The notes beneath the pieces were generated by a model. It was not told the origin of the DNA. It saw only the letters and a list, made by a program, of their open reading frames with translations, and did no database searches. Both the position numbers and the translations under genes were made by a program. Below, in pieces: positions 1 through 64,000 of a stretch of 64,000 nt of DNA. The stretch covers positions 1-64,000 of the forward strand of contig NW_013657637.1 in assembly GCF_000142905.1 (NCBI RefSeq), written 5' to 3'. Positions within the stretch are counted from its first letter, which is position 1, and the number at the start of each line of letters is the position of its first letter. The DNA comes from Thecamonas trahens ATCC 50062. Its lineage: Eukaryota; Protista; Apusomonadida.

Positions 1-3000
1 TGCCGCTTCTTCTTCTCCCGCTCGACAGCCTCGCCCACGCTCGCATGCAGCGCCTCGAGCTCGGCCTGCTTGCCTGATAGCTCGCCGAGCACAGCGACCC
101 GCTTTTCCTTCTCCTGGGTGTACTTGACCACGAGCTTCTCGGCCTTGGCCTGAAGCGCGTCGAATAGTTCGGCCTTGGCCCCAAGCTCCTCCAGCGACTC
201 GGCAAACTTGGCCTTGAGCGCCGCCCGCTTGGCCTTGGCCTGCCCGACTCTGTCCAGCAGCGCGTCCTTGACCGCGCGCAGCTCCGCAATCTCCGCCGCG
301 TCGGCATCTGCCGCTGCAGCGGCGGCCTTCAGCGCTGACCGATACTCGTCAAGTCGAGCCTGCATCTGGGCGTCCCCGCTCGCCATCCCAGCCTCCAACT
401 GGCTAACGCGCGCGTTACTCTCCTCCAGAGCTGCAGTCTGCCGCACAATTTGCGCCCTCAGCAAGTCAACCTCGCGCTGTGCATCGCGGACACTGCCCAG
501 AGCCTCGGCCCGGGCTTTTTCGGCGGCCTCGGTGGCAGCCGCTGCATCGGCTTGCGCCGCTGCTAACGTGGCTTCGGCTGCCTCTGCCCGCTCCCCGGCT
601 GCCTTGGCTTCAGCCTTGGCGCCGGCCACCTGCACCATCGCTGTTTTGGCCTGTGACTCGAGGGTCGACACCTGCGACTCGAGCAGCGACGAGGCCTTCA
701 TGCTCGCCTCTCGGCGTGCTTGCTCGGCTGCGCACTGTGCACGTGATTCGTCCAGAGCGTACACCAGCTCCTCCACCTTGCGCCGGCTCCTATCCAGCAA
801 CTCTGTCTCCTTGACCTCGCTCCGCTCTTTCCCCCGCCGCAACGCCTCCTCCAGCTCGTAAATCCGTCGCTGACTCGCTTGATACACGTCCTTCAGCGCC
901 AGCCGCTTTGACTTTTCGGTCTGCGCCTGCGCCTGCAGATCGGCCGCGGCTGCCAGCTCCTCCTTGGCTCTCGCCAGCTTCTCGGCCGTCCGCCGTGTCG
1001 CCTTTTCCAGGCTCACAATCTCGGCATCCTTCTTGCGTAGGATCTCCTCGAGTGCAAGCGCGTTCTCGTGCGAAGCGTTCATCGACGCCACTTGGCTCTC
1101 GAGTCGGACAACCTCGGCGTCTACCGCCGCCCTCTCGGCACGCTCGAACTCTAGCGCCTCCTTGGTAGCCGCCAGCTGAGCCTCGCACGTGCGGATCTTC
1201 TCGGACAGCGCCGTGGCTTCACTTGCCTCAGAAAATGTCTTGGCTGCCAGTGCCTGCGCCGATGTTCGAGTCTCCTGCCGCGCCCGCTCCGTCGCCTGGT
1301 TGGCCTCGGTCAACGCCACTCGCGCTGACTGCAGCTTGACATCAAGCTCCCTGTTCGCCGCCAGCAGCTCCTGGATCCGCGCTTTGCTCTCGGCAGCTGC
1401 TGCTGCTTCCGCCCGCGCGGCCGCCACAGCCGCCACAAGACCTTCGATCTTGCCCTCGGCAGCCGCCAGCTTCTCGGCAGTCACCCGCGTCTCGCTCTGC
1501 TCCTTGGCTGCTGCTGCTTCCGCCCGCGCGGCCGCCACAGCCGCCACAAGACCTTCGATCTTGCCCTCGGCAGCTGCCAGCTTCTCGGCAGTCACCCCCA
1601 GCTGGGTCGCCGCCGCTCCGGCCTCACCTTGTGCCCTGGCCGCCAATGACTTCCACTCTTCGATCTCGGCGGCTGCGCTCTCCAACTCACCAGCCGCACT
1701 CGCAGCCTGCGTCTTGGCATCCGCCGCCGCAGCCCGGGCTTCTCCTTCGCTCTGGCGCGCCGCAGCCAGCTTTTCCTTCAGCGCCGCCATTTCCGCGTCT
1801 AATGCGCCTCTCTCACCGCTCGTCCTAGCTGAGCTTGCATCGCTAGCAGCGGCAGCATCAAGCTCTGCGCGCGCTGCCGCAAGCTCGGCGGCAACAGCCT
1901 TTTTCTCGGCCTCAAGCCGAGACGACTCGTCGAGTGCAGCCTGTGCCTCCTTAACCGCCGCTGCCCGCTTCGCCTTGGACTTTTCCAGCTTAGCCTCGGC
2001 CCTGCCGTGCGCTGCCTGCCATTGTGCAATCTGCTCACGCGCGCTTGTGAGCTCGGCCTCCAGCTTCGCGACCGCCTCGGCTCCTACGCTGACGTTTTCT
2101 CCGCTGAGCGCCGGTAGCGTGCCTGACTCGGCCGCACCGCCAGTCGCCGGCAGCGCCTCCAGCTGGGCGGTGAGCGACGCAACTTTCGATTTGAGCTTGT
2201 CCGCCTTGATCTGCTCCGACTCGAGCTGGACCTGCAAATCGTCGACGGTGGCAGTGGCATCGGCCAGCTCGTCCGTGAGCCGGCCCTTGACGTCAGCCAG
2301 CTTGCGTTTGGTCGCTGAGAGCTCGGTCTTGGTCTTTTCAAACTCAGCAAGGTTGTCCATGAGCGAGTGGTTGAGCTCGCGGAGCTCGTCCGCGGTCATC
2401 GCGGCAAGGTTGCCATCCGAGCTGGTGCTTCGTCCGCTCCCCCCCTTGAGCGCGTCAATCTGAGCTTGCAACCCTTCCACAATGGTCTCAAACGCCTCTT
2501 CCTTTCTCGCCAGCTGCTCACGCTCGGCAGCCACCGCGGCCTCGTTGGCCTTGACCTTGGCCGTCATGTCAGCAGCAGCCGCTGTCGCAGCAGCCGCTTC
2601 TGCCTTGGCCTGCTTCTCGGCATCCTTGGCTGCCGCAATGTCGGCCACAAGCTGTGCGTTCTCGGCCGCCGCAGCCTTGAGCTTGTTGCCCATCACGTCA
2701 GAGTACGACTCACCGAGCGCTGCGAGCTCGTCAGCCACGGCCTCGCCGCGCCCTCCGCTGCCAAGCGACGATGTCCGTCCGGGCGCGTGCCCAAGCTCGT
2801 CCTCGAGATCGCTAATCTTACGCGCGAGTGCGCTGCGCTCGGACTGGAGCTTCTCGGCCTCACGCTTGGCACTCGATGCCGCAGCCACGGCGTCCTTCAC
2901 CTGTGCCTTGAGCTTGGAGACGACATCGCGGTCAGCTGCCAGCTCGGCGTGGGCACGGCGCTCGGCCTCGAGCTCGGCTTGCACATCCAGTACCGCCTGC

Positions 3001-4646
3001 TGCGCGCTAGCCAGCTCCTCCTGCAGCGACGCCATTGACCGCAGCGTTGCCCGCTTCCACTGCTGCAGCTCAGCGAGCTGCTTGGTAGCCTCGCTGGTCG
3101 ACGCGCCCGACGCCGACGCCGAGCTCTCCAGTGCGGCGACCTGGTCGGCGAGCTCGTTCTGGCGGGCAACCGCGGCGTCGGCGCGGGCCTTTTCGTGGGC
3201 AAGTTCCTCTCGCATAGCCGCTTGGCTCTGCACCAGGGCCTGCATGTCAGCCAGCTCGGTCGCCCGCTCCTCGGCGGTCGTCCGCAGCTGCGCGTAGTCG
3301 GCCGCGGCCTTGGCCTGGCTCGCGGTGAGCGACTCAACCTGCGACTCGAGCGCCATAATCCGATCCATGGCCGCGTCAGAAAATGTTTCCAGAACACCTA
3401 CGTCATTTGCGGCCTGGCTCGGGTGCGGCTTCCCGCCGCGTCCCATTCGCGGTGTTGGAGGCGCCGAGCTAGCCAGAAGCGGCGTCGCGGCAGCAGCCAC
3501 ATGCCAAACGTCGAGAATCGAGAACCACCCCGGCGCAACCGAGAATCCGGCCTGGGCCGCGCCCCGCAGCGCGCCACGTGACAGATCGGTCCCAGCTGCC
3601 GCAAAAATGGCCTTGAGCGCATCGAGCGGCACAAGGCCGTGGGCGGCCATCGCTTCGGGCTCGCCAGCCGCGGCGGCCGCAGCCGCCACCTCCTCGGCCG
3701 CGGCACGAGTCGCTGCGTCAAGGTCCCGGACTGGCACTGCGACATGCGCAAACGCGCCCTCGAGTGCCGATCGGACATGGACGTCTGCACTTGCCACGTT
3801 GGTCGCCACAATGCGGAGCTGCGCAGCGCGGGCGTCGACCGCCGACCGCGCCGAGGCGAGCTTGTCCAGGAAGAGTGGGCCGACGCCGGCAACAAACTCG
3901 TCAAGCGAGATGAGGCCGTTGCCGTCTTCGTCGATGTGAGCCATGAGCGCCTCCAGCTGCTCCATGTCAAGGAGGGCGTCAAACGCGGTTCGCATCCCGG
4001 CCTGCAGCTCGTGGATGTCCACCTCTCCGGAGCCGTCCTCGTCCATGCTCTCGAAGAGCGCACAGAGCTCATTGTAATGCTCATCGCTCATCTCCGGATG
4101 ATCCTTCTTTTCACGGTTGCCCGACTTGCTCCGCTTGGCCACTACCAGCGGCGCGAGCGTGGCAAGAAAGACGGCCTCGGACATGTGCGCGTCGGGCGCA
4201 CCAACAGCGGCCACAAAGATGGACTCGACCGTCTCCGAGTCTGCTGGTAGCTCCATCTGTCGCAGCAGGACCGCAAACTCGTCGCAATCGACACTGCCAG
4301 AGCCATCCACGTCGATAGCGTGGAAGACCTGGATGAGGTGGGCGATCTCGTCCGAGCTTAGCGCGTTGTCGGTCTCGGAAGCCGCCGTCTCGGCATGCTG
4401 CGCCGCAAGCTGGAGCAGAAACGGGCCCAGTCCCGCCACAAACTCATCAAAGTCAACACTACCTGAGCCATCGGCATCAATAGCCGCCATCAACGCCTTC
4501 AAGTCGTCGCCACTCAGCGGATGGCCGAACAATGCCATGGCTGCGCCGAGCTCGTCATGCTCGAGAGTCCCGGACCCATCGTTGTCCAGCTGCTTGAAGA
4601 TGTCCTTCAGCCGCGCCACGTCCTCGGCACTCACTACCTCTGCCAT
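1..4646 (-). CDS. Multi-EF-hand (calmodulin-like) protein with very long Ala/Glu-rich coiled-coil tail; 3' end beyond window
   Basis: Not in ORF track (no stop in window). ATG at 4646 reads MAEVVSAEDVARLKDIFKQLDNDGSGTLEHDEL, then EF loops IDADGSGSVDFDEF, IDVDGSGSVDCDEF, MDEDGSGEVDIHEL, IDEDGNGLISLDEF. The same frame at positions 3-60 reads heptad-like ...ELEALHASVGEAVEREKKKR. The long Ser/Ala + strand ORFs are its antisense shadows. Confidence 0.88.
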   Translation of the reverse strand, partial: MAEVVSAEDVARLKDIFKQLDNDGSGTLEHDELGAAMALFGHPLSGDDLKALMAAIDADGSGSVDFDEFVAGLGPFLLQLAAQHAETAASETDNALSSDEIAHLIQVFHAIDVDGSGSVDCDEFAVLLRQMELPADSETVESIFVAAVGAPDAHMSEAVFLATLAPLVVAKRSKSGNREKKDHPEMSDEHYNELCALFESMDEDGSGEVDIHELQAGMRTAFDALLDMEQLEALMAHIDEDGNGLISLDEFVAGVGPLFLDKLASARSAVDARAAQLRIVATNVASADVHVRSALEGAFAHVAVPVRDLDAATRAAAEEVAAAAAAAGEPEAMAAHGLVPLDALKAIFAAAGTDLSRGALRGAAQAGFSVAPGWFSILDVWHVAAAATPLLASSAPPTPRMGRGGKPHPSQAANDVGVLETFSDAAMDRIMALESQVESLTASQAKAAADYAQLRTTAEERATELADMQALVQSQAAMREELAHEKARADAAVARQNELADQVAALESSASASGASTSEATKQLAELQQWKRATLRSMASLQEELASAQQAVLDVQAELEAERRAHAELAADRDVVSKLKAQVKDAVAAASSAKREAEKLQSERSALARKISDLEDELGHAPGRTSSLGSGGRGEAVADELAALGESYSDVMGNKLKAAAAENAQLVADIAAAKDAEKQAKAEAAAATAAAADMTAKVKANEAAVAAEREQLARKEEAFETIVEGLQAQIDALKGGSGRSTSSDGNLAAMTADELRELNHSLMDNLAEFEKTKTELSATKRKLADVKGRLTDELADATATVDDLQVQLESEQIKADKLKSKVASLTAQLEALPATGGAAESGTLPALSGENVSVGAEAVAKLEAELTSAREQIAQWQAAHGRAEAKLEKSKAKRAAAVKEAQAALDESSRLEAEKKAVAAELAAARAELDAAAASDASSARTSGERGALDAEMAALKEKLAAARQSEGEARAAAADAKTQAASAAGELESAAAEIEEWKSLAARAQGEAGAAATQLGVTAEKLAAAEGKIEGLVAAVAAARAEAAAAKEQSETRVTAEKLAAAEGKIEGLVAAVAAARAEAAAAAESKARIQELLAANRELDVKLQSARVALTEANQATERARQETRTSAQALAAKTFSEASEATALSEKIRTCEAQLAATKEALEFERAERAAVDAEVVRLESQVASMNASHENALALEEILRKKDAEIVSLEKATRRTAEKLARAKEELAAAADLQAQAQTEKSKRLALKDVYQASQRRIYELEEALRRGKERSEVKETELLDRSRRKVEELVYALDESRAQCAAEQARREASMKASSLLESQVSTLESQAKTAMVQVAGAKAEAKAAGERAEAAEATLAAAQADAAAATEAAEKARAEALGSVRDAQREVDLLRAQIVRQTAALEESNARVSQLEAGMASGDAQMQARLDEYRSALKAAAAAADADAAEIAELRAVKDALLDRVGQAKAKRAALKAKFAESLEELGAKAELFDALQAKAEKLVVKYTQEKEKRVAVLGELSGKQAELEALHASVGEAVEREKKKR
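1396..1596. repeat. ~111-bp in-frame tandem duplication inside the coiled-coil gene
   Basis: GCTGCTGCTTCCGCCCGCGCGGCCGCCACAGCCGCCACAAGACCTTCGATCTTGCCCTCGGCAGC(C/T)GCCAGCTTCTCGGCAGTCACC occurs at ~1399 and ~1510. Confidence 0.85.
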
Positions 4647-5282
4647 GCCTATACGCCCTCTGCCTTGTCGCCTACTCACAGAGCCGTGTTGCCTCCGTCT
4701 CCAGCCTGGGCCTGAGAACAAACTGCAACAACTCCACGTCTCGCCCAAGCGAACGTGGTCGGAACCGACTCGGCGTGGGTGAGTCGACGGCTTCGTCGGA
4801 GAAATATATTTTTTGGAAGCGAGCAGAACCGCGAGGCGGCTCTTGGTTGGTGGGCTTTCGCTCCCATGACGATCTGTGCAAGGCAAGACAAGGTTATGGC
4901 TGGCTTGGTTGGCTGGTCTCATCGAGCTACACTCGCTTTGATCGCGTTGCACCCGCTGCTGGCAACGTTGACAACGCCGCGCTGGCAGCTCGAACTGTCA
5001 CGGCGTCAACTCCTGCACCGGTCACGCCTCTACAACGAACACAGAAGCTACGATGAGCGATCACGTGAGACGAGCAGTATCCGCAAATGCAAATAAGAGA
5101 TGTGCACTGCCCACAGCGCCCTTTTCCGTCGTTCACAACGTGCTCCAAGTCTCACTTGCCAGCTCAACTGCACTTGACCCAGTCGTCTGATCATGTATTC
5201 TCGGACTCCTCTTGCGGGCCCCACTCCCGGTCATGGGCTTCACCGACTCGAGTCAGCCGCTATCACTTGACTCCGCCTCCCC

Positions 5283-6701
5283 ATGGCGAGCGCGTATCTT
5301 CTTGCACTTCCTGATGAAGTGCTTCTGCATGTGGTGGTGGCCGCGGTGGCGGATGGCGGTGCAGCAGCGCAGGCTGCGGTCCAGAGCACCTGCCGCCGGT
5401 TGCGACGGATCGGCGACGATGTGGCGGTGTGGCGGGCGCTGGTGAGCCGAGGCGGGGCTGGCGGGGCATGGCCTGCATCGGGGAGTCTTGCCGATCGACG
5501 GATGTTGTTGCGGCGTAGGCAGGGTGGGGCGGATGATGCCGGCATTCTGACCGTGGTGGCGTGGAAGGCTGTGGCGCTCTCAAGGCTGCCGAGCTGGTGG
5601 GCGGTACGGGAGGCGCGCTGGCGAGGACAATGGTCGCTAGAGTGGCGCCCGGCTACGGTGGCGGTGGCGGCGTGCGCTCTCATGGTCTCGCCGGCCTACA
5701 ACGGCCAGTCACGCCGTCTCGACCGCGCCACCGATCGGCTCATGCTCGTCGCCGCGCCCATCCTCGCTGCCGCTACCGCTGAAGAGGTGGCCGAAGACGT
5801 GGTGGCGCCGGTCGTGGCGATGACCGACGCCATGAAGGAGACCGTACCCGGTGCTCGCTCCCGTCGCAGCTGCTGGGGGTATCTGAACAGCCTCGGCCCG
5901 CTCGGCCACCTGCTCCGGTGCGGCGTCATGACCTTGCCGGGCGAGTCTTGGCGGGCCGAGGTCGCGCGGCAGGTGGCCCACGTCTCTGACGCGCTGGCAC
6001 ATGCCGGTATGGCCGGCTTCATCCCGCTCCGCGACCTCACTCTGGCGCAGCTTGATGTTCTTGGGGAGCTTTGCACTGCTGCAGTCGCTGCTTTTCGCAT
6101 CGAGATGCTCCCGCCGGCCGCCGGCCCTGTCTTCCGCCGTCTCGTCCGCGACCTTCGCGCTCGCCTCGGGCCTCCGGACGGGCCGGAACTGGTAATGCTG
6201 GACCCGGCCGAGCGTCTGGTGCTGGGCGTAGTCATGCAGGCTTTTACTGGCCACGCACATGCGGTGTATCTCGATGCCGACGATCTACCCAACGTCAATC
6301 GCGCCGGCCATCTTGTTCTCCAGACCCTCCAGAACGCTGGCAATCTGATACTGGCGCCCACGTCGAGCGCACCGCTCGAATACCTCAACTCATGGCTCCC
6401 TGCCATGCACGCGCACCTAGTGCATGAGATCCACCGACTCCTTGCTCCTCCTGGTGGCAGCACCAGTCTATCTCCCTCTACTGCCGCAGCTGCCGCAGAC
6501 TCGGACTCGGACGCCGACTCGGACGCCGAGTTCACTGCCCTCGCGCACCACTCTGCCAAGGAAGAACTGGAGGTGCTGATCATGGGTGCGATGGATCCGC
6601 TCGCCGCCGCCATTGCCATCCGCCTCGACAGTCATCATCCAAATGCCGCGGCGGTCCTTGTCGCCGACATGGCCCGGCTCTGCCCAGATCGCCTCGCCTG
6701 A
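5283..6701 (+). CDS. F-box-like protein
   Basis: 472 aa ORF; N-terminal LLALPDEVLLHVV...VQSTCRRLRRIGDDVAVWRAL matches the F-box consensus; remainder unrecognised. Confidence 0.75.
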   Translation: MASAYLLALPDEVLLHVVVAAVADGGAAAQAAVQSTCRRLRRIGDDVAVWRALVSRGGAGGAWPASGSLADRRMLLRRRQGGADDAGILTVVAWKAVALSRLPSWWAVREARWRGQWSLEWRPATVAVAACALMVSPAYNGQSRRLDRATDRLMLVAAPILAAATAEEVAEDVVAPVVAMTDAMKETVPGARSRRSCWGYLNSLGPLGHLLRCGVMTLPGESWRAEVARQVAHVSDALAHAGMAGFIPLRDLTLAQLDVLGELCTAAVAAFRIEMLPPAAGPVFRRLVRDLRARLGPPDGPELVMLDPAERLVLGVVMQAFTGHAHAVYLDADDLPNVNRAGHLVLQTLQNAGNLILAPTSSAPLEYLNSWLPAMHAHLVHEIHRLLAPPGGSTSLSPSTAAAAADSDSDADSDAEFTALAHHSAKEELEVLIMGAMDPLAAAIAIRLDSHHPNAAAVLVADMARLCPDRLA

Positions 6702-6795
6702 CTCTTGCTCGCCTCCGCCCGCCGCTCGCCGCTCCCGCTCCCGCTCCCACCGCTCGCCTCCCACCGCCCCCCGTTCCCACCTCTCCCACACCAAC

Positions 6796-7574
6796 ATGCT
6801 TACGGCCGAGACTCAGAACTGGAACCACGGCGTCGCCCTTGCCGTTGCTGTGGTGGCACAGCAGGTACGTTGAGCTCCACACCTGTATCAACACCCGTCT
6901 TTAACTGCACCTGCGCTTTCACGACCTTTTTTGGGGGGGTGGGGGAGGCAGGCAGGCGCAGGCGCAGACAAGAGGAAGTAACGGGCAGGTCGAGGGGAAG
7001 CACGCGCCCGCTGCACATCCATCCGCCAACCCTATCGCCGCCAATCGCGCCCGCCGTGAACCCTATCCCTGACCGCCGCCTCGGAGCTACAGACAAGGTC
7101 TTCTCTTTCCTTTTTTTTCCTCATCATCTCATCTCATCTCATCTCATCTCATTCCATTCCATTCCCCCCTCCTTCCGTACTCATCCACTCTTCTGTACCG
7201 CTTGCTGTGGCCTCGTCGATCGACTCTAGCTGCTCGGCATGACGTATTACGGGCCGATTTTCGGCAACGCGTACGTCAAGGCGCGCGGGGTGACCTGGAA
7301 GGATCTCGAAGGGCTCAACATGACCAAGGCTCTGACGCTTGCTGTCCTCTCGTCGGCTGTCTTTGCTGAAGTTGTCTCGCACATTGTGGCGTCCACGACG
7401 TCGCTGGCCGACGCGGTCCACATGGTGATCTGGCTCTGGCTCGGCGTCAACGTCACCACCATCGCCAACAAGGGCGGCTGGGACGAGGAGTCGTACACCC
7501 ACATGGCTCTCACCTGCGGCTGGATTCTTGTCCAGTACCTCACGGTTGTTCTCATCTTCCACTTTCTCGCCTAG
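6796..7574 (+). CDS. DUF1761-family small 4-TM membrane protein, copy 1; join(6796..6864,7230..7574)
   Basis: Exon 1 MLTAETQNWNHGVALAVAVVAQQ, GT..AG intron 6865-7229 (CAG|GTACGT ... TCTAG|), exon 2 LLGMTYYGPIFGNAY... resembles the DUF1761 'G.lwY.p.fG..w' motif; same structure as copy 2. Confidence 0.8.
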
Positions 7575-7692
7575 CCGCCTTGAAATGGCAGCCCACGCCT
7601 GACAATGTCAGCATAAACCACATCTTCTCTTCCCACCCCACCTCCGCACCGTGTTCGATCCCACCACTCCGCCCACACTCCACTTTCACACC

Positions 7693-8710
7693 ATGCGCAC
7701 AGCTCATAGCAGCAACGCTGCTGACTGCGGCGACAGTAGCTGCCAAGACAGACGAGTCTGCACGTGTTCTGCTCAAGTACTACGATGCCGAGCTTGGCAT
7801 TGCCAGCAACTTTGTGCTCATCAACGCTACGGGAGTAAGCAGCGTGGTGGGCAAGGCGGTGAGGAGCGGGCCGGCGCGGCCGACGACCCATGCTGTGGCC
7901 GGACACTCTGCCTACGTAGCCGACGCATCGATGGATCAGCTGCTGGTCATGCACACCTCGGCCAAGATCGGCGAGGATCCGGTGCTCGAGGTCCAGTCGA
8001 CGCTGGTGCGCTCGTCGTCGGTAGAGACGGTGACGCTGTACTCGGCCCTGATGCTCAACAAGCACTCGTTTGTCTCGCTCGCCCGATCGTGGGTGGAGGA
8101 GACGTACGTCGTCGCCCGCTCTTCCATCAGCTACCAGCAGACGCTTGTCTCGCAGCTCCCGCTCTCGCAGCCTGCCGCCAAGATCAAGTCCGTCTACGCG
8201 TTGGCGCACGACAACTCAACCTACTTTTCCTACAACGGCACCCACTTTACCGGCAACAACGTGGTGACCGGCAACGTGACGTACGTCGCGCCGTCCGCCA
8301 TCGACATGATCTCGCTCAACACTGTCCTCGACGCCGAGGGCAACGGCATGGGTTTTGCCATCTCCGACGGCGCCATCCACGTGGCGACGATCAACCCCAT
8401 GACCGGCCGTGGCCGCTACGGCGCCCGAGTCGACATTGCCTTTGCTGCCGGCGACGAGCTCATGGCGTCGTTCCCGTCCGACGCCTGCGGCACGCCGACG
8501 TCCAAGTACATCTTTGCCGCCATCGTCCCGACTGCCACCCAGCAGGTCACCATCTATGTCATCGTCCCCTCCACCGGCACCATCGTCACCACCGTCTCCC
8601 CCTCGGACCTCACCACCATTCTCGGCGTGCCGCTGACCACCACCCTCGCCCCGCTCGCCATCATCCTCCCCAAGCCGGCCACGCCCTGCCGATCGCCGGC
8701 CCATCGCTAG
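7693..8710 (+). CDS. Putative secreted beta-rich protein; ATG out of frame with its signal peptide (frameshift near 7705)
   Basis: Long frame with good codon usage begins with hydrophobic LIAATLLTAATVAAK, but the only nearby ATG (7693, MRTA) is in another frame; the ORF-track start at 7580 is a TTG. Confidence 0.6.
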
Positions 8711-8830
8711 CTCCCATCAAGCACAGCTCCAAATCGACACAAACACAGAGCCACACCATGGCCCGCCACCACCACCACCACCACCACCCACTCTCCCACA
8801 CTCACACCTCTCCCTCGCTCCCTCCCAACC

Positions 8831-9344
8831 ATGCTCACCCTTGACACACAATCCTGGTCCCACCTCGCACTCATTGGTGGCGCCGTCATCCTGCAGCAGG
8901 TACCGCCCCCCCCTCCCCTCTCCTCCCTCCCGCCACCCTCCCGCCACACCCGTCCGCTTTCACGACCTTTTTTGAAACTCACACCGTCGGTCGCCACAGA
9001 TCATGGGCATGATCTACTACGGGCCTGTCATGGGCAACGCATGGCTCAAGTCGCGGAACATGACGGCCAAGGATCTGGAAGGATGCGACCTTCGCAAGCC
9101 TATGGCCATCTCGCTCATCACCTCGGGTATCTTTGCCGAGGTTCTGTTCTTTGTCGTCGGTGCCTCGGCCGATCTCCACGCCGCTCTCACTACCGTCTTT
9201 TGGCTGTGGTTCGGCTTCAACGTCACCACTGTCTTCAACAAGGGCGGCTGGGAGGACGAGTCCTTTGCCCACATGGCCATCACCTGCGGCTGGAATCTGA
9301 TCCAGTATGTCGGCATCGTCCTCTTTTTCCACCACTTTGCCTAG
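8831..9344 (+). CDS. DUF1761-family small membrane protein, copy 2; join(8831..8899,9000..9344)
   Basis: Exon 1 MLTLDTQSWSHLALIGGAVILQQ, 100-nt GT..AG intron 8900-8999, exon 2 IMGMIYYGPVMGNAW...NKGGWEDESFAHMAITCGW; clear paralogue of copy 1 with intron after the same codon (23). Confidence 0.82.
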
Positions 9345-9474
9345 AGCACCATCCGCCCCCACCCACCCACCCACCCCGACCCCTTACCCACATCCCCCCC
9401 CCCCCCCACTACTACATCCATCACACGCCCCGCCCCGCCCGCCCGGCAAGACGCCGGCTCGTGCCCTGCAGCAA

Positions 9475-10072
9475 NNNNNNNNNNNNNNNNNNNNNNNNNN
9501 NNNNNNNNNNNNNNNNNNNNNNNNNNNNNNNNNNNNNNNNNNNNNNNNNNNNNNNNNNNNNNNNNNNNNNNNNNNNNNNNNNNNNNNNNNNNNNNNNNNN
9601 NNNNNNNNNNNNNNNNNNNNNNNNNNNNNNNNNNNNNNNNNNNNNNNNNNNNNNNNNNNNNNNNNNNNNNNNNNNNNNNNNNNNNNNNNNNNNNNNNNNN
9701 NNNNNNNNNNNNNNNNNNNNNNNNNNNNNNNNNNNNNNNNNNNNNNNNNNNNNNNNNNNNNNNNNNNNNNNNNNNNNNNNNNNNNNNNNNNNNNNNNNNN
9801 NNNNNNNNNNNNNNNNNNNNNNNNNNNNNNNNNNNNNNNNNNNNNNNNNNNNNNNNNNNNNNNNNNNNNNNNNNNNNNNNNNNNNNNNNNNNNNNNNNNN
9901 NNNNNNNNNNNNNNNNNNNNNNNNNNNNNNNNNNNNNNNNNNNNNNNNNNNNNNNNNNNNNNNNNNNNNNNNNNNNNNNNNNNNNNNNNNNNNNNNNNNN
10001 NNNNNNNNNNNNNNNNNNNNNNNNNNNNNNNNNNNNNNNNNNNNNNNNNNNNNNNNNNNNNNNNNNNNNNNN
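9475..10072. other. Assembly gap (N run)
   Basis: Run of n; probably hides CDC14 exon 1. Confidence 0.99.
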
Positions 10073-10117
10073 CCCCCCCCCCCCCCTCCACACCTCCCCC
10101 CCTCTCCCTCGATCTAG

Positions 10118-11901
10118 ACCGGCTGTACTACGCAACGCTCAGACGAAAGCCCAAGGTCTCGTCGGGCATTCATTGGTTCTGTGTCGACTCGACGTTGGTG
10201 TACGAGCCGTTTATCGCCGACTTTGGCCCGCTGCATCTGGGCCATGTCTATCGGTTTTGCAAGCTGGTGCAGGGCAAGTTGGACGATCCGTCGCTGGCGG
10301 GCGTCAAGCTCGTCCACTACTCATCGAGCAACCAGCACAAGCGGTCGAACGCGGTGCATCTCATGGGCTGCTTTGGTGTCGCCGCCCTGGGATGGAAGGC
10401 TGCCGATGCTGTGGCCGCCTTTGCCAACGTCTACCCGCCGCTGCTCCCGTTCCGCGACGCGTCGTACGGCCCGTCGACGTACAACCTCATCCACGACGAG
10501 GTCTGGCGAGGGCTGTATCGCGGCATGCAGTACGGGTGGTTCTCGCTCGACTCCTTTGACGTCGAGTCGTACGACAAGTACCAGCGCGTGGAGGGCGGCG
10601 ACATGAACTGGATCGTGCCGAACCGCTTCCTGGCCTTTTCAGGCCCGCACGCGGCTAACACCTACGACCACGGCTACCGGCTTCTCACCCCCGAAGACTA
10701 CATTCCGTACTTCAAGGCCAACGGCATCGACACCATCGTTCGCTTCAACAAGGCTGTGTACGACAAGTCCCGCTTCGAGTCGCGCGGCTTCAAGTTTGTC
10801 GACCTCTACTACATCGACGGTGGCTTGCCGACCGACGCCATCATCGACGCCTTTATGGCCGCCTGTGAGGCCTCGCCGTCCGCCGTCGCGGTCCACTGCA
10901 AGGCCGGCCTCGGCCGCACAGGCTCGCTCCTCTCGTTGTACATGATGAAGCACTACGGCCTGACTGCCTCAGAGTGCCTCGGCTGGCTCCGCCTCTGCCG
11001 CCCGGGCTCTGTCATCGGCCCGCAGCAGCACTACCTCCACGACATGGAGGCGCTCATGCACTCGGAGGGTGCCGACTACCGTGCCCGCCACAACATCGCC
11101 TCTGCCGCCGCAGAAGCCGTCGCAGACGCAAAGCTGGAGACTGCCCCGGTCTTTGAGGAGGCCCGCGCCGCTGCCGCCGCCGCCCGCTCCGCCTCGTCGT
11201 CATCTCGCTCGCGCTCCTCGCGCTCCTCGCGCTCCTCGTCCTCGTCCTCCCGCGCGGCCGCCGCCGCCCCGTCCACCCCGCCGCGTGCCGCCCATCCGGA
11301 CGCCATGCCCGACACCCGCTCGCCGTCGGGCAAGATCCTCTCGCCCGGCGTCGGCTATGACACCGACCACAACACCACCTACTCGGTCCGCGACGTTGGC
11401 ATGGGCTCGCCGCTCACCCGCATCCGCGACTCGCCCGGCGCCTCGCGCCGCTCCTCGCCCTCATCGCCGCTCCGATCCTCGACAGTGTCATCCCACGCAC
11501 GCTCCTCGCCGTCCACCTCCTCGACCTCCTCTACCACCGCCGCTCCCTTTGTCTACCGCACCTCGCGCGGCAAGGTCTACTCGAACGCGCCGTCGTCACC
11601 GCTCTCGCCGCTCTCCTCGCCGGCCACCTCGCCGCTCCGTACTGCCTCGATCACCTCGCCGCTCCGCTCGACTGCCTCGTCCACTCGCTCCTCCCGCTCC
11701 TCGCGCGAGTACATGGGCTCGCGCTCAGCCTACGACTACTCGTCGCCGCGCTCATCGACCTCCACCTCCACCACCTCGCCCTCCATCCGTCGCGCACGCA
11801 CCTCGGCCACCTCTCCCTATCGCTCCACCACCACCTCTACCTCGTCCCGTCTCTCCTCACCCTCCAAGTCGACCTCGTCCTCGACCTATCGTCGCCGGTA
11901 G
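10118..11901 (+). CDS. CDC14: Cdc14 dual-specificity phosphatase (main exon; first exon in the gap)
   Basis: DRLYYATLR..YEPFIADFGPLHL, PFRDASYG, VEGGDMNWIVP, catalytic VHCKAGLGRTG, RPGSVIGPQQ. Pyrimidine tract plus TAG| acceptor at 10117. Ser/Thr/Pro-rich tail. Confidence 0.96.
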
Positions 11902-12051
11902 CGAACCACCACCGTCCGTCCACCCTCTCTATCGCTCCGTCATCCAACACGACTTGAAAGAACCGTATCACTTGCATCGCCCCCCCCCCCCCCCCCCCTT
12001 GCCTCAGCCCCACCCACCACCACCCCACCACCCCACCACCCCACCACCACC

Positions 12052-13107
12052 ATGTCCCTCCCTCCCCGCCTCACCTCCCTCCTCCTCACTGGTGCAGTGG
12101 TGGCCACAGCCGGTGCCCTCGCCTACGCTTACTGCGAACTCCTCGCCCCCTCACCGCCACCTCGTCGCCGGCGACAAACGACGACGACGACGACGACGAC
12201 GGCCGCCACCACCACCACCGACACAGCTATACTTGATGATGCCACAGTCACGGGCCATGTCAGCCGGAATGAGTTTGATGCTGCTACTGCCTTTATGTCG
12301 TGTGCTGCTGCTGCCGAGATCGAGGTCGATTCGCAGACACAGCTCGAGCTGTACGCCCTGTACAAGCAGGTCCATGTCGGTGATTGTCATGCCCCTGCTC
12401 CGTCGATGCTCTCGTTTACGGCCCGAGCAAAGTGGGATGCGTGGAACAGTCTCTCGGGCATGTCCGCCACAAACGCCATGGCTCTCTACGTGGCCATCGT
12501 CGACAAGCTCGCCGGCACCACCTGGCGCGAGCTCTCGGCAGACGACATCGCTGCTGCGGGCAAGGCCGAGGCCAAGAGCCAGGCCATGGGCCCGCGTGTC
12601 TCCACCATGGCTCGCGACGAGGATGACGACGATGCTGAGGATGTCAAAGTCTCGGCAATTGCTGCGGCGGCGCGTGCCGATCATGACGACGCGCTGGCCG
12701 CGCCGGCAGGGCCGAGCGCTACCGCCGCCGCCGCCGGACAGGGCGAGCCGGGAAAGACCGGTAGCATGTCCGCCATGCGCCTGCTCGTCGCCAAGGCCAA
12801 GGAGGAGGGCGCGTTGAACGCACTCGATGGCACAGGTATCGCCCCGCTGCACGCTGCGTGCGACATGGAGAACCTCGACCTGGTCTCTGCCCTCATCGAG
12901 GCCGGCGCCGACGTCAACATCTGCGACTCGGATGGCTCGACTCCACTGCACTATGCCGTCGTTCTCGACAACGTCGCCCTGGCCAAGCTCCTCCTTGCCG
13001 CCGGCGCCGCAGCCTCGCTTGCGGTTGCCGACGATGATGGCCTTCCCGCCGACAACGTCTCCTCGGACGAGATGGCGGTCGCCCTGGCTGCTGCGGCCGC
13101 CGAGTAA
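12052..13107 (+). CDS. ACBD6: Acyl-CoA-binding domain + ankyrin repeat protein with N-terminal hydrophobic anchor (ACBD6 / plant ACBP1-2-like)
   Basis: LELYALYKQVHVGDC..P..F.ARAKWDAWNSL.GMS (ACBP); MGPRVSTM; ankyrins GIAPLHAAC, DSDGSTPLHYA. Confidence 0.88.
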   Translation: MSLPPRLTSLLLTGAVVATAGALAYAYCELLAPSPPPRRRRQTTTTTTTTAATTTTDTAILDDATVTGHVSRNEFDAATAFMSCAAAAEIEVDSQTQLELYALYKQVHVGDCHAPAPSMLSFTARAKWDAWNSLSGMSATNAMALYVAIVDKLAGTTWRELSADDIAAAGKAEAKSQAMGPRVSTMARDEDDDDAEDVKVSAIAAAARADHDDALAAPAGPSATAAAAGQGEPGKTGSMSAMRLLVAKAKEEGALNALDGTGIAPLHAACDMENLDLVSALIEAGADVNICDSDGSTPLHYAVVLDNVALAKLLLAAGAAASLAVADDDGLPADNVSSDEMAVALAAAAAE

Positions 13108-13133
13108 AGGCTCGCGACGATGATAATGTAGGT

Positions 13134-14570
13134 TTACAGAGTCTGCGGTGCCGGAGCCTTTTGAAGCGCCGTCCGGTGGATGTGCTCCCACACCGTGGTG
13201 CCCGATGCAACGTCAAAGCTGAGCAGAGCCGAGGTCCGGCATCCAAAGCCCTGGTCCTCGGAAGACGCAGCGCGCGGAACACGCCAGTTCTCATAAACCA
13301 CCAGCCACGCGTCGTAGCACCGACAAGCGCGGCGGACGGCAATCGACCGGAGCTGGATGTCGATGGGTGCGGCGGCAGCCTGCCCGTACTCGTCGAGAAC
13401 GAGCTTTGTCAGCTGCGACTTGGAGTACGCCGCCCCGTTGGGCCGCACGATGACAAAGGCGTCGACCATGCGTGAGGTTAAGTACTCGATGTTCTCGGGC
13501 GACTTGGGAATCTCGCCGTTGGCCCACGCCGTGAAGAACCGGTGCATACTATCGACCTCGGTGAGTGTGTCGAGCGCGCCCACCGGCCGCCCCTCCCACA
13601 GCATGCCGTCGCCGTCGTCGTAGACCGGGACAAACTGCGCAGCCTTGAGCGCAGCCTGGGTCGCATCCGACGCCAACGCATGCGGGAGCGTCACTGTGAT
13701 CATCCGCGTACGATCGATCGACGAGCCGCTGCGGAGCTCGTCACGGAGCGCGCCCACCAGCGCCGTCCCTACCCCGTTCCGCCGCTCAGACTCGACAACA
13801 ACCCACGCCGAGACGGCAAACAGATCAAAGAGTCGGTTCCCGTGCAGCGCGCCCAGCAGTTTGTCGCCGCGCCGCGCCGTGACCAGAATAGCCGGCCCGG
13901 TCCCGGGCGGCGCGCCCGGCGGATACCCGAGCGTCTCCCACACACCGATGTTGTGCGCCTGCAGCCCGTCGGCGACCGCCGCAGCCGCAGCTTCATCCGG
14001 CGGCGACTGGAGCTCAAAGGTCACATCGTCGCCCAGCACCTCGGCCGCAGACGCCTCGGGCGGCGGAGACGCCTCGAGATCCTTTTCCAGCCACACGTTG
14101 CTTGCCGAGGCCGGCCACCCGGTTTGGGCGTGGCACCTCCGATAGCCGAGCCGCTCGTAGAAGGCTGGCGCTTGGTACGAGAGCGAGACCAGCGAGATCT
14201 TGGAGCCACCAGCGTCGACCACTGCACGCTCAAAGGCGTTGACCAGGAGCGTTCCCACGCCACGACCGCGGAGGTCATCGTCGACATAGAGGACATCAAT
14301 CTTGGCTTTGCCAGAGACCTCGTCGAGGTAGCCTGTGAGGCCAGCGAGCGTGATGGAGTTCCGAAGGACAAAGACACCAAAGTGAGTCTTCTTGGACTTG
14401 TTCGTCGTCACGTAAGCAGCAACACCAGACGCACCACTGGCGAGCTCTCCTCGGACTTGAGCAACGAGCTCGGCAGATGGCCCTTTTTCCACAGATAGCA
14501 AAAAACGAGGTGTGCCAGAAAAAAGCTCCGCTCGGCCAAGTTCCGAAGGCCGGGGCTGGGACGCTGCCAT
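13134..14570 (-). CDS. Tandem GNAT acetyltransferase domains fused to a C-terminal NTF2/DUF4440-like domain
   Basis: LYVDDDLRGRGVGTLL..SYQAPAFYERLGY (GNAT1); WVVVESERRNGVGTAL (GNAT2); EVDSMHRFFTAW...FVIVRPNG...VVYEN...WEHIHRT (NTF2-like). Confidence 0.82.
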   Translation of the reverse strand: MAASQPRPSELGRAELFSGTPRFLLSVEKGPSAELVAQVRGELASGASGVAAYVTTNKSKKTHFGVFVLRNSITLAGLTGYLDEVSGKAKIDVLYVDDDLRGRGVGTLLVNAFERAVVDAGGSKISLVSLSYQAPAFYERLGYRRCHAQTGWPASASNVWLEKDLEASPPPEASAAEVLGDDVTFELQSPPDEAAAAAVADGLQAHNIGVWETLGYPPGAPPGTGPAILVTARRGDKLLGALHGNRLFDLFAVSAWVVVESERRNGVGTALVGALRDELRSGSSIDRTRMITVTLPHALASDATQAALKAAQFVPVYDDGDGMLWEGRPVGALDTLTEVDSMHRFFTAWANGEIPKSPENIEYLTSRMVDAFVIVRPNGAAYSKSQLTKLVLDEYGQAAAAPIDIQLRSIAVRRACRCYDAWLVVYENWRVPRAASSEDQGFGCRTSALLSFDVASGTTVWEHIHRTALQKAPAPQTL

Positions 14571-15859
14571 GAGGAGGTACTAAAGACGACCTGTACTTCC
14601 TCCGCGACAAACCAAGGTCACCTTGTTGACCACCACTTGCTTCTTCTTGTATGTACACAAAGAGAAAACTCTGTCTCTTGCTCTGCCTCCCTACTCTCCC
14701 TCTGCCTCTGCCTCTCTCTCCCCCCTCTGCCTCCCGTCCGAACACCACCGCGACGAGTGGCCGCCTTGCCACTGCCATTCCGCCAAAACTTTGACACGCT
14801 TCCATTCCCACTGTCACTCATGGCTCGTCCACAGCATGACTCGTTGGCTCGAGTCACGCCAATGTTGCCGGAACTGCTACGACTCGCTTACGCTCGCAGG
14901 AGGCGGAGCAAAGCCAAGTGAGCCGGCTGGCTCCCTACTTTGCTGAGAGCTCCGATGGCGTCGACCCACCTACCTCTTTGATGACGATGCCGCCGACGAC
15001 GACAGTGATGATGACGACGACCACGACGACGGCTGCTCTTTGGGCGCCCAAATCTTGACGTGATTTTGGCTCGACGCGAGCACGCGGCTGCAGATCATCC
15101 ACACGCGGGTGACCTTCCCACCCGCACGATGTGCTGGCATAGAGGGACAGACGGTCGAGCCAGTCGAGCGACCGCTCGGCCGGCAACTGAGAGTGGTGCA
15201 CTCCCTCTGCTGTGCCAAACCAGTGCCAGTGCCCCTCAATAGCGTCAACGCAAAGTCCGAGACCAGGTGATCATGTGCGGCCCTGGGGTGAAAGGGTGCA
15301 GGTCAAGGCGCCGCGTGTTCTAGGCCACGGGGACGCTCTGCTTGGGTAGACGTAATGTGCTTGATAATGAGAGGAGGCGCCGAAATGGTCATGGCCTGGG
15401 AATGGTGGGAAGACGCGCTGTGGATGTATGGATATCGGGGGCTGCGCGTGCTGTAAAAATACGACGCTATTCACGACCGAGATCCGGAACACGACGCCGT
15501 CCTCATGTCTCTGCAGGCTGAGAAGGACGAGCGCCAACAGAGCTCGAATGTATGACTGTAGTTCGACAACAGCTAGCTGTTGCACTCTCGACCCTTGGGC
15601 ATCATGGTCGATTCTTTGGCCACACATGCTGAGCGCAGGTAGAGCTGGGGCGTGTTGTTTTTTCTTGCCGACATTATCAGGTCTTGTCACCCCAGCTCGT
15701 GTCGAGTACCCACAAGCCAATGCACTCACACCATGCATCTGTACTCGGCAATGATTGGAACAAGTTAGGAAGGACGACGCGTAGCCATGGTCGCCATAGT
15801 CGTCGTCTGCCGCCAATACGTGCTGTCGAGGCAACACCCGTCTCCTGCCGGCGAGGCCG

Positions 15860-16786
15860 ATGGCGGCCGCGGTGAAAGAGCGATCGCTGGCAGAGCTGTG
15901 GCTGGCAACAGACGGTGTGGCGGTCGCCAATCTGGTGGTCAAGAATCCGGGCGTAGCTGCGGCGCTGCTCCCATCGACCAGCAAAGCCCGCGATGAGGTC
16001 AACGACGGCGACGATGACGACGTCTCGGACGAGGTGTTGCACAAGCTCATCGCCAAGATCCGGCGTGACAAGCATCGGACATTGAGCCATGGCCGTGAGG
16101 TGAGCGCGAGCGAGCGCGAGGCCCGCGAGGAAACGCTTGTTGCTGTTCTTGTCGCGCTCGGGCAGCTACTGCCCCAGATCGGATACTGCCAAGGCATGAA
16201 CATGGTTGCCGGCTACGCGCTGGCCATGCACAACTTTGACGCCGAGCGCGGGCTGTGGACAACATGGGCCGTTCTCCGTCGCGGCGGCGGCTTGTACGCA
16301 CCGGGCATGCCAGGCTTTGACGCCGGCATGGCCTGGCTCGCCACGGCCATTCCCACGGTTCTCCCGGCGGTTGCCGCTGCCATGGCTGCCGCTGACGTCG
16401 TCCCACTCATGTTCGCCTCGGCCTGGCTCCACACGCTCATGTCGCACGACTCGCTGCCGGCGCATGTGACTCGCGCGACATGGACGGCCATGGCAAGCGC
16501 CGAGCTGCCGCCGCAAGCTTGTGCAGCTGCGGGGGCTACCGGCAGCCGTCCGCACGTTGTGGTTGTCCTTGCGGCCGCTCTCGCGCTCCTCGCCTGCCTC
16601 GAGCCTGCGCTTGGACCTGCTGCTGTCGATACCATGGCCTTTCTCTCGGTCTTTCGCGACGATGAGCTCATCAAGACCATGGTTGAGCCGGCCGCCTTTG
16701 CCCGCGCCTTTGCTCCAGCCGTCGACTTTCTCTTTGCCGATCAGGCCGCACTGACACAGCTGATTTCGGCCTTTGCCGCGCCCTGA
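15860..16786 (+). CDS. Rab-GAP TBC domain protein
   Basis: IRRDKHRT (IxxDxxRT arginine finger), IGYCQGMNMVAG, PLMFASAWLHTLM. Confidence 0.88.
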   Translation: MAAAVKERSLAELWLATDGVAVANLVVKNPGVAAALLPSTSKARDEVNDGDDDDVSDEVLHKLIAKIRRDKHRTLSHGREVSASEREAREETLVAVLVALGQLLPQIGYCQGMNMVAGYALAMHNFDAERGLWTTWAVLRRGGGLYAPGMPGFDAGMAWLATAIPTVLPAVAAAMAAADVVPLMFASAWLHTLMSHDSLPAHVTRATWTAMASAELPPQACAAAGATGSRPHVVVVLAAALALLACLEPALGPAAVDTMAFLSVFRDDELIKTMVEPAAFARAFAPAVDFLFADQAALTQLISAFAAP

Positions 16787-17132
16787 CCTCGCCTGCTACC
16801 AGCCAACGTGATCTGCGACCGCAGACCACTCCGAACTCGGCCTCTATCGCCATCATTTCCAGCCAGGATGACATGCACGTGACCTTGCACCGCCGCCCGC
16901 TACCCACTCCTCGACTGTCCAAAGAGTGCACAAAGATGACACACTTTTTATACTCAGCTGACGTGATCCCGAGTCAATTGACCAATGAGCGGGAGTTCGC
17001 GGTCAAACGTGCGGAGGTCGCTGTCCGTTTTTCGAGCGACTCGGCCACATCAAAACCAAGGCGAGTTTGTTCGTAGTCGGCGCCCGCACACACCAGCACA
17101 AATCTCACTTGGCACAACACATCAAGTACATC

Positions 17133-18185
17133 ATGTCTGCTGAAGCAACTGGACCGAACAAGGCTGTGCATGTCATCTCCCGGCCCGAGGGTATGGTGAG
17201 TGTTGATAACTTTGCTGTGGTGGAGGTCGACGAGCCGACGGCACCGACGGCAGAGGCACCTGTTCAGCTCAAGCTGGAGCATGTCTCGGTCGATCCGTAC
17301 ATGCGTGGTCGCATGCGCGATGCCAAGTCGTACATTCCGCCGTTTGCTCTCGGCGAGCCGGGTGCTGGTGGCGTCGTCGCTCGCGTCGTTGCTGTTGCCG
17401 ACGATGGCGAGACGGCCGGCCTTGCCGCAGGTGATCTGGTCGTCGGCATGCTCCCGTGGGTCCTCCGCCAGAACGCCCGTCCCGACGGCCTGACAAAGGT
17501 TGATGAGGCCGTCCTCGGCGGCGCGTCCAGCTCGCTCCTCCTCGGCGTCCTCGGCCTCACGGGCCTCACTGCTCTGCTGCCCATCGAGAAGTTCTCGCAG
17601 CCCGAGGCTGGCAAGGTCGCCTTTGTCTCGGGCGCTGCCGGCGCTGTCGGCTCGGTCGCCGGTGCCGTGCTCAAGGCCAAGGGCTGCACCGTCTACGGCT
17701 CCGCCGGCTCGGACGAGAAGTGTGCTATCGCCCAGGCCGACTGCGGCTTTGACGCCGTCTTCAACTACAAGACCGTCGGCTCGCCCGGCGAGGGCCTTGA
17801 CTCGGTCCTCGACGGCAAGGCCATCGACATCTACTACGACAACGTCGGCGGCGAGATGCTCGACGCGGTCCTGGCTCGCATGGCGCCGAACGGCGTCATC
17901 ATCTGCTGCGGTGCCATTTCTCAGTACAACAAGAAGCCCGAGGAGCTGTACGGCCTCAAGAACTACTTCAACATCATCGGCCGCTCGCTCAGCGTCCACG
18001 GCTTTATCGTCACCAACTGGGCCAACGAGTTCCCCGCCGCCATCGGCCGCCTTGCTGGCATGCTCCAGGCCGGCCAAATCCCGGTCAAGGAGACCGTCCG
18101 CGAGGGCTTTGAATCGGTTCCGGCCGCCTTTGTCGACCTGTTCAAGGGCGCCAACGTCGGCAAGATGATTGTCTCCAAGCTGTAG
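17133..18185 (+). CDS. NADP-dependent oxidoreductase (prostaglandin reductase / CurA-like MDR family)
   Basis: SVDPYMRGRM, LGVLGLTGLTA, VSGAAGAVGSVAG, YYDNVGGEMLD, CGAISQYN, GANVGKMIV. Confidence 0.95.
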   Translation: MSAEATGPNKAVHVISRPEGMVSVDNFAVVEVDEPTAPTAEAPVQLKLEHVSVDPYMRGRMRDAKSYIPPFALGEPGAGGVVARVVAVADDGETAGLAAGDLVVGMLPWVLRQNARPDGLTKVDEAVLGGASSSLLLGVLGLTGLTALLPIEKFSQPEAGKVAFVSGAAGAVGSVAGAVLKAKGCTVYGSAGSDEKCAIAQADCGFDAVFNYKTVGSPGEGLDSVLDGKAIDIYYDNVGGEMLDAVLARMAPNGVIICCGAISQYNKKPEELYGLKNYFNIIGRSLSVHGFIVTNWANEFPAAIGRLAGMLQAGQIPVKETVREGFESVPAAFVDLFKGANVGKMIVSKL

Positions 18186-18264
18186 CCGGCCGCGTCCCCA
18201 CGCATTACACCGCACATTTCTCTTTCCCAACTACAAAGAGTGTCTCCTCCTGCGCTGCGCTCAC

Positions 18265-18870
18265 TCACACCCGGGGCTCGTTTGCCGGCAGTGCCGCCAG
18301 CGGCATCTGGAACAGCAGCGGACTCGCACCGTTGACGCCGTGGCCCAGACCCTGGTCCTGACCCTGATCTTGCATCTGCACCTGCATCTGCATCTGCATC
18401 TGCATCTGGAGCTGGTGCTGGAGCTGGTGCAGCATCTCTTCCGACAGCTCCTGTCCTCCATGCGAGTGTCCGCCGCCACCGCCGCCGACGTGACCGCGGC
18501 CGCCGTGTCCATGACTGTGGCCGTGATCGCGCCCGTGGCTGTGGCCATGTGAGTGGCCGTGATCATGCCCGCAGCCAGAGCCGTTGTGCCCGCCGCCTCC
18601 GCGGCCTCCCCCGAGCAGCGACTGGGCAGCGACGACGATGCCACCGATGTAGACCATGGGAATGTAGACCGCGAGCAGCTGGTCATACGACGAGTACAGA
18701 TAGCGGCAGGCAGGAAGGGTATGATGGGCGAGATGGGCTTCGACGTAGTGGCCGATGATACCAGCGAGAAGGATGACCAAAGCCAGCGCCATGAACAGCG
18801 GCTTTCTGAGCAAAGGAAGCAAACCACGAGAACAAGAAGATGGACCGTTCTTCACCATCATCATCATCAT
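18265..18870 (-). CDS. Small 2-TM protein with His/Gly-rich and Gln/Met-rich tail; start uncertain
   Basis: Hydrophobic FMALALVILLAGIIG and LLAVYIPMVYIGGIVVAA, then HDHGHSHGHSHG and (QM)n encoded by (CATCTG)n. Confidence 0.5.
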   Translation of the reverse strand: MMMMMVKNGPSSCSRGLLPLLRKPLFMALALVILLAGIIGHYVEAHLAHHTLPACRYLYSSYDQLLAVYIPMVYIGGIVVAAQSLLGGGRGGGGHNGSGCGHDHGHSHGHSHGRDHGHSHGHGGRGHVGGGGGGHSHGGQELSEEMLHQLQHQLQMQMQMQMQVQMQDQGQDQGLGHGVNGASPLLFQMPLAALPANEPRV

Positions 18871-19822
18871 TGATGGGAAGATGACCATGCCACCAGCCAC
18901 CAACATCATCATCGAGGAAAGGGTGAATGACCACCATGTCAGAGTGGTGCCACAACCACCTGCCGACCTCATGCCCGTCAGCCCAGCCCAGCCACATACA
19001 CACACAAAACAGACTCGAAGTACACTCGCTCGCTTGGGTAGCCCTATCTGTGGAAGACTCGGACCCACTACTCTCGCCTCGGCCATCTCGTCCCTGCGTG
19101 CAGTGTACCGAGTTGCCCTCCCGCTCTCCGCTCCCCGCTCCCTGCTCCCTGCCCTGCTCCAGCCTCGGCCCCACTCTTGATGCGCTCGTCCACCGTCCAC
19201 CACCAAACTCGAGCCCATCCACTGCATCACACCGATCGTAGCATTTGCAGTATCAATCGAGAGGAAAGGGTGTGATCGATGTTGGTTGAGCACGGTAATG
19301 ACGATGATGGCTGGTACCGTGTCGTATTGCGCCTTGTCCAGACCGTCGCGAGATGCGACGCATCATCATCACAAGGAAGGGTAAGCGAGGACGGGCTTGA
19401 TCGATGTCGGTTGTGCAAGAATAAGCCTGCCGCCTGTAAGTATACCTGCCCCCTCACCTGCCCGACCTTTGCCGCTGCGTTGGTACCATGCCTCATCCCC
19501 CACCCACACACACATCGATCAACAACGTATATTTGGTCAACAACAAAACATGGCAAGATCAAGCCTAGCCATTGCCGCGGTAAGCCAACGCCAAGCAGCG
19601 GAGCAGCTCGATTGGGGGGCGTAGCAGCTCGATCGGGGCGTAGCAGCTCGATCGAGGAGGGAAAGACGCCTCTTTATCACGGCGTTGCCGCATTTGCGAC
19701 ACCCACGTGGGCGGCGAATTCACGTTGGTCATCCAACCCGTTTGCCAGAGAACCATGAGCGTGCCCATGGCCGGGCCGACCTTCTCCACCAAGCACACCA
19801 CTCTGCCAGGCACAAATACAGT

Positions 19823-22777
19823 ATGCAACAAGTTATTGTGGTGGGCATTGTGATTTGCCTCTTTCTGGGGCATACCCATGCCAATGCGCGTGTGGCTCAC
19901 TTTGCCATGCCGTCATCTGTTCCTTCTGGTCCGTTGACAGCACCGCCGCCACCCAACAGTATCAGCCATAAGGTAGCTGGTGTTCGTAGTGATGGGCAAG
20001 AGTCGATCATGGTCTATCGCACGAGTGCTGGTCAAGTTCATATCGTCATATGTACCCATGCTACTCAATCATGCTCAAACGTTCGTGTTCCGGATGTTGA
20101 GGCCGTTTCGCCGTCGGCCGTCCAAGCTGTAGCCTTTTACAACTCGGGCAACTCAGTGGCCATGGTTGTCAAGGCCTCGCCGACTACCCTATTCTTCTGC
20201 TCACGGGACGGCGCTACGTGCACAAGCCGCCCCATCTCCGCCCCGTCGACCTTCGCAACTCCAAGTGCTAGCATGCATGCACGCCTCATCGATCACGGCC
20301 AGTTCATCACTTTGGGCGCCTCCGAGACGTTCAACTCCCCGTTCATGTTCCTCCGATGCGCTGCTGCTCCACCGCACGAGTGCGAGGCCCGGTTTGAGCT
20401 CAATGGCAACGTTACGTCGCTGCAATCCCTCGGTCAAAAGCATGCCCTCCACCCCACCGCCGATGGCGCCTTTGTTCTCTTTCCCGTCGAAAACAAGGGG
20501 GTGGTCACCGCCAAGGCCGTCCTCTGCTCGCCGCTCTACTCGTGCTCGGTCAACGAGATGACGTTCTCCGTCTCATCGCTGGCCACCACCACCACTGCGT
20601 ATCATTCTGCTCGCAACCTGTACTTTGTCGGCGCTAGCTCTGGTGGTGTCCTTCGGCTTCTAGTCTGCAACGCATCCAGTCCGTGCTTCGCTCTCACTCT
20701 CGACACTGGTTCGTTTACCAGCTTCAACGGCATGCCGCTCCAGATCCACGTTTCGGCCGAGCTCGACGACGTCGTCATCCTTGCTCCGCACGACGTCACC
20801 TACGCCTCGGTCGCCGTCCGCGAGCTCATTGCCATCCACTGCAAGCTCGGTGATCTCCTCGACCGTGGCCTCTCCACCACAGATGCTTGCTCTATCGAGA
20901 ACCTCTCGGCTGTGCTCCGCGACCCCTCCGCGACGCCGGTCGCCACCGTCTCCAATTCGCACTTTGATCGCGCTTTTGCCGCAGCTGCCGTCGCGCCCGT
21001 CGTCAGCATCTTCTCCAAGAACGCTGCTGAAGAGATCGTGTTGTGGACCATCGACCGCTCACCCTGCCCGCCGGGCCACGCCTCGACGCTGCTCGCATGC
21101 AACCCGTGCCCGGCCGGCACCTACCTTCCGACAGGAGGCCAGAAGTGTACTGTCTGTCCCGCCGGCACCTTTGCCTCGGACATCGCCTCGACCTCGTGCA
21201 CACCATGTGCCGGTCCGGGCACATGCTATCCGGGCTCGACTGCTGACACCTCGCTCTCCCAGACCGCCATCGCGCCGCAGCGTGCCTCCTCGCTCCGCCG
21301 CAACGAGACCACCGCCTTTGAGCCCACCATCTTTGCCTTTGCCGAGTCCAACTTTCGCAATCCCGAGTACGTCAATGAGACCACGTTCGTCCTTGTCATC
21401 GTATGGGCTGTCATCGCGGGCATCGTCATCCTGGTCTTCTTTGTTTTTACCGTCGTCTCCTCCCGTACAAATATCGAAGACACATCGCATCCCTCGCTCA
21501 TGGGCCGCGCCGTTGCCGCCCTCGCCGCATGTGACATCTTCTTCCGCGTCAGCGCAAAGACCGTCCCTGCTGCTGACGCCCCGAATGACGACGGCCTCAA
21601 GGCCCGTGCTCGTGCCACCGTCAAGGTCCTCATGCAGCACCGCTCACCGCTCGGCGGTGTCCTTGCCCTCGTCACTATGCTCGGCCTTGTTGTCGTCATC
21701 CTCGCTCTCTCGCTCAAGTTCTCCATGGATAACGCCACCATCACCCCGTCGCAGCGGCCGTCGGGCATTGCTCCGGGTGCCACCTTTACCCTCCCGCGCA
21801 TCCGCGTCACCGTCGACGTCTACGGCGTCGATACTGAGCGCAACTGCATCGCCAACGACACCACGAGCTGTGCGTCCAACATCGCCGTCACCGCCGCCAA
21901 CGTCGCTGCTGCAGAGTCCACCTCATCCTCCTGCTCCGTCCCGCAGCAGTCTATTTGCCGCGTCTCGTGGCTCTGTGAGGCCTGCACCCTCGTCGAGACC
22001 CCGCAGGTTAACGTCGATCTCGGCTCCGCTGTCCCATTTGTCCGCAACACCCTCGTTGCTGTCGAGCTCGCCCGCTCCGACCTCGCCTTTGGCGTCGAGG
22101 GCGGCTCATCGCGCGTCGAGTTCTTCCTTGCGCCCTCGACTGCCAACCGCGTCTTCCAGAAGTCACCGCCGGCCCCACCGGCCTCCATTCTCTCCTTTGT
22201 CGGCTACGCCATGCAGACCGTCGACTATCGCGCGTCCGAGTCGAACCCGTCGCGGACCCTCGGCTATGGCGTGACCGAGGGCCGGCTCGAGCTCCGCGGC
22301 TCCGAGGTCAACGAGGACAACATCGTCTTTGTTCCATCGCCTGGCGCTACCGCCATCACTGTCCGCATCCTCCCGGCCTCCTTCCATACGATCACCGAAG
22401 TCCGACAGGTTCAATCGTTCCTTGCATTTGCTGGTGTAGTCGGTGGCGCCGCCTCGGCTCTTCTTGGCATCGGCACCCTTGTCGTCAAGTCCATCGAGCG
22501 CTTCCGCTCCTGGCGTAAGCGCTCGTCCAAGGACGAACCCGGCTCCAGGCTCTCTACCGACGACTCGGACGACTACACGCTCCTCTCGTCCTCGGCCTCG
22601 CTCTCGGACTCAGACTCGCCGGCCTCGGCCCACCCGCTCAAGTCGTCCAGCCCTGCCGCCAAGCCATCGTCGCCTGCCGCCAAGCCACCCGCTTCCAAGG
22701 CTTCTTCCAAGACCGCAACACCGACCTCCAAGGCCAAGGCCAAGGCCAAGGCCAAGAGCAGCAAGTCCAAGTTGTAG
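19823..22777 (+). CDS. Large membrane protein: signal peptide, Cys-containing ectodomain, ephrin-receptor-like Cys repeats, three TM segments, Lys/Ser-rich tail
   Basis: MQQVIVVGIVICLFLG signal; CPPG..CNPCPAGTY..CTVCPAGTF repeats; TMs FVLVIVWAVIAGIVILVFFVF, GGVLALVTMLGLVVVILAL, FLAFAGVVGGAASALLGIG. Confidence 0.85.
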   Translation: MQQVIVVGIVICLFLGHTHANARVAHFAMPSSVPSGPLTAPPPPNSISHKVAGVRSDGQESIMVYRTSAGQVHIVICTHATQSCSNVRVPDVEAVSPSAVQAVAFYNSGNSVAMVVKASPTTLFFCSRDGATCTSRPISAPSTFATPSASMHARLIDHGQFITLGASETFNSPFMFLRCAAAPPHECEARFELNGNVTSLQSLGQKHALHPTADGAFVLFPVENKGVVTAKAVLCSPLYSCSVNEMTFSVSSLATTTTAYHSARNLYFVGASSGGVLRLLVCNASSPCFALTLDTGSFTSFNGMPLQIHVSAELDDVVILAPHDVTYASVAVRELIAIHCKLGDLLDRGLSTTDACSIENLSAVLRDPSATPVATVSNSHFDRAFAAAAVAPVVSIFSKNAAEEIVLWTIDRSPCPPGHASTLLACNPCPAGTYLPTGGQKCTVCPAGTFASDIASTSCTPCAGPGTCYPGSTADTSLSQTAIAPQRASSLRRNETTAFEPTIFAFAESNFRNPEYVNETTFVLVIVWAVIAGIVILVFFVFTVVSSRTNIEDTSHPSLMGRAVAALAACDIFFRVSAKTVPAADAPNDDGLKARARATVKVLMQHRSPLGGVLALVTMLGLVVVILALSLKFSMDNATITPSQRPSGIAPGATFTLPRIRVTVDVYGVDTERNCIANDTTSCASNIAVTAANVAAAESTSSSCSVPQQSICRVSWLCEACTLVETPQVNVDLGSAVPFVRNTLVAVELARSDLAFGVEGGSSRVEFFLAPSTANRVFQKSPPAPPASILSFVGYAMQTVDYRASESNPSRTLGYGVTEGRLELRGSEVNEDNIVFVPSPGATAITVRILPASFHTITEVRQVQSFLAFAGVVGGAASALLGIGTLVVKSIERFRSWRKRSSKDEPGSRLSTDDSDDYTLLSSSASLSDSDSPASAHPLKSSSPAAKPSSPAAKPPASKASSKTATPTSKAKAKAKAKSSKSKL

Positions 22778-23261
22778 CGCCCGATCGGAGTGGCCTCGGT
22801 CTCTGTCTCTGGGCGCCAACGACTTGTTGGGAGCCTTACCTCCCCCTCAAAATGCCCGATCCAGATGCATATCACATGTCCCACGCGCCGATGGCCTCTA
22901 CTTCCAAGTTACACACCTTTTACCGCTCTATACTTTCGACCCTTTTTCTCCCATCCGTGTCCTTGAAGCCACAGCTTGTTGATCCGCCCAGGCGCGTCGG
23001 TCAACTCCGTCCGCCCAAATCCCGTCCACGCCCAGCCCAAGCTCATACCGCCCCAAACACCTAGACATGTCGACTCACATCACGTCTCTGACCAACCACC
23101 GTCCCTCACGCTTACCCTGTAACGCTGCGAGTCTGTACCGACTCGGTGCGAGCATCTGTCGCCGCCACCTGGCCCATCGCGCATCACCTCACCTCACCGC
23201 TACAGCTCGCCACACCCCGCACCCAAGCACAGATCTCATCATCCTGCTCATCCGCCCTCAC

Positions 23262-23825
23262 ATGGCCGAATTGCGCGAGTACAAGCTCATGCTGCTAGGC
23301 GACGGCGGTGTTGGCAAGTCGAGCCTCATCGTTCGATACACCCACAAGATGTTTGTTGAAGAGCTCGATCCGACTATCGAGGACAGCTATCGCAAGTCCG
23401 TGATCATCGACGATGAGGCAGGCCTCATCGACGTGCTTGACACAGCACCCCAAGAGCACCTGAGCGCAAGGAACGATCGCCCTCTCCGCCTGCACCAAGG
23501 CTTTCTCCTTCTCTACGATATCACTAGGCGCAGGTCGTTCGAGGAGCTGGCCAGCATCCGCGCCAACGTTCAAAGAGCCAGGAGCGAGCCGCACTTTCCT
23601 CTCGTCATTGTCGGTACAAAGTGCGATCTTGACGAGCTCCGAGTCGTCGACGCTGCCGAAGCCGCCACACTTGCGGAAGAGTGGGGCGCCGGGTTCATCG
23701 AGACCTCGTCCAAGTCTGGCGTCAACGTTGATCTTGCCTTTGCGGAAGCCGTCCGCGCCATCCGCAACACCGACAGCCTCAAAGCTGGACAGTCCAAGAA
23801 GAGCAGCAAGTGCTTAACCATGTAA
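23262..23825 (+). CDS. Ras-family small GTPase (divergent)
   Basis: EYKLMLLGDGGVGKS, DPTIEDSYRK, DTAPQE, TKCD, ETSSK, CaaX CLTM. Confidence 0.93.
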   Translation: MAELREYKLMLLGDGGVGKSSLIVRYTHKMFVEELDPTIEDSYRKSVIIDDEAGLIDVLDTAPQEHLSARNDRPLRLHQGFLLLYDITRRRSFEELASIRANVQRARSEPHFPLVIVGTKCDLDELRVVDAAEAATLAEEWGAGFIETSSKSGVNVDLAFAEAVRAIRNTDSLKAGQSKKSSKCLTM

Positions 23826-24409
23826 CGCACCTGTGACCATCATCACAGCGTACACGCCCTGGCTCTCGTGACTCCCATCCGCTAGCTCGCGCACAACCTC
23901 GACACCGCCGCAGGCGTCGATACGGCCGAATCTCTCAGCGTTCAGCTCATCGAGACCACCACAAAGTCCAACTACAGTCTTGATCTCGTCTTGCTCAAAC
24001 CGATCCACTCCATCTGGAAAGCAGACGCACCCGCCAATGCCGGTCAATCTACGCGGATGGGGTGCCGACTTGATCTCACTCCCGTTCCCTCCGATCGCAC
24101 CACAGGCCAATCCCAACACACTTCCTCCCCCACAATCCCAGTTGCATCACATGTCAGATGTGCTAAATGATCCCTTTTCCGGCCTTCATCGCCTGCGCCG
24201 ACCAACTCGAGTCGACTCGGCTCAACCCGACCGAGTTTGGCGCGAAGCCGGGCGCGACGACTCGACGCCAGACACGTCACCACCCACCCCACAAGCAACT
24301 CAGACACAACCTGGCTCATACTCGGCCCCACGCTAGTACTACTACATTTCTAGAGTCTGACAAAGTCTCGAGTCTCTCGTAGCAATCTGTGCCTCACGAG
24401 TGGAGCAAG

Positions 24410-25426
24410 ATGCGCGCCGGCGTGTGGGCGGCGTGCCTTGCGGGCCTTGCGGCAGTTTCGGGCACTTTGATACTGATTCTATTTTCGACCACAAATCTCT
24501 GGCAACCCGCACCGAGTCACTGGACGCATCCATCGGCGCTGCTCTTTGCTCTTTTGGTGGCTCTGGCGGCAATGGCTTCCACTTTGGCCATCGGATGCGG
24601 TCTCCGCGCCGCTTGCACAGAGCCAGGGAGCCCCGCACCGTCCGCGTACTCTCTGGGCGGAGCATCATCATCGACGAGGGCCATGTCGCGAGCCGAGGAG
24701 CTTCAGCCGCTGACTCCACCGCGCGATGCGTATGTCTCGCGCCAGCACCCTACACTATCGACTGCGTCGCCCGCCTTAGTGCGAGCCCTTGATTTCGGCG
24801 CGCCTGCTACTGCCTACAGCGGGCTCGAAGGAATGTCGGCGTTTACCCATGCACCTGCCGCGGCGCCGGCCACCCCGGTCGACGTTGGCAAGCACGGCTG
24901 CGGCAATGCGAACAGCGAGCGGATGCCAGTCGAAGAGGTGGTGGTCAATCTGGGGCCGATCGATCTTGCCCCGTCGTCGTCGTCGTCGCAGCTGACCGAA
25001 GACGGACTGGATGACTGGCCGGCGTCCGGCAGCGCGAGCTCCGAGTCTCCTCAGTCGGTGCTTCCGGATCCAAGCACCCCGCCTGTCCACCGCCTTGCCG
25101 CGCTGGCCTCGCGTTCGGATCCGTGGCTCCGCCCGCCGGTCACCGAGCTGACCACCAATCCGGGCGTGCTCGCCTCGCCGCTCGCCGCGCCTCGCCTCGA
25201 CACGTCGGTCATGTGCGACGCTGATGACCTCTCGTGTGGGCTGGGTGACGAGTCGGCCTCGGACGCAAGCGACTGTTGTGATTCGTCGCCGGTGCCGGCT
25301 GGTGCGCCTGAGGACGCCACGCCGCTCAAAATCAAGTCACAGCCGCGGACGGCTCGATGGCGCAAGGCGGCGCGATCGCCGTTTGCAGCACAGCGCACGC
25401 CGCTCGGCGACGTAACCAACGGCTGA
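24410..25426 (+). CDS. Hypothetical protein: two N-terminal TMs, disordered acidic tail, C-terminal D-box-like motif
   Basis: Two hydrophobic segments; ends RTPLGDVTNG (RxxLxxxxN). Confidence 0.65.
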   Translation: MRAGVWAACLAGLAAVSGTLILILFSTTNLWQPAPSHWTHPSALLFALLVALAAMASTLAIGCGLRAACTEPGSPAPSAYSLGGASSSTRAMSRAEELQPLTPPRDAYVSRQHPTLSTASPALVRALDFGAPATAYSGLEGMSAFTHAPAAAPATPVDVGKHGCGNANSERMPVEEVVVNLGPIDLAPSSSSSQLTEDGLDDWPASGSASSESPQSVLPDPSTPPVHRLAALASRSDPWLRPPVTELTTNPGVLASPLAAPRLDTSVMCDADDLSCGLGDESASDASDCCDSSPVPAGAPEDATPLKIKSQPRTARWRKAARSPFAAQRTPLGDVTNG

Positions 25427-25445
25427 AGACCGAAATGATAAGCGC

Positions 25446-26666
25446 TCACAGCCGAGTCGAAGGCGGAACGTGGGCAGCGGCAACCCGGGCCACAGCGCGG
25501 CAAAACTCTCGTGTATGCAGAATGAACGACGACGCGTGGCCACCGACGCACCAGGTGATGGCCGACTCGGGGAGCATGAGGTGCTCGTGGAGGGCGATGC
25601 TCATTTCCGGGAGGACAAAGCCGTCGTGGACTGCCGACAGCGCCTCGATGCGGCCAGGCACTTGAGTGGCAATCGGGAGCGGGCGAACCGCGAGCGAGGC
25701 GTCCTCGCGGAGGTACGCCGCAAGCTTCGCCCGCGCCGTCTCGGCATCGGTCCCATCGTCGGCGCCAAGCTTGGCGTAGTCAACGGTGCGGCCCATGACC
25801 GTGGCCGGATCGGCAAAGACCCGCTCGGGTGAGACTGGCGCAAAGCCGACAACTAACCCGGTCTCGTACGGCAGCGTGGTGGCCACGATGGACGACATGA
25901 GGCCGCCGTACGAGAGGCCGCCGACCACCAGGTTCGAAGCGCCGATGTCATTGCGGAGCCACTCGAGCATGGCCCGCTGCTCGTGGGCAATGACCGCGGC
26001 CTGCGCCATAAGGTCGGCCGCGCCTTCGAACCGCGCCGCGTTGCCGGTCTTGCGGTGTGCTGCCCGCCGCCGGCCGTACATGGGCGCCTCGATCATGACC
26101 GTCGCCACCCCGTGCTTGTGTGCCAGCGGGATGCCGACAGCTGTTGTCGGGCGAGAAAAGCCCTCGATGCCTGACGGTGGTGCGCCCACAAGCACTGCCT
26201 GCTTGCCAGCGAGAAACGCTCCCGGATCGTCGGTCACCACTCGGGCCATGGCTCTCTCCGATGCAGCGAGCATGGGCACGGCAGCGGCGAGCTCCGGCGA
26301 CCAACCCGGTGAGGCAAAGGAGAAACCAGCAGCATACACTGTATCCTCGGCATCTTGACCGCCATAAACAACCTCCCATTCGCCATCATTCCAAGTAACC
26401 TCGACATCGAGCTCGCCACTCGTCCACACATCGGCTGGCGGATGAAGCATGCGGCGAGTGAGCGCGTCAACTGTCTCCAGCTCGCCCCATCCGCTCTCTG
26501 AGCAATTGAGGCCATCTGCATAGAACTTGGTACCGAGTTGATCGACAGCTCCAAGTGCCCTTCCAAACACATCTGCAATGACTCCCACTCCACTTCTCGG
26601 CTCAGAAATGGCCTTCTTCCCCAATGCCCGCGTTGCACTCGCCAGCCTCCCGAGCACCACGTTCAT
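25446..26666 (-). CDS. ABHD18: Alpha/beta hydrolase, ABHD18 (DUF2048)-like
   Basis: F.SP, IEAPMYGRRR, nucleophile elbow GLSYGG, HDGFV, GGHASSFILH. Confidence 0.82.
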   Translation of the reverse strand: MNVVLGRLASATRALGKKAISEPRSGVGVIADVFGRALGAVDQLGTKFYADGLNCSESGWGELETVDALTRRMLHPPADVWTSGELDVEVTWNDGEWEVVYGGQDAEDTVYAAGFSFASPGWSPELAAAVPMLAASERAMARVVTDDPGAFLAGKQAVLVGAPPSGIEGFSRPTTAVGIPLAHKHGVATVMIEAPMYGRRRAAHRKTGNAARFEGAADLMAQAAVIAHEQRAMLEWLRNDIGASNLVVGGLSYGGLMSSIVATTLPYETGLVVGFAPVSPERVFADPATVMGRTVDYAKLGADDGTDAETARAKLAAYLREDASLAVRPLPIATQVPGRIEALSAVHDGFVLPEMSIALHEHLMLPESAITWCVGGHASSFILHTREFCRAVARVAAAHVPPSTRL

Positions 26667-27024
26667 CCGCAACTGTTAATTGGAGTCAATTGCCACAGCA
26701 ACCGGCCGCACCCTGGGCTGGCCAACCGGCCAGCTGCCGCTTCTGCTCACAGCCACGAATCGCCACAGAGACTAAGATCAGAGACTCTTCGCCATGCTTC
26801 GGCCATGCGGCATGGTGAGGCGATGGCAGAGCTAGCTACCAAGATCGTTGGCGAGCCAAGTCACGGGGCACCAACGATCAACTCAACAACAGATAATTGA
26901 TATCGTCACAATAGCAAGCACAATACACAACAGCAGCTCCATACATTCATCGACCGATGCCCTCACCCAGACCATCTCCGCCTTGCCTTCCTTGATCTCT
27001 GACCTCTACCCGGTGACCTCTGCC

Positions 27025-27043
27025 CCATCACCATGCCCAAACC

Positions 27044-27106
<63 letters not shown>

Positions 27107-27330
27107 CACCATCATCGTCACATGCCCATCACCATGCCCATGCCTATGCCCATCACCATGCCCATGCCCATGCCCATGCCCATCACCATCATCACCACCA
27201 TCACCATCACCATCATCGTCACAACCACCATCACCATCATCGTCACAATCACCATCACCATCATCGTCACAACCACCATCACCATCATCGTCACAATCAC
27301 CATCACCATCATCGTCACAACCACCATGCC
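27025..27330. repeat. Compound microsatellite: (CCATGC)n followed by ~24-bp CCACCATCACCATCATCGTCACAA-type units
   Basis: Visible periodicity; generates spurious PC/PM/H-rich ORFs. Confidence 0.92.
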
Positions 27331-27470
27331 CCCCCCTTCTCCCTTCAACATTTTCGACTACGTCAACGTGACGACATCCGATTCGCCACGCCACGCCACG
27401 CCACGGCAACCACTGGCACCAGACGACACCGGATGGCTGACTGGTACACTCAACTCAAGACGACAAGACA

Positions 27471-29024
27471 ATGTTGAGCATGCAAGACAAAAGACATACG
27501 ACAAGGACGATACTGGCAATGGTGGTGGCACTGGTGGTGGCAGCTTGCCTCTCGGGTCAGAGCTCGGGAAAGGTGCTTAGCCTCGAGACCGTGCCTCAGC
27601 CGCTGAGGGAGATGCAGTATGCTGTTCGTGGAGCTGTGGTTTCGCGTGCTTTGGAAATTAAGGCACAACTGGAGACGGATCCGGACTCGCTTGACTTTGA
27701 TGAGCTGGTTTGGTGCAACATTGGCAATCCTCAGGCTGTGGGTCAAGAGCCCATCTCGTACTTTCGCTCTGTTCTCGCCCTGCTAGAGATGCCGTCGCTG
27801 GCAGACTCGGGCTTGTTTGCTGATGATGTGGTGGCGAGGGCAAAGACTCTACTGGCAAACTCGCGTGGAACCGGTGCGTACACTCATTCCAAGGGCATGG
27901 CTTACATCCGCAAGCGCGTCGCCGAGTTCATCACTCGTCGTGATGGTAATGTGCCGGCCGATCCCGAGTCCATCTTCCTCACCAACGGCGCGTCGCCGGC
28001 CATCCAGGCCGTCCTCGCCCACCTGATCGCCTCGCCTGCCGACGGCATCCTCGTCCCCATTCCCCAGTATCCGCTGTACTCGGGCGCCATCGTCGGCCTC
28101 GGCGGCTCGCTTCTCGGCTACCACCTCGACGAGTCCATCGGCTGGGGCCTCAACATGGACGAGCTTGAACGGGTCGTGGCCGAGGCCAAGACCAACGGCG
28201 TCATGCCCAAGGCGCTTGTGGTGATCAACCCCGGCAATCCGACTGGTCAGATCCTGACCCGCGACGAGATGGCTGCTCTGGTCGCGTTCTGCGGCGAGCA
28301 CAACCTTGTGCTCCTCGCCGATGAGGTCTACCAGGTCAACGTGTACGAGCCTGAGCATCATCCGTGGTACTCGTTCAAGTCGGTTCTGGCGGCCGCGCCC
28401 GAGCCGCTGGCCTCGACCGTCGAGCTCTTCTCCTTCCACTCCATCTCCAAGGGGGTCATTGGCGAGTGCGGCCATCGCGGCGGGTACATGGAGGTTGTCA
28501 ACGTCGCGCCCGAAGTCATGGCCCAGCTGTACAAGTTCCGCTCCATCTCGCTCTGCGCCAACACCGTTGGCCAGTTCCTTGTCGAACTGATGACCAACCC
28601 GCCGGTCGAGGGCGAGCCGTCGTACCCGCAGTACGCCGCCGAGACGAGCGCCATCTTCGACTCGCTCAAGCGGCGGGCGGCCCGGCTGACGTCGGCGCTC
28701 AACGCGCTGCCGGGCATCTCGGTTGCTCGCTCGCCAGGCGCCATGTATGCCTTCCCGCAGTTTACCCTCCCTGCAGCTGCCCTCGACGCCGCCGCCGACG
28801 CAGGTATGGTGCCGGACGTCTACTACGCCATGCGCCTCATCAACTCGACCGGCATTGTTGTCGTCCCCGGCTCGGGCTTCAAGGCCGAGGGTGAGACCGA
28901 CGCGCCTTTCCACTTCCGCACCACCTTCCTCCCGCAGGAGGACGCCATCGAAAAGGTCATCGAGCGCTTCTCTGACTTCCACCTTGCGTTCATTGACGAG
29001 TTTGGCGGACACGAGGATCTCTAG
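27471..29024 (+). CDS. GPT: Alanine aminotransferase (PLP fold-type I) with N-terminal signal peptide and C-terminal HEDL
   Basis: YAVRG, CNIGNPQ, GAYTHSKG, LTNGAS, PIPQYPLYS, INPGNPTGQ, LADEVYQ, FHSISKG..GECGHRGGY (PLP Lys), VPGSGF, HFRTTFLP. Confidence 0.95.
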   Translation: MLSMQDKRHTTRTILAMVVALVVAACLSGQSSGKVLSLETVPQPLREMQYAVRGAVVSRALEIKAQLETDPDSLDFDELVWCNIGNPQAVGQEPISYFRSVLALLEMPSLADSGLFADDVVARAKTLLANSRGTGAYTHSKGMAYIRKRVAEFITRRDGNVPADPESIFLTNGASPAIQAVLAHLIASPADGILVPIPQYPLYSGAIVGLGGSLLGYHLDESIGWGLNMDELERVVAEAKTNGVMPKALVVINPGNPTGQILTRDEMAALVAFCGEHNLVLLADEVYQVNVYEPEHHPWYSFKSVLAAAPEPLASTVELFSFHSISKGVIGECGHRGGYMEVVNVAPEVMAQLYKFRSISLCANTVGQFLVELMTNPPVEGEPSYPQYAAETSAIFDSLKRRAARLTSALNALPGISVARSPGAMYAFPQFTLPAAALDAAADAGMVPDVYYAMRLINSTGIVVVPGSGFKAEGETDAPFHFRTTFLPQEDAIEKVIERFSDFHLAFIDEFGGHEDL

Positions 29025-29050
29025 ATTTACGTCGAGTAAAGGCCACGGCA

Positions 29051-32000
29051 CTACGACGAGTCCGAGTACGAGGCCGAGGCAAAGGTGTACTCGTCCGAGC
29101 CGGACGTGAACGACGAGCCAAGCGACGGCTCCGAGTCGATGTCCGAGACGTCAAGCGAGTCGACGAGCTTGGAGCGGTGGAAGTCGCGCGGGGCGAGGAG
29201 GGCCGGATGCGGGTCATCGGCGTCGACAATCTCCTCCATCCGCGCGTAGAGCTTGTCCATGAGGCGGCGCGAAAAGTAGGACCAGACGCCGATCTCGCGG
29301 AGAAGGTACTCGAGGTCCTCCTGGTCGAGCGGGTGGTAGGCGATGGCCGTCGGGTTGGCAGGGTTCAGGTACTCGTCGGCTTCCTCAAAGGCCGAGAACG
29401 ACGAGTTGTTGGCCCACAGGTCGTGCCAAAAGACAAACCAGACGGCGTTGCCGGGGTGGGCGTCGAAGAACCGCAGTCGCTCGTAGAGGAGGCGGAGGCC
29501 GGTGGCGTGGCGCTCCGGAAGAGTGCGAAGAAGCTCGTTCTGCTCGTAGTTGCGGAGGTAGGCCACGAGATTCTTGTACGGCACGTACGACGAGTTGTAG
29601 ATGTGGTAGTGAAACTCGTACGAGAGCGTGGAGGCCTTGTGGCGGAACTCGTTGAGCCAGTGCCGCCGGTAGTCGTGGAAGGCCCGGAGCACCTTCTTGT
29701 GCCGCGGCTTCCAGATGGCCTGGTTGTCGACGTGGTAGAGGAGCCGCTGGATCTTCTTGGTCTCCTCAAACTCGTTGCGCTTGTTGTGGCCAAAGTCCGT
29801 GTCGCGGAGGAGAAGCGGCTCATCGGTCCAGTGGCCGCCTGCGTCGTCGTCGCCCTCGCCGTCTTGGTAAGCAATGGTAAAGCCAAAGCCCTCGGACATG
29901 TTGAGGATGGCGCCGTCCGAGGTCTGGAACGGGTTCTTGCGCTTGTATCCGGTGATGCGGAGCTTGCCGCGGCGGAACTTAAAGTCGACAAAGACCTTGA
30001 AGCGCTTGGTCGTCGACCCGCGCCGCTCCTCCTTCCACTTCTGGATGCGGGCCTTGTGGAAAAAGTACACAATCTTGCCGTCGAGGGCCCGGATGCGGGT
30101 CCGGAGGTACCGGCGACGCATGATTTCCGAGAACCGATTCTGGTCGATAAACTCGCGGAGGCGGGCCTGCTCGCGGAGGAACACATGGTCGTCGTCGTCG
30201 TCATACACCATGACGACCGTAAAGGGGAACGGCAGGGCGTAGGCGCGACCAAAGCAAGTGAACGAGTCGAGCTCGCCGTCCTCGGGCATGCCCTCGTAGT
30301 ACACGTCGAGGCCGACAATGTACTTGAGCACGTCGTGCTGGATCTGGAGCGCGCTGTCCGAGTTGGAGTCGAGCACGGCGTGCTCATAGGCATGGAAGCC
30401 GACAACCTCGACAATGCGCTTGTTCTCAAAGTGCCGCTCACCGACGGTACCCTGAAAGTTCTGCAGGTACGGCGCAGTGTCGGCGGCTGTAATGTCCGAC
30501 TGCTTGGCGGCGGCATCGGCAAAGAGCGATGCGCTGGCCGGGCGCGCAGCGCGGCCGTCCGACTCTGACGTCGACGAGTACGAGTCAGAGGCTTCGCGGA
30601 TGGCTCGCTTGGTGTTGGTCACCGAAGGCTGGGCAAATGCCCACTTTTGTGACTCGGGCGGCTTGAACTCGTCATGAACCATGAAAAGCCCGTCCCAGAA
30701 CTCGTGCCAGATCCGCTGCTTGCGGGCGGTGAGGAGGTTGAGCGAGGGCGAAAAGAACAGGTCCCGCGAGGGTTTGCGCGGGTCAGGCGTAAAGGTCAGC
30801 ATCTTGAACGTGTTCTTGCAGCACTTGGCAAAAAACGAGACGCCGGTAAAGAAGAGCAGCGCCATGAAGAGCAGGTTGAGGACATGGAGGACGTTGAGGA
30901 CAATGCCCCAATTGGACTCGTCCCACACGTCAAAGACAAGAATGAAGCCGATGAACGCCGTGAGGACCGAGGTCACACGCCCGCAGCGATCAATAAGATC
31001 GTTCTCGCGGAGGAGGAACGGCGAGATGCGGAAGGCAACGGCAGCAAAGACAACCATGACGAGGAGAACGCCCGAGATCTGGATCACCTGCAGCGCGCGC
31101 GATTGGCCCTCGTAGATGGCGTTGTTGCGCGAGAGAGTGATGATGAGGACGGCAAGCATGAGCTTGACACCCATGATGATGACCTTGTAGTGGGCCCACG
31201 ACCGCTCGTAGCCGTAGTAGAGGAACGAGTACGGGGTCTTGTCGCGCCTGAGCTCGTTGCGGTAGACCGTCTTGCGGAGCGCGTACGGCACGCGGTGGCC
31301 TTCGGCGTTGTAGATGCGCGGAATGGGCTTGTACGACTGGATGAGGAGGTAGCAGGCGACAGGAAGGCCGATGGAGATGATGACGAACATGACGACGGCA
31401 GCAACAATGTACATGATGTGCTGGACCGAGTAGCACGAGTCAAACGCAGTGATCCACTCCGAGTCGCACACCATGATGCGGAGAGCAACCTCGGTACACG
31501 GCATGAAGAGCGTGGTGAGGATGGTGAGCACAATCTGGACCGTCAACCGCTTGCGCTTAGACGAGTCGACCCAGTGGCGGGCCTCGAGGCCCTCGCGGAT
31601 GTCGTCGGTGGTGACCCGGGCGCGGACAATGGTCGAGAAGAGCGAGATGGAGAAGAGAAAGAGGAACCAAAACCAGATGTTCTGGACAACAGACGGCTCG
31701 ACGGTGATGAGGTCGGGCAGCGTGAGCGAGAAGACACGAAAGATGGAGCCAAAGAACTCGCGGAACGAGTCGGGCCACTCAATGCCGGCAAAGAAGAGGC
31801 CGATGATCTGGAAAAAGTCCCGGAACAAGTCGAACTTGACGGCAAAGTCAAAGTTACCAAACGAGCTCGTCGCTGCTCCAACGCCCTCCACCATCTTGAT
31901 CAAGTTCTTCTTGCCCACATCATACGCTGCTGCCGACTCTGCCCAAGCCACATCAGCCTTGTCTTGCACAGCCTCTGACTCGAGATAATCCTTGACATCA

Positions 32001-32191
32001 TTGGCCTTTGAAATAAAAGCCACTTTGCCAGCCCTCAATGCATGCTTGCCAACTCTCAGGCCTTCACCACCACCCGCTGCCACTTCAGAGCCAAGCGAGA
32101 GTGCCTCCGAGCCAGCAGACGAGCCAAGCGAGAGTGCCTCAGAACCCAGTGACTCTGCCTCGGAGAGCATGTCGTACGTGTAGTCCGACAT
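29051..32191 (-). CDS. Multi-pass membrane protein (TRP-like/PF06011-type TM bundle) with a large C-terminal cytoplasmic domain
   Basis: DFFQIIGLF..IEWP..F, ~8 hydrophobic segments, YSFLYYGYERSWAHYKVIIMGVKLML motif, ~550 aa globular C-terminus. Confidence 0.8.
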   Translation of the reverse strand: MSDYTYDMLSEAESLGSEALSLGSSAGSEALSLGSEVAAGGGEGLRVGKHALRAGKVAFISKANDVKDYLESEAVQDKADVAWAESAAAYDVGKKNLIKMVEGVGAATSSFGNFDFAVKFDLFRDFFQIIGLFFAGIEWPDSFREFFGSIFRVFSLTLPDLITVEPSVVQNIWFWFLFLFSISLFSTIVRARVTTDDIREGLEARHWVDSSKRKRLTVQIVLTILTTLFMPCTEVALRIMVCDSEWITAFDSCYSVQHIMYIVAAVVMFVIISIGLPVACYLLIQSYKPIPRIYNAEGHRVPYALRKTVYRNELRRDKTPYSFLYYGYERSWAHYKVIIMGVKLMLAVLIITLSRNNAIYEGQSRALQVIQISGVLLVMVVFAAVAFRISPFLLRENDLIDRCGRVTSVLTAFIGFILVFDVWDESNWGIVLNVLHVLNLLFMALLFFTGVSFFAKCCKNTFKMLTFTPDPRKPSRDLFFSPSLNLLTARKQRIWHEFWDGLFMVHDEFKPPESQKWAFAQPSVTNTKRAIREASDSYSSTSESDGRAARPASASLFADAAAKQSDITAADTAPYLQNFQGTVGERHFENKRIVEVVGFHAYEHAVLDSNSDSALQIQHDVLKYIVGLDVYYEGMPEDGELDSFTCFGRAYALPFPFTVVMVYDDDDDHVFLREQARLREFIDQNRFSEIMRRRYLRTRIRALDGKIVYFFHKARIQKWKEERRGSTTKRFKVFVDFKFRRGKLRITGYKRKNPFQTSDGAILNMSEGFGFTIAYQDGEGDDDAGGHWTDEPLLLRDTDFGHNKRNEFEETKKIQRLLYHVDNQAIWKPRHKKVLRAFHDYRRHWLNEFRHKASTLSYEFHYHIYNSSYVPYKNLVAYLRNYEQNELLRTLPERHATGLRLLYERLRFFDAHPGNAVWFVFWHDLWANNSSFSAFEEADEYLNPANPTAIAYHPLDQEDLEYLLREIGVWSYFSRRLMDKLYARMEEIVDADDPHPALLAPRDFHRSKLVDSLDVSDIDSEPSLGSSFTSGSDEYTFASASYSDSS

Positions 32192-32761
32192 GGGGCTATG
32201 GAGAGGGGAGGGGGGGGAGGGGGGGTAGTGGGGGTGCAAGTGGAGTGGTGTGTGTGCCTGGGTGTGCGGGAGCGGAGGACGGGAGGAGGGGTGTCAGCTG
32301 GTTCTGGGAATGGTCCGGGGGAGGGAGGGGGTCAGACCACACGGAACAGAGGGCAAGGGGTGATGAGGGAGGGGTTTTTTTTGTTCGGGGAATGAGAGGG
32401 GTAGGTGTGTGGGGGGTGATGAGGATGGTGGGGGTGGAGAGGGGGGGTGATCGCTTGCTCAGATTGAAGCTCTCGCTGATTGAGGTGATCGTCGTGATGA
32501 TGGAGATAGAAGGATCAGATTTCGATCAAGGGTGTATGGGATGGAGAGAGGATAGAGGGTGCACAGCAATGGACAAGAAGCACTTGCGCATGAGAGGAGA
32601 GGGAGGAGGAGGGGGGGAGGAGGGTGATCGGCGCGGCCGGTAGCTCGTGTGAGGCCTCCCGTCTGGCCAAACATGGAGGGATCCCGCCTCTCCAGTCACA
32701 CCGCCGGAGTAAGACGGAGTACACCTCACGTTGGCACAGGAGTAGTAGGGAAGGCTTTGCC

Positions 32762-33991
32762 ATGGCAGCAGCTGCTTGGGGTGTGTCGTCGGAAGGAGCG
32801 CGCGTTCGTGAGAATGACGTCGAGTTTCTGACCCTGTTGTGGAGCTTGAGCAATGACGAGCTGATGGCACTCTCCAATCTGAAGATACAGTACTACGACC
32901 AAGCGGCACCTGTGCCGAGCTCAAACTACGACTTTCTCAAAGTGCTCATGGCTTGCAAGTGGAGCGTCGACCTCGCTTTGACAAAAATCCCCATCTACAT
33001 TGGCCTTCGCGATCGGTTGGGCCTCTCAGCTCGGCTAGCTCTAGATCCGCTGCTGCCCGTCCTGGCCACCGGTCGCTATCAGCTGCAGGGCACCGATCGC
33101 GATGGTCACCCGGTGCTGTATGTGGCGGCGGCAACTTATGTGCCGGCAGAAACTGTGCTGGATGATGAGATCCGTGCCATCGTGTTTCTGCTCGAGTACG
33201 CGTGGAGGACAAACCCGGCGGCTGGTCGCCACGGCATCACGGTCGTCGTCGACCTCAGCGGTGCCCGAGTGCGGGCAAACTTTGACAAGGACGCCGGCCG
33301 CGAGCTCGTCATGACGCTGCAGAGTGCGTATCCGATGCGGGTCCGCCGTGTCGCGCTTGTCAACCCGACGCTCAGCCAGCGGCTGGCCATGCGGTCCATC
33401 AAATCGGTGATGAAGGCCGGGCTCCGCGACAAGGTCGAAAAGTACACTCACCAGACGCTGACCAAGATTATTGCGCCCGACCAGCTGCCCGAGCGGTTTG
33501 GCGGAAGCCTCAGCTTTTCGTTTGCCCGCTGGCTCAAGTCGCTCCAGCAGCAGGAGGCGCTGCTCAATCCCGGCGCTGTCTCGACCGTCGAGCTCACCCT
33601 GCCGGTCGAGTCCGGCAGTCTCGAGGGCGGCGGCGAGGCCGAGGATGCCGAGAACGTCGATGACGCAGACTATGTTGAGCCCGAGTACGTCGACTTTGTG
33701 CCGCGGGCATCCGCCGATCCTGAGTACCAGCCGTTTGGGGACGGAGGAGGAGATGTGAGTGCAGACGATGCCGTAAGCGTGGACGCAGGCCTGGATGCGC
33801 GCCCAAGCGCCAACGATGGCGACTACGAGCCATTTGCCGTTGGCAGTCCCGAGTACGAAGACTACGTTCCGTCGCCCGTCGCTGATGACGGCGGCGAGTA
33901 CTCGAGTCACACCGAGTACGACGACGAGCTGGATCTGGAGCCGGACGACTTTGCGTATCCTGAGCTCGAGTACGAGGATTATGTTGGGTAG
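32762..33991 (+). CDS. CRAL-TRIO (Sec14-like) lipid-binding protein with acidic Tyr-rich tail
   Basis: GTDRDGHPVLY, VVVDLSG, LQSAYPMRVRRVALVNP, DQLPERFGG. Confidence 0.9.
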   Translation: MAAAAWGVSSEGARVRENDVEFLTLLWSLSNDELMALSNLKIQYYDQAAPVPSSNYDFLKVLMACKWSVDLALTKIPIYIGLRDRLGLSARLALDPLLPVLATGRYQLQGTDRDGHPVLYVAAATYVPAETVLDDEIRAIVFLLEYAWRTNPAAGRHGITVVVDLSGARVRANFDKDAGRELVMTLQSAYPMRVRRVALVNPTLSQRLAMRSIKSVMKAGLRDKVEKYTHQTLTKIIAPDQLPERFGGSLSFSFARWLKSLQQQEALLNPGAVSTVELTLPVESGSLEGGGEAEDAENVDDADYVEPEYVDFVPRASADPEYQPFGDGGGDVSADDAVSVDAGLDARPSANDGDYEPFAVGSPEYEDYVPSPVADDGGEYSSHTEYDDELDLEPDDFAYPELEYEDYVG

Positions 33992-34119
33992 AGAAGAGCA
34001 TGTGAATAATCGATGGTCCTGGCCCTTTGTGATGGCTTGGTGAAGAGGGAGGGGTGGGCACGGCCGGGCAGGATGCCTCCACACGCCATCGCCATACCTG
34101 CCATCAATGCCCCTGCCAT

Positions 34120-34271
34120 CACCACACTTACCATCACCACACACACCATCACCACACATACCATCACCACACATACCATCACCACACACACCATCACCAC
34201 ACATACCATCACCACACATACCATCACCACACATACCATCACCACACATACCATCACCACACATACCATCA
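34120..34271. repeat. 15-bp minisatellite (ACCATCACCACACA[T/C]) x ~10
   Basis: Direct periodicity; followed by (CCA)n at ~34346-34396. Confidence 0.92.
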
Positions 34272-34422
34272 ATCCCGCTCCCTCAACCGATAATCGATAG
34301 CCAACGTTTGATCACCTCTCCCGCCCCCACCCCCACCACCTCTCCCACCACCACCACCACCACCACCACCACCACCACCACCACCACCACCACCACCCAG
34401 GCACACGAGACACGTGGCGAGG

Positions 34423-35913
34423 ATGCAAGGCGAAGCAGGGAGGGTGTCGTCGCAGGTGGACCCTCTCTATCTGGGAGCTATGTACCTCCGACGCAGAGCA
34501 TACGACGCAGCAGTTGGTGTGGCAAGTGACATGCTCGCGGGAGAAGGAAGGGACCAAGCAGCGTGGTACCTCAAGGCGAGGAGTCTGACGGAGAAGGTGT
34601 ATATCGATGATACTGATGTGGAGGAGACAGGTCTGGCGGAAGAACTGATGGATGATCGTGCTATGGCTACGGCTCCAAGACCTGGTACTTCATTTGCTGG
34701 TCCAAGGACTTCGGCAGGTACCTCAAGAGGGAGACCTCTCTCAGGCTACGCAAGGCCATCCACTTCGGCGAGAGGTTCAACTGCGTCAGGCGCTCGTCCG
34801 ATGACATCCAGGCCCATTGCTTCTTCTGCAGGGAGGTATGTTCGCCTCAACACTGCTGCTTTCGCAGCAGAGCCGGATGGTCCTTTCATTCCCGTCGACG
34901 CCCTCGATCTGCGGAGGTACGCCAAGCGTCAGCACCTGGCCAAGATCCTCTTTGGCTACATCTTGTACGTTGAGAGCAACCCGCTCAAGGCCCTCGAGCT
35001 TGCTACCTACGCCCATGAGCGCGCAAAGTTCAAGGACTGGTGGTGGAAGCTCCAGATCGGCAAGTGCTACTACCAGATCGGCCTCCTCCGCGACGCCCAG
35101 AAGTTCTACCTCTCCTCGCTCGTCTCGCAAGACATGGTCGAGACATACCTCCACCTCGGCAAGATCTTCTTCCGCCTCGACCAGCCGGCCAAGGCAATCG
35201 ACACCTACGTCAAGGCCATGACCGTCCACCCGCACGAGCCGTCGCTCGTCATCGGCCTCGCTCGTGTCCACGATGCGCTCGGCGAGACCCAGCGCGCCGT
35301 TGCTCTCTACAGAGACGTCCTTCGCATCGATCCGTCCAACATCGAGGCCGCCGCCTCGCTAGGCTCGTACCATTTTTACTCGGACACGCCAGAGATTGCG
35401 CTCCGCTACTACCGCCGCCTCCTGCAAATGGGCGTCTACACCACATCCATCTGGAACAACATCGGCCTCTGCTGCTTCTTTGGCCAGCAGTTTGACATGG
35501 CCTTGTCGTGCTTTGAGCGCGCCCTTGCCCTCGCCTCGGACGATGACCTCGCCCAGGTCTGGTACAACATCTCGCACGTCGCCCTCGCCACCGGCGACCT
35601 CAACCTCGCCTACCAGGCCTGCAAGCTCGCCCTCGCCGCCGACCCTGACCACGCCCAGGCCATCAACAACCTCGGCGTCCTCGAGCTGCTCATGGGCAAC
35701 GGCCTCTCCGCAAAGACAGAGTTTGTCACCTCGTCCACTCTCGCGCCTTGGCTCACCGTCCCGCACTACAACACCGGCCTCGTCGCCTACAAGCTCGGCG
35801 AGTTTGAGGCCGCCTTCAAGGCTGCCAGCGACGCCCTTGCTCTTGACCCCGACCACGCCCCGTCAAAGGCTCTAATGGACTCGCTCTCCAAATCGCTCTC
35901 GCGCTCCGTCTAG
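34423..35913 (+). CDS. TTC8: BBSome subunit BBS8 / TTC8
   Basis: DPLYL..YLRRR, DQAAWYLKARSLTE.VYIDD, APRPGTS, DWWWK.Q.GKCY, FYSDTPEIALRYYRRLLQMG, TPR array; exact start uncertain. Confidence 0.95.
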   Translation: MQGEAGRVSSQVDPLYLGAMYLRRRAYDAAVGVASDMLAGEGRDQAAWYLKARSLTEKVYIDDTDVEETGLAEELMDDRAMATAPRPGTSFAGPRTSAGTSRGRPLSGYARPSTSARGSTASGARPMTSRPIASSAGRYVRLNTAAFAAEPDGPFIPVDALDLRRYAKRQHLAKILFGYILYVESNPLKALELATYAHERAKFKDWWWKLQIGKCYYQIGLLRDAQKFYLSSLVSQDMVETYLHLGKIFFRLDQPAKAIDTYVKAMTVHPHEPSLVIGLARVHDALGETQRAVALYRDVLRIDPSNIEAAASLGSYHFYSDTPEIALRYYRRLLQMGVYTTSIWNNIGLCCFFGQQFDMALSCFERALALASDDDLAQVWYNISHVALATGDLNLAYQACKLALAADPDHAQAINNLGVLELLMGNGLSAKTEFVTSSTLAPWLTVPHYNTGLVAYKLGEFEAAFKAASDALALDPDHAPSKALMDSLSKSLSRSV

Positions 35914-35914
35914 T

Positions 35915-36727
35915 CTACTCGCCGCATCTGCACGGCGCCGCTCCCGCCCGCTCACGGACTGCTCCGCTCCTCTCCGCCCACGCCTCGCCGCTCACAGCAT
36001 GCACCAGCCACGGATCCTCGCTCTCATCCGCAGGGTGCGAGTACTCGAGCCCAAGCTTAGCAAACGTTGCAAGCATGCCCTTGTTCGCTGCCTTGGTCGA
36101 GCCGATCACACGCTCTAGGCCCAGCCCAGCCGGCCGCGGCGTAAACGCAAAGTCCAGCACCGCCACCAGCGCCCGCAGCCCGATCCGCTTCCCCCACAGA
36201 CTTGCGTGGATGGCGATCCCGATCTCGCCGCTCCCGCCCACACCATCTGCTCCAGCCACCAGCGAGAGTGACCGGAAGCCGACCAAGCCCGCGCTAAGGC
36301 TGTAGCCCAGCTCGTCGGCCTCCTCCGTCGACGCCACCACCAGCGCCGACGGTGCCGTGTCGACACCAAACGCTGCAAATCCCAAGCTCCCCACGCCGCC
36401 TTCAGCTCCGATGCCAAGCTCAAAGTTGCAGCCGGTGCCATCACCATATGCCGCCACATCATGCATCCGTCGAGCAGCTGCATCGTCGCAGGAAAACATG
36501 CCGTCTTTGCAAATGTGATTGAGATGGGCCATGGTCGTCGTGTCGGCAAAGGTAGCCACCACACGGACGTCCGAGTCCTCAGGCAGCGGGCCTCGCAGGA
36601 CAAGCTCAGGCGACCACGCCCCGCAATGGGTACACTTGCTCGAAGCGGGTACTCTCAGTCTCGTTGGTCTCTCCCCGCGTCCAAGCTCGACGTCAGGAGA
36701 GGCCATGCTGTCGTCGATGTCTGCCAT
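35915..36727 (-). CDS. GNAT acetyltransferase, RimJ/RimL (Acetyltransf_3)-type
   Basis: LVLRGP, GEIGIAIHASLWGKRIG, LGLERV..STKAANKGM..FAKLG. Confidence 0.8.
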   Translation of the reverse strand: MADIDDSMASPDVELGRGERPTRLRVPASSKCTHCGAWSPELVLRGPLPEDSDVRVVATFADTTTMAHLNHICKDGMFSCDDAAARRMHDVAAYGDGTGCNFELGIGAEGGVGSLGFAAFGVDTAPSALVVASTEEADELGYSLSAGLVGFRSLSLVAGADGVGGSGEIGIAIHASLWGKRIGLRALVAVLDFAFTPRPAGLGLERVIGSTKAANKGMLATFAKLGLEYSHPADESEDPWLVHAVSGEAWAERSGAVRERAGAAPCRCGE

Positions 36728-36804
36728 GAGCCGCAGAGAGAGGAGTCGGCGCGGGGGGGGGGGGGGGGGGGGGGACGGCACAGAGTTTAGCTTTGGTGTT
36801 GTGA

Positions 36805-38937
36805 CTACGATTGCCGCCAGAGATGGAGATCGGGCTCCAGAGTGGTGAGGAGGGTGTAGATCTGGTGCGAGAGTGCAGGGCCGAGGGCTGAGCGGGATCG
36901 AGAGCGGGCGGATGACACGGTAGACGAGACGTGGATGGAGGCGAGAAGCGAAGCCTTGTCGGCATCGGAGAGGTCGCGCCGCTCGTAGTGGACAAGCAGC
37001 GAGTTGAGGGTGGGGTAGACCCGGGCAATGGCTAGTGCCACCGGCTTGCTCACCCGTGGAATCTGCATCAGCATCGAGATCCAGATCTCGCTCGGCTTGC
37101 GCGACTTGGACACCGTCGAGGCGTCGAGATGCAGGCCGAGCGCGGCGAGCGCGTACGGCGGCGCTTGATGCGCCGAGTTGGCCACGTGCCGGAAAAAGTG
37201 CCGGAGGAGAAAGGCCAGCGCACCGCGGGTCCCGGTCTGCTGCACCGTGACTTGAAGCTCGAGCTCGATCGCCACAACCGCCGCTTGGATTTGCGCTCCA
37301 CTCGGCCGCGGGTAGCGCGGGCCGCCTGGCACGGGCGGGGGACCAACGGCCAGGTACGCTCGCGGCCTCGACGGGTACGCCCGCACGAGCTCACGGCACG
37401 CGTTCAGAAGCGTGCCCGCCAGCACATGGCGGCAGAACTCGCCGTGCCCGAGGTACTTGAGGACGCAAGGCGTCGGCTCAATCACCACATCGTGAGCTAC
37501 AGCCACATGCTCGCCGCGCCGTTGGATGTACTCCGCTGCGGCCTCATCTTCGCCCGCTAGCCGCCGTGCCACCACCTCCCGGTCGCACACCACGCATCCG
37601 CCCACGCCAAGCGGCTCGTATCGGGCCGGTATCGTCTCCAGTCCAGGCACAGACTCGGCAAGCTCCGCCAGCACCCGATCCATGACCTCCACAAACTCGT
37701 CGTCGCCCAGCAGCTGGTCGTCCAGCAACACCTGCAGCTCGCTCAGCGCGTCGGCCTCGGGCACGTTGACACGCGACGAGTTGGCACGCACCAACTGCGC
37801 CGCCACCTCGCGCTCCGCCCGGCTCGGCGGGCGATCCGCAGGCGCTTCCTGCTCCTGCTCCCGTTTCCGCTTCCGCTTCCGCTTGTTGCCCGGCGTCGTC
37901 GTTGACAGAGACGACGCCGCACGCCGCGCCGGAACCGCCGCCGCCAACGCCGTAGACCCCACAGGCTGCGACCGCGGCGGCGAGAACGAGATGCTTGATG
38001 ACGACTCAGACGACCCACACTCGTTCGAGCCGTTCGAGCGCATTGGTGTGAAATGCGCGACTCGCCGCGAGCCGTCGACAAACGTGTCGTCGTCATCGTC
38101 GCCGTCATTGTCGCCGTCCAGCACAATTACCGGCGCCGAGCTGCTCTCTCTCGTTGTGCAAGCCGGTTCAGCCCGTGGTGACTGCGACTGTAATGGCTGC
38201 CACTCAGCGTAGAACGCGTCCAGCTCGGCGTAGTCGTCGCCGACCACCGCCAACTCTGCACCAACCCCACCAGCACCCGACCGGGTCGAGCTCAGGCTCT
38301 CGTTGTCTCCGCCCTCGGAACTTGCCACCAGATCAACCACCGCAGACTGCGACCGTAGAGGCGCGGCAAACTCAGGCGTGCACGCCCGATCAACCTCCGA
38401 CTCCACTGCTTCCGTCTCCTCGGACAAAAGCAAGCCATCACCATCGCCATCGCCGCCAGACTCTGTCTCGACATCATCGCCGTTGCTGCAACGTACCCTC
38501 CGTGTCACAAACTCCTCCTCAGAGTTATCACTCGCCATGCGCCTTGCTCCTGCACGAGTTGACGACACCGACATTGCGGTGGCCGTCGACGATCCCATGC
38601 CCGACCTGATCGATGAGCCCGTTCCCAACCTGCCCGCCGACGACGTGATCGATGACGACATGATTGCTGTTGTTGCCGTCGTTCCTGCTGTTGCGGTTGT
38701 TGTGGCTGCTGCTGCTGGTGTGGATATTGTCCTTGGTTGTGGAGGATCGGGCGACGAGTCGGGCGAGATCGAGAGCGAGAGCGAAATGGAGAGCGAAGAC
38801 GAAGACAAAGGCACAGACGAGGTCGGCGACAAGGGCAAGCGGGCCGAGACGGAAAAGGCTCGAGACGACGGTAAGCCTGCTTGGCTACGCTCCCGAGGTG
38901 GTGGCGGGGAGAAGGTAAGGTCCACCACCTGGGACAT
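36805..38937 (-). CDS. EME1: Crossover junction endonuclease non-catalytic subunit EME1/Mms4-like
   Basis: Disordered acidic N-terminus; C-terminal IWISMLMQIPRVS..A.AIA..YPTLNSLL..Y...LGPALSHQIY helix-hairpin-helix signature. Confidence 0.85.
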   Translation of the reverse strand: MSQVVDLTFSPPPPRERSQAGLPSSRAFSVSARLPLSPTSSVPLSSSSLSISLSLSISPDSSPDPPQPRTISTPAAAATTTATAGTTATTAIMSSSITSSAGRLGTGSSIRSGMGSSTATAMSVSSTRAGARRMASDNSEEEFVTRRVRCSNGDDVETESGGDGDGDGLLLSEETEAVESEVDRACTPEFAAPLRSQSAVVDLVASSEGGDNESLSSTRSGAGGVGAELAVVGDDYAELDAFYAEWQPLQSQSPRAEPACTTRESSSAPVIVLDGDNDGDDDDDTFVDGSRRVAHFTPMRSNGSNECGSSESSSSISFSPPRSQPVGSTALAAAVPARRAASSLSTTTPGNKRKRKRKREQEQEAPADRPPSRAEREVAAQLVRANSSRVNVPEADALSELQVLLDDQLLGDDEFVEVMDRVLAELAESVPGLETIPARYEPLGVGGCVVCDREVVARRLAGEDEAAAEYIQRRGEHVAVAHDVVIEPTPCVLKYLGHGEFCRHVLAGTLLNACRELVRAYPSRPRAYLAVGPPPVPGGPRYPRPSGAQIQAAVVAIELELQVTVQQTGTRGALAFLLRHFFRHVANSAHQAPPYALAALGLHLDASTVSKSRKPSEIWISMLMQIPRVSKPVALAIARVYPTLNSLLVHYERRDLSDADKASLLASIHVSSTVSSARSRSRSALGPALSHQIYTLLTTLEPDLHLWRQS

Positions 38938-39152
38938 GACGGACACCCTGGTCTAAGCAGTTGTGCTCGTGGTAGAGACGTGCGCTGGTGCTGCAGCTGC
39001 TCCCTCCGCTCTAATCGCGCCGAGCGAGTCGCCGCCGCATTTGGGTCGGCCAAAGCGACGGCGGCTTTGCGGACGACGACCTGCTATCATTGCAAGTTTA
39101 GCTTCGATACGGTTCGAGTTGGTGGAGACAACATGGGCATAATCAAGTTCTT

Positions 39153-41122
39153 TCACTGTGTAGGAAAGAGTGTGTCTGACTCGTCGATGAGCATGCGGGT
39201 GATGGCCACCGCGGTCTGCGACATGGCCATGATGGCGGTCATGTCGGTCGAGTCAAGTCGGACGAGATTCGGGCCAATGACAAGGGCCAGATTCTCTGCG
39301 GGCATGCTGTTGGCAGGCGTCTGAGCGAGTCGGCGCAGAAACGGGACGAGTTGTGCGAGTGTGGAAAAGTGCCGCGCGGAGAACTGGGCGAGGGCGGCCT
39401 CGACAGCCTCGATCCGCTGTGCCGACCCGGCGCCGAGGCCGACGGCGGTGTGGAGGTCGCCGACGAGTGCGCCTGGGATGAGCGGCTCGGCGAGCTCGCG
39501 GAGAAAGAGCTTGAGAACGGCTGCGGCAAGCGCAGCGTCGCGCAGCGGCTCGAACGGGAACGGCCGCCCGCACTCGTAGCAAGCACGGATGAGCTTGATC
39601 TCGCGGGCGTTGGCCGAGACCCGAAAAATGCCCTCGGTGTCGCGATGCTGTGGGGTGTCGAGAAAGGCGATTGCGTCCTCGACGAGCACGGGTGCGGCGG
39701 AGCCCCAAACGTCGTCGGTCATAGCGTCGAGCCGGGCGCCAAAGACACACGACGACGACGCAATGAGCTGATCGAGCGAGAGCGGCGGCGAGCGCGAGCG
39801 GAGCATGCTCCACCCACGACGCTCGCTGCCGCCGCCGGCCATCTTTCCGGCCAGGACCGCCATGGCGTGGACGCGCTCTTCGAGAGCAGCGCGCGCCTCG
39901 CTAGGTGAGAGGCCGACAACATTGAGCGGCAGCAGTAGCGCCAGTTGATCATAGCTCCGCGCCGTCTGCACCTTTTGAAGAACTTGGCCTTGGCCACCGA
40001 TCGCAGAAATGTGAGCGTCGCCCGTGCAAGCCGCGAGGGCTTGAACATGACCACCGCTTTGACGTTCTTGCGCGCCCGATACGGAAAGCGAGCGTACCAC
40101 GCCCGCATGTGCTTAAAGCTGATTTTGGTCGACGTGCTGGCCTCAGAGTCATCGCCTTCAGTCTCACCGCCGTTCGGCAGAATCAGCAGCCGATACGAAG
40201 CGTCAAAGAGTGGCGCTAGAACCGAGATGGAGTGCAGATAAACTGCGTCCGGGTCGCCGACCGTGGCAGCGCGTGCCATGTCAAAGACGCCAAGCGGTGA
40301 TCCGTACACTTCACCCGCCATTGGTGTCTCTGCCGTCGCCATCGTGGCGCCGTCAACGATGCGCACAAACGCGGCGCTGGCGATGGAGGCCACGTCCGCT
40401 GGATCGCGAGCACGCGCGCGTGTCAGGTCTTCCTCAAACGCCGCCTCGCGCGCTTTGGCCTCCTCGGTCAAATCGGCCTCTGACGGCGACGCAAACCCGT
40501 CCTCTACCACCACAAACCCGTCGCTGCCCGAACTCCCGTTGCGGGCCCGCGCCGGTGCAGTGTCTTCTACAGACGGCCCACTCTGCAACGCGTTCGAGCT
40601 GCTGCTGAGCTGGGCAACAACAGCGCGTGCCTCGATCTGGCCGTCAGCGGCAGAACCAGCAGTGGTTGATCGGCTTTCGGCCGCATTGGCGTGAGCATGA
40701 CCGAAGTGAGCAGAGCCAGCGTGAGCAGAGCTAGCCTGAGCAGGGCCAATCCGAGCAGAGTCTGTATGGCCATCTCTAGCGTTGGTTACGCCAACAGTGC
40801 CTCCGCCGCCGGCGCCATCCCCACCCAAGACACTCGTGCCATCACCGCCAGCACCATTCCCGCCATCTCCACCACGATTGGAACGGCCCTCCATCTCATT
40901 GCCCATACCCATGCCCATATCGGTTCCCATGTCCTTGTCAACGCCCATGCTCATACCCATGCCTGCGTCTGTGACTGTGACCTCCGCGTCCATCATCGGC
41001 TCCGACCTGGCCGCCACCGCCGCCGCCGTCGCCGTCACCATGCACTCCTTGCGAACCTCCCCAGCACCTGAACTCAACTCAGCATGGACAATGCAAGCCC
41101 CGTCAACGTCGACCATGCTCAT
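39153..41122 (-). CDS. BCH (CRAL-TRIO_2) + RhoGAP protein (ARHGAP1/8-like); single frameshift near 39975
   Basis: Upstream frame ..RKNVKAVVMFKPS..KAKFFK joins downstream frame KVQTARSYDQL..VFGARL..TEGIFRVSAN..LKLFLREL.EPL..NSMPAENLALVIGPNL if one A is added to TTCAAAAGG. Confidence 0.85.
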
Positions 41123-41826
41123 ATACCCTGTCTATTGGTTGCAATTGGAGGGTGTGGGTGTGAGTCAGGTGTGCGCGTCGGCTGTCGCTTCTCGCCTGTC
41201 GCGCCGACTGACGATTGGTCTTCGATTTGGCCGGACAAAGGCGGGGCGAGGGTATGGCTATTCAAGTATCCATAACTACATGGATACAAGAGATATGACC
41301 GTGGGAATAACGTAGCAAAGAGCTGGAGTATAGCACTCTTGGGATATCTGGGGGGGGACGTTGGAATTGTACGTGATAGGAGTCGGCAACATGACCATCA
41401 TCACTACCTCCTTGCAGGCAGAGAGCCACTAGCACATACACACAGACACGCATACGCACATCACACACGCGTATACGCTCTCACTCTTGATTGAGCCACA
41501 TCGTTACATGCCGCCTCATCATCGTGCGCGTGACAACACAATCATCATCTTCTTCTTCTTCAGCAGCAGCAGCGGCAGTAGCAGCAGCAGCAGCATCGGC
41601 TACATCACGCACGGCGCACCTGCGCCACATTCACGCTGTCGTCGCCATGATCAGCATCGCCATTCCTCTCGCCTATGTGTCTCCATTTACTCAACAACCA
41701 CACATCAGCACCCACCATGATCACACCGATCATTGACTCGATCGCACGCACCGCACCGATTCTTCCATTTGCCTCGGCAGCCGACCACTCGACGTAGTCG
41801 CCCACCCCACAGCCATACCCACTGAC

Positions 41827-43608
41827 ATGGGCCTGATCAACCTCCCGACCGAGCTCCTCCACGCCATTGCCTATCACACTCAGTTACTTACCATTGCGGA
41901 TGTGCTCTCTTTGGCATGTTCCTGCTCATCCATGGCCACAGCGCTCCTTGGCGATGACTTTGGCCGGAGACATCTTCGTCGCCTGGCAGGTCCTGCTGCA
42001 TGTGCCCGCGCGAAGAAGTGGCGGGCAGCGCTGGATGCCTTGACAAGACCCCATCGGCTCATCAAGGTCAACGCATCGCTGCTCACTCAGACACTTGCTG
42101 CTGCTATGGTTCACGATGTCGACGCTGGTGTGTGGCAAGATCGTCTCATTGACGCCTGTCTCGCGCATCCCTACTTCCACGTCGGTCACTCGGCCTGCCT
42201 CGTCCTCCGCAGGGCCGCCACACTCGGCAATGTCAGGGTCGTTGCCGCCGTGGCCGGTCATCCGGCTGCTGATCTGCGCAAGTGCCGCTCGCAGGCCATC
42301 TACGGTGCTGTCGACAACGGTCATGTCGATGTCGTCGCCCTCTTTCCGCACTTTCGAGGCAACGCCTTCCATCCGTTTCCGGTTCACCTCATCGCGCGCG
42401 CCATCAGCAAGGGCATTGCCCCGATGGTTCACAAGCTTACCAGCATGGCCTCGCGACACCAGCTTGACAGCGTCCGACTTGTTGTGAAAAGCTCTCTGCT
42501 GGGCGCGCCGCGCATGGCGTTCGTCCAAGGCGCTATTGACATTGCGCCTGACGCCATCCGGGCCGTCTTTGAGCACGTCCCCACCGCCACCATCGACGCT
42601 GCACTTCCCATGCTCTGCCTCCCTGCCCTGCTCCAAGCCGATGCTGCAGCCATCATGGCTCGTGTTGCTCCGCACCATGCAGCTGTCTTTGCCGCCGCAA
42701 CATCCGGCAATCTTCCGGCCTTGAGGTGTGCGCTCGACAACGCAAGCGAGGTTACATGCCCGGACCTCCTTGACACCGCCCTGAGCCTGGCCATGGCATG
42801 CGGCCATGTAGAGGCGATGGACATGATTGCGGATGTCCTCCCGATGCCTCTGCTGAACATCATTCCCCAGGCGTTGCTCATCGCTGTCGGGCGCAGCCAT
42901 CTGCGCACCATCGAGCGCTTGGCCGACATCGCTCGACCCGTCTTTACCACCTCTGTCACGGCATCCCTATTCCAGGCAGCTGTGGCCCTCGGCTACATCG
43001 AATGCGTTGACTTTTTGATTCAACGTATGGATGCTTGGCACCCGAACAGGTGTTACTCGCACGGGACGCTCGTCGCAGCCGCTATCCGATCTGGCTCGGT
43101 CGCCACCTTTGAGCGCGTCTCCAACTTGCCTGACTTCAATACCACCGCTGTCATGCGGGCTGGGCGGGATATGTTCTCGATACTCGTTCGCACAGACGGA
43201 TATGATATGCTCAATGCGATTGCCGACTTTGCTGCCCGCAACGCCTCGCTTGCCGAGCACACCAACTTCTTCTTCTTCTCCATGACCGTCGCCATGTCCT
43301 TTGCCGATTGCGTCGATCGTGGACACGCGCCCGACCTTGCCGCCGTTCTCTCCCGTGCCGCCATCCCGCGTACCGTCTTTACTCGCCTCCTAGCCTCTTT
43401 GTTTATCACCGATGTCCAAGCAGCCGCCATCCATGCCGTCCTTGCTCTCTACGACGCCAACAAGCCAAACCTCGACGCCCCCCCGGGCGCCTCATCACCA
43501 CCGGGCGCATCGACATCAACGACTTCTCGACCCATCCAAAAGTCCCGCAAACGCAACAAGCGCAAGCGCGGTCAAGCTCAAGACTCGCCAGAAGTAACGC
43601 AGTGGTGA
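41827..43608 (+). CDS. F-box + ankyrin-repeat protein
   Basis: LINLPTELLHAIA..DVLSLACSC (F-box); AATLGNVRVV, AVDNGHVDVV, AMACGHVEAM (ankyrin-like); basic tail. Confidence 0.8.
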   Translation: MGLINLPTELLHAIAYHTQLLTIADVLSLACSCSSMATALLGDDFGRRHLRRLAGPAACARAKKWRAALDALTRPHRLIKVNASLLTQTLAAAMVHDVDAGVWQDRLIDACLAHPYFHVGHSACLVLRRAATLGNVRVVAAVAGHPAADLRKCRSQAIYGAVDNGHVDVVALFPHFRGNAFHPFPVHLIARAISKGIAPMVHKLTSMASRHQLDSVRLVVKSSLLGAPRMAFVQGAIDIAPDAIRAVFEHVPTATIDAALPMLCLPALLQADAAAIMARVAPHHAAVFAAATSGNLPALRCALDNASEVTCPDLLDTALSLAMACGHVEAMDMIADVLPMPLLNIIPQALLIAVGRSHLRTIERLADIARPVFTTSVTASLFQAAVALGYIECVDFLIQRMDAWHPNRCYSHGTLVAAAIRSGSVATFERVSNLPDFNTTAVMRAGRDMFSILVRTDGYDMLNAIADFAARNASLAEHTNFFFFSMTVAMSFADCVDRGHAPDLAAVLSRAAIPRTVFTRLLASLFITDVQAAAIHAVLALYDANKPNLDAPPGASSPPGASTSTTSRPIQKSRKRNKRKRGQAQDSPEVTQW

Positions 43609-43875
43609 CAACCATCAGCCTCGATCCAGCTCGGACTACCGTCTGCCAACTGCAACGCGCAGAGCACTGACTGGTACAGCCCTCATCGTCACCATCAACG
43701 TCAACAGCACCATCATCACACGTCCGCTGGATGCGATGTCCCCTCCTTGGCTTCATCATGTTGTGCTGTGCTGAGCACGTGCCCGGCAGAGCTGCAATTG
43801 CGAGCTGCCAACCGTGGCAACCACGCGGTGACCACTCCACCTCCCCCACCAACGCACAGCGCCATCCCCACCAAC

Positions 43876-46552
43876 ATGAACAGGAGCAAGAAAGTCACCC
43901 AACCTCATCTAGTCATCCTTACTATTGCCCTTGTCCTCTCATGTGGCCTCTGTGACGAACCGGTCGAGCTCTATCTCCCTTGCTCAACCGCCGCGGCTCC
44001 GGCTATGCCTTTTCCCCGCTTTTCGCTTCCGCTAGTCTCCAACGACGGCGGTTCCTTATCACCTTTGTGCCTCGCGGGCGATCCGTCAAAATTTTATGCG
44101 TATTGTGGCTGGCAACCAACGCCGGTTTTCTCGGCACACTCGTTCGTCAATGCCTCCTCTCCACCAGCAGTACTAGCAGGTCCTGAACTCTTGCCCAAAG
44201 CAGACACCGTTGGCCCGTTTCTCACTGCTCATCTCAATGCGGATCCATGGATCGATCTCGTTGTGGCAGTGTCGGGCCAAGACACGAACGAGTTGGGCTG
44301 CTCCTTGTGGTGGTTGGCGGGCACCGACGATCCGCTCTCCTTTGCTGCGCCTGCGAGGCTCACTCTTGATACCCCGCCGTATCCTATCAGTTGCAATCGC
44401 GCCACCCGGCCTTCGCTTCTGCGCATGCCGTCGCCGGACGGGGGAAACTTTCCGCTCACTATGATATCCACCTTCACCACCCTCGACCAGTCTGTCTCGC
44501 TCAACGCCATCACGCTCGACGGGCCGATGCCGACAACGCCCAAGCTGCGAGTCCTCGACACCGTCCCCGACTCTTTCGGATTTAACGCCCTTGTTGCCGC
44601 CATCGCGCCCAACATTGTCGCCTTCGCTCCGCTCAACACGATCCGTCTCGTCTCACTCGCTCTCCCGCCGGCCTTTCCGCCGACGGTCTTGCCGCTGCCG
44701 AGCGAGCGTATTGCCAACGATTCCCAGCTCGTCGCGCTCACCTCGGCCGACGTCAACAACGATGGAATCATTGACCTCATCCTCAGCTGCAAGACTGTAT
44801 CTGCCGCCCATGCGTCCGTTGTTGTCGCTATCGCCAAGCTTGGAGCCCCTCTTTCGTGGCGCTTTGCCGTTGTCAGCAGCCCTGTCACTCCAGTCTCGAT
44901 AGCCGTCTGGCGGAGCCCCACATCTACCGAGCCATCTGCATCGCTCGTCTGGCTCTCCGCTATCCAGCCTGGTGTTGATAACTTCAACTTTGAGCTCTTT
45001 GCCATGCGCTTTGATCCAACAACCATGACACCTTCGGCCCTCACCGAGCTCTCGCCACTCGACGACGCGGGAGAGGCCACCAGCGCTGCGCTTGTTGTCT
45101 CGCCCTCGACCGACCCAGGTGCCTTTGGCTCTATCATTGTTGCGCGCGTCGTGGTCGAATCAGCTACTTCGGCAAGTAGCGGTGCCTCGTATCTCGTTGC
45201 CCCGCCTGCCTCCCCGCTGCCCGCAGACTCTCCGCATTTGACTCCCTCCCTCCCATCACCTCGTACTCGCACGCCTCCCGCGCCGCCGCAATTGCTGGCC
45301 TTGTCAACTCAGACACCGAGCCCGACATCGTCATTATTGACACCCATCATCAAGTCATCACCTTGATCAACAACATCCAGAGCGGCGTGCAAGCCAGCCA
45401 GTTCCAGCCCATTCTGGGCCCCACCCTCTCCGAGGACCTTGATTTCGGCACGGGTGCCATCCACATCTCGCTGGCAGACGCAGATGGCGACGGCTCCCAG
45501 GACCTCATGCTTACTTGTCTTTCATCGCCTACCTCCACTGGCATCTGGTACCTGCCTAACGCAGGTGGTGGTCAGTGGAACCCACTTGTTAGCCTCGCAA
45601 CGCTGCCGTTTACCATCATCAACGTTGTTCCCGTCTCCATTCGATCCGCCCTCGCCATCGAGTACATCGTGGCCTTGGACGAGACCAACAACGTCAACTC
45701 GCTTGTTTTTGTCTATCAGATCCAGGCCGGCTCGCCCGTCTTTGCCCACTGCTTCCTCCCGCCGGCACTCAACACAACATCTGAGCTCATTGCTCCGCTC
45801 CGTCCTCGTCACTCGCCGCTACCCTCGGACTCGGGCATCGTCATCGCCGCGCACTTGGGGTCATCCTCTTATCCTCTCTTCTGGGTCACGCTGGACCAGC
45901 TCGGCCATGAGTGCAAATGGAGTAGTACCACGCTGACTGTGCTGCCTGGTCGACCTAGTGCTCTCGTTGCTGGTCCTATCGGGCCTGGTGCGACAGGCGA
46001 TGACGTCGTCAGCATCATCAATGCCGATAACCATCCCATGCGCGCCACCAGTACGGTCTTCTCGCTCGCCATCATTCGTACCTCGGTCTCGACAACCAAC
46101 CCGCCAACCCAAGTTACTCCCATCCTTGCCATGGACACCGCGTGCGCCATCATCGCTGGCTTGTTATCATGTCGGTCTTTGGAGGGCCCGGCAACGATGT
46201 CGTTCTCGTCTGCGGAGCGCATCTGGTGGTATGGCAGGCTGTCGAGCCGGGAATGCTGGCGCCGGCGCCGCAGCGGATTGCCATCAGCGCCGCTTCTGAC
46301 AACGGTGAGACCTTGATCTCGCTCGTTGATCTGGACGGGAACGGCTTTCTGGACATCGTTCGTCTCGCTTCAAACGGCTTGCTGCTCTCGCTACAGCTGC
46401 CGAATCCGTGGCTGGACAACCCATTTGCCGAGCGCATTGTTCCGCTCCCACCGGCCAACTTCGCCTGCACACAGCCGGGCTCGCTCGCCTGTCTCGCCAC
46501 CGCCCTCTCGCACGTCTCCAACTGCAGGTCTGACACCGTGGCTCGTTGGTAG
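43876..46552 (+). pseudogene. 5' part of an FG-GAP/VCBS-repeat secreted/receptor gene; two frameshifts (~45225, ~46140) and truncated
   Basis: Signal peptide; FG-GAP loops HLNADPWIDLVV, DVNNDGIIDLIL, GLVNSDTEPDIVI (alternate frame), DADGDGSQDLML, DLDGNGFLDIV spread across three frames; stop at 46550-46552. Confidence 0.75.
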
Positions 46553-47415
46553 TTTCCCACTGATCGCTCCGAGGTGCGACTGGAGCATGTCCTTGCGCAG
46601 CGACGATTTGCTGCCGCCGCAGCAGGCGACGGCGCTGACGGTGGACGAGCCGGAGGACGCGGCGCTCGAGGTGTGGGCGCGGCTCGAGACGCCGACGCAG
46701 CAGCTGCCGTTCCTCTGGTACCCGCACGCCGACGCGCCGCGGCGGTACAAGGGCGCCGACGTCGAGCCGCCGGGCAAGAAGCCGCTCGCCGTGTGGGAGG
46801 TGGCCGATGACGAGGAGGGGGGGGCGCGGCTGCTGCTGTTCGGGACGACGGACAAGATCAAGCGCGGGACGGGACAGCCCGGAGTCCGGCTCGTGCCCGT
46901 GCCGGCGATGCAACGAGCTGACGAGCGCACAGCTGGTGGACATCTGCAACGCGGCGTTGTGGTCGCGGGCCGAGTTTATGGCTGTTGGGGGGTAGCTGCG
47001 GCGCGGTGTGCGGTGCGGCGCCGGCGATGTGCGCGTCAACATGCTGCGGCGGGTGCAGACGACGCTGCTGCTCGTCGAGCTCGCGCGCGCGCCGCCGTGC
47101 TCGTTGTTTGGCTTACACATGCATCGGCGTGGAGTGGACGCGCAGGCGAATGTGGCGCTCGGACACGGTCGACTCGCACACGGTGTTCAACTACATGCTG
47201 TGGTGTAGCGACGTGGTCGACGTGGCGGGAGGGGTGGAGGGCGAGGCTGAGGGTGGTGTGGCGCGAGTTGTGGACCACGTGGTGAACGACAGTACGCAGC
47301 GTCTCGCCGTCCAGCTCGAGCAGTTGTTGCGGATCTCGGACGCTCAGCCGGAGGAGTTGATGGCGGCGTTGTGCACTCGACCACGTCGTCGGCACATTGA
47401 CAGGTCAAGGCGAGT

Positions 47416-48431
47416 TCAACACATACTGCTCCAGCTCGAGCTCGGCGAGACGGGCACGCTCTCTGGTGACGCGAGCACGCTTGTCACTCGCCACCGCGGC
47501 TGCTTCGGCAGCACGGGCCTCGTCCTCGGCGGCGGCCATCGGAGTGCTTCGGCGGCAAGGCGGAGAGCGTGGAGCCGGGGGTGGGTGGAGGCACGCGTGG
47601 TGAGCTCTGAAGCGGCGGCAGCAGACAACACGCCTGCAGCGACCTCTGTGTGCTCGAGACGCGTCGGCGAGAGTGGCTGGAGCCGCTTTTGCACCGGCGC
47701 ACCAACGCCGACGGCGGCGGCGTCAAGCTTGCGCTTGCGTGTGCGAGTGGTCGTGGGCTTGGGGGTGAGCGAACGCTTCCTCCAGTACGCCAGCCACTCG
47801 TGGCCGGCGCGCTCCTCGGCGTACGTCGGCGGCGCGTCAAAGGCCGGGAGCGAGAGAGAGCGCACGGGCGACGACGAGTCGTGAGCCTCGGACCCGTGGC
47901 TCGCGCCAAACAAAGCGGGCTCGGCAGTAAACTTGCGCTTGAAGACCCGCCATTTTTGCATGTACCGCGTCCAGGTGGCGAGCGTCCGGGCCATCGTCTC
48001 GCTGTCAGCTCTGGCGCAAAGAAGCCGGGAGGGGAGGACTTGGAGAGGGCCGAGCTCATGCGTTCGAGCCGCAGCTTGAAGAGCGCGAGCGCAGCGTCAA
48101 CCACGAGACCCTGGGTGCGCGGCATGGTGTCATACCAGCAGTGCTCGCGCGCGAGGACGCGGACGGCTGCGGCCGGCGACGAGGCGGTCGGCACGCCGGC
48201 CTCCACCTCGAGGGCGAGGGGCGCGTCGGCGCCGGCCGGCCCGCCGCTGCTCCCCGCAGCAACGGCCAGGCACGAGGCCATGAGGGGGAGGAGGAACTCG
48301 ACCAGGTAGCCGGCGTGCTTGTTCGCTCCGGGCCGGGGCTGGGTCGAGGACGAGGAGGTGGAGGCCGTCGAGGACGGCGGGGTGGCGGACGAGGTGGGAG
48401 GCGAGGACGCGGGCTGCGAGCCTGTCCGCAT
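47416..48431 (-). pseudogene. Frameshifted hypothetical gene (two overlapping frames joined near 47995)
   Basis: MRTGSQ..EFLLPLMASCL..EHCWYDTM..PPGFFAPEL continues plausibly into MARTLATWTRYMQKWRVFKRKF..RKRK in another frame; no family recognised. Confidence 0.4.
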
Positions 48432-48816
48432 GGCGGGCGGTGCGAGCCGAGTGGGGGTGAAGGGGCGGCGGGCGAGGAGGTGCGTGGGCGCGGGGAGGGA
48501 CGCTGAGCCTTGGACGACGGACGACGGCGAGCTGTGTTGGGCGAGCGAGATGGGGGCTGGCTGTTGGGCGGCACCCGCACCCGCGTGAGGCCGACGCGAC
48601 CGGGCGGCCCCCGCCATTCGCGGGTGTGGGGCGAGGAAACAAGGAGGTGATGCAATATCGGACAAGTTTATCCGCTTGAACGCACAGCCTCCACCTGATC
48701 CCATTGAGGACCGACCAATAGAGGTGCCGAGGCGTGCGCGCCGCACCAAGCTCCCTGCCGGCCGCCGTGGAGCGGTGACGACTCGTGTGTCAAAACCTTG
48801 TTGAGCAACTGGGGGC

Positions 48817-50514
48817 TCAGCCGGTTCTCTTTCGCTTGCGTGGCGGAATCGACGGCCCAGAGGATGGGCCAGCCTCCGGCGAGCTGGCCACCTCGTCCAA
48901 CGAAGCACTGGACGACGAAGCACTGGACGAGGTACCGCCGCCAGACAAGAGTTCCGCACTGACCTCGTGAGGCGACACAGAATCGGAGTCGCTGCCAGAT
49001 GACGCGTCGGCAGGCGCTAGTGGTTGAAAGAAATGCGGAATGGAGCACTGCCTAGCCGTAGACTCACCGGCCCGCGTCATGACGTCTTCGAAAGTGTGCG
49101 ACGACTGCCTTGCAAGTCGCCGCAAATTGACCACCAGACGCTTCTTCTTCTTACTTGTCTTGACACACGGGGCGCAGTGCAGCTCTTGAAGGCGGCAATA
49201 CCTCAACTTTGCGGACTGCTGCTTGATGGCCCGCACCAGCGACATCACCTCCTTATTGCAGGCCTCCAACTCTGCTGCTGCAACTTCACCTTTGAGGCGG
49301 GCAACTTCACCTTTGAGGCGGGCCACCTCAGCCTCAGCATCCTCCGTGGTGGCCTTCGACAAATTGACCTCAGCTTGGGCCAACTCCACCTTCAGTTCCT
49401 CCACGAGCTTGTCCTCGATCTTCGACATGACACGAAAGGCATCACCCAGTGCTGTTGAGTATGCGTTGTAAATCGCGAGAGAGAACGGGTAGTACTGCGA
49501 GGGATCATTACCGAGGTGCGCATCGAGCGAGGCCCGGCTCTTGCGGTACGCAAGGTACCGCGCGGGCTGGTACTTCCTCCAAAATGCGTCAAGCTCTGCC
49601 CGACGATTTTGCTCAGCGTCGGAGAGTGTGACGGCGCCACCAGCGACCATCTTCACCACAGACTCGACAATCCTCGACAGATCGCCGAGATCGGTAGTCC
49701 TCGTCTTCACCGCGTCGCGCACATCCTGCTTCCCACACGAAGAGGCCACACCCTTCCGCATGTGGTCGAGCAACGACATGGTGGCGAAGATCGCACAGGT
49801 GCGCGTCAGCTTAGCGACGTCCTTCGTGGCGGCGCCCGCGTTCAAAGCCCCGGCCACTGAAGGTACGAACGTCATCATGAGATCATCGATGGCCTCGAGG
49901 ACGTCGGTGTACTCGCCGGCCACCACAGCGCTCACCCTCACGTGGCAGCTCTCGATGGCAGCCTTGACAGCGGAGCGGTCACCAGAGTGCGAATCCAGGG
50001 CGTTACACAGCAACGTGCGAACAGCCTTCTCGTCGTCGTCGCTGCGGGCCCCAATCGGCTTCGTCAACAGGGCCACACTGTCCTCAGGCACAGACGAGTT
50101 AAACGAGCCGGTGAACCAGAAAATCCAATCGACCGTCTCCCGCTTGAGAGGAATCGACTGGAGGAACTTGCCAAGCTCGATGAAGAAGTCCGACGTCCGG
50201 GAGAGACCCACGGACTTCGATTTCTCCGAGACGTAGTGCTTCACTTGCGTGAGAGCAGGGAGCTTTCCCTCTACATGCAGTACAACGTCCTCACGCCCTT
50301 CGATGGTGATCGCCGCGGCCTGGGGTGAGGGGTCCGCAACAGCAGCTTGAACAAGTTGGAGGCCAGCGCAGGCCGCCTGGTACTCATACCCCGTCGCAGA
50401 AACGTGTGCCATGCGATCGTTGAGCGAGACGCCCCCGTTAGATACGGCCAGGATAGAAGAAACGCAGTCAGCCTCGAACTCGCCAGCGGTTCGCGACGTG
50501 CTCCGCGCAGACAT
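48817..50514 (-). CDS. Cap4/DUF4297-like PD-(D/E)xK endonuclease domain + coiled coil + basic NLS-like tail
   Basis: Intact, intronless 565 aa; SATGYEYQ...ITIEGREDVVL...LTQVKHY motif; EVARLKG tandem repeat; ends PPRKRKRTG. Confidence 0.72.
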   Translation of the reverse strand: MSARSTSRTAGEFEADCVSSILAVSNGGVSLNDRMAHVSATGYEYQAACAGLQLVQAAVADPSPQAAAITIEGREDVVLHVEGKLPALTQVKHYVSEKSKSVGLSRTSDFFIELGKFLQSIPLKRETVDWIFWFTGSFNSSVPEDSVALLTKPIGARSDDDEKAVRTLLCNALDSHSGDRSAVKAAIESCHVRVSAVVAGEYTDVLEAIDDLMMTFVPSVAGALNAGAATKDVAKLTRTCAIFATMSLLDHMRKGVASSCGKQDVRDAVKTRTTDLGDLSRIVESVVKMVAGGAVTLSDAEQNRRAELDAFWRKYQPARYLAYRKSRASLDAHLGNDPSQYYPFSLAIYNAYSTALGDAFRVMSKIEDKLVEELKVELAQAEVNLSKATTEDAEAEVARLKGEVARLKGEVAAAELEACNKEVMSLVRAIKQQSAKLRYCRLQELHCAPCVKTSKKKKRLVVNLRRLARQSSHTFEDVMTRAGESTARQCSIPHFFQPLAPADASSGSDSDSVSPHEVSAELLSGGGTSSSASSSSASLDEVASSPEAGPSSGPSIPPRKRKRTG

Positions 50515-50820
50515 GACGTGCTGGTGGAAGTGAAGTGCCGGGGACGGGGTGGTGTCCGTTGCAATAGAGCGAAAGGGTGGTCGTTGTTCAGGCGGTCACG
50601 ACACCATCCTTGACATGCAACCAACCCACGCATGGCGGAGTTCTGGAGAAATAGTCGCCGACATCAAAACTCGCCCACGTGCGGCACCCCTCCACTAGGT
50701 CCAGCCGGCACCACTCTCTCCCTACCTGTATGTTTCCTTCTCCTCGGCCCCATCCTGTCCGGTGCGTTCGTGCTCAAGCGACTCATGCGATACTTGCCGA
50801 TTCAGAGCGCACTTGCCAGA

Positions 50821-51276
50821 ATGTCTGTGGAGTCGGACTCGCTCAGCTACGACCTTGCTCCCGGTGATGAAGACGCGCCCATTGACCTTCAATCGGAGGT
50901 GGAGAACATGTTTGACGAGGACATGGAGGCCGAGCAAGTGTTGGCCAAACTCATGAGGCGCCACAACCGGTACTCGCAGAGCTTTGCAAACAAGGTGGTG
51001 CGTGAGACGAACAGGCACAACTTCCTGCACAGCTGCCTCACGTGTTCGCACATGTTCGACTCGTGGCGCCAGCTGAAACAGCATTTGATCCGCGAGAAAC
51101 ACATCAAGTCAGGCAAGACCCACAAAGCTCAGCAACGGCAAGAGCTCGAAGAGCTCGACAATCGTGTCCGGGACAAGGATCCTGACGACTACTCGCCTGC
51201 CGAGTTGCGCACTATGGTGCGTGTCCGTCTTCGCTCCGCGTATCGTGAGCGCTTGAACCCGCGCCGTAAACGATAG
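50821..51276 (+). CDS. Small C2H2 zinc-finger protein
   Basis: CLTCSHMFDSWRQLKQHLIREKH; acidic N-terminus; ends PRRKR; start could be upstream (50632 or 50785). Confidence 0.7.
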   Translation: MSVESDSLSYDLAPGDEDAPIDLQSEVENMFDEDMEAEQVLAKLMRRHNRYSQSFANKVVRETNRHNFLHSCLTCSHMFDSWRQLKQHLIREKHIKSGKTHKAQQRQELEELDNRVRDKDPDDYSPAELRTMVRVRLRSAYRERLNPRRKR

Positions 51277-51315
51277 CTATCACCTGACTGGCTTGGACGA
51301 GACAGTGCGACGGGC

Positions 51316-52089
51316 ATGGCAGCACGAAGGAAGGAGAAGAGTTTGTATGTGCTCAGGTGTGAGGGGGGCAAGTACTATGTCGGGGCGACGCGCAACGTGG
51401 CGCGGCGGGTAGGGGAGCATGCCAAGGGGCGCGGCGCGGCGTGGACTAGCCGGCATGCACCGCTTGAGCTGGTGGAGGAGCGACTCATGGCGCGGGCGGC
51501 GGATGAGGATGCGCTAGTGAAGGAATACATGGCCCAGCACGGCATCGAGAATGTCCGCGGCGGCGCGTACTCGAGCGTCACCCTCTCGCATGTGCAGGCG
51601 CAAGCGCTGGTCACCGAGCTGTGGCATGCCGAGGACCGCTGCCTCGGGTGTGGCAACCAGGGCCACTACGTCCGCGACTGTCCAGCTGACTCGGAGTCGT
51701 ACGATACCGAGTCGGACGATTCGCCGTCGCCGCCACCTGCACGGGTGGTCTGCTACGCGTGCGGCGAGACCGGCCACGTGCGCCCTGCCTGCCGTTACAA
51801 GTCGGCCACATGGTACACCTGTGGCGTGCTGGGCCACATCGCGCCCGTCTGCCCCCTGGGCGCCGACGCGGGCTCGGGCTCGTCGTCGAGCAGTCCTGAG
51901 GTGCCGCTCCGCTCGTCACGGTCGTCGCGGTCATCACGCACGCCATCACGGACCTCGCGCTCCTCAGGTGTAGTGTGCTTTGCGTGCGGCCGGTCAGGGC
52001 ACGTCCGACCTGCTTGCCGATACAAGTCGGCGACGTGCTACTCGTGCGGGGAGTATGGCCACATCGTCCCTGCGTGCCCGAACACGTGA
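51316..52089 (+). CDS. GIY-YIG endonuclease fused to five CCHC zinc knuckles (one degenerate)
   Basis: LYVLRCEGGKYYVGAT..RR..EH..G.GAAWT...EDALVKEYM..GIENVRGG; CLGCGNQGHYVRDC, CYACGETGHVRPAC, WYTCGVLGHIAPVC, CFACGRSGHVRPAC, CYSCGEYGHIVPAC. Confidence 0.9.
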   Translation: MAARRKEKSLYVLRCEGGKYYVGATRNVARRVGEHAKGRGAAWTSRHAPLELVEERLMARAADEDALVKEYMAQHGIENVRGGAYSSVTLSHVQAQALVTELWHAEDRCLGCGNQGHYVRDCPADSESYDTESDDSPSPPPARVVCYACGETGHVRPACRYKSATWYTCGVLGHIAPVCPLGADAGSGSSSSSPEVPLRSSRSSRSSRTPSRTSRSSGVVCFACGRSGHVRPACRYKSATCYSCGEYGHIVPACPNT

Positions 52090-52199
52090 ACTGTTGGTTG
52101 TTGTCCGTTCTTCCTCGCAGGATGCTCGTTTCGGGGTGGACGAAGGGGAAGCGACTTGGGGCTGGGCAGTTGTCGGTGGTGCGCTTATCTGGTGCGCCG

Positions 52200-53209
52200 C
52201 TGGCGGCGGGAGCACTGACGCTCCTGGTCAAGACGCTGGTGGTGCACGTGCAGACGCTCGCGGCGCTGGTCGCCGTGTTTGACAATGGGACTGGACGTCG
52301 GCCATGCGGAGCGTCACGTCAGCGGTCCGCAAGACCTCGCTGTAGGTGACCGGCCTCGAGTGCAACGGCATCGGGTTTGCGGGCGAGTACGTCCTATTCT
52401 GGGCGCTCGGGCCCATCATGCTCGCGGCGCTGGCGCTGGCGTTCGCCGCCGTGCGCCTCTCGTTCAAGTCGCACGCTGCGCGCAGCCCGGTGGGCGGGAC
52501 GGCCGTCGGCCTGCTCGCCGCCGCCCGCACGGCCGCCCAGCTCCGCGCCGCCGCGACCAAGTACGCGCTAGTCACGTTCTACCTTTTCGTGTACCCGCTC
52601 GTCGCGCGCTCGCTGACCCTCTTCGCGTGCGTGCCCGAGCAAGTCTCCCACCCGCAGGCGAGCTACCTGGCGAGCGCGCCGTGGCTCCGCTGTGGCTCGT
52701 CCGAGCAGGTCTCGCTTGCGCTTAGCTCTGGTGCGGTGCTGCTACTCGTCGCGGCGGCGGTGACCGTCATCGCGCTGCAGATGCGGTCGGCAGTGGTGGA
52801 CGGCCGCGACACGACGGCGTACGCGTTCCTGTACGCCGGGTTTGTGCACCGTGCGTGGTGGTTTGAGGGCGTGGTGCTCGCCCGGCGTGTGGGCGTCGCT
52901 GTGTTTGCCTCACTGCTGCCGCCCGGTACAGTCTTTGCCAGTCCAGCGCTCCAGGCTGTTGTGGTTGCCTTCCTCCTGGTGCTCCTGTTCGTCCGGCCCA
53001 ACCGGACCAATCTCGCGCTCCAGCTGGAAGCGGCAGCAACTGTGACGGCGCTGATCTCGGTCGTGCTCGTCCAGAACATGCTGTACACCGCCACCAAGTC
53101 GTCCCTCGCCGCGATGACGCTCCTCGTCATCGTCCTCAACGGCGCTGTCATCGCCGCCCTTACGGCTGGCCTCCTCGCTCCGCTTTTTGTCCTCCTCCGC
53201 GGCCGCTGA
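52200..53209 (+). pseudogene. Orphan C-terminal multi-TM fragment of a receptor paralogous to 53575-56070
   Basis: LVKTLVVHVQTL..(frameshift ~52290)..KTSL*VTGLEC (in-frame TAG at 52343)..SYLASAPWLRCGS..YAFLYAGF..WWFEGVVLARR; no ectodomain upstream. Confidence 0.75.
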
Positions 53210-53574
53210 CCTCTCTCCACGTCCGAAAATGATCGTAACCGGTGAGCCGGCCGATGCCGGACGACTCAGCTGGCTTGCGCGGAGCGGCCGTCCCAGCGGC
53301 CGTCCCTCATCAGCTCGCCCCACCCACCACACGCTCGCCCCCACCCACACGCCCCAAAACCGGCCCACCTCTCAACCACCCCCAACCCCATTTACCGCCT
53401 AGATCTAATGATAATCCCCGCACCCATCCCCTCCCCCGGATTGCCGACCCGGGTTCGTGACCGCCACTGCCCCAGCTCACCACCCCCCCACCACACGCAT
53501 GCCCGCTGACCCCGACAACATCGAGGCGGCGATTGGGTGCTACGAGGTGGCGCTGGATGTGCGCACGCGTGAGT

Positions 53575-56070
53575 ATGCTTGTCGGCAGCTCGACCTTTGA
53601 TCGTAACTCGGCCACCACTGGTGGCGTTCTCGCCGTCCTGCAGGACTTTAACCCGCAGGTGATCTCTTCCGGAGCGGTCGCTCACCCGGCTCTGCTCAGC
53701 CTTCCCTATGTCCGATACGTCGCGGCACACGTTGTACTGGACAACGTCACCGTCACTGACAATGGCGCTGCCTATGGCGGTCTCTTCTTTCTGGTCGGCT
53801 GCTCGATTGAGGTTACTGGCCGCGTCCGCGGCTGGGGCAACAGCGTGCTCGGAGAGGCAGGATCAGTGGCATACGCCTCGCAAGCACTCGGAGAGCACAA
53901 AACTGATCTGGGGGTTCTTGTCCGCGGGACAAACAAGAGTCGCGCTGATCTTCGCAGCGCGTGCCTGCCCGTGCGCTGGGGAGGTGATGTGGCCACACCG
54001 ATTGCCACCATCGAGTGGCTCGTTGGCGCGGATCAGCTCAACGGCACTGCCGTCCCGTCGGGCTTTGCTCTACCGCACAACTTTGCTGTTGTTGTTCGCG
54101 ACACCAACGGTGCGCTGGTCATTGATTCGGATGTCGTCATCGAGCTCCAGGTCTACGATGGCAAAGGTGGGAGCTTCGCCATCTTCGGCGGAACGCCGCA
54201 GATCATTCTCCGCCATAACGTCACCGAGCTGACAAGCATGGGCATTGCTATCACTTCGATGGATCAGATCGGATCCTGGGTTACTGTCCGCGCCTTGGCC
54301 TCGTACGCTGCGGTGGAGGGCTTCTCTAACGTGGCTACACAAGCCATCTCGCTGCTCATCGATGGCTGCCCTGGGAATCGACCCCCGGTGCCCCACGGCG
54401 ACAGCGCACTCGTCTGCGTCTGCCCCGTCAATGCCATATCGATGCAGCTGATTGACGCCGAGACCGGCGTGCAGCGAACAGGCTGTGGATGCACCGCCCA
54501 ATTCTGGACGCCGAGTCTTCCGGTGGCGCGATGCGATCGTTGCCCCATCGGCGGAGACTGTGTCGGTGGCGAGGCCAAGCCAAGTGCGGCTGACGGCTAC
54601 TTCCCCACCTCGGATCCAAGCTACTTTCTTAAGTGCCCGATTGATGGCGCATGTGCAGGCTCCGGAACTTGTGCTGCTGGCTACAGTGGTCGGCTTTGTG
54701 CCAAGTGTGCAAGCGGATGGTACGCAACGGGCCTGGCTGCCGGGAAGTGCACGCAGTGCAAACTCGGCGCCGCCGGAACAGCCGCCGTCCTCGCGACCAT
54801 CGGCGTGCTTTGCATCTTCTTACTTGTTGGCTATGTAGTCACCCCGCAAAGCATCAGCAACGACCGCGCCAGTCGTGCCCCGGGCTCGTTGCAGGAAGCG
54901 CCGATGTCGCTATGGGACCGGAGCCGCAGCCACACCGGCAGGATCAAGACCTTGGCTATGTCTTCCATTATCGAACTTGTTGTGGTCGTTCTTCTTGGTG
55001 TCTTTGGTCTTGCAAAAGCCTGGGAGGTCGTGGTCATCGGCCTTTGCCTTGTCACGCTAAGCCTGTACGCCGTAGTCGACAGGCCTGCACAGACAACCCG
55101 GATCTCTGCAGTGCTCAAAACTATTGTGGTCTTTGTGCAGACAGTCGGTGCGGTGCTAAGCTCTGGGAATGGTCTTTTGTCATCATCGTCGTCGCTACAC
55201 ACCATCTATGGCGTGCTTCAGCGTGCCAGCCTGACCCTCACCGGCCTGGGCTGCCTTGATCTGGGGCAACTGGGCCTCCTCTGGCTCTTTGTGGCTCTGA
55301 CTGCCGGCCCGGTTCTCCTCTGCCTCGCCCTCCGATACGCGCCATGCCAGAGTCAGGGCATGCGGCGCCGAGCCGAAGGTGCAGCAGGCACCCTCGGCTA
55401 CCTTTTTGTCTTTCCACTCCTGCACCACTTGCTGGAGCACCTCTCGTGCGTCCCCGATCCGACGCCTGGTGCCCATCGCTCGTACCTGGATGCGGCACCC
55501 TGGATCGCTTGCGGCTCGGACGAACACATCGCACTCGTGGCGTCGGCTTTGAGTGTTCTGCTTGGTATTGCCTCTGCAGTTGCCGTCACCAGCGCAGTGG
55601 CCTGGTGCGCCCATCAAGCTAGTGAGCGCGAGATCTGCGATGATCGCCTCGTCCCGCTGCTCGACAGTGATGCGATGGTCATGGTTGCCGAGCATTCGCC
55701 TGTTGCCTTTCTTTGGCACACCTTCCGAGCCGAGGCCTGGTGGTATGAGGGTGTGGTTTTCACGCGAAGAGTGGCGATTGCGGTGGCGGTGGCGACCATT
55801 CCGAGAGGATCGGTCTTTACCAGCGGTGTGCTAGCCGCGACAGTCGCCGTGTCGCTCGCGGCTCACCTGCACTTTCGTCCGTACATCGACGAAGTCGCAC
55901 ACCGCATGGAGATCACAGGCCTTGTGGCCGCTCTCATTGTCATTCAGATTGTCGGCATGATGGAGCAAGCCGAAGCCGAGACTTCGATCGCCGTCCTCGC
56001 CGCCGAGTTTGTCATTGTCACCATTGGCGTGGTCGCGACCGGCCTTGTTGTGGCAGCCGGCGCCGTGTAA
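53575..56070 (+). CDS. 3' part of a beta-helix (GGxx repeat) / Cys-rich / multi-TM receptor-like gene; lacks signal peptide
   Basis: FDRNSATTGGVLAV, DNGAAYGGLFF; CDRCPIGGDC..CAAGYSGRLCAKC..GWY; TM bundle with SYLDAAPWIAC and AFLWHTF..WWYEGVVFTRR. Confidence 0.75.
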   Translation: MLVGSSTFDRNSATTGGVLAVLQDFNPQVISSGAVAHPALLSLPYVRYVAAHVVLDNVTVTDNGAAYGGLFFLVGCSIEVTGRVRGWGNSVLGEAGSVAYASQALGEHKTDLGVLVRGTNKSRADLRSACLPVRWGGDVATPIATIEWLVGADQLNGTAVPSGFALPHNFAVVVRDTNGALVIDSDVVIELQVYDGKGGSFAIFGGTPQIILRHNVTELTSMGIAITSMDQIGSWVTVRALASYAAVEGFSNVATQAISLLIDGCPGNRPPVPHGDSALVCVCPVNAISMQLIDAETGVQRTGCGCTAQFWTPSLPVARCDRCPIGGDCVGGEAKPSAADGYFPTSDPSYFLKCPIDGACAGSGTCAAGYSGRLCAKCASGWYATGLAAGKCTQCKLGAAGTAAVLATIGVLCIFLLVGYVVTPQSISNDRASRAPGSLQEAPMSLWDRSRSHTGRIKTLAMSSIIELVVVVLLGVFGLAKAWEVVVIGLCLVTLSLYAVVDRPAQTTRISAVLKTIVVFVQTVGAVLSSGNGLLSSSSSLHTIYGVLQRASLTLTGLGCLDLGQLGLLWLFVALTAGPVLLCLALRYAPCQSQGMRRRAEGAAGTLGYLFVFPLLHHLLEHLSCVPDPTPGAHRSYLDAAPWIACGSDEHIALVASALSVLLGIASAVAVTSAVAWCAHQASEREICDDRLVPLLDSDAMVMVAEHSPVAFLWHTFRAEAWWYEGVVFTRRVAIAVAVATIPRGSVFTSGVLAATVAVSLAAHLHFRPYIDEVAHRMEITGLVAALIVIQIVGMMEQAEAETSIAVLAAEFVIVTIGVVATGLVVAAGAV

Positions 56071-56085
56071 GCGGCATCCCAGCCT

Positions 56086-56573
56086 TTAACCCTCATCGGT
56101 ACGGTCGTTCGGACGCGTTGTCGCGCGTCTCAAAGTGAACAACTCGATGATGCTTGACTTCCCGGTGGGAGGCGCGCCCGCACGTGATGGCGGCCGACAC
56201 GTAGACGCCCGATCAGCCGGGAGAGCGCGGGGACTTCTTGCGACGGACGAGCTTGCCGGTCGGCGTGGCTGTGCAAGTGGTGGCACGCCATCTTGAACTG
56301 GATTCTGGACGCCGCGTACGCCCTCTACGCTGACGCGAGCCAACGCCCCGCCATGACTCGCTTGGCTTTCTCTACAGCATCATCGGCGCCTTCGCCGCCG
56401 TAGCCGACGCCATCAGCTCCGCGCCCTTCGCCGACTGTTTTCTGTTGTGGCAGCCATGAACACATTGTACTACTCTTTTACCGCAATCTGATGGACGTTG
56501 CGACGTCTGTGGAGCGTCGCGGAGCGCGCGGCTTGCGCGATGCACAAGTTTGTCCATTCCGTACCGTAAAAGG
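56086..56573 (+). mobile_element. Degenerate, internally deleted piggyBac-like transposon
   Basis: TTAA (56086) + CCCTCATCGGTACGG; imperfect inverted copy CCGTACCGTAAAAGG at 56559-56573. Internal frame CKWWHAILNWILDAAYALY..MTRLAF (56272-56370) and GRCDVCGASRSARLARC resemble the transposase C-terminus and Cys-rich domain. Confidence 0.7.
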
Positions 56574-56739
56574 ACTACAACCCCAGCCTACGTGGTGCGT
56601 GGGTGGTGTATGCGCGACAGAGAAGACGCAGTGCGTGACAGTTTGTTGTTGATGGAAGAGGGGGGGGGGGGGGGGGGGGCCTCCAGCCAACCCACGTCTC
56701 AGCGAGATCAGCAGGCTCAGGCAGTGCACAGAGGCACAC

Positions 56740-59700
56740 TCAGCAGTAACCACGACGGACGGCGGTGCCGTCGGTCATGGCCTGGAAGAGGCGCAGTGTG
56801 AGAGCGATTTCGTCGCGGAGCTCGCGCGAGGCGCAGGTCATGTCGTACGAGGCGCCGTCCTTGAGATGGATGGTAAAGTCGGCGGGAGCGTCGTAGGAGA
56901 GAACGACCCGCGACTGAGCCGAGTATGGGGCCTTGAACCGGGTCTTGGCACCCGAGTCTGTCCGCTCGCGAAGCTTGATCTTCTCGGTGTTAGCGAGGAT
57001 GATCCAGGGCTGCGGCGGCGATGCCGGCGACGGCTTGTAGCTGACGTCCCACGAGACTTCGCCGGCCTGGACGTGGGCCTCGATGCGAGCGCGCAGGTCG
57101 GCGCGGCAAGGGACCGGGTCAGTAAATGCCTCCTTGGGCTCGCCACGGACGCCATCGGCGCGGACCGGGACAAAGACGATCTTGAGGTGGTGGTCGACGT
57201 CGTCGGCGTTGCCCTTGTACTGCGAGAGCTTTGCGCCCGGAATCTCGGCCCAGAGCGAAGGCGCGTCCTTGGACGCCCGCATCCAAGTCTTCTCGCACGG
57301 GCCCTGCGGGTGGCCAAAGTAGAGGCCGCGGATGCGGAAGAGGGCGTCGTGGGCAAACTCGCCCTCGGTGGTGATGGTCAGCTCCTCGAGGCGCGGGAAG
57401 GCTGACTGGACCGGCGGGGTGGTGGCGGTGACGGGCTCGCCCTCAACACCTGCGGCGTCGACGGGGATGGCCTCGACGGCGAGCGTCTGGGCCACGTCCT
57501 CGGCGGTCGGAGTGTAGGTCGAGAGGTTGCCGCGGGCGAGGGCAAGGCCTGCGCGGAGCCACTGGAAGGTCACCCGCGACGGGTCGGTGTTCTCGGTGGC
57601 GGTGAAGATGGCGTGGAGGACTTCGCCCTCCATGGGCTCGCCCTCGATGGTGAGCGAGAGAATACGCGGCGGGCCAGCCGAGATAGGGCCGACCGGCGAG
57701 GCACGGACCGGCTCGCCGGCTACGCCGTCAGAGCGGACCGGAGTGTAAACAAAGACGAGCGAGGCGCCAAAGTCAGTTGGCGTTGGCTGGTACGCCATCT
57801 CGGTTGCGTCCTCGATGACGGTCTCGTTGCCCGCGGCGTCGAGCCGGAGCCAGGCAAAGGCCGACGCGCCCTCGGCGCCACCAAAGTACATGCCCGAGCC
57901 GACAATGAGCGAGAGTGGCTCGGAAGGGTCCTGAACAGTGGCACTGACGTCCGAGACCCGCGGCGCGCCCTGGTGGACCGGGCCACGGGTGGCAAGAGCC
58001 ACGGTCTCGCCAATCTCGCCGTCGGAGCGGACCGGCGTCCACTCGAAGAGCAAGATCTTGCCGACGTCGGCGTTGACAGGGGTGTACTCGAGGGTCTCGG
58101 CCACGCACGAGCCCTTCTCGCCGTCCTCGATGCGGTACCAGGCGAAGACGTGGTCGCCCTCGACACCACCCGAGTACTCGCCCACCGGTACCAGGGACTT
58201 GCCCTCGACCGGCGCGTCCGGGTTGCCGTACTCGGCGGCGTCAGCCTCAGACTCGGGCAGGAACCAGTCGAGCGAGGCGAGTGCCGGCGGCGCGGGTTTG
58301 ACCACAGGCGTGGTGTACGAGAGAGTCTCGCCGCGGGCGCCATCCTCACGGATCGGAGTGTAGTCGACGCGGAGCTTGGACTCAAGGTCGTCGGATGAGA
58401 CCTTGTAACTCGCACCGTCGGCAATGTGCTTGGCGAGCGATTCCATGCCCGGGTAAACGCGGTACCAGCGGATGAGCGAGGCGCCCTCGACGCCGCCCGA
58501 GTAGTCGCCGGTGACGGAGAGGACTGCGCCCTGGGCGAGGGTGCCGGCGACAGCGAGGCTCTCAAAAGCAGGCTCGCCAGGCGCAACGGCGCCGTGGACC
58601 CGGATGGTGACGCGGTCGCCACGGACGCCGTCGCAGCGGATGGGGCGGACCTCGACCATGACCTCAAAGCCGACGTCGTCAGCAGTAAGGGTGTACGTCC
58701 ACGAGGCCTTGGCGCAGAGGGCAAGCTTCTTTGGACCGCGCATGCGGTACCACTTGACCTCGGATGCACCCTCTTCGCCGCCAAAGTACAGGCCCTCGAC
58801 AGCAAGGGTGGCGCGCTCGACGAGCTCGCCGGTGATGCGGCCCTCGATAAACTTGGGCTCGGCCATCTCGATGATCGGCGTGGTGTAGATGCCCGGCCGG
58901 CCCTGAACGCCGTCCTCGCGGGCAGGCTTGATCTTGAACTTGAGCACACGGTTGATGTCGTTGTAGCCTGGGACGTACACCATCTGGTTCTCGGTTCCCT
59001 CGATGAGCTCAAAGACCTCATGATCCTCGTCCTTGGAGCGGTACCAGGCGCAGCTCGACTCGCCCTCGACGCCGCCGAGGTAGACGGCAGTGGCAAGCAG
59101 CTCCTCGCCCTCGACAAACTCGCCCTCGACGGCAACATAGACAATGCACGGCTCACACGGCTGGACCGGCTGCGAGGTAAAGGCGCGTGCGGGCTTGCCG
59201 AGCTTGCCGTCGGTCCGGGCCGGGAGGTAGTCGACGCGGAAGAGGTATCCGACGTCGACGAGATTCGGCGTGTACGTCTTGGAGCGGACGTCGTACATGA
59301 GCTCCCAGTCGTCGGGATCGTCGTCAATATGACGGCGGTACCAGGTGATCTGCGAGCGGCCCTCGATGCCGCCAAAGTAGTTGACGGCGGCGGTGAGCGG
59401 GTAGGCCTCGAGGAAGGGACCGTCGGGGTGCGGCTCGATGTGGAGGTTGGAGATGCACGGCGGGCATGGCTGGATGGCCGGCGTGACCGCCGATGACGGA
59501 ATGCCGGCGAGGCCGGCGGCGTTGACGGGCGTGTACTCAAACTTGAGGACGTGGTCGACGTCGGCAGCCGACGTCGTGTACTCGGACGAGGTCGCGCCCG
59601 GAATGGGCCGGAACATCTGCGTCGAGAGCTTCTCGGAGCGCAACCAGCGGAAGGTGGAGATGCCTTCGCGACCACCAAAGTACTCGCCGAGACCGCGGAG

Positions 59701-61565
59701 GACGGCGGTCTCGACAAAGTCGCCGGCGTCGGACGCGACGCGGACATTTCGGACGGTCGGCGGCGCGGCCGAGATGATGCCCGACTTGCCGAGGATGGCC
59801 TCGCCGATGGCGCCGTCGTCGCGGACGGGCGTGTACTCAACCCGGAGCGTGCAGTCGACGTCCTCCTTGACGAGCGTGTACTCGCGGACCGAGGCTGACG
59901 AGATGAGCTCGGGCGCGGCGTCGGGCGGGCAGCGGAACCAGGTGAAGAGCGAGGCGCCCTCGGTGCCGCCAGCGTAGCTGGTGACGGCGGTGACTGTTGC
60001 ACCCTCGACGAGCTCGCCCTCGATCGACGCCGAGAGCGCGCGCGGCTCCGAGGCGACAATGGTGTTGGAGATGGCAAAGACGGTCTCGCCAAAGTCCTCG
60101 GCCTCAACGTTAATGACCGGTGTGCACTCGACCTTGAGCGAGCAGCCGACGTCGTCGGCTGTCGCCACATACGACGCGGTCACAGCGCCCGGGATTTCCT
60201 CAAAGTAGCCCGAGCGGTCGCCGCGGAGCCACTGAAAGTCAAAGTAGAGGCCGGTTGCCGCGTCGTAGCCCTCCTGCAGGTTGTCGTACCGAACACCGTC
60301 CCACACAAACGAAAACTCCGCTTGCAGGCTGGCGCCCTCCTGCGGGTAGCCCGAGATGGCGGCGGCGAGGAGCGGGAGCGGAGAGGCCAGCGTCTCGTGC
60401 TTCTGCATCTCAAAGAGGAACATCTGCGGGTCGCCGTCACCGACCATGGCGCCATAGCGAATGGCGATCGAGGTGACTGCCGAGAACGAGGCCGCGAGCT
60501 CGTGATCCTCGGGCGAAATGAGCTGCCCGTTGATCTTGCGGATGGTCGGCCCGCAGGCAATGACCGCCGTCAGCATAAACTGCTCGTGGCGCTCGAGCGG
60601 GTTGCCCACGCACCGCAGCGAGTCGAGCTTGGGAAAGGCCGGCATGCCGTCAAAGCTCTCCACGAGGTTGTGCGAGAAGAAAAAGGCCCGGAGCGACGGC
60701 TGCGGCTGCATGAACCGCAGCGAGGTGATCTCGTTCTGAGTCACAGAGAGCGTCTCCAACAGCGGCATGGTCGGCAGGTCGTCGAGCGAGACCAGCGAGT
60801 TGGCGTTGAGGTACAGCTCGCGGAGGTTGGGCAGGACGCCCAGAAATTCGAGCGACTCGAGGCAGTTGGACGAGACGTCTACCACCTTCAGGTTCGGCAT
60901 GTAGCCCAGGCCCTGGAACGAACGAAGAAAGTTGGAGCGGAGGTAGAGGAACTCGAGCCGCATCTGATGTGCGCCGAGGCAGTCGAGCGACTTGAGCTCG
61001 CGCTCGTTGAGCTCCAGCCGACCGTCACGAGGCGCAATCTTGTGCGGCAGCTTGGGCCTCCCGCCCTTCTTGGCCCGCTTCTTTGCGGCGTTGAGGCGGA
61101 CAATGGACGAGTCTGCCACCGACGAGCTGCCTCCCGGCGAGGCCGTTCCCCGCGACGAGCGATCGTGGAGCGTCTGGCAGCCGACCTCCGACCACCGGCA
61201 GGCGAAGAAGCCACGGATGAGATGGGCGAGTAAGGGCCAGCCGGAGTACGACGGGAGGAAGAGCGAGGCGCAGCAGGCGAGCTTGTGAGACGACCACCAA
61301 GCGAAGCTGACCGAGCCACCAGAGCGGCATGAACTTGTGAAGCAGCCATATGGCGAGGACCACTTGTTGAATAATGCATACTCGCAGGAGTACTCCCACC
61401 AGTACCACTAGTACCATGACCATGACCATGCCTGCTGCCTCCGTCACGGGTCGAAAAACTTTGCCCACCACCACCACCATTGCCACCACGGCTACCACCA
61501 CGACTGGCACCACGGCTACCACCATTCCGTCCAGACGGCGTACTCCCGTTGCCACTCCCGTACAT
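56740..61565 (-). CDS. AIR9: AIR9-like microtubule-associated protein (basic Ser/Arg-rich N-terminus, LRRs, ~11 A9 Ig-like repeats); one frameshift near 61160
   Basis: LEFLYLRSNFL LRRs; repeated Y.GG.EG.S...W.R...Y.PT..DVG..L.F..TP.R.DG..G (A9). N-terminal ORF 60888-61565 joins the main frame if one C is added at ..ACGATC|GCTCGTCG.. Confidence 0.92.
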
Positions 61566-61759
61566 ACTGTATCTTCACAGCTGTACTACTGTATGGAGAG
61601 GGGACGTGTAGGGCGTGGACAAGTAGAGTGTGTTGCTGTTGGCAGAGTGCGGTGAGGAGGAGGGGGGGGGGGGGGGGAGGGGGAGGGGAGGGCGGGAGGA
61701 TAGGTCGAGTATAAAGAATCCTAGGTCGTTGGCTCCACCGTGAATGAATGATCAATATT

Positions 61760-61970
61760 ATGGTTATGATTAATGGTCATGATGGTTGTGGCCAAGGTCT
61801 ACGATTAATAATGGTTATGATTAATGGTCATGATGGTTGTGGCCAAGGTCTACGATTAATAATGGTTATGATTAATGGTCATGATGGTTGTGGCCATGGT
61901 CAACGATTAATAATGGTTGTGATTAATGGTCATGATGGTTGTGGCCATGGTCATGATGGTTGTGGCCATC
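61760..61970. repeat. AT-rich 51-bp minisatellite, ~3.5 copies, decaying into shorter units
   Basis: TGGTTATGATTAATGGTCATGATGGTTGTGGCCAAGGTCTACGATTAATAA at 61761, 61812, 61863. Confidence 0.92.
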
Positions 61971-62027
61971 AGGGATCATCATCATCATCATCATCCCCAT
62001 CACCACCATCATTATCACCACCCCCCC

Positions 62028-62127
62028 NNNNNNNNNNNNNNNNNNNNNNNNNNNNNNNNNNNNNNNNNNNNNNNNNNNNNNNNNNNNNNNNNNNNNNNNN
62101 NNNNNNNNNNNNNNNNNNNNNNNNNNN
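62028..62127. other. Assembly gap (N run)
   Basis: Run of n. Confidence 0.98.
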
Positions 62128-62317
62128 TACAAGACTTATTGAGGTATCACCCCCCCTGATAATTTCTCATGCGTATGTCACATTCTATTTTGAACTAGTC
62201 GAAGCTGACGAACAGAAATAAGGAGGGTGGGGGAGGAAAGGAAAAAGAAGGGGAGAAAGAGCCCTGTTTTTTTAGAGGGAAGGAAAACCCCCATCATCAT
62301 CATCATCACCCCCCCCC

Positions 62318-62349
<32 letters not shown>

Positions 62350-62404
62350 ATGAACACCCTTCATGCCACACAGCAACAGGCCCTCCCCCCACACACACAC
62401 CCGC

Positions 62405-62439
<35 letters not shown>

Positions 62440-62484
62440 CACACAACACACAACACCCCACCACACACACACAACACCACTGGC

Positions 62485-64000
62485 ATGTTTGCACCTGTAG
62501 CCTCCAGGGCAGGTGGTTACACAGGCCAAGCACATGTCCCTCTTGCCGGACCAGCCAGCCTTGGACGACTCGGTGGGCGGGAAGTTGACGCTGGCCAGCA
62601 GTCTGCTCGGGCCACCACGGCCACCACGGCCACCACGGCCATCACGTCCTCCACGTCCACCACTGTGGACGATGTACATGGGTCTGGTCATGGCCCGTGG
62701 AAGGGCTTCATTAATCGTCCTGCTCCCAAACCATCTGTGTCAGGTAGGGTGACATGGCGGCTGACAGAGGACGACGCAAGAGCCATTGCAAGGGCAGAGG
62801 CTGTCGCCTTACATATCCCGGGCACGGCCAGCAATTCCAAGATCAAGATGGACAAACACGTGCGAGAGACGAACGCGCGAGAGGCGCACGCGCGAGTCAC
62901 CCACGCGCGAGTCACCCATGCGCTGGACAAGCCTTTCGCAGACTTGACATCATCTCGCTTGTCGCTGCAAGGATCGTCGGTCACCGCCAGCAGTCATCAG
63001 CATGCTAGTGGCCGCACTCATCATGCGCATCCGCACCCGCCAAGACCTCGGCCACATCGGCCATCATCGGCTGCACAGTCAGACTCGACGCTGTTGTCGT
63101 CGGCTGTGGAGGAGGGGAGAGAGACCGTCGTCCCGCACTTGGCTGCCGCCGCAAAGCGGAGATCCCGGGCTCTCAATTCGCTGCTCAAGAAAGGCCGGAT
63201 CAGGAGGCCGCGAACAGCCTCAAAAGGAGATGGCTCAGGTCCGGCTTTGGTCGTGCCGCGCCCGCCGTCGGCCCCACAGGCTTCGAACGACGACTGGCGA
63301 CGTCCGCGCGGCCGCGGTAGAAAGGCCCGCGCAAAGTTTGCCACCTCGGCTGGCGATGCCATGTCGTCACACATGCACGAGCGCGCCATGGAGCGCATGT
63401 TGTGGGGACCGGACGGCCCGCCTGACGTGCTCCGGGCTCCGCAGGAGAAAGAGCCGGCCGCCGCCGCTCCAGCCTCTGGTCGGCAGCCCCTCCCGTCTGC
63501 CCAGCCGCTGCGCTCGGCGCTCAAGACCAGACCACTCGCCGACCAGCTGGTCTCAGCGTCGTCGACTGCGGCCGGCACCGACGTCAGTGCCACCCAGCTT
63601 CTGCCAACCGTCTCTGTCTTGCACATTGACGACTCATCCGAGACGTTGGAATCGGCCTCAGCCTCGGGCTCAGCCTCAGACTCGAGCTCGGGCTCAGACT
63701 CGGGCTCAGCCGCCTCCATGCGCACCGCATGTACCGTCATGTCTGTAGCTTCCCTCACCTCTGGCTCGGGATCAGACTCGGGCGACAACGCTGGCTCGGG
63801 TCACCAGCAGCGCGGGCACGTGTCGTTCATGCCAGCATCGACAGTGCTGCACCTCCACGAGCTTACACCGCCTGGAACCAGCCCCGAGGCGCGCGTCTCG
63901 CAGGCGACGGTTGACCACGCCCACGACCATTTCGAGAGTGTGAGAGAGGTCCGCCGGCAGCAGACGTGGCGGCAGGGCGAGGTCGAAAACATCCGTGACT
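62485..64000 (+). CDS. Hypothetical low-complexity protein, 3' end beyond window
   Basis: Not in ORF track; frame reads from ATG 62485 (MFAPVASRAG..) and is the same frame at the window end (..QTWRQGEVENIRD); no domain recognised. Confidence 0.6.
   Translation, partial: MFAPVASRAGGYTGQAHVPLAGPASLGRLGGREVDAGQQSARATTATTATTAITSSTSTTVDDVHGSGHGPWKGFINRPAPKPSVSGRVTWRLTEDDARAIARAEAVALHIPGTASNSKIKMDKHVRETNAREAHARVTHARVTHALDKPFADLTSSRLSLQGSSVTASSHQHASGRTHHAHPHPPRPRPHRPSSAAQSDSTLLSSAVEEGRETVVPHLAAAAKRRSRALNSLLKKGRIRRPRTASKGDGSGPALVVPRPPSAPQASNDDWRRPRGRGRKARAKFATSAGDAMSSHMHERAMERMLWGPDGPPDVLRAPQEKEPAAAAPASGRQPLPSAQPLRSALKTRPLADQLVSASSTAAGTDVSATQLLPTVSVLHIDDSSETLESASASGSASDSSSGSDSGSAASMRTACTVMSVASLTSGSGSDSGDNAGSGHQQRGHVSFMPASTVLHLHELTPPGTSPEARVSQATVDHAHDHFESVREVRRQQTWRQGEVENIRD

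What the first reader, a model, noticed from the sequence alone, without database searches (positions are those of the whole stretch)
46553..53574. Candidate dual-nuclease island (Cap4-like nuclease <- -> C2H2 finger, GIY-YIG-CCHC) inside a broken receptor locus
Seen: three intact nucleic-acid-directed ORFs packed together (divergent pair ~300 bp apart, then a 39-bp gap), surrounded by frameshifted fragments, between an FG-GAP 5' part and a beta-helix/TM 3' part. No transposase, RT, capsid or integrase is visible. Inference: an undescribed mobile cassette, endogenous giant-virus remnant, or eukaryotic 'defence island' in which GIY-YIG provides homing/mobility, C2H2 provides regulation or immunity, and the Cap4-like protein is the effector. 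This is the best candidate for a new system in the window.
Basis: inference. Interest (0 to 1): 0.8.

Follow-up and report, generated by a model that had tools for sequence, protein, structure and literature searches.

The report
Bacterial anti-phage nuclease in protist island
In the lab strain of the marine protist Thecamonas, a 7-kb block of DNA interrupts a surface-receptor gene and carries an intact gene resembling the DNA-cutting effector of the bacterial Lamassu anti-phage system, likely an old gene transfer now without its bacterial partners, in a block whose ragged ends suggest it was likely pasted in by DNA repair rather than being a self-moving element.

Summary
The window is Thecamonas trahens. 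The three ORFs are real and intact. The block is also real: 46544-53571 (7,028 bp). Contigs of the same organism bridge both junctions. Contigs from three wild metagenome studies match the flanking receptor gene at about 99% and leave it exactly at 46543 and 53572. The block replaces at least about 350 bp of that gene. The 565-aa ORF has a Lamassu LmuA/Cap4-type nuclease domain with intact motifs (PADLOC E=3.6e-9), but a coiled coil and basic tail follow it and no LmuB or LmuC lies nearby. It has no close relative among 1.84 billion representatives. The GIY-YIG-CCHC gene belongs to a family common in giant-virus contigs. Against a self-mobile cassette: no inverted repeats, target duplication or transposase; both ends cut through gene fragments; codon use is host-like; the trio co-occurs in 0 of 121 GIY-YIG loci. 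Best reading: accessory Thecamonas DNA pasted in at a repaired break, carrying a stand-alone eukaryotic Cap4-type nuclease. A toxin-antidote or antiviral role is open and untested.

The parts
43876..46543 (+). 5' half of receptor A (FG-GAP-like repeats), cut at the left junction; stops 2 codons into the block (TAG 46550-46552)
   Evidence: Pfam FG-GAP_3 E 1e-4 to 1e-2, below cut-off; +1 base after 46151 in 4 of 4 runs; frame open to the junction
46544..53571 (.). 7,028-bp block that replaces the middle of receptor A
   Evidence: Wild contigs leave the window at 46543 (X9 rec 26, 377 further letters; X12 rec 11, 128) and at 53572 (X9 rec 29, 342; X10 rec 6, 31); same-organism contigs bridge both junctions (X4 46125-46681, X4 53308-53616, X1 53375-55049)
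46544..46604 (.). 61-nt unassigned linker at the left junction
   Evidence: Between the breakpoint and the start of similarity to the AMSG_08295 family
46605..47371 (+). Pseudogene fragment of a dispersed Thecamonas multi-copy family (residues 125-361 of 366 of AMSG_08295; also AMSG_02207): 2 frameshifts, 1 in-frame stop; no known domain
47416..48617 (-). Orphan low-complexity gene 'Y' in two frames (frame change near 48010-48100: pseudogene or tiny intron)
   Evidence: contigs show no indel there (X1 47930-48472)
48704..48775 (.). 72-nt unit that occurs as a repeat elsewhere in the organism and in a wild sample
   Evidence: Joint 48775->48704 and loose ends in X3, X4, X9, X10
48817..50514 (-). 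ORF1 (P0001, 565 aa; RefSeq model AMSG_08599 is 427 aa): LmuA/Cap4-type endonuclease domain (about 32-200; G42-x-x-Y45-Q46, E72, D76, Q90-x-K92), helical middle, coiled coil (about 360-440), Ser-rich tail ending in a basic NLS-like motif
   Evidence: PADLOC LmuA E=3.6e-9; own HMM 22.1 bits against at most 1.1 for 1,001 controls; alignment A2; Atlas 0.97; Foldseek 9hr5 E=2.4e-4
50821..51276 (+). ORF2 (P0024, 151 aa): acidic N-terminus (net -14 in residues 1-40), one C2H2 finger (72-94), basic C-terminus; no relative found
51316..52089 (+). ORF3 (P0002, 257 aa): stand-alone GIY-YIG nuclease with CCHC knuckles; family motifs intact (Y11, Y21, G23, R31, H35, E64, N79)
   Evidence: Pfam GIY-YIG E=4.9e-7, zf-CCHC E=9.8e-19; alignment A1
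52100..53209 (+). 3' (multi-TM) fragment of a second receptor paralogue B, degenerate at its 5' end
   Evidence: 32% identity over 310 columns to residues 576-859 of the receptor A 3' ORF, E=2e-34
53499..53571 (+). First 24 codons of another gene behind a C-rich upstream region, cut by the right junction (TPR-like by recalled resemblance only; no Pfam hit)
53572..56070 (+). 3' half of receptor A (Cys-rich DUF7630 plus multi-TM)
   Evidence: Pfam DUF7630 E=4.8e-14; wild contigs about 99% identical

Best explanation
The 7,028-bp block interrupts receptor gene A and is likely a piece of fast-evolving accessory Thecamonas DNA that was pasted in, with loss of the gene's middle, during repair of a DNA break, and its main cargo is an intact stand-alone Cap4/LmuA-type endonuclease likely acquired long ago from bacteria. 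Shown: the breakpoints, the lost middle (at least about 350 bp), gene fragments at both ends, no TIR or TSD, intact catalytic motifs, host-like codon use. Inferred: capture by non-homologous, templated break repair; old transfer from a bacterial Lamassu/ABC-3C or Avs-type effector; replacement of the LmuB/C-binding tail by a coiled coil and a nuclear signal, so that the protein would enter the nucleus and cut DNA non-specifically once it oligomerises, as LmuA does as a tetramer; a role in conflict (cell suicide or selfish killing) rather than housekeeping. ORF2 and ORF3 are likely neighbours gathered in the same accessory region, not obligate partners.
For: Breakpoints seen in 2 studies each (X9 and X12 left; X9 and X10 right) and bridged in the organism's own contigs. 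Left end: 61-nt linker, then a 5'-truncated pseudogene of a family on at least 3 contigs. Right end: receptor B 3' fragment, then a 24-codon stub. Longest end-to-end direct match 5 nt, longest inverted match 6 nt; none at the ends. GC3s 0.71/0.73/0.79 and codon fit 0.105/0.124/0.211 lie inside the range of 16 host ORFs (0.64-0.86; 0.095-0.429). LmuA homology; only 12-22% identity to 25 bacterial domains and only itself among 1.84e9 representatives, which fits old transfer. No co-occurrence: 0 of 121 GIY-YIG loci (1.15 Mb) hold an LmuA-like or ORF2-like gene, 0 of 30 LmuA loci hold the GIY-YIG gene. Surrounding window is ordinary eukaryotic housekeeping.
Against: Three intact genes packed 306 and 39 bp apart among decayed fragments suggest joint selection or a shared origin. 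One wild contig is 96% identical to ORF3's knuckle region and then diverges (X10 rec 5), so ORF3 has related copies elsewhere. The wild contigs could come from a near-identical paralogue of receptor A rather than from the allelic locus. My co-occurrence test used distant relatives; the closest ORF3 relative (P0004, 56%) has no context on hand. The AF2 model was built on an LmuA alignment, so its fold match is partly circular. No activity was measured.
Confidence: 0.5

Rival explanations
1. Selfish nuclease cassette: ORF1 would be a toxin, the divergently transcribed acidic/C2H2 ORF2 its antidote or repressor, and ORF3 a free-standing homing-type nuclease whose breaks spread the trio together with flanking DNA (which would explain two receptor paralogues broken at or in the block).
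For: Tight head-to-head ORF1/ORF2 layout and 39-bp ORF2-ORF3 gap; all three intact among pseudogene pieces; acidic N-terminus of ORF2; free-standing GIY-YIG genes spread by cleavage and repair (PMC12220804, passages); LmuA-type effectors can be toxic when over-expressed (PMC12663957, passages).
Against: No second occurrence of the trio (0 of 121 loci); ORF1 and the ORF2/3 model each form a 90% cluster of 1 member on 1 contig; receptors A and B are broken at different positions, so no shared homing site; ORF3's viral relatives stand without these partners.
Confidence: 0.2
2. Remnant or cargo of a larger mobile element or endogenous virus (polinton-like virus, giant virus, giant cargo transposon) whose motor and capsid genes were lost or lie at the donor site.
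For: ORF3's family: 265 confirmed stretches in viral contigs, 33 of the best 80 labelled GVMAG; in the quick tree ORF3 and P0004 (SH-aLRT 98) sit in a 93-row group with 61 viral rows; GIY-YIG genes are common in PLVs and virophages (PMC12220804, passages).
Against: No capsid, ATPase, polymerase, integrase or helicase hit; GC 0.57-0.67 against median 0.37 (0.20-0.54) for 80 viral loci; ORF1, ORF2 and the left-end fragment have no viral relative by pattern scans; the tree does not resolve a viral donor and also holds Andalucia and prokaryotic rows; host gene fragments fill about half of the block.
Confidence: 0.14
3. A true eukaryotic defence island: ORF1 and ORF3 would act together against giant-virus or plasmid DNA under ORF2 control, kept as a presence/absence polymorphism by balancing selection.
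For: ORF1 derives from an anti-phage effector family; the block is polymorphic at its junctions; eukaryotic homologues of other anti-phage proteins can be antiviral (10.1101/2022.12.12.520048, passages).
Against: Only ORF1 hits PADLOC (1 of 7 distinct island ORFs scanned at E<=1, 0 of 20 other window ORFs at E<=1e-4); no sensor domain (SMC, STAND, SAVED) in the block; no recurring neighbourhood.
Confidence: 0.12
4. Assembly chimera or bacterial contamination.
For: No single listed contig spans the whole block; the left junction is bridged only by X4 among listed pieces, which may be the assembly's own sample; the 52090-52345 join is not bridged in the listed pieces.
Against: Both junctions and the ORF1-ORF2 and ORF2-ORF3 joins are bridged by the organism's contigs (X4, X1, X2 50454-50859, X6 50930-51429); 324,729-bp contig with eukaryotic genes; host-like codon use; block holds Thecamonas-specific gene fragments.
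Confidence: 0.04

Closest known systems
Lamassu LmuA-Cap4 / ABC-three-component effector (PADLOC PDLC03848; PDB 9hr5, 9nxx)
   Same: N-terminal Cap4-type PD-(D/E)xK nuclease domain with GxxYQ, E, D and QxK motifs and the following helix; predicted fold
   Different: 12-22% identity; no match to the LmuB/C-binding C-terminal domain; coiled coil and basic tail instead; no lmuB or lmuC beside it; eukaryotic nuclear gene
Cap4 nuclease domains of Avs3 and CBASS Cap4 (8dgc, 6vm6, 7yib)
   Same: Same nuclease fold (VIA Z 7.9, rmsd 4.8, 173 aligned; Z 6.3; Z 6.2)
   Different: No STAND NTPase, TPR or SAVED sensor fused
Eukaryotic 'Lamassu homologues' of 10.1101/2022.12.12.520048
   Same: Eukaryotic protein related to an LmuA effector
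   Different: Those searches used the protease-type LmuA profile; 'Cap4' and 'Thecamonas' occur 0 times in its main text
GIY-YIG + CCHC-knuckle proteins of giant-virus contigs (also Andalucia godoyi, some prokaryotic MAGs)
   Same: Same domain order and conserved motifs, 30-49% identity; 56% to an unnamed metagenome protein
   Different: GC-rich, host-like gene in a protist chromosome, with duplicated knuckle pairs; neighbours not shared
Free-standing homing endonuclease genes; templated insertions at repaired breaks (recalled)
   Same: Block present in one version and replaced by other sequence in others; nuclease gene inside
   Different: No homologous insertion site shown; target sequence deleted; ends inside unrelated genes

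Membership tests
Cap4-type endonuclease domain | GxxYQ helix, E, D and QxK catalytic motifs in a PD-(D/E)xK-like fold | tested here: met
   Q46, E72, D76 invariant in 20 of 20 rows, K92 and G42 in at least 90%; HMM without the query 30.5 bits, E=1.7e-11; model pLDDT 69, top Foldseek hit LmuA. Matching K92 to V. cholerae K57 is inferred from the motif, not aligned directly
Cap4-type endonuclease domain | DNase activity on oligomerisation | not testable with these tools
   Needs biochemistry
Lamassu (LmuABC) | LmuA C-terminal domain that binds LmuB/C | tested here: inconclusive
   PADLOC match ends at profile position 144 of 373, own HMM at about residue 100; no CTD7/CTD1 Pfam hit; but Atlas models align over residues 31-344 at TM 0.47-0.50
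Lamassu (LmuABC) | SMC-like lmuB (and lmuC) next to lmuA | tested here: not met
   No PADLOC hit in the other island ORFs or 20 other window ORFs; elsewhere in the genome not testable
CBASS Cap4 | SAVED sensor domain and adjacent CD-NTase | tested here: not met
   No such Pfam or PADLOC hit
GIY-YIG nuclease superfamily | GIY..YIG hairpin with conserved Arg, His, Glu, Asn | tested here: met
   PF01541 30.4 bits, cut-off 22.6; conserved columns in A1
Free-standing homing endonuclease | Cleaves the cognate allele that lacks the gene; homologous flanks | not testable with these tools
   Wild allele sequence between the breakpoints was not retrieved (one search found 0 matches)
Cut-and-paste DNA transposon | Terminal inverted repeats, target-site duplication, transposase | tested here: not met
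   target is deleted, not duplicated
Helitron | 5'-TC and CTRR-3' ends in an AT target; RepHel gene (features recalled) | tested here: not met
   End sequences printed fit on neither strand; no RepHel hit
Polinton-like virus / virophage / giant endogenous viral element / transpoviron | Capsid, packaging ATPase, polymerase, integrase or helicase; TIRs | tested here: not met
Penelope-like retroelement | Reverse transcriptase with the GIY-YIG domain | tested here: not met
   No RT hit in island or flanking ORFs

The most novel reading that the evidence does not exclude
A eukaryotic selfish or antiviral three-gene module built from a bacterial Lamassu Cap4 effector (toxin), a small acidic C2H2 antidote/regulator and a giant-virus-type GIY-YIG nuclease that spreads the module by break-and-repair without transposase or defined ends, segregating in wild Thecamonas populations.
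Probability: 0.15. Interest if true: 0.85.

Novelty: new variant of a known kind. Interest (0 to 1): 0.5.

Why it matters
Cap4-type nucleases are suicide effectors of bacterial Lamassu, CBASS and Avs systems. My literature searches found no report of one in Thecamonas, and the passages read describe eukaryotic LmuA relatives only of the protease type; subscription journals and supplements were not searched. An intact copy, apparently refitted for the nucleus and without its sensor, in a culturable relative of opisthokonts makes it testable how a eukaryote tames a bacterial suicide nuclease. The block also shows kilobase-scale structural variation in T. trahens and three RefSeq gene models that look wrong. 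It is not shown to be a new mobile element or system.

Tried and rejected
No whole genome was held, so copy number and donor site are open. No RNA holder listed. Run X3 (kind guessed as DNA) has gene-shaped contigs over the island (50806-51284 at depth 64.5; ORF1 pieces at 3-8) and none over the receptor halves; this looks like RNA, but no spliced joint was seen, so it is only a hint. Wild runs X9, X10 and X12 show no listed piece over about 215 nt inside the block, and their word shares (0.17, 0.14, 0.10) fit flanks only (flanks are 0.22 of the stretch); lack of cover is not proof of absence. Island depth in X1, X2 and X6 is not above the flanks, so no sign of high copy number (hint only). 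A search for the wild allele in JGI metagenomes found 0 matches. ORF1 relatives: none in longer proteins, plasmids (34), prokaryote genomes (42), viral contigs (104) or PDB by single sequence (29). The single-sequence AF2 model was unusable (pLDDT 41). The ORF1 tree has a 3.9-long end branch and names no donor (25 of 26 domains kept, 1 under 90 residues dropped). The careful GIY-YIG tree did not finish (131 rows, hits under 95 residues dropped). The weak viral hit to gene Y (L152, E=6e-4) was not reproduced. One confirmed viral-collection match to P0027 returned no locus. The AMSG_08295 family has no Pfam, PADLOC or PDB match and is unrelated to the Cap4 domain. Atlas hits for ORF2 are under 0.9. 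No Rfam match in 43-57 kb. No earlier scan findings. The ABC-3C paper sought by DOI was not held.
Full report
Source. ORF3 is 100% identical over 87% of its length to AMSG_12187 of Thecamonas trahens ATCC 50062, on a 324,729-bp contig. The rest of the window is ordinary eukaryotic housekeeping: Ras, RhoGAP, TBC, aminotransferase, EME1, TPR, AIR9. No whole genome was held.

The three ORFs. ORF1 48817-50514(-), 565 aa; ORF2 50821-51276(+), 151 aa; ORF3 51316-52089(+), 257 aa; gaps 306 and 39 bp. ORF3 passes Pfam GIY-YIG and zf-CCHC cut-offs; ORF2's C2H2 finger scores below cut-off (E=5e-4) but has the full CxxC-12-H-4-H pattern; Pfam Cap4_nuclease on ORF1 is only E=0.075. The RefSeq model AMSG_12187 fuses ORF2 to ORF3 and skips the GIY motif; the 19 relatives aligned in A1 are single-domain-order proteins of which 18 begin with that motif, so ORF3 is likely a gene of its own. 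AMSG_12186 fuses FG-GAP sequence to the left-end fragment across the junction, and AMSG_08599 ends at 427 aa.

ORF1 is a real LmuA/Cap4-type nuclease. PADLOC LmuA E=3.6e-9, residues 39-186. The ESM Atlas ranks ABC-three-component/Cap4 clusters first (0.97, 206 of 256 features) and its own model aligns to them over residues 31-344 at TM 0.47-0.50. I fetched LmuA loci from 30 places in a search where 32 of 401 genomes matched. An HMM of 17 full-length proteins scores ORF1 at 22.1 bits against at most 1.1 for 1,000 shuffles and the reversed sequence; an N-terminal HMM built without the query gives E=1.7e-11. Q46, E72 and D76 are invariant in 20 of 20 rows, G42 and K92 nearly so. An AF2 model on that alignment (pLDDT 69) finds the Salmonella LmuA tetramer first by Foldseek (E=2.4e-4) and Avs3 first by VIA (Z 7.9, rmsd 4.8, 173 aligned); this is partly circular. 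Identity to 25 bacterial domains is 12-22% and the tree names no donor. phmmer over 1.84e9 representatives returns only the protein itself. In Lamassu the C-terminal domain holds LmuA monomeric on LmuBC and then drives the tetramer that activates Cap4, with K57 essential (PMC12663957, passages). ORF1 shows no match to that domain; it has a heptad coiled coil and ends in a basic NLS-like motif. No LmuB or LmuC lies in the window ORFs scanned. It works like an LmuA nuclease by inference; it is not a Lamassu member.

ORF3 belongs to a wide family: 265 of 304 pattern matches confirmed in viral contigs, 33 of the best 80 labelled GVMAG (read as giant-virus genomes; label meaning recalled), 33 loci in prokaryotic genomes, 8 in metagenomes, and Andalucia godoyi. 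Its sister is an unnamed metagenome protein (56% identity, SH-aLRT 98) inside an unresolved, mostly viral group. ORF2 has no relative.

The block is real. Contigs from one estuary and two marine metagenomes (three studies) match the receptor flanks closely (X9: 855 nt with 6 differences and 1 gap) and leave the window at the same bases: 46543 (X9, 377 further letters; X12, 128) and 53572 (X9, 342; X10, 31). No 46543-to-53572 joint is listed, so the other version has its own middle of at least about 350 nt. The organism's own contigs bridge the junctions: X4 46125-46681 and 53308-53616, X1 53375-55049. All 4 runs add one base after 46151; read through with X there, the FG-GAP frame runs to the junction and stops two codons inside the block. 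Lab-strain contigs also share variants with the wild flanks (45436 and 45521 in X4; 45827 and 45849 in X1), which suggests a second allele or copy of receptor A in the culture. Whether the wild contigs are allelic or paralogous is not settled.

The block does not look like an element with ends. There are no terminal repeats or target duplication. From the left: 61 unassigned nt; residues 125-361 of the 366-aa AMSG_08295 family with two frameshifts and a stop (family on at least 3 contigs and in metagenomes); a split orphan ORF; a 72-nt repeat unit; ORF1-3; the 3' end of a second receptor (32% identical to A's TM part); a C-rich spacer; and 24 codons of another gene cut by the right junction. 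No transposase, RT, capsid, ATPase or integrase family was hit. GC3s and codon fit of ORF1-3 fall within the range of 16 host ORFs, unlike the 80 viral loci (GC median 0.37). The trio does not recur: 0 of 121 GIY-YIG loci hold an LmuA-like or ORF2-like gene and 0 of 30 LmuA loci (about 1.5 kb flanks) hold the GIY-YIG gene. These are distant relatives, so the test is weak for a Thecamonas-only cassette.

Mechanism. Most likely (0.5) a stretch of accessory, partly decayed Thecamonas DNA was copied or moved into receptor A at a repaired break, deleting the receptor's middle. Its intact cargo includes a long-resident, bacteria-derived Cap4-type nuclease that would act in the nucleus after oligomerising through its coiled coil; these steps are inferred. 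Rivals: a selfish toxin-antidote-homing trio (0.2), a remnant of a larger element or virus (0.14), a co-functional antiviral island (0.12), an artefact (0.04).

Literature. Searches for Thecamonas with Cap4 and for Cap4 with protist or eukaryotic-homologue terms returned no paper describing this; some searches were seen as listings. I read passages only of PMC12663957, 10.1101/2022.12.12.520048 (eukaryotic LmuA hits are protease-type; 0 mentions of Cap4 or Thecamonas), PMC12220804, PMC12680541 (0 mentions of Cap4) and PMC1564403 (0 mentions of 'knuckle' or 'mimivirus'). Supplements, including the hit tables of the bioRxiv paper, were not seen and could list this protein.

Verdict. Observation largely right, boundaries real, Cap4 call strengthened; the claim of a new three-gene system is unproven. 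New variant of a known kind; interest 0.5.

Noticed in passing
window 56086-56570: High-copy repeat (summed contig depth tens to about 3,000). It starts TTAA-CCCT and other copies end GGGTTAA, which resembles a piggyBac-type non-autonomous element (resemblance recalled).
   Followed up: partly
window 46151: One-base deletion in the reference: 4 of 4 runs carry an extra base (G in wild runs, A in the same-organism run).
   Followed up: yes
window 45189-45226 (+) and 48011-48039 (-): Candidate very short GT..AG introns (38 and 29 nt) that would restore the frames of receptor A and gene Y; the first is the only such span there, the second one of 9.
   Followed up: partly
window 43700-46100 and 53600-55600: Variants in lab-strain contigs, some shared with wild metagenomes, suggest two alleles or near-identical copies of receptor A in the culture.
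   Followed up: no
runs X9, X10, X12: Thecamonas trahens-like DNA at about 99% identity in estuary and marine metagenomes of three studies.
   Followed up: partly
window 46605-47371; AMSG_02207, AMSG_08295: Dispersed multi-copy protein family of no known domain, with truncated and frameshifted copies; may itself belong to an unrecognised repeat element.
   Followed up: partly
window 46031-52089: RefSeq models AMSG_12186, AMSG_12187 and AMSG_08599 appear mis-predicted (fusion across the junction, fusion that skips the GIY motif, early end).
   Followed up: partly
L114-L130: Bacterial LmuA loci show the usual lmuA followed by ORFs of about 165 aa and over 320 aa (seen in L114-L116), unlike the protist locus.
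   Followed up: no
window 9475-10072 and 62028-62127: Two assembly gaps (N runs), both outside the block.
   Followed up: no

Follow-up and report, generated by a model that had tools for sequence, protein, structure and literature searches.

An open reading frame (ORF) of 565 codons in the genome of Thecamonas trahens raises the question of whether a eukaryote has kept a bacterial anti-phage nuclease and, if so, what the protein might do there. The ORF runs from ATG to stop at 48817-50514 on the minus strand of a 64,000-nucleotide stretch of contig NW_013657637.1 (the window). An initial annotation, made from the letters alone, had described an intact, intronless gene with a Cap4/DUF4297-like nuclease domain, a coiled coil and a nuclear localisation signal (NLS)-like tail. 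The ORF and all of the motifs named there were present in the window translation, on the minus strand. The first 423 residues are those of AMSG_08599, an uncharacterised NCBI model of 427 aa in a cluster with one member. We conclude that this is a real, host-integrated and catalytically intact-looking LmuA-type nuclease gene in a protist; its origin is well supported, and its function as proposed below is a hypothesis.

The nuclease domain and its nearest family

The ORF and the elements of its nuclease domain are as follows.

48817..50514, minus strand: whole ORF, AMSG_08599, 565 aa (NCBI model, 427 aa)
49945..50412, minus strand: Cap4/LmuA-type PD-(D/E)xK nuclease domain, aa 35-190 (PADLOC LmuA, E 6.9e-10; hhalign 96%, 143 columns)
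50377..50391, minus strand: G-Y-E-Y-Q motif, aa 42-46; G, Y, Y and Q each occur in at least 153 of 158 LmuA rows
50287..50301, minus strand: E-G-R-E-D motif, aa 72-76; Asp76 is the predicted metal-binding Asp
50236..50247, minus strand: Q-V-K-H motif, aa 90-93; Lys92 aligns with the catalytic Lys of solved LmuA

When the whole protein was compared with 5027 PADLOC models, LmuA was the sole match (E 3.6e-9, aa 39-186); the nuclease domain alone gave the E value listed above. LmuA relatives came from the protein collection, GTDB genomes and metagenomes; of the 99 metagenome entries, 80 were kept. Patterns from three seeds served to gather 158 full-length CTD7-type proteins, a set that is biased towards this type; their profile aligned to aa 34-186 with an hhalign probability of 96%. 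Further, aa 100-190 alone outscored 104 of 104 shuffles, and the catalytic motif G-Y-x-Y-Q ... D ... Q-x-K stood in register with known Cap4/DUF4297 members. This three-part motif occurs once in the 127,996 codons of the six-frame translation of the window. The Pfam Cap4_nuclease match was weak (E 0.075), with a PF14130 score of 13.7-14.6 bits, below the gathering cut-off of 26.2 bits; the PF14130 label is also missing from most true LmuA proteins among the profile-search matches listed. The proposed Cap4/DUF4297-like assignment thus held, and the sequence evidence supports a Cap4/LmuA-type PD-(D/E)xK nuclease homologue that keeps its catalytic residues.

Within the Cap4-type nucleases, CTD7-type Lamassu LmuA was the closest family, rather than CBASS Cap4. 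When 53 broader Cap4-like rows from bacterial genomes were compared with AMSG_08599, the 12 that matched best were all LmuA-type; 11 had a strong CTD7 score and one was cut by a contig end. ESM Atlas features placed ABC-3C proteins with Cap4 and CTD7 first (0.97), and in the Atlas model aa 31-344 aligned to ABC-3C proteins at TM 0.48-0.50. No SAVED domain was found in the protein (Pfam) and no CD-NTase among 32 window ORFs; scans with Pfam, NCBIfam and PADLOC found no NTPase family in the protein, where an Avs or STAND-fused Cap4 would have a STAND NTPase and a repeat sensor in the same chain. AMSG_08599 is neither a CBASS Cap4 nor an Avs protein.

A structural model built on 46 LmuA rows (pLDDT 61.9) best matched LmuA, HerA-DUF4297, HamA and Cap4, at modest scores that are not independent of the LmuA alignment from which the model was built. 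The single-sequence fold was unusable (pLDDT 39.8) and matched helical hairpins only. The restriction-endonuclease fold that had been proposed for the N-terminal domain was recovered. The fold family is common to CBASS Cap4 (6vm5, 6vm6), HerA-DUF4297 (9c1m), Hachiman HamA/AbpA (8zue) and Avs3 (8dgc), all of which were among the top structure matches. Unlike these proteins, AMSG_08599 had no SAVED, HamA, STAND or HerA partner domain that we could find, and its sequence match to them was weaker than to LmuA.

The pattern of conservation bears on catalysis. Of the 28 nuclease-domain columns with at least 90% conservation, AMSG_08599 kept 15, among them E, D, Q and K; of 107 poorly conserved columns it kept 17. 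On a very long branch, this difference points to selection on the active site. Glu75 replaces the invariant first Asp of the E-x-x-D-D motif of CTD7-type LmuA. Of the 53 Cap4-like bacterial rows, 16 share this E-x-x-E-D form, and several bacterial Cap4/DUF4297 members have it.

Accessory regions and a possible mode of action

Behind the nuclease domain lie the following elements.

49423..49944, minus strand: helical middle domain, aa 191-364, helical in both models
49180..49422, minus strand: heptad coiled coil, aa 365-445 (heptad pattern; weak coiled-coil matches)
49280-49321, minus strand: exact 21-nt tandem duplication, equal to one extra heptad (EVARLKG at aa 396 and 403)
49138..49152, minus strand: KKKKR basic motif, aa 455-459, NLS-like
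48826..48846, minus strand: PPRKRKR basic motif, aa 557-563, NLS-like, following a Ser-rich low-complexity tail

The middle domain may be a diverged, shortened ("worn") LmuA CTD7, or a replacement for it. No CTD7 sequence match was found in aa 190-370, where 47 of 64 shuffles scored as high, and only 3 of 21 conserved LmuA C-terminal columns were matched, with 11 in gaps. ESM Atlas features of aa 190-370 alone retrieved three CTD7-bearing clusters at 0.76-0.79, which is under the tool's bar and serves as a lead only. An Atlas structure search with the middle part alone returned unrelated helical proteins (TM at most 0.42).

The coiled coil, which lies outside the region matched by bacterial LmuA relatives, was found with its EVARLKG duplication as the initial annotation had it, and a contig of run X1 that starts at 49293 fits two copies of the 21-nt repeat. 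The NLS-like tail fared less evenly: both basic motifs are in the 565-aa ORF, but they are absent from the NCBI model and lie where the coding score is poor. Runs of at least four basic residues were also present in 4 of the 19 other window ORFs examined, so that NLS-like motifs by themselves count for little.

The nearest known counterpart is the short (type II) Lamassu/ABC-3C LmuA, which consists of Cap4 and CTD7 (V. cholerae DdmA, PDB 9nxx/9uxl; S. enterica LmuA, PDB 9hqu/9hr5; Pfam PF20283; PADLOC PDLC03848). AMSG_08599 shares with it a nuclease homologous over about 145 columns with up to about 30% identity, the motifs G-Y-x-Y-Q, E-x-x-(D/E)-D and Q-x-K-H, and a helical domain at the same place after the nuclease. 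Unlike LmuA, it is found in a eukaryotic host, a CTD7 is not detectable by sequence, the C-terminal LmuA motifs are absent, and a coiled coil and a basic, Ser-rich tail have been added. Neither lmuC nor lmuB was found in the window (best profile E values 0.92 and 4.3 among 1077 six-frame stretches). Since the partner genes are absent from the window and CTD7 is unproven, we do not class AMSG_08599 as a Lamassu system.

The accessible parts of three preprints describe how LmuA is controlled. LmuA is held as a monomer by LmuB/LmuC; once released, it tetramerises through its CTD and two nuclease domains pair into one active site, and K57A and K68A changes leave LmuA inactive (bioRxiv 10.1101/2025.04.02.646746; 10.1101/2025.03.14.643221; 10.1101/2025.06.23.660979). 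LmuA cleaves DNA only with two nuclease domains paired. Its cut site is degenerate, so that any DNA is degraded, and N-LmuA-cJun fusions are toxic in E. coli unless the Lys is changed to Ala (bioRxiv 10.1101/2025.03.14.643221). In that source two constructs with a leucine zipper fused to the nuclease domain were made for each of two proteins, and one of the two was toxic in each case, indicating sensitivity to geometry. AMSG_08599 resembles this engineered fusion in having an LmuA nuclease followed by a coiled coil, without LmuB/LmuC. It differs in being a natural gene for a putative nuclease, with about 175 residues of helical domain between the nuclease and the coiled coil.

From the combination of an LmuA-like nuclease with a coiled coil of its own, we therefore infer a self-pairing DNase under some form of host control. 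The reading that we prefer, tentatively and at slightly less than an even chance, is that a nuclease of LmuA type from a bacterium, now linked to a helical and a coiled-coil region, would act as a stand-alone, oligomerisation-gated DNase and serve as an effector of defence or cell death. Pairing of the nuclease domains would come from the coiled coil, alone or together with the middle domain, in place of the lost LmuB/LmuC control, and the nuclease would likely switch on when copies are brought together. A host partner, or tight control of expression, would keep it off, and the basic tail, should the 565-aa form be produced, would direct the protein to the nucleus. Several points weigh against this reading. 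Some 175 residues separate the coiled coil from the nuclease, and the outcome of the cJun test depended on geometry. An unrestrained DNase in the nucleus would be lethal, with no inhibitor or sensor identified. Further, the predicted active site has Glu for an invariant Asp, the Pfam Cap4 score is under its cut-off and the gene is an orphan in one genome.

If the gene has a bacterial LmuA-type origin, we regard a defence or cell-death role as evenly balanced. A more elaborate version, which we think improbable, would have the eukaryote rebuild Lamassu-style abortive immunity from one gene: the captured LmuA nuclease, its LmuB/LmuC switch replaced by the coiled coil and nuclear localisation signals, would be held off by a host partner, possibly an SMC/Rad50-type complex, and released on infection by a DNA virus to destroy nuclear DNA. 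Such a protein would be a natural version of the N-LmuA-leucine-zipper chimera.

Alternatively, a gene of the same bacterial origin might have been domesticated for a non-immune job. Its product would then be a DNA-binding protein or a nuclease under regulation that acts in repair, in recombination or in the digestion of prey DNA. Host-like codon use and long residence would suit such a role, as would the single copy found by protein search and the lack of a defence partner in the window. However, all of the solved relatives that were matched are anti-phage effectors, and degradation of any DNA at a degenerate site suits killing better than repair. We consider this alternative rather unlikely.

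Bacterial REase-fold domains have been transferred into eukaryotes and reused there, some of them in the nucleus, as in the Crinkler-type REase effectors, in which a header domain precedes a C-terminal REase, and in other REase-fold transfers. Unlike the Crinkler-type effectors, AMSG_08599 has an N-terminal nuclease of the Cap4/LmuA type, is single copy and showed no header domain. The eukaryotic "Lamassu homologues" of Cury et al. share the idea that Lamassu parts have eukaryotic counterparts, but in the part of the source available they rest on a trypsin-protease LmuA profile (human CTRC), and the terms Cap4 and Thecamonas have 0 occurrences in the accessible main text (bioRxiv 10.1101/2022.12.12.520048). 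The literature searched, part of which was accessible only in portions, gave no account of a eukaryotic Cap4-type LmuA nuclease; AMSG_08599 may be listed in Krishnan 2020 or in the supplement to Cury et al. No paper on Thecamonas, antiphage defence and nucleases together was found in the same literature. Cap4 has 0 occurrences in the accessible text of PMC10732462 and 0 in that of PMC12680541, and the comparison also included the accessible parts of PMC13276650, PMC10586767 and PMC13581612.

The retention of bacterial defence modules in eukaryotes is an active topic. Selection in eukaryotes is believed to disfavour effectors that cut DNA non-specifically, as argued for restriction-modification and CRISPR in the available text of PMC11249213. 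An intact Cap4/LmuA-type nuclease in an apusomonad would be a counter-example to such selection, and one that is easy to test because bacterial assays and catalytic mutants already exist. If active, the protein would represent a rare reuse of a bacterial anti-virus nuclease in a eukaryote, within a lineage close to animals and fungi. The weight of the finding is limited, since it concerns a single orphan gene with a proposed function.

Neighbouring genes and the gene model

The two right neighbours of the nuclease gene are intact ORFs, at 50632-51276 (C2H2) and 51316-52089 (GIY-YIG and zinc knuckles), and its left neighbours change frame. In a contig of run X2 an extra base closes one of these left-side breaks, which is therefore possibly an assembly error. 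The suggestion that the gene stays intact while its neighbours are broken was thus not borne out, and the argument carries little weight.

The first right neighbour (plus strand) encodes 214 aa that include a weak C2H2 zinc finger and have RRKR at the C terminus, and stands head-to-head with the nuclease gene, 117 bases apart; its exact sequence was not in the protein collection. The second (plus strand) is intact and encodes a GIY-YIG nuclease of 257 aa that carries several CCHC zinc knuckles; the gene contains an internal repeat of 115 nt. Two nuclease genes thus lie close together here, the GIY-YIG gene being two genes away from the LmuA-like one. A single-protein scan found no relatives of the GIY-YIG gene in viral contigs. 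Beyond it, a membrane-protein fragment at 52346-53209 precedes a full DUF7630 paralogue at 53557-56070 (both plus strand), which looks like a partial tandem duplication.

The left neighbour, at 47419-48431 on the minus strand, belongs to no known family, has a basic KRK-rich end and changes frame near 48030 through an intron or a frameshift. An FG-GAP-repeat gene at 43876-46549 (plus strand) is split over frames; extra bases behind 46151 in one X2 contig and behind 45757 in one X5 contig suggest that some of its breaks may be assembly errors. Two F-box-like/ankyrin-type orphan ORFs lie at 41827-43608 and 5283-6701 (both plus strand), the first with a KRKR tail like that of the nuclease gene.

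These surroundings bear on the possibility that the gene is cargo or a toxin of a settled selfish or virus-derived element, together with the GIY-YIG/zinc-knuckle gene two ORFs away. The intact state of that gene would fit, as would three small orphan-like genes standing side by side and the low codon scores of the neighbours (0.06). Against this, no convincing terminal repeats were found in 46000-53500, and scans of 32 window ORFs found no transposase, capsid or polymerase families. Further, neither the nuclease gene nor the GIY-YIG gene had relatives in viral contigs, phage and plasmid records or BFVD, and composition was host-like. We judge this explanation unlikely. A 12-nt inverted match (48641 and 49255), found by eye, was judged to be chance.

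The gene model raises a further question, about which product is made.

49243-49216, minus strand: 28-nt GT..AG intron implied by the NCBI model; splicing gives a 427-aa protein that ends before both basic motifs

If this shorter form were the real product, the protein could be a cytoplasmic nuclease acting on DNA of cytoplasmic viruses or engulfed bacteria, a reading that differs from the preferred one in location only. In its favour, besides the NCBI model itself, the codon score against the host model was 0.28-0.37 bits per codon for aa 35-424 and fell to about -0.06, near zero, directly after the predicted splice donor. However, the implied intron is only 28 nt long and has no pyrimidine tract, the heptad pattern continues to about aa 445, and no stop interrupts the 141 codons that follow aa 424, as was the case in 215 of 20,000 shuffles. 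Frame 0 was the best of six for aa 425-500. No splice joint across 49216..49243 was found among the contigs compared, and contigs of three runs (X1, X3 and X6), which are not on record as RNA, cross 49243-49216 unspliced; read depth in X1 was uneven. We think the 565-aa form more likely than the 427-aa form, and we consider the cytoplasmic reading very unlikely. Of the earlier description as intronless, the open frame and unspliced contigs speak for it, and the NCBI model and the falling codon score against it. At the other end, translation may in fact start at Met35, which is near the position of the first residue in bacterial LmuA proteins.

Origin and host integration

The gene lies in a gap-free stretch (runs of N occur in the window only at 9475-10072 and 62028-62127) that also contains conserved eukaryotic genes, with those for an aminotransferase, a CRAL-TRIO protein, a TPR protein that we take to be BBS8, EME1, RhoGAP and AIR9. 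GC, GC3 (0.72) and codon adaptation of AMSG_08599 were within the range of its neighbours. At the 5' end of the gene a contig bridge reaches into the next gene (50454-50859), and at the stop contigs run on into the 3' flank (48651-49302). No single contig spans the whole region, and study P1, among the contig sources, may be the assembly's own source. The concern that the segment might be unlinked to its host flanks was thus answered by the bridging contigs, the gap-free stretch and the host-like codon use.

When 1.84 billion representatives were searched by phmmer with AMSG_08599, only the protein itself passed E 0.001, and word searches likewise recovered only itself (1 of 7997 and 1 of 1606 candidates). 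Single-protein searches found no relatives in viral, genome and metagenome contigs, in plasmid and phage records or among PDB sequences, and a BFVD structure search gave nothing under E 0.1. In the profile search, the query alone had a eukaryotic source label among the best 120 of 322 matches. The protein searches thus found no eukaryotic relative, and the gene is known from one genome, in single copy by protein search. Direct searches of 653 genomes of the Myxococcota, Bacillota and cyanobacteria groups gave 5 weak matches only (E up to 0.01); two of these were inspected at their loci and proved to be unrelated genes.

In trees of the nuclease domain, the branch of AMSG_08599 was 2.8-4 changes per column long. 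It was placed outside, next to the LmuA-type clade, in a 74-row tree, which omitted 8 loci that lacked a usable nuclease start, and nested inside it in a 36-row tree; the two placements were indistinguishable by the AU test (p 0.586). Because the gene is an orphan with a long, unplaced branch, no donor can be named. Since every relative found was bacterial-type, a bacterial origin is the simplest reading, and the distribution of relatives suggests that the gene very probably derives from a bacterial LmuA-type gene by an old transfer. The earlier proposal of horizontal or viral acquisition is thus upheld for the bacterial source, but the searches of viral contigs, phage records and BFVD gave no sign of a viral route.

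The very long branch, the loss of the C-terminal LmuA motifs and the lack of a detected orthologue might also describe a functionless relic of the transfer that has not yet decayed. We regard this as highly unlikely, since an open frame and a full catalytic set would hardly outlast such divergence without selection, and codon use is fully host-like. Bacterial contamination or misassembly, which the bacterial-type domain, the culture of a bacterivore, the possible overlap of study P1 with the assembly and the lack of one spanning contig could suggest, is scarcely credible for a gene on a 324,729-base record that is bridged into both flanks, has no close bacterial relative and is not followed by lmuC/lmuB, whereas an LmuC-sized ORF comes next in 34 of 34 bacterial LmuA loci with room (and a Walker-A ORF in 19 of 34).

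A minor observation concerns three proteins from Bacteroidota-group genomes (L244, L246 and L255). These Cap4-like proteins of 400-440 aa have an atypical first motif and no CTD7 score, and they form their own branch near LmuA.
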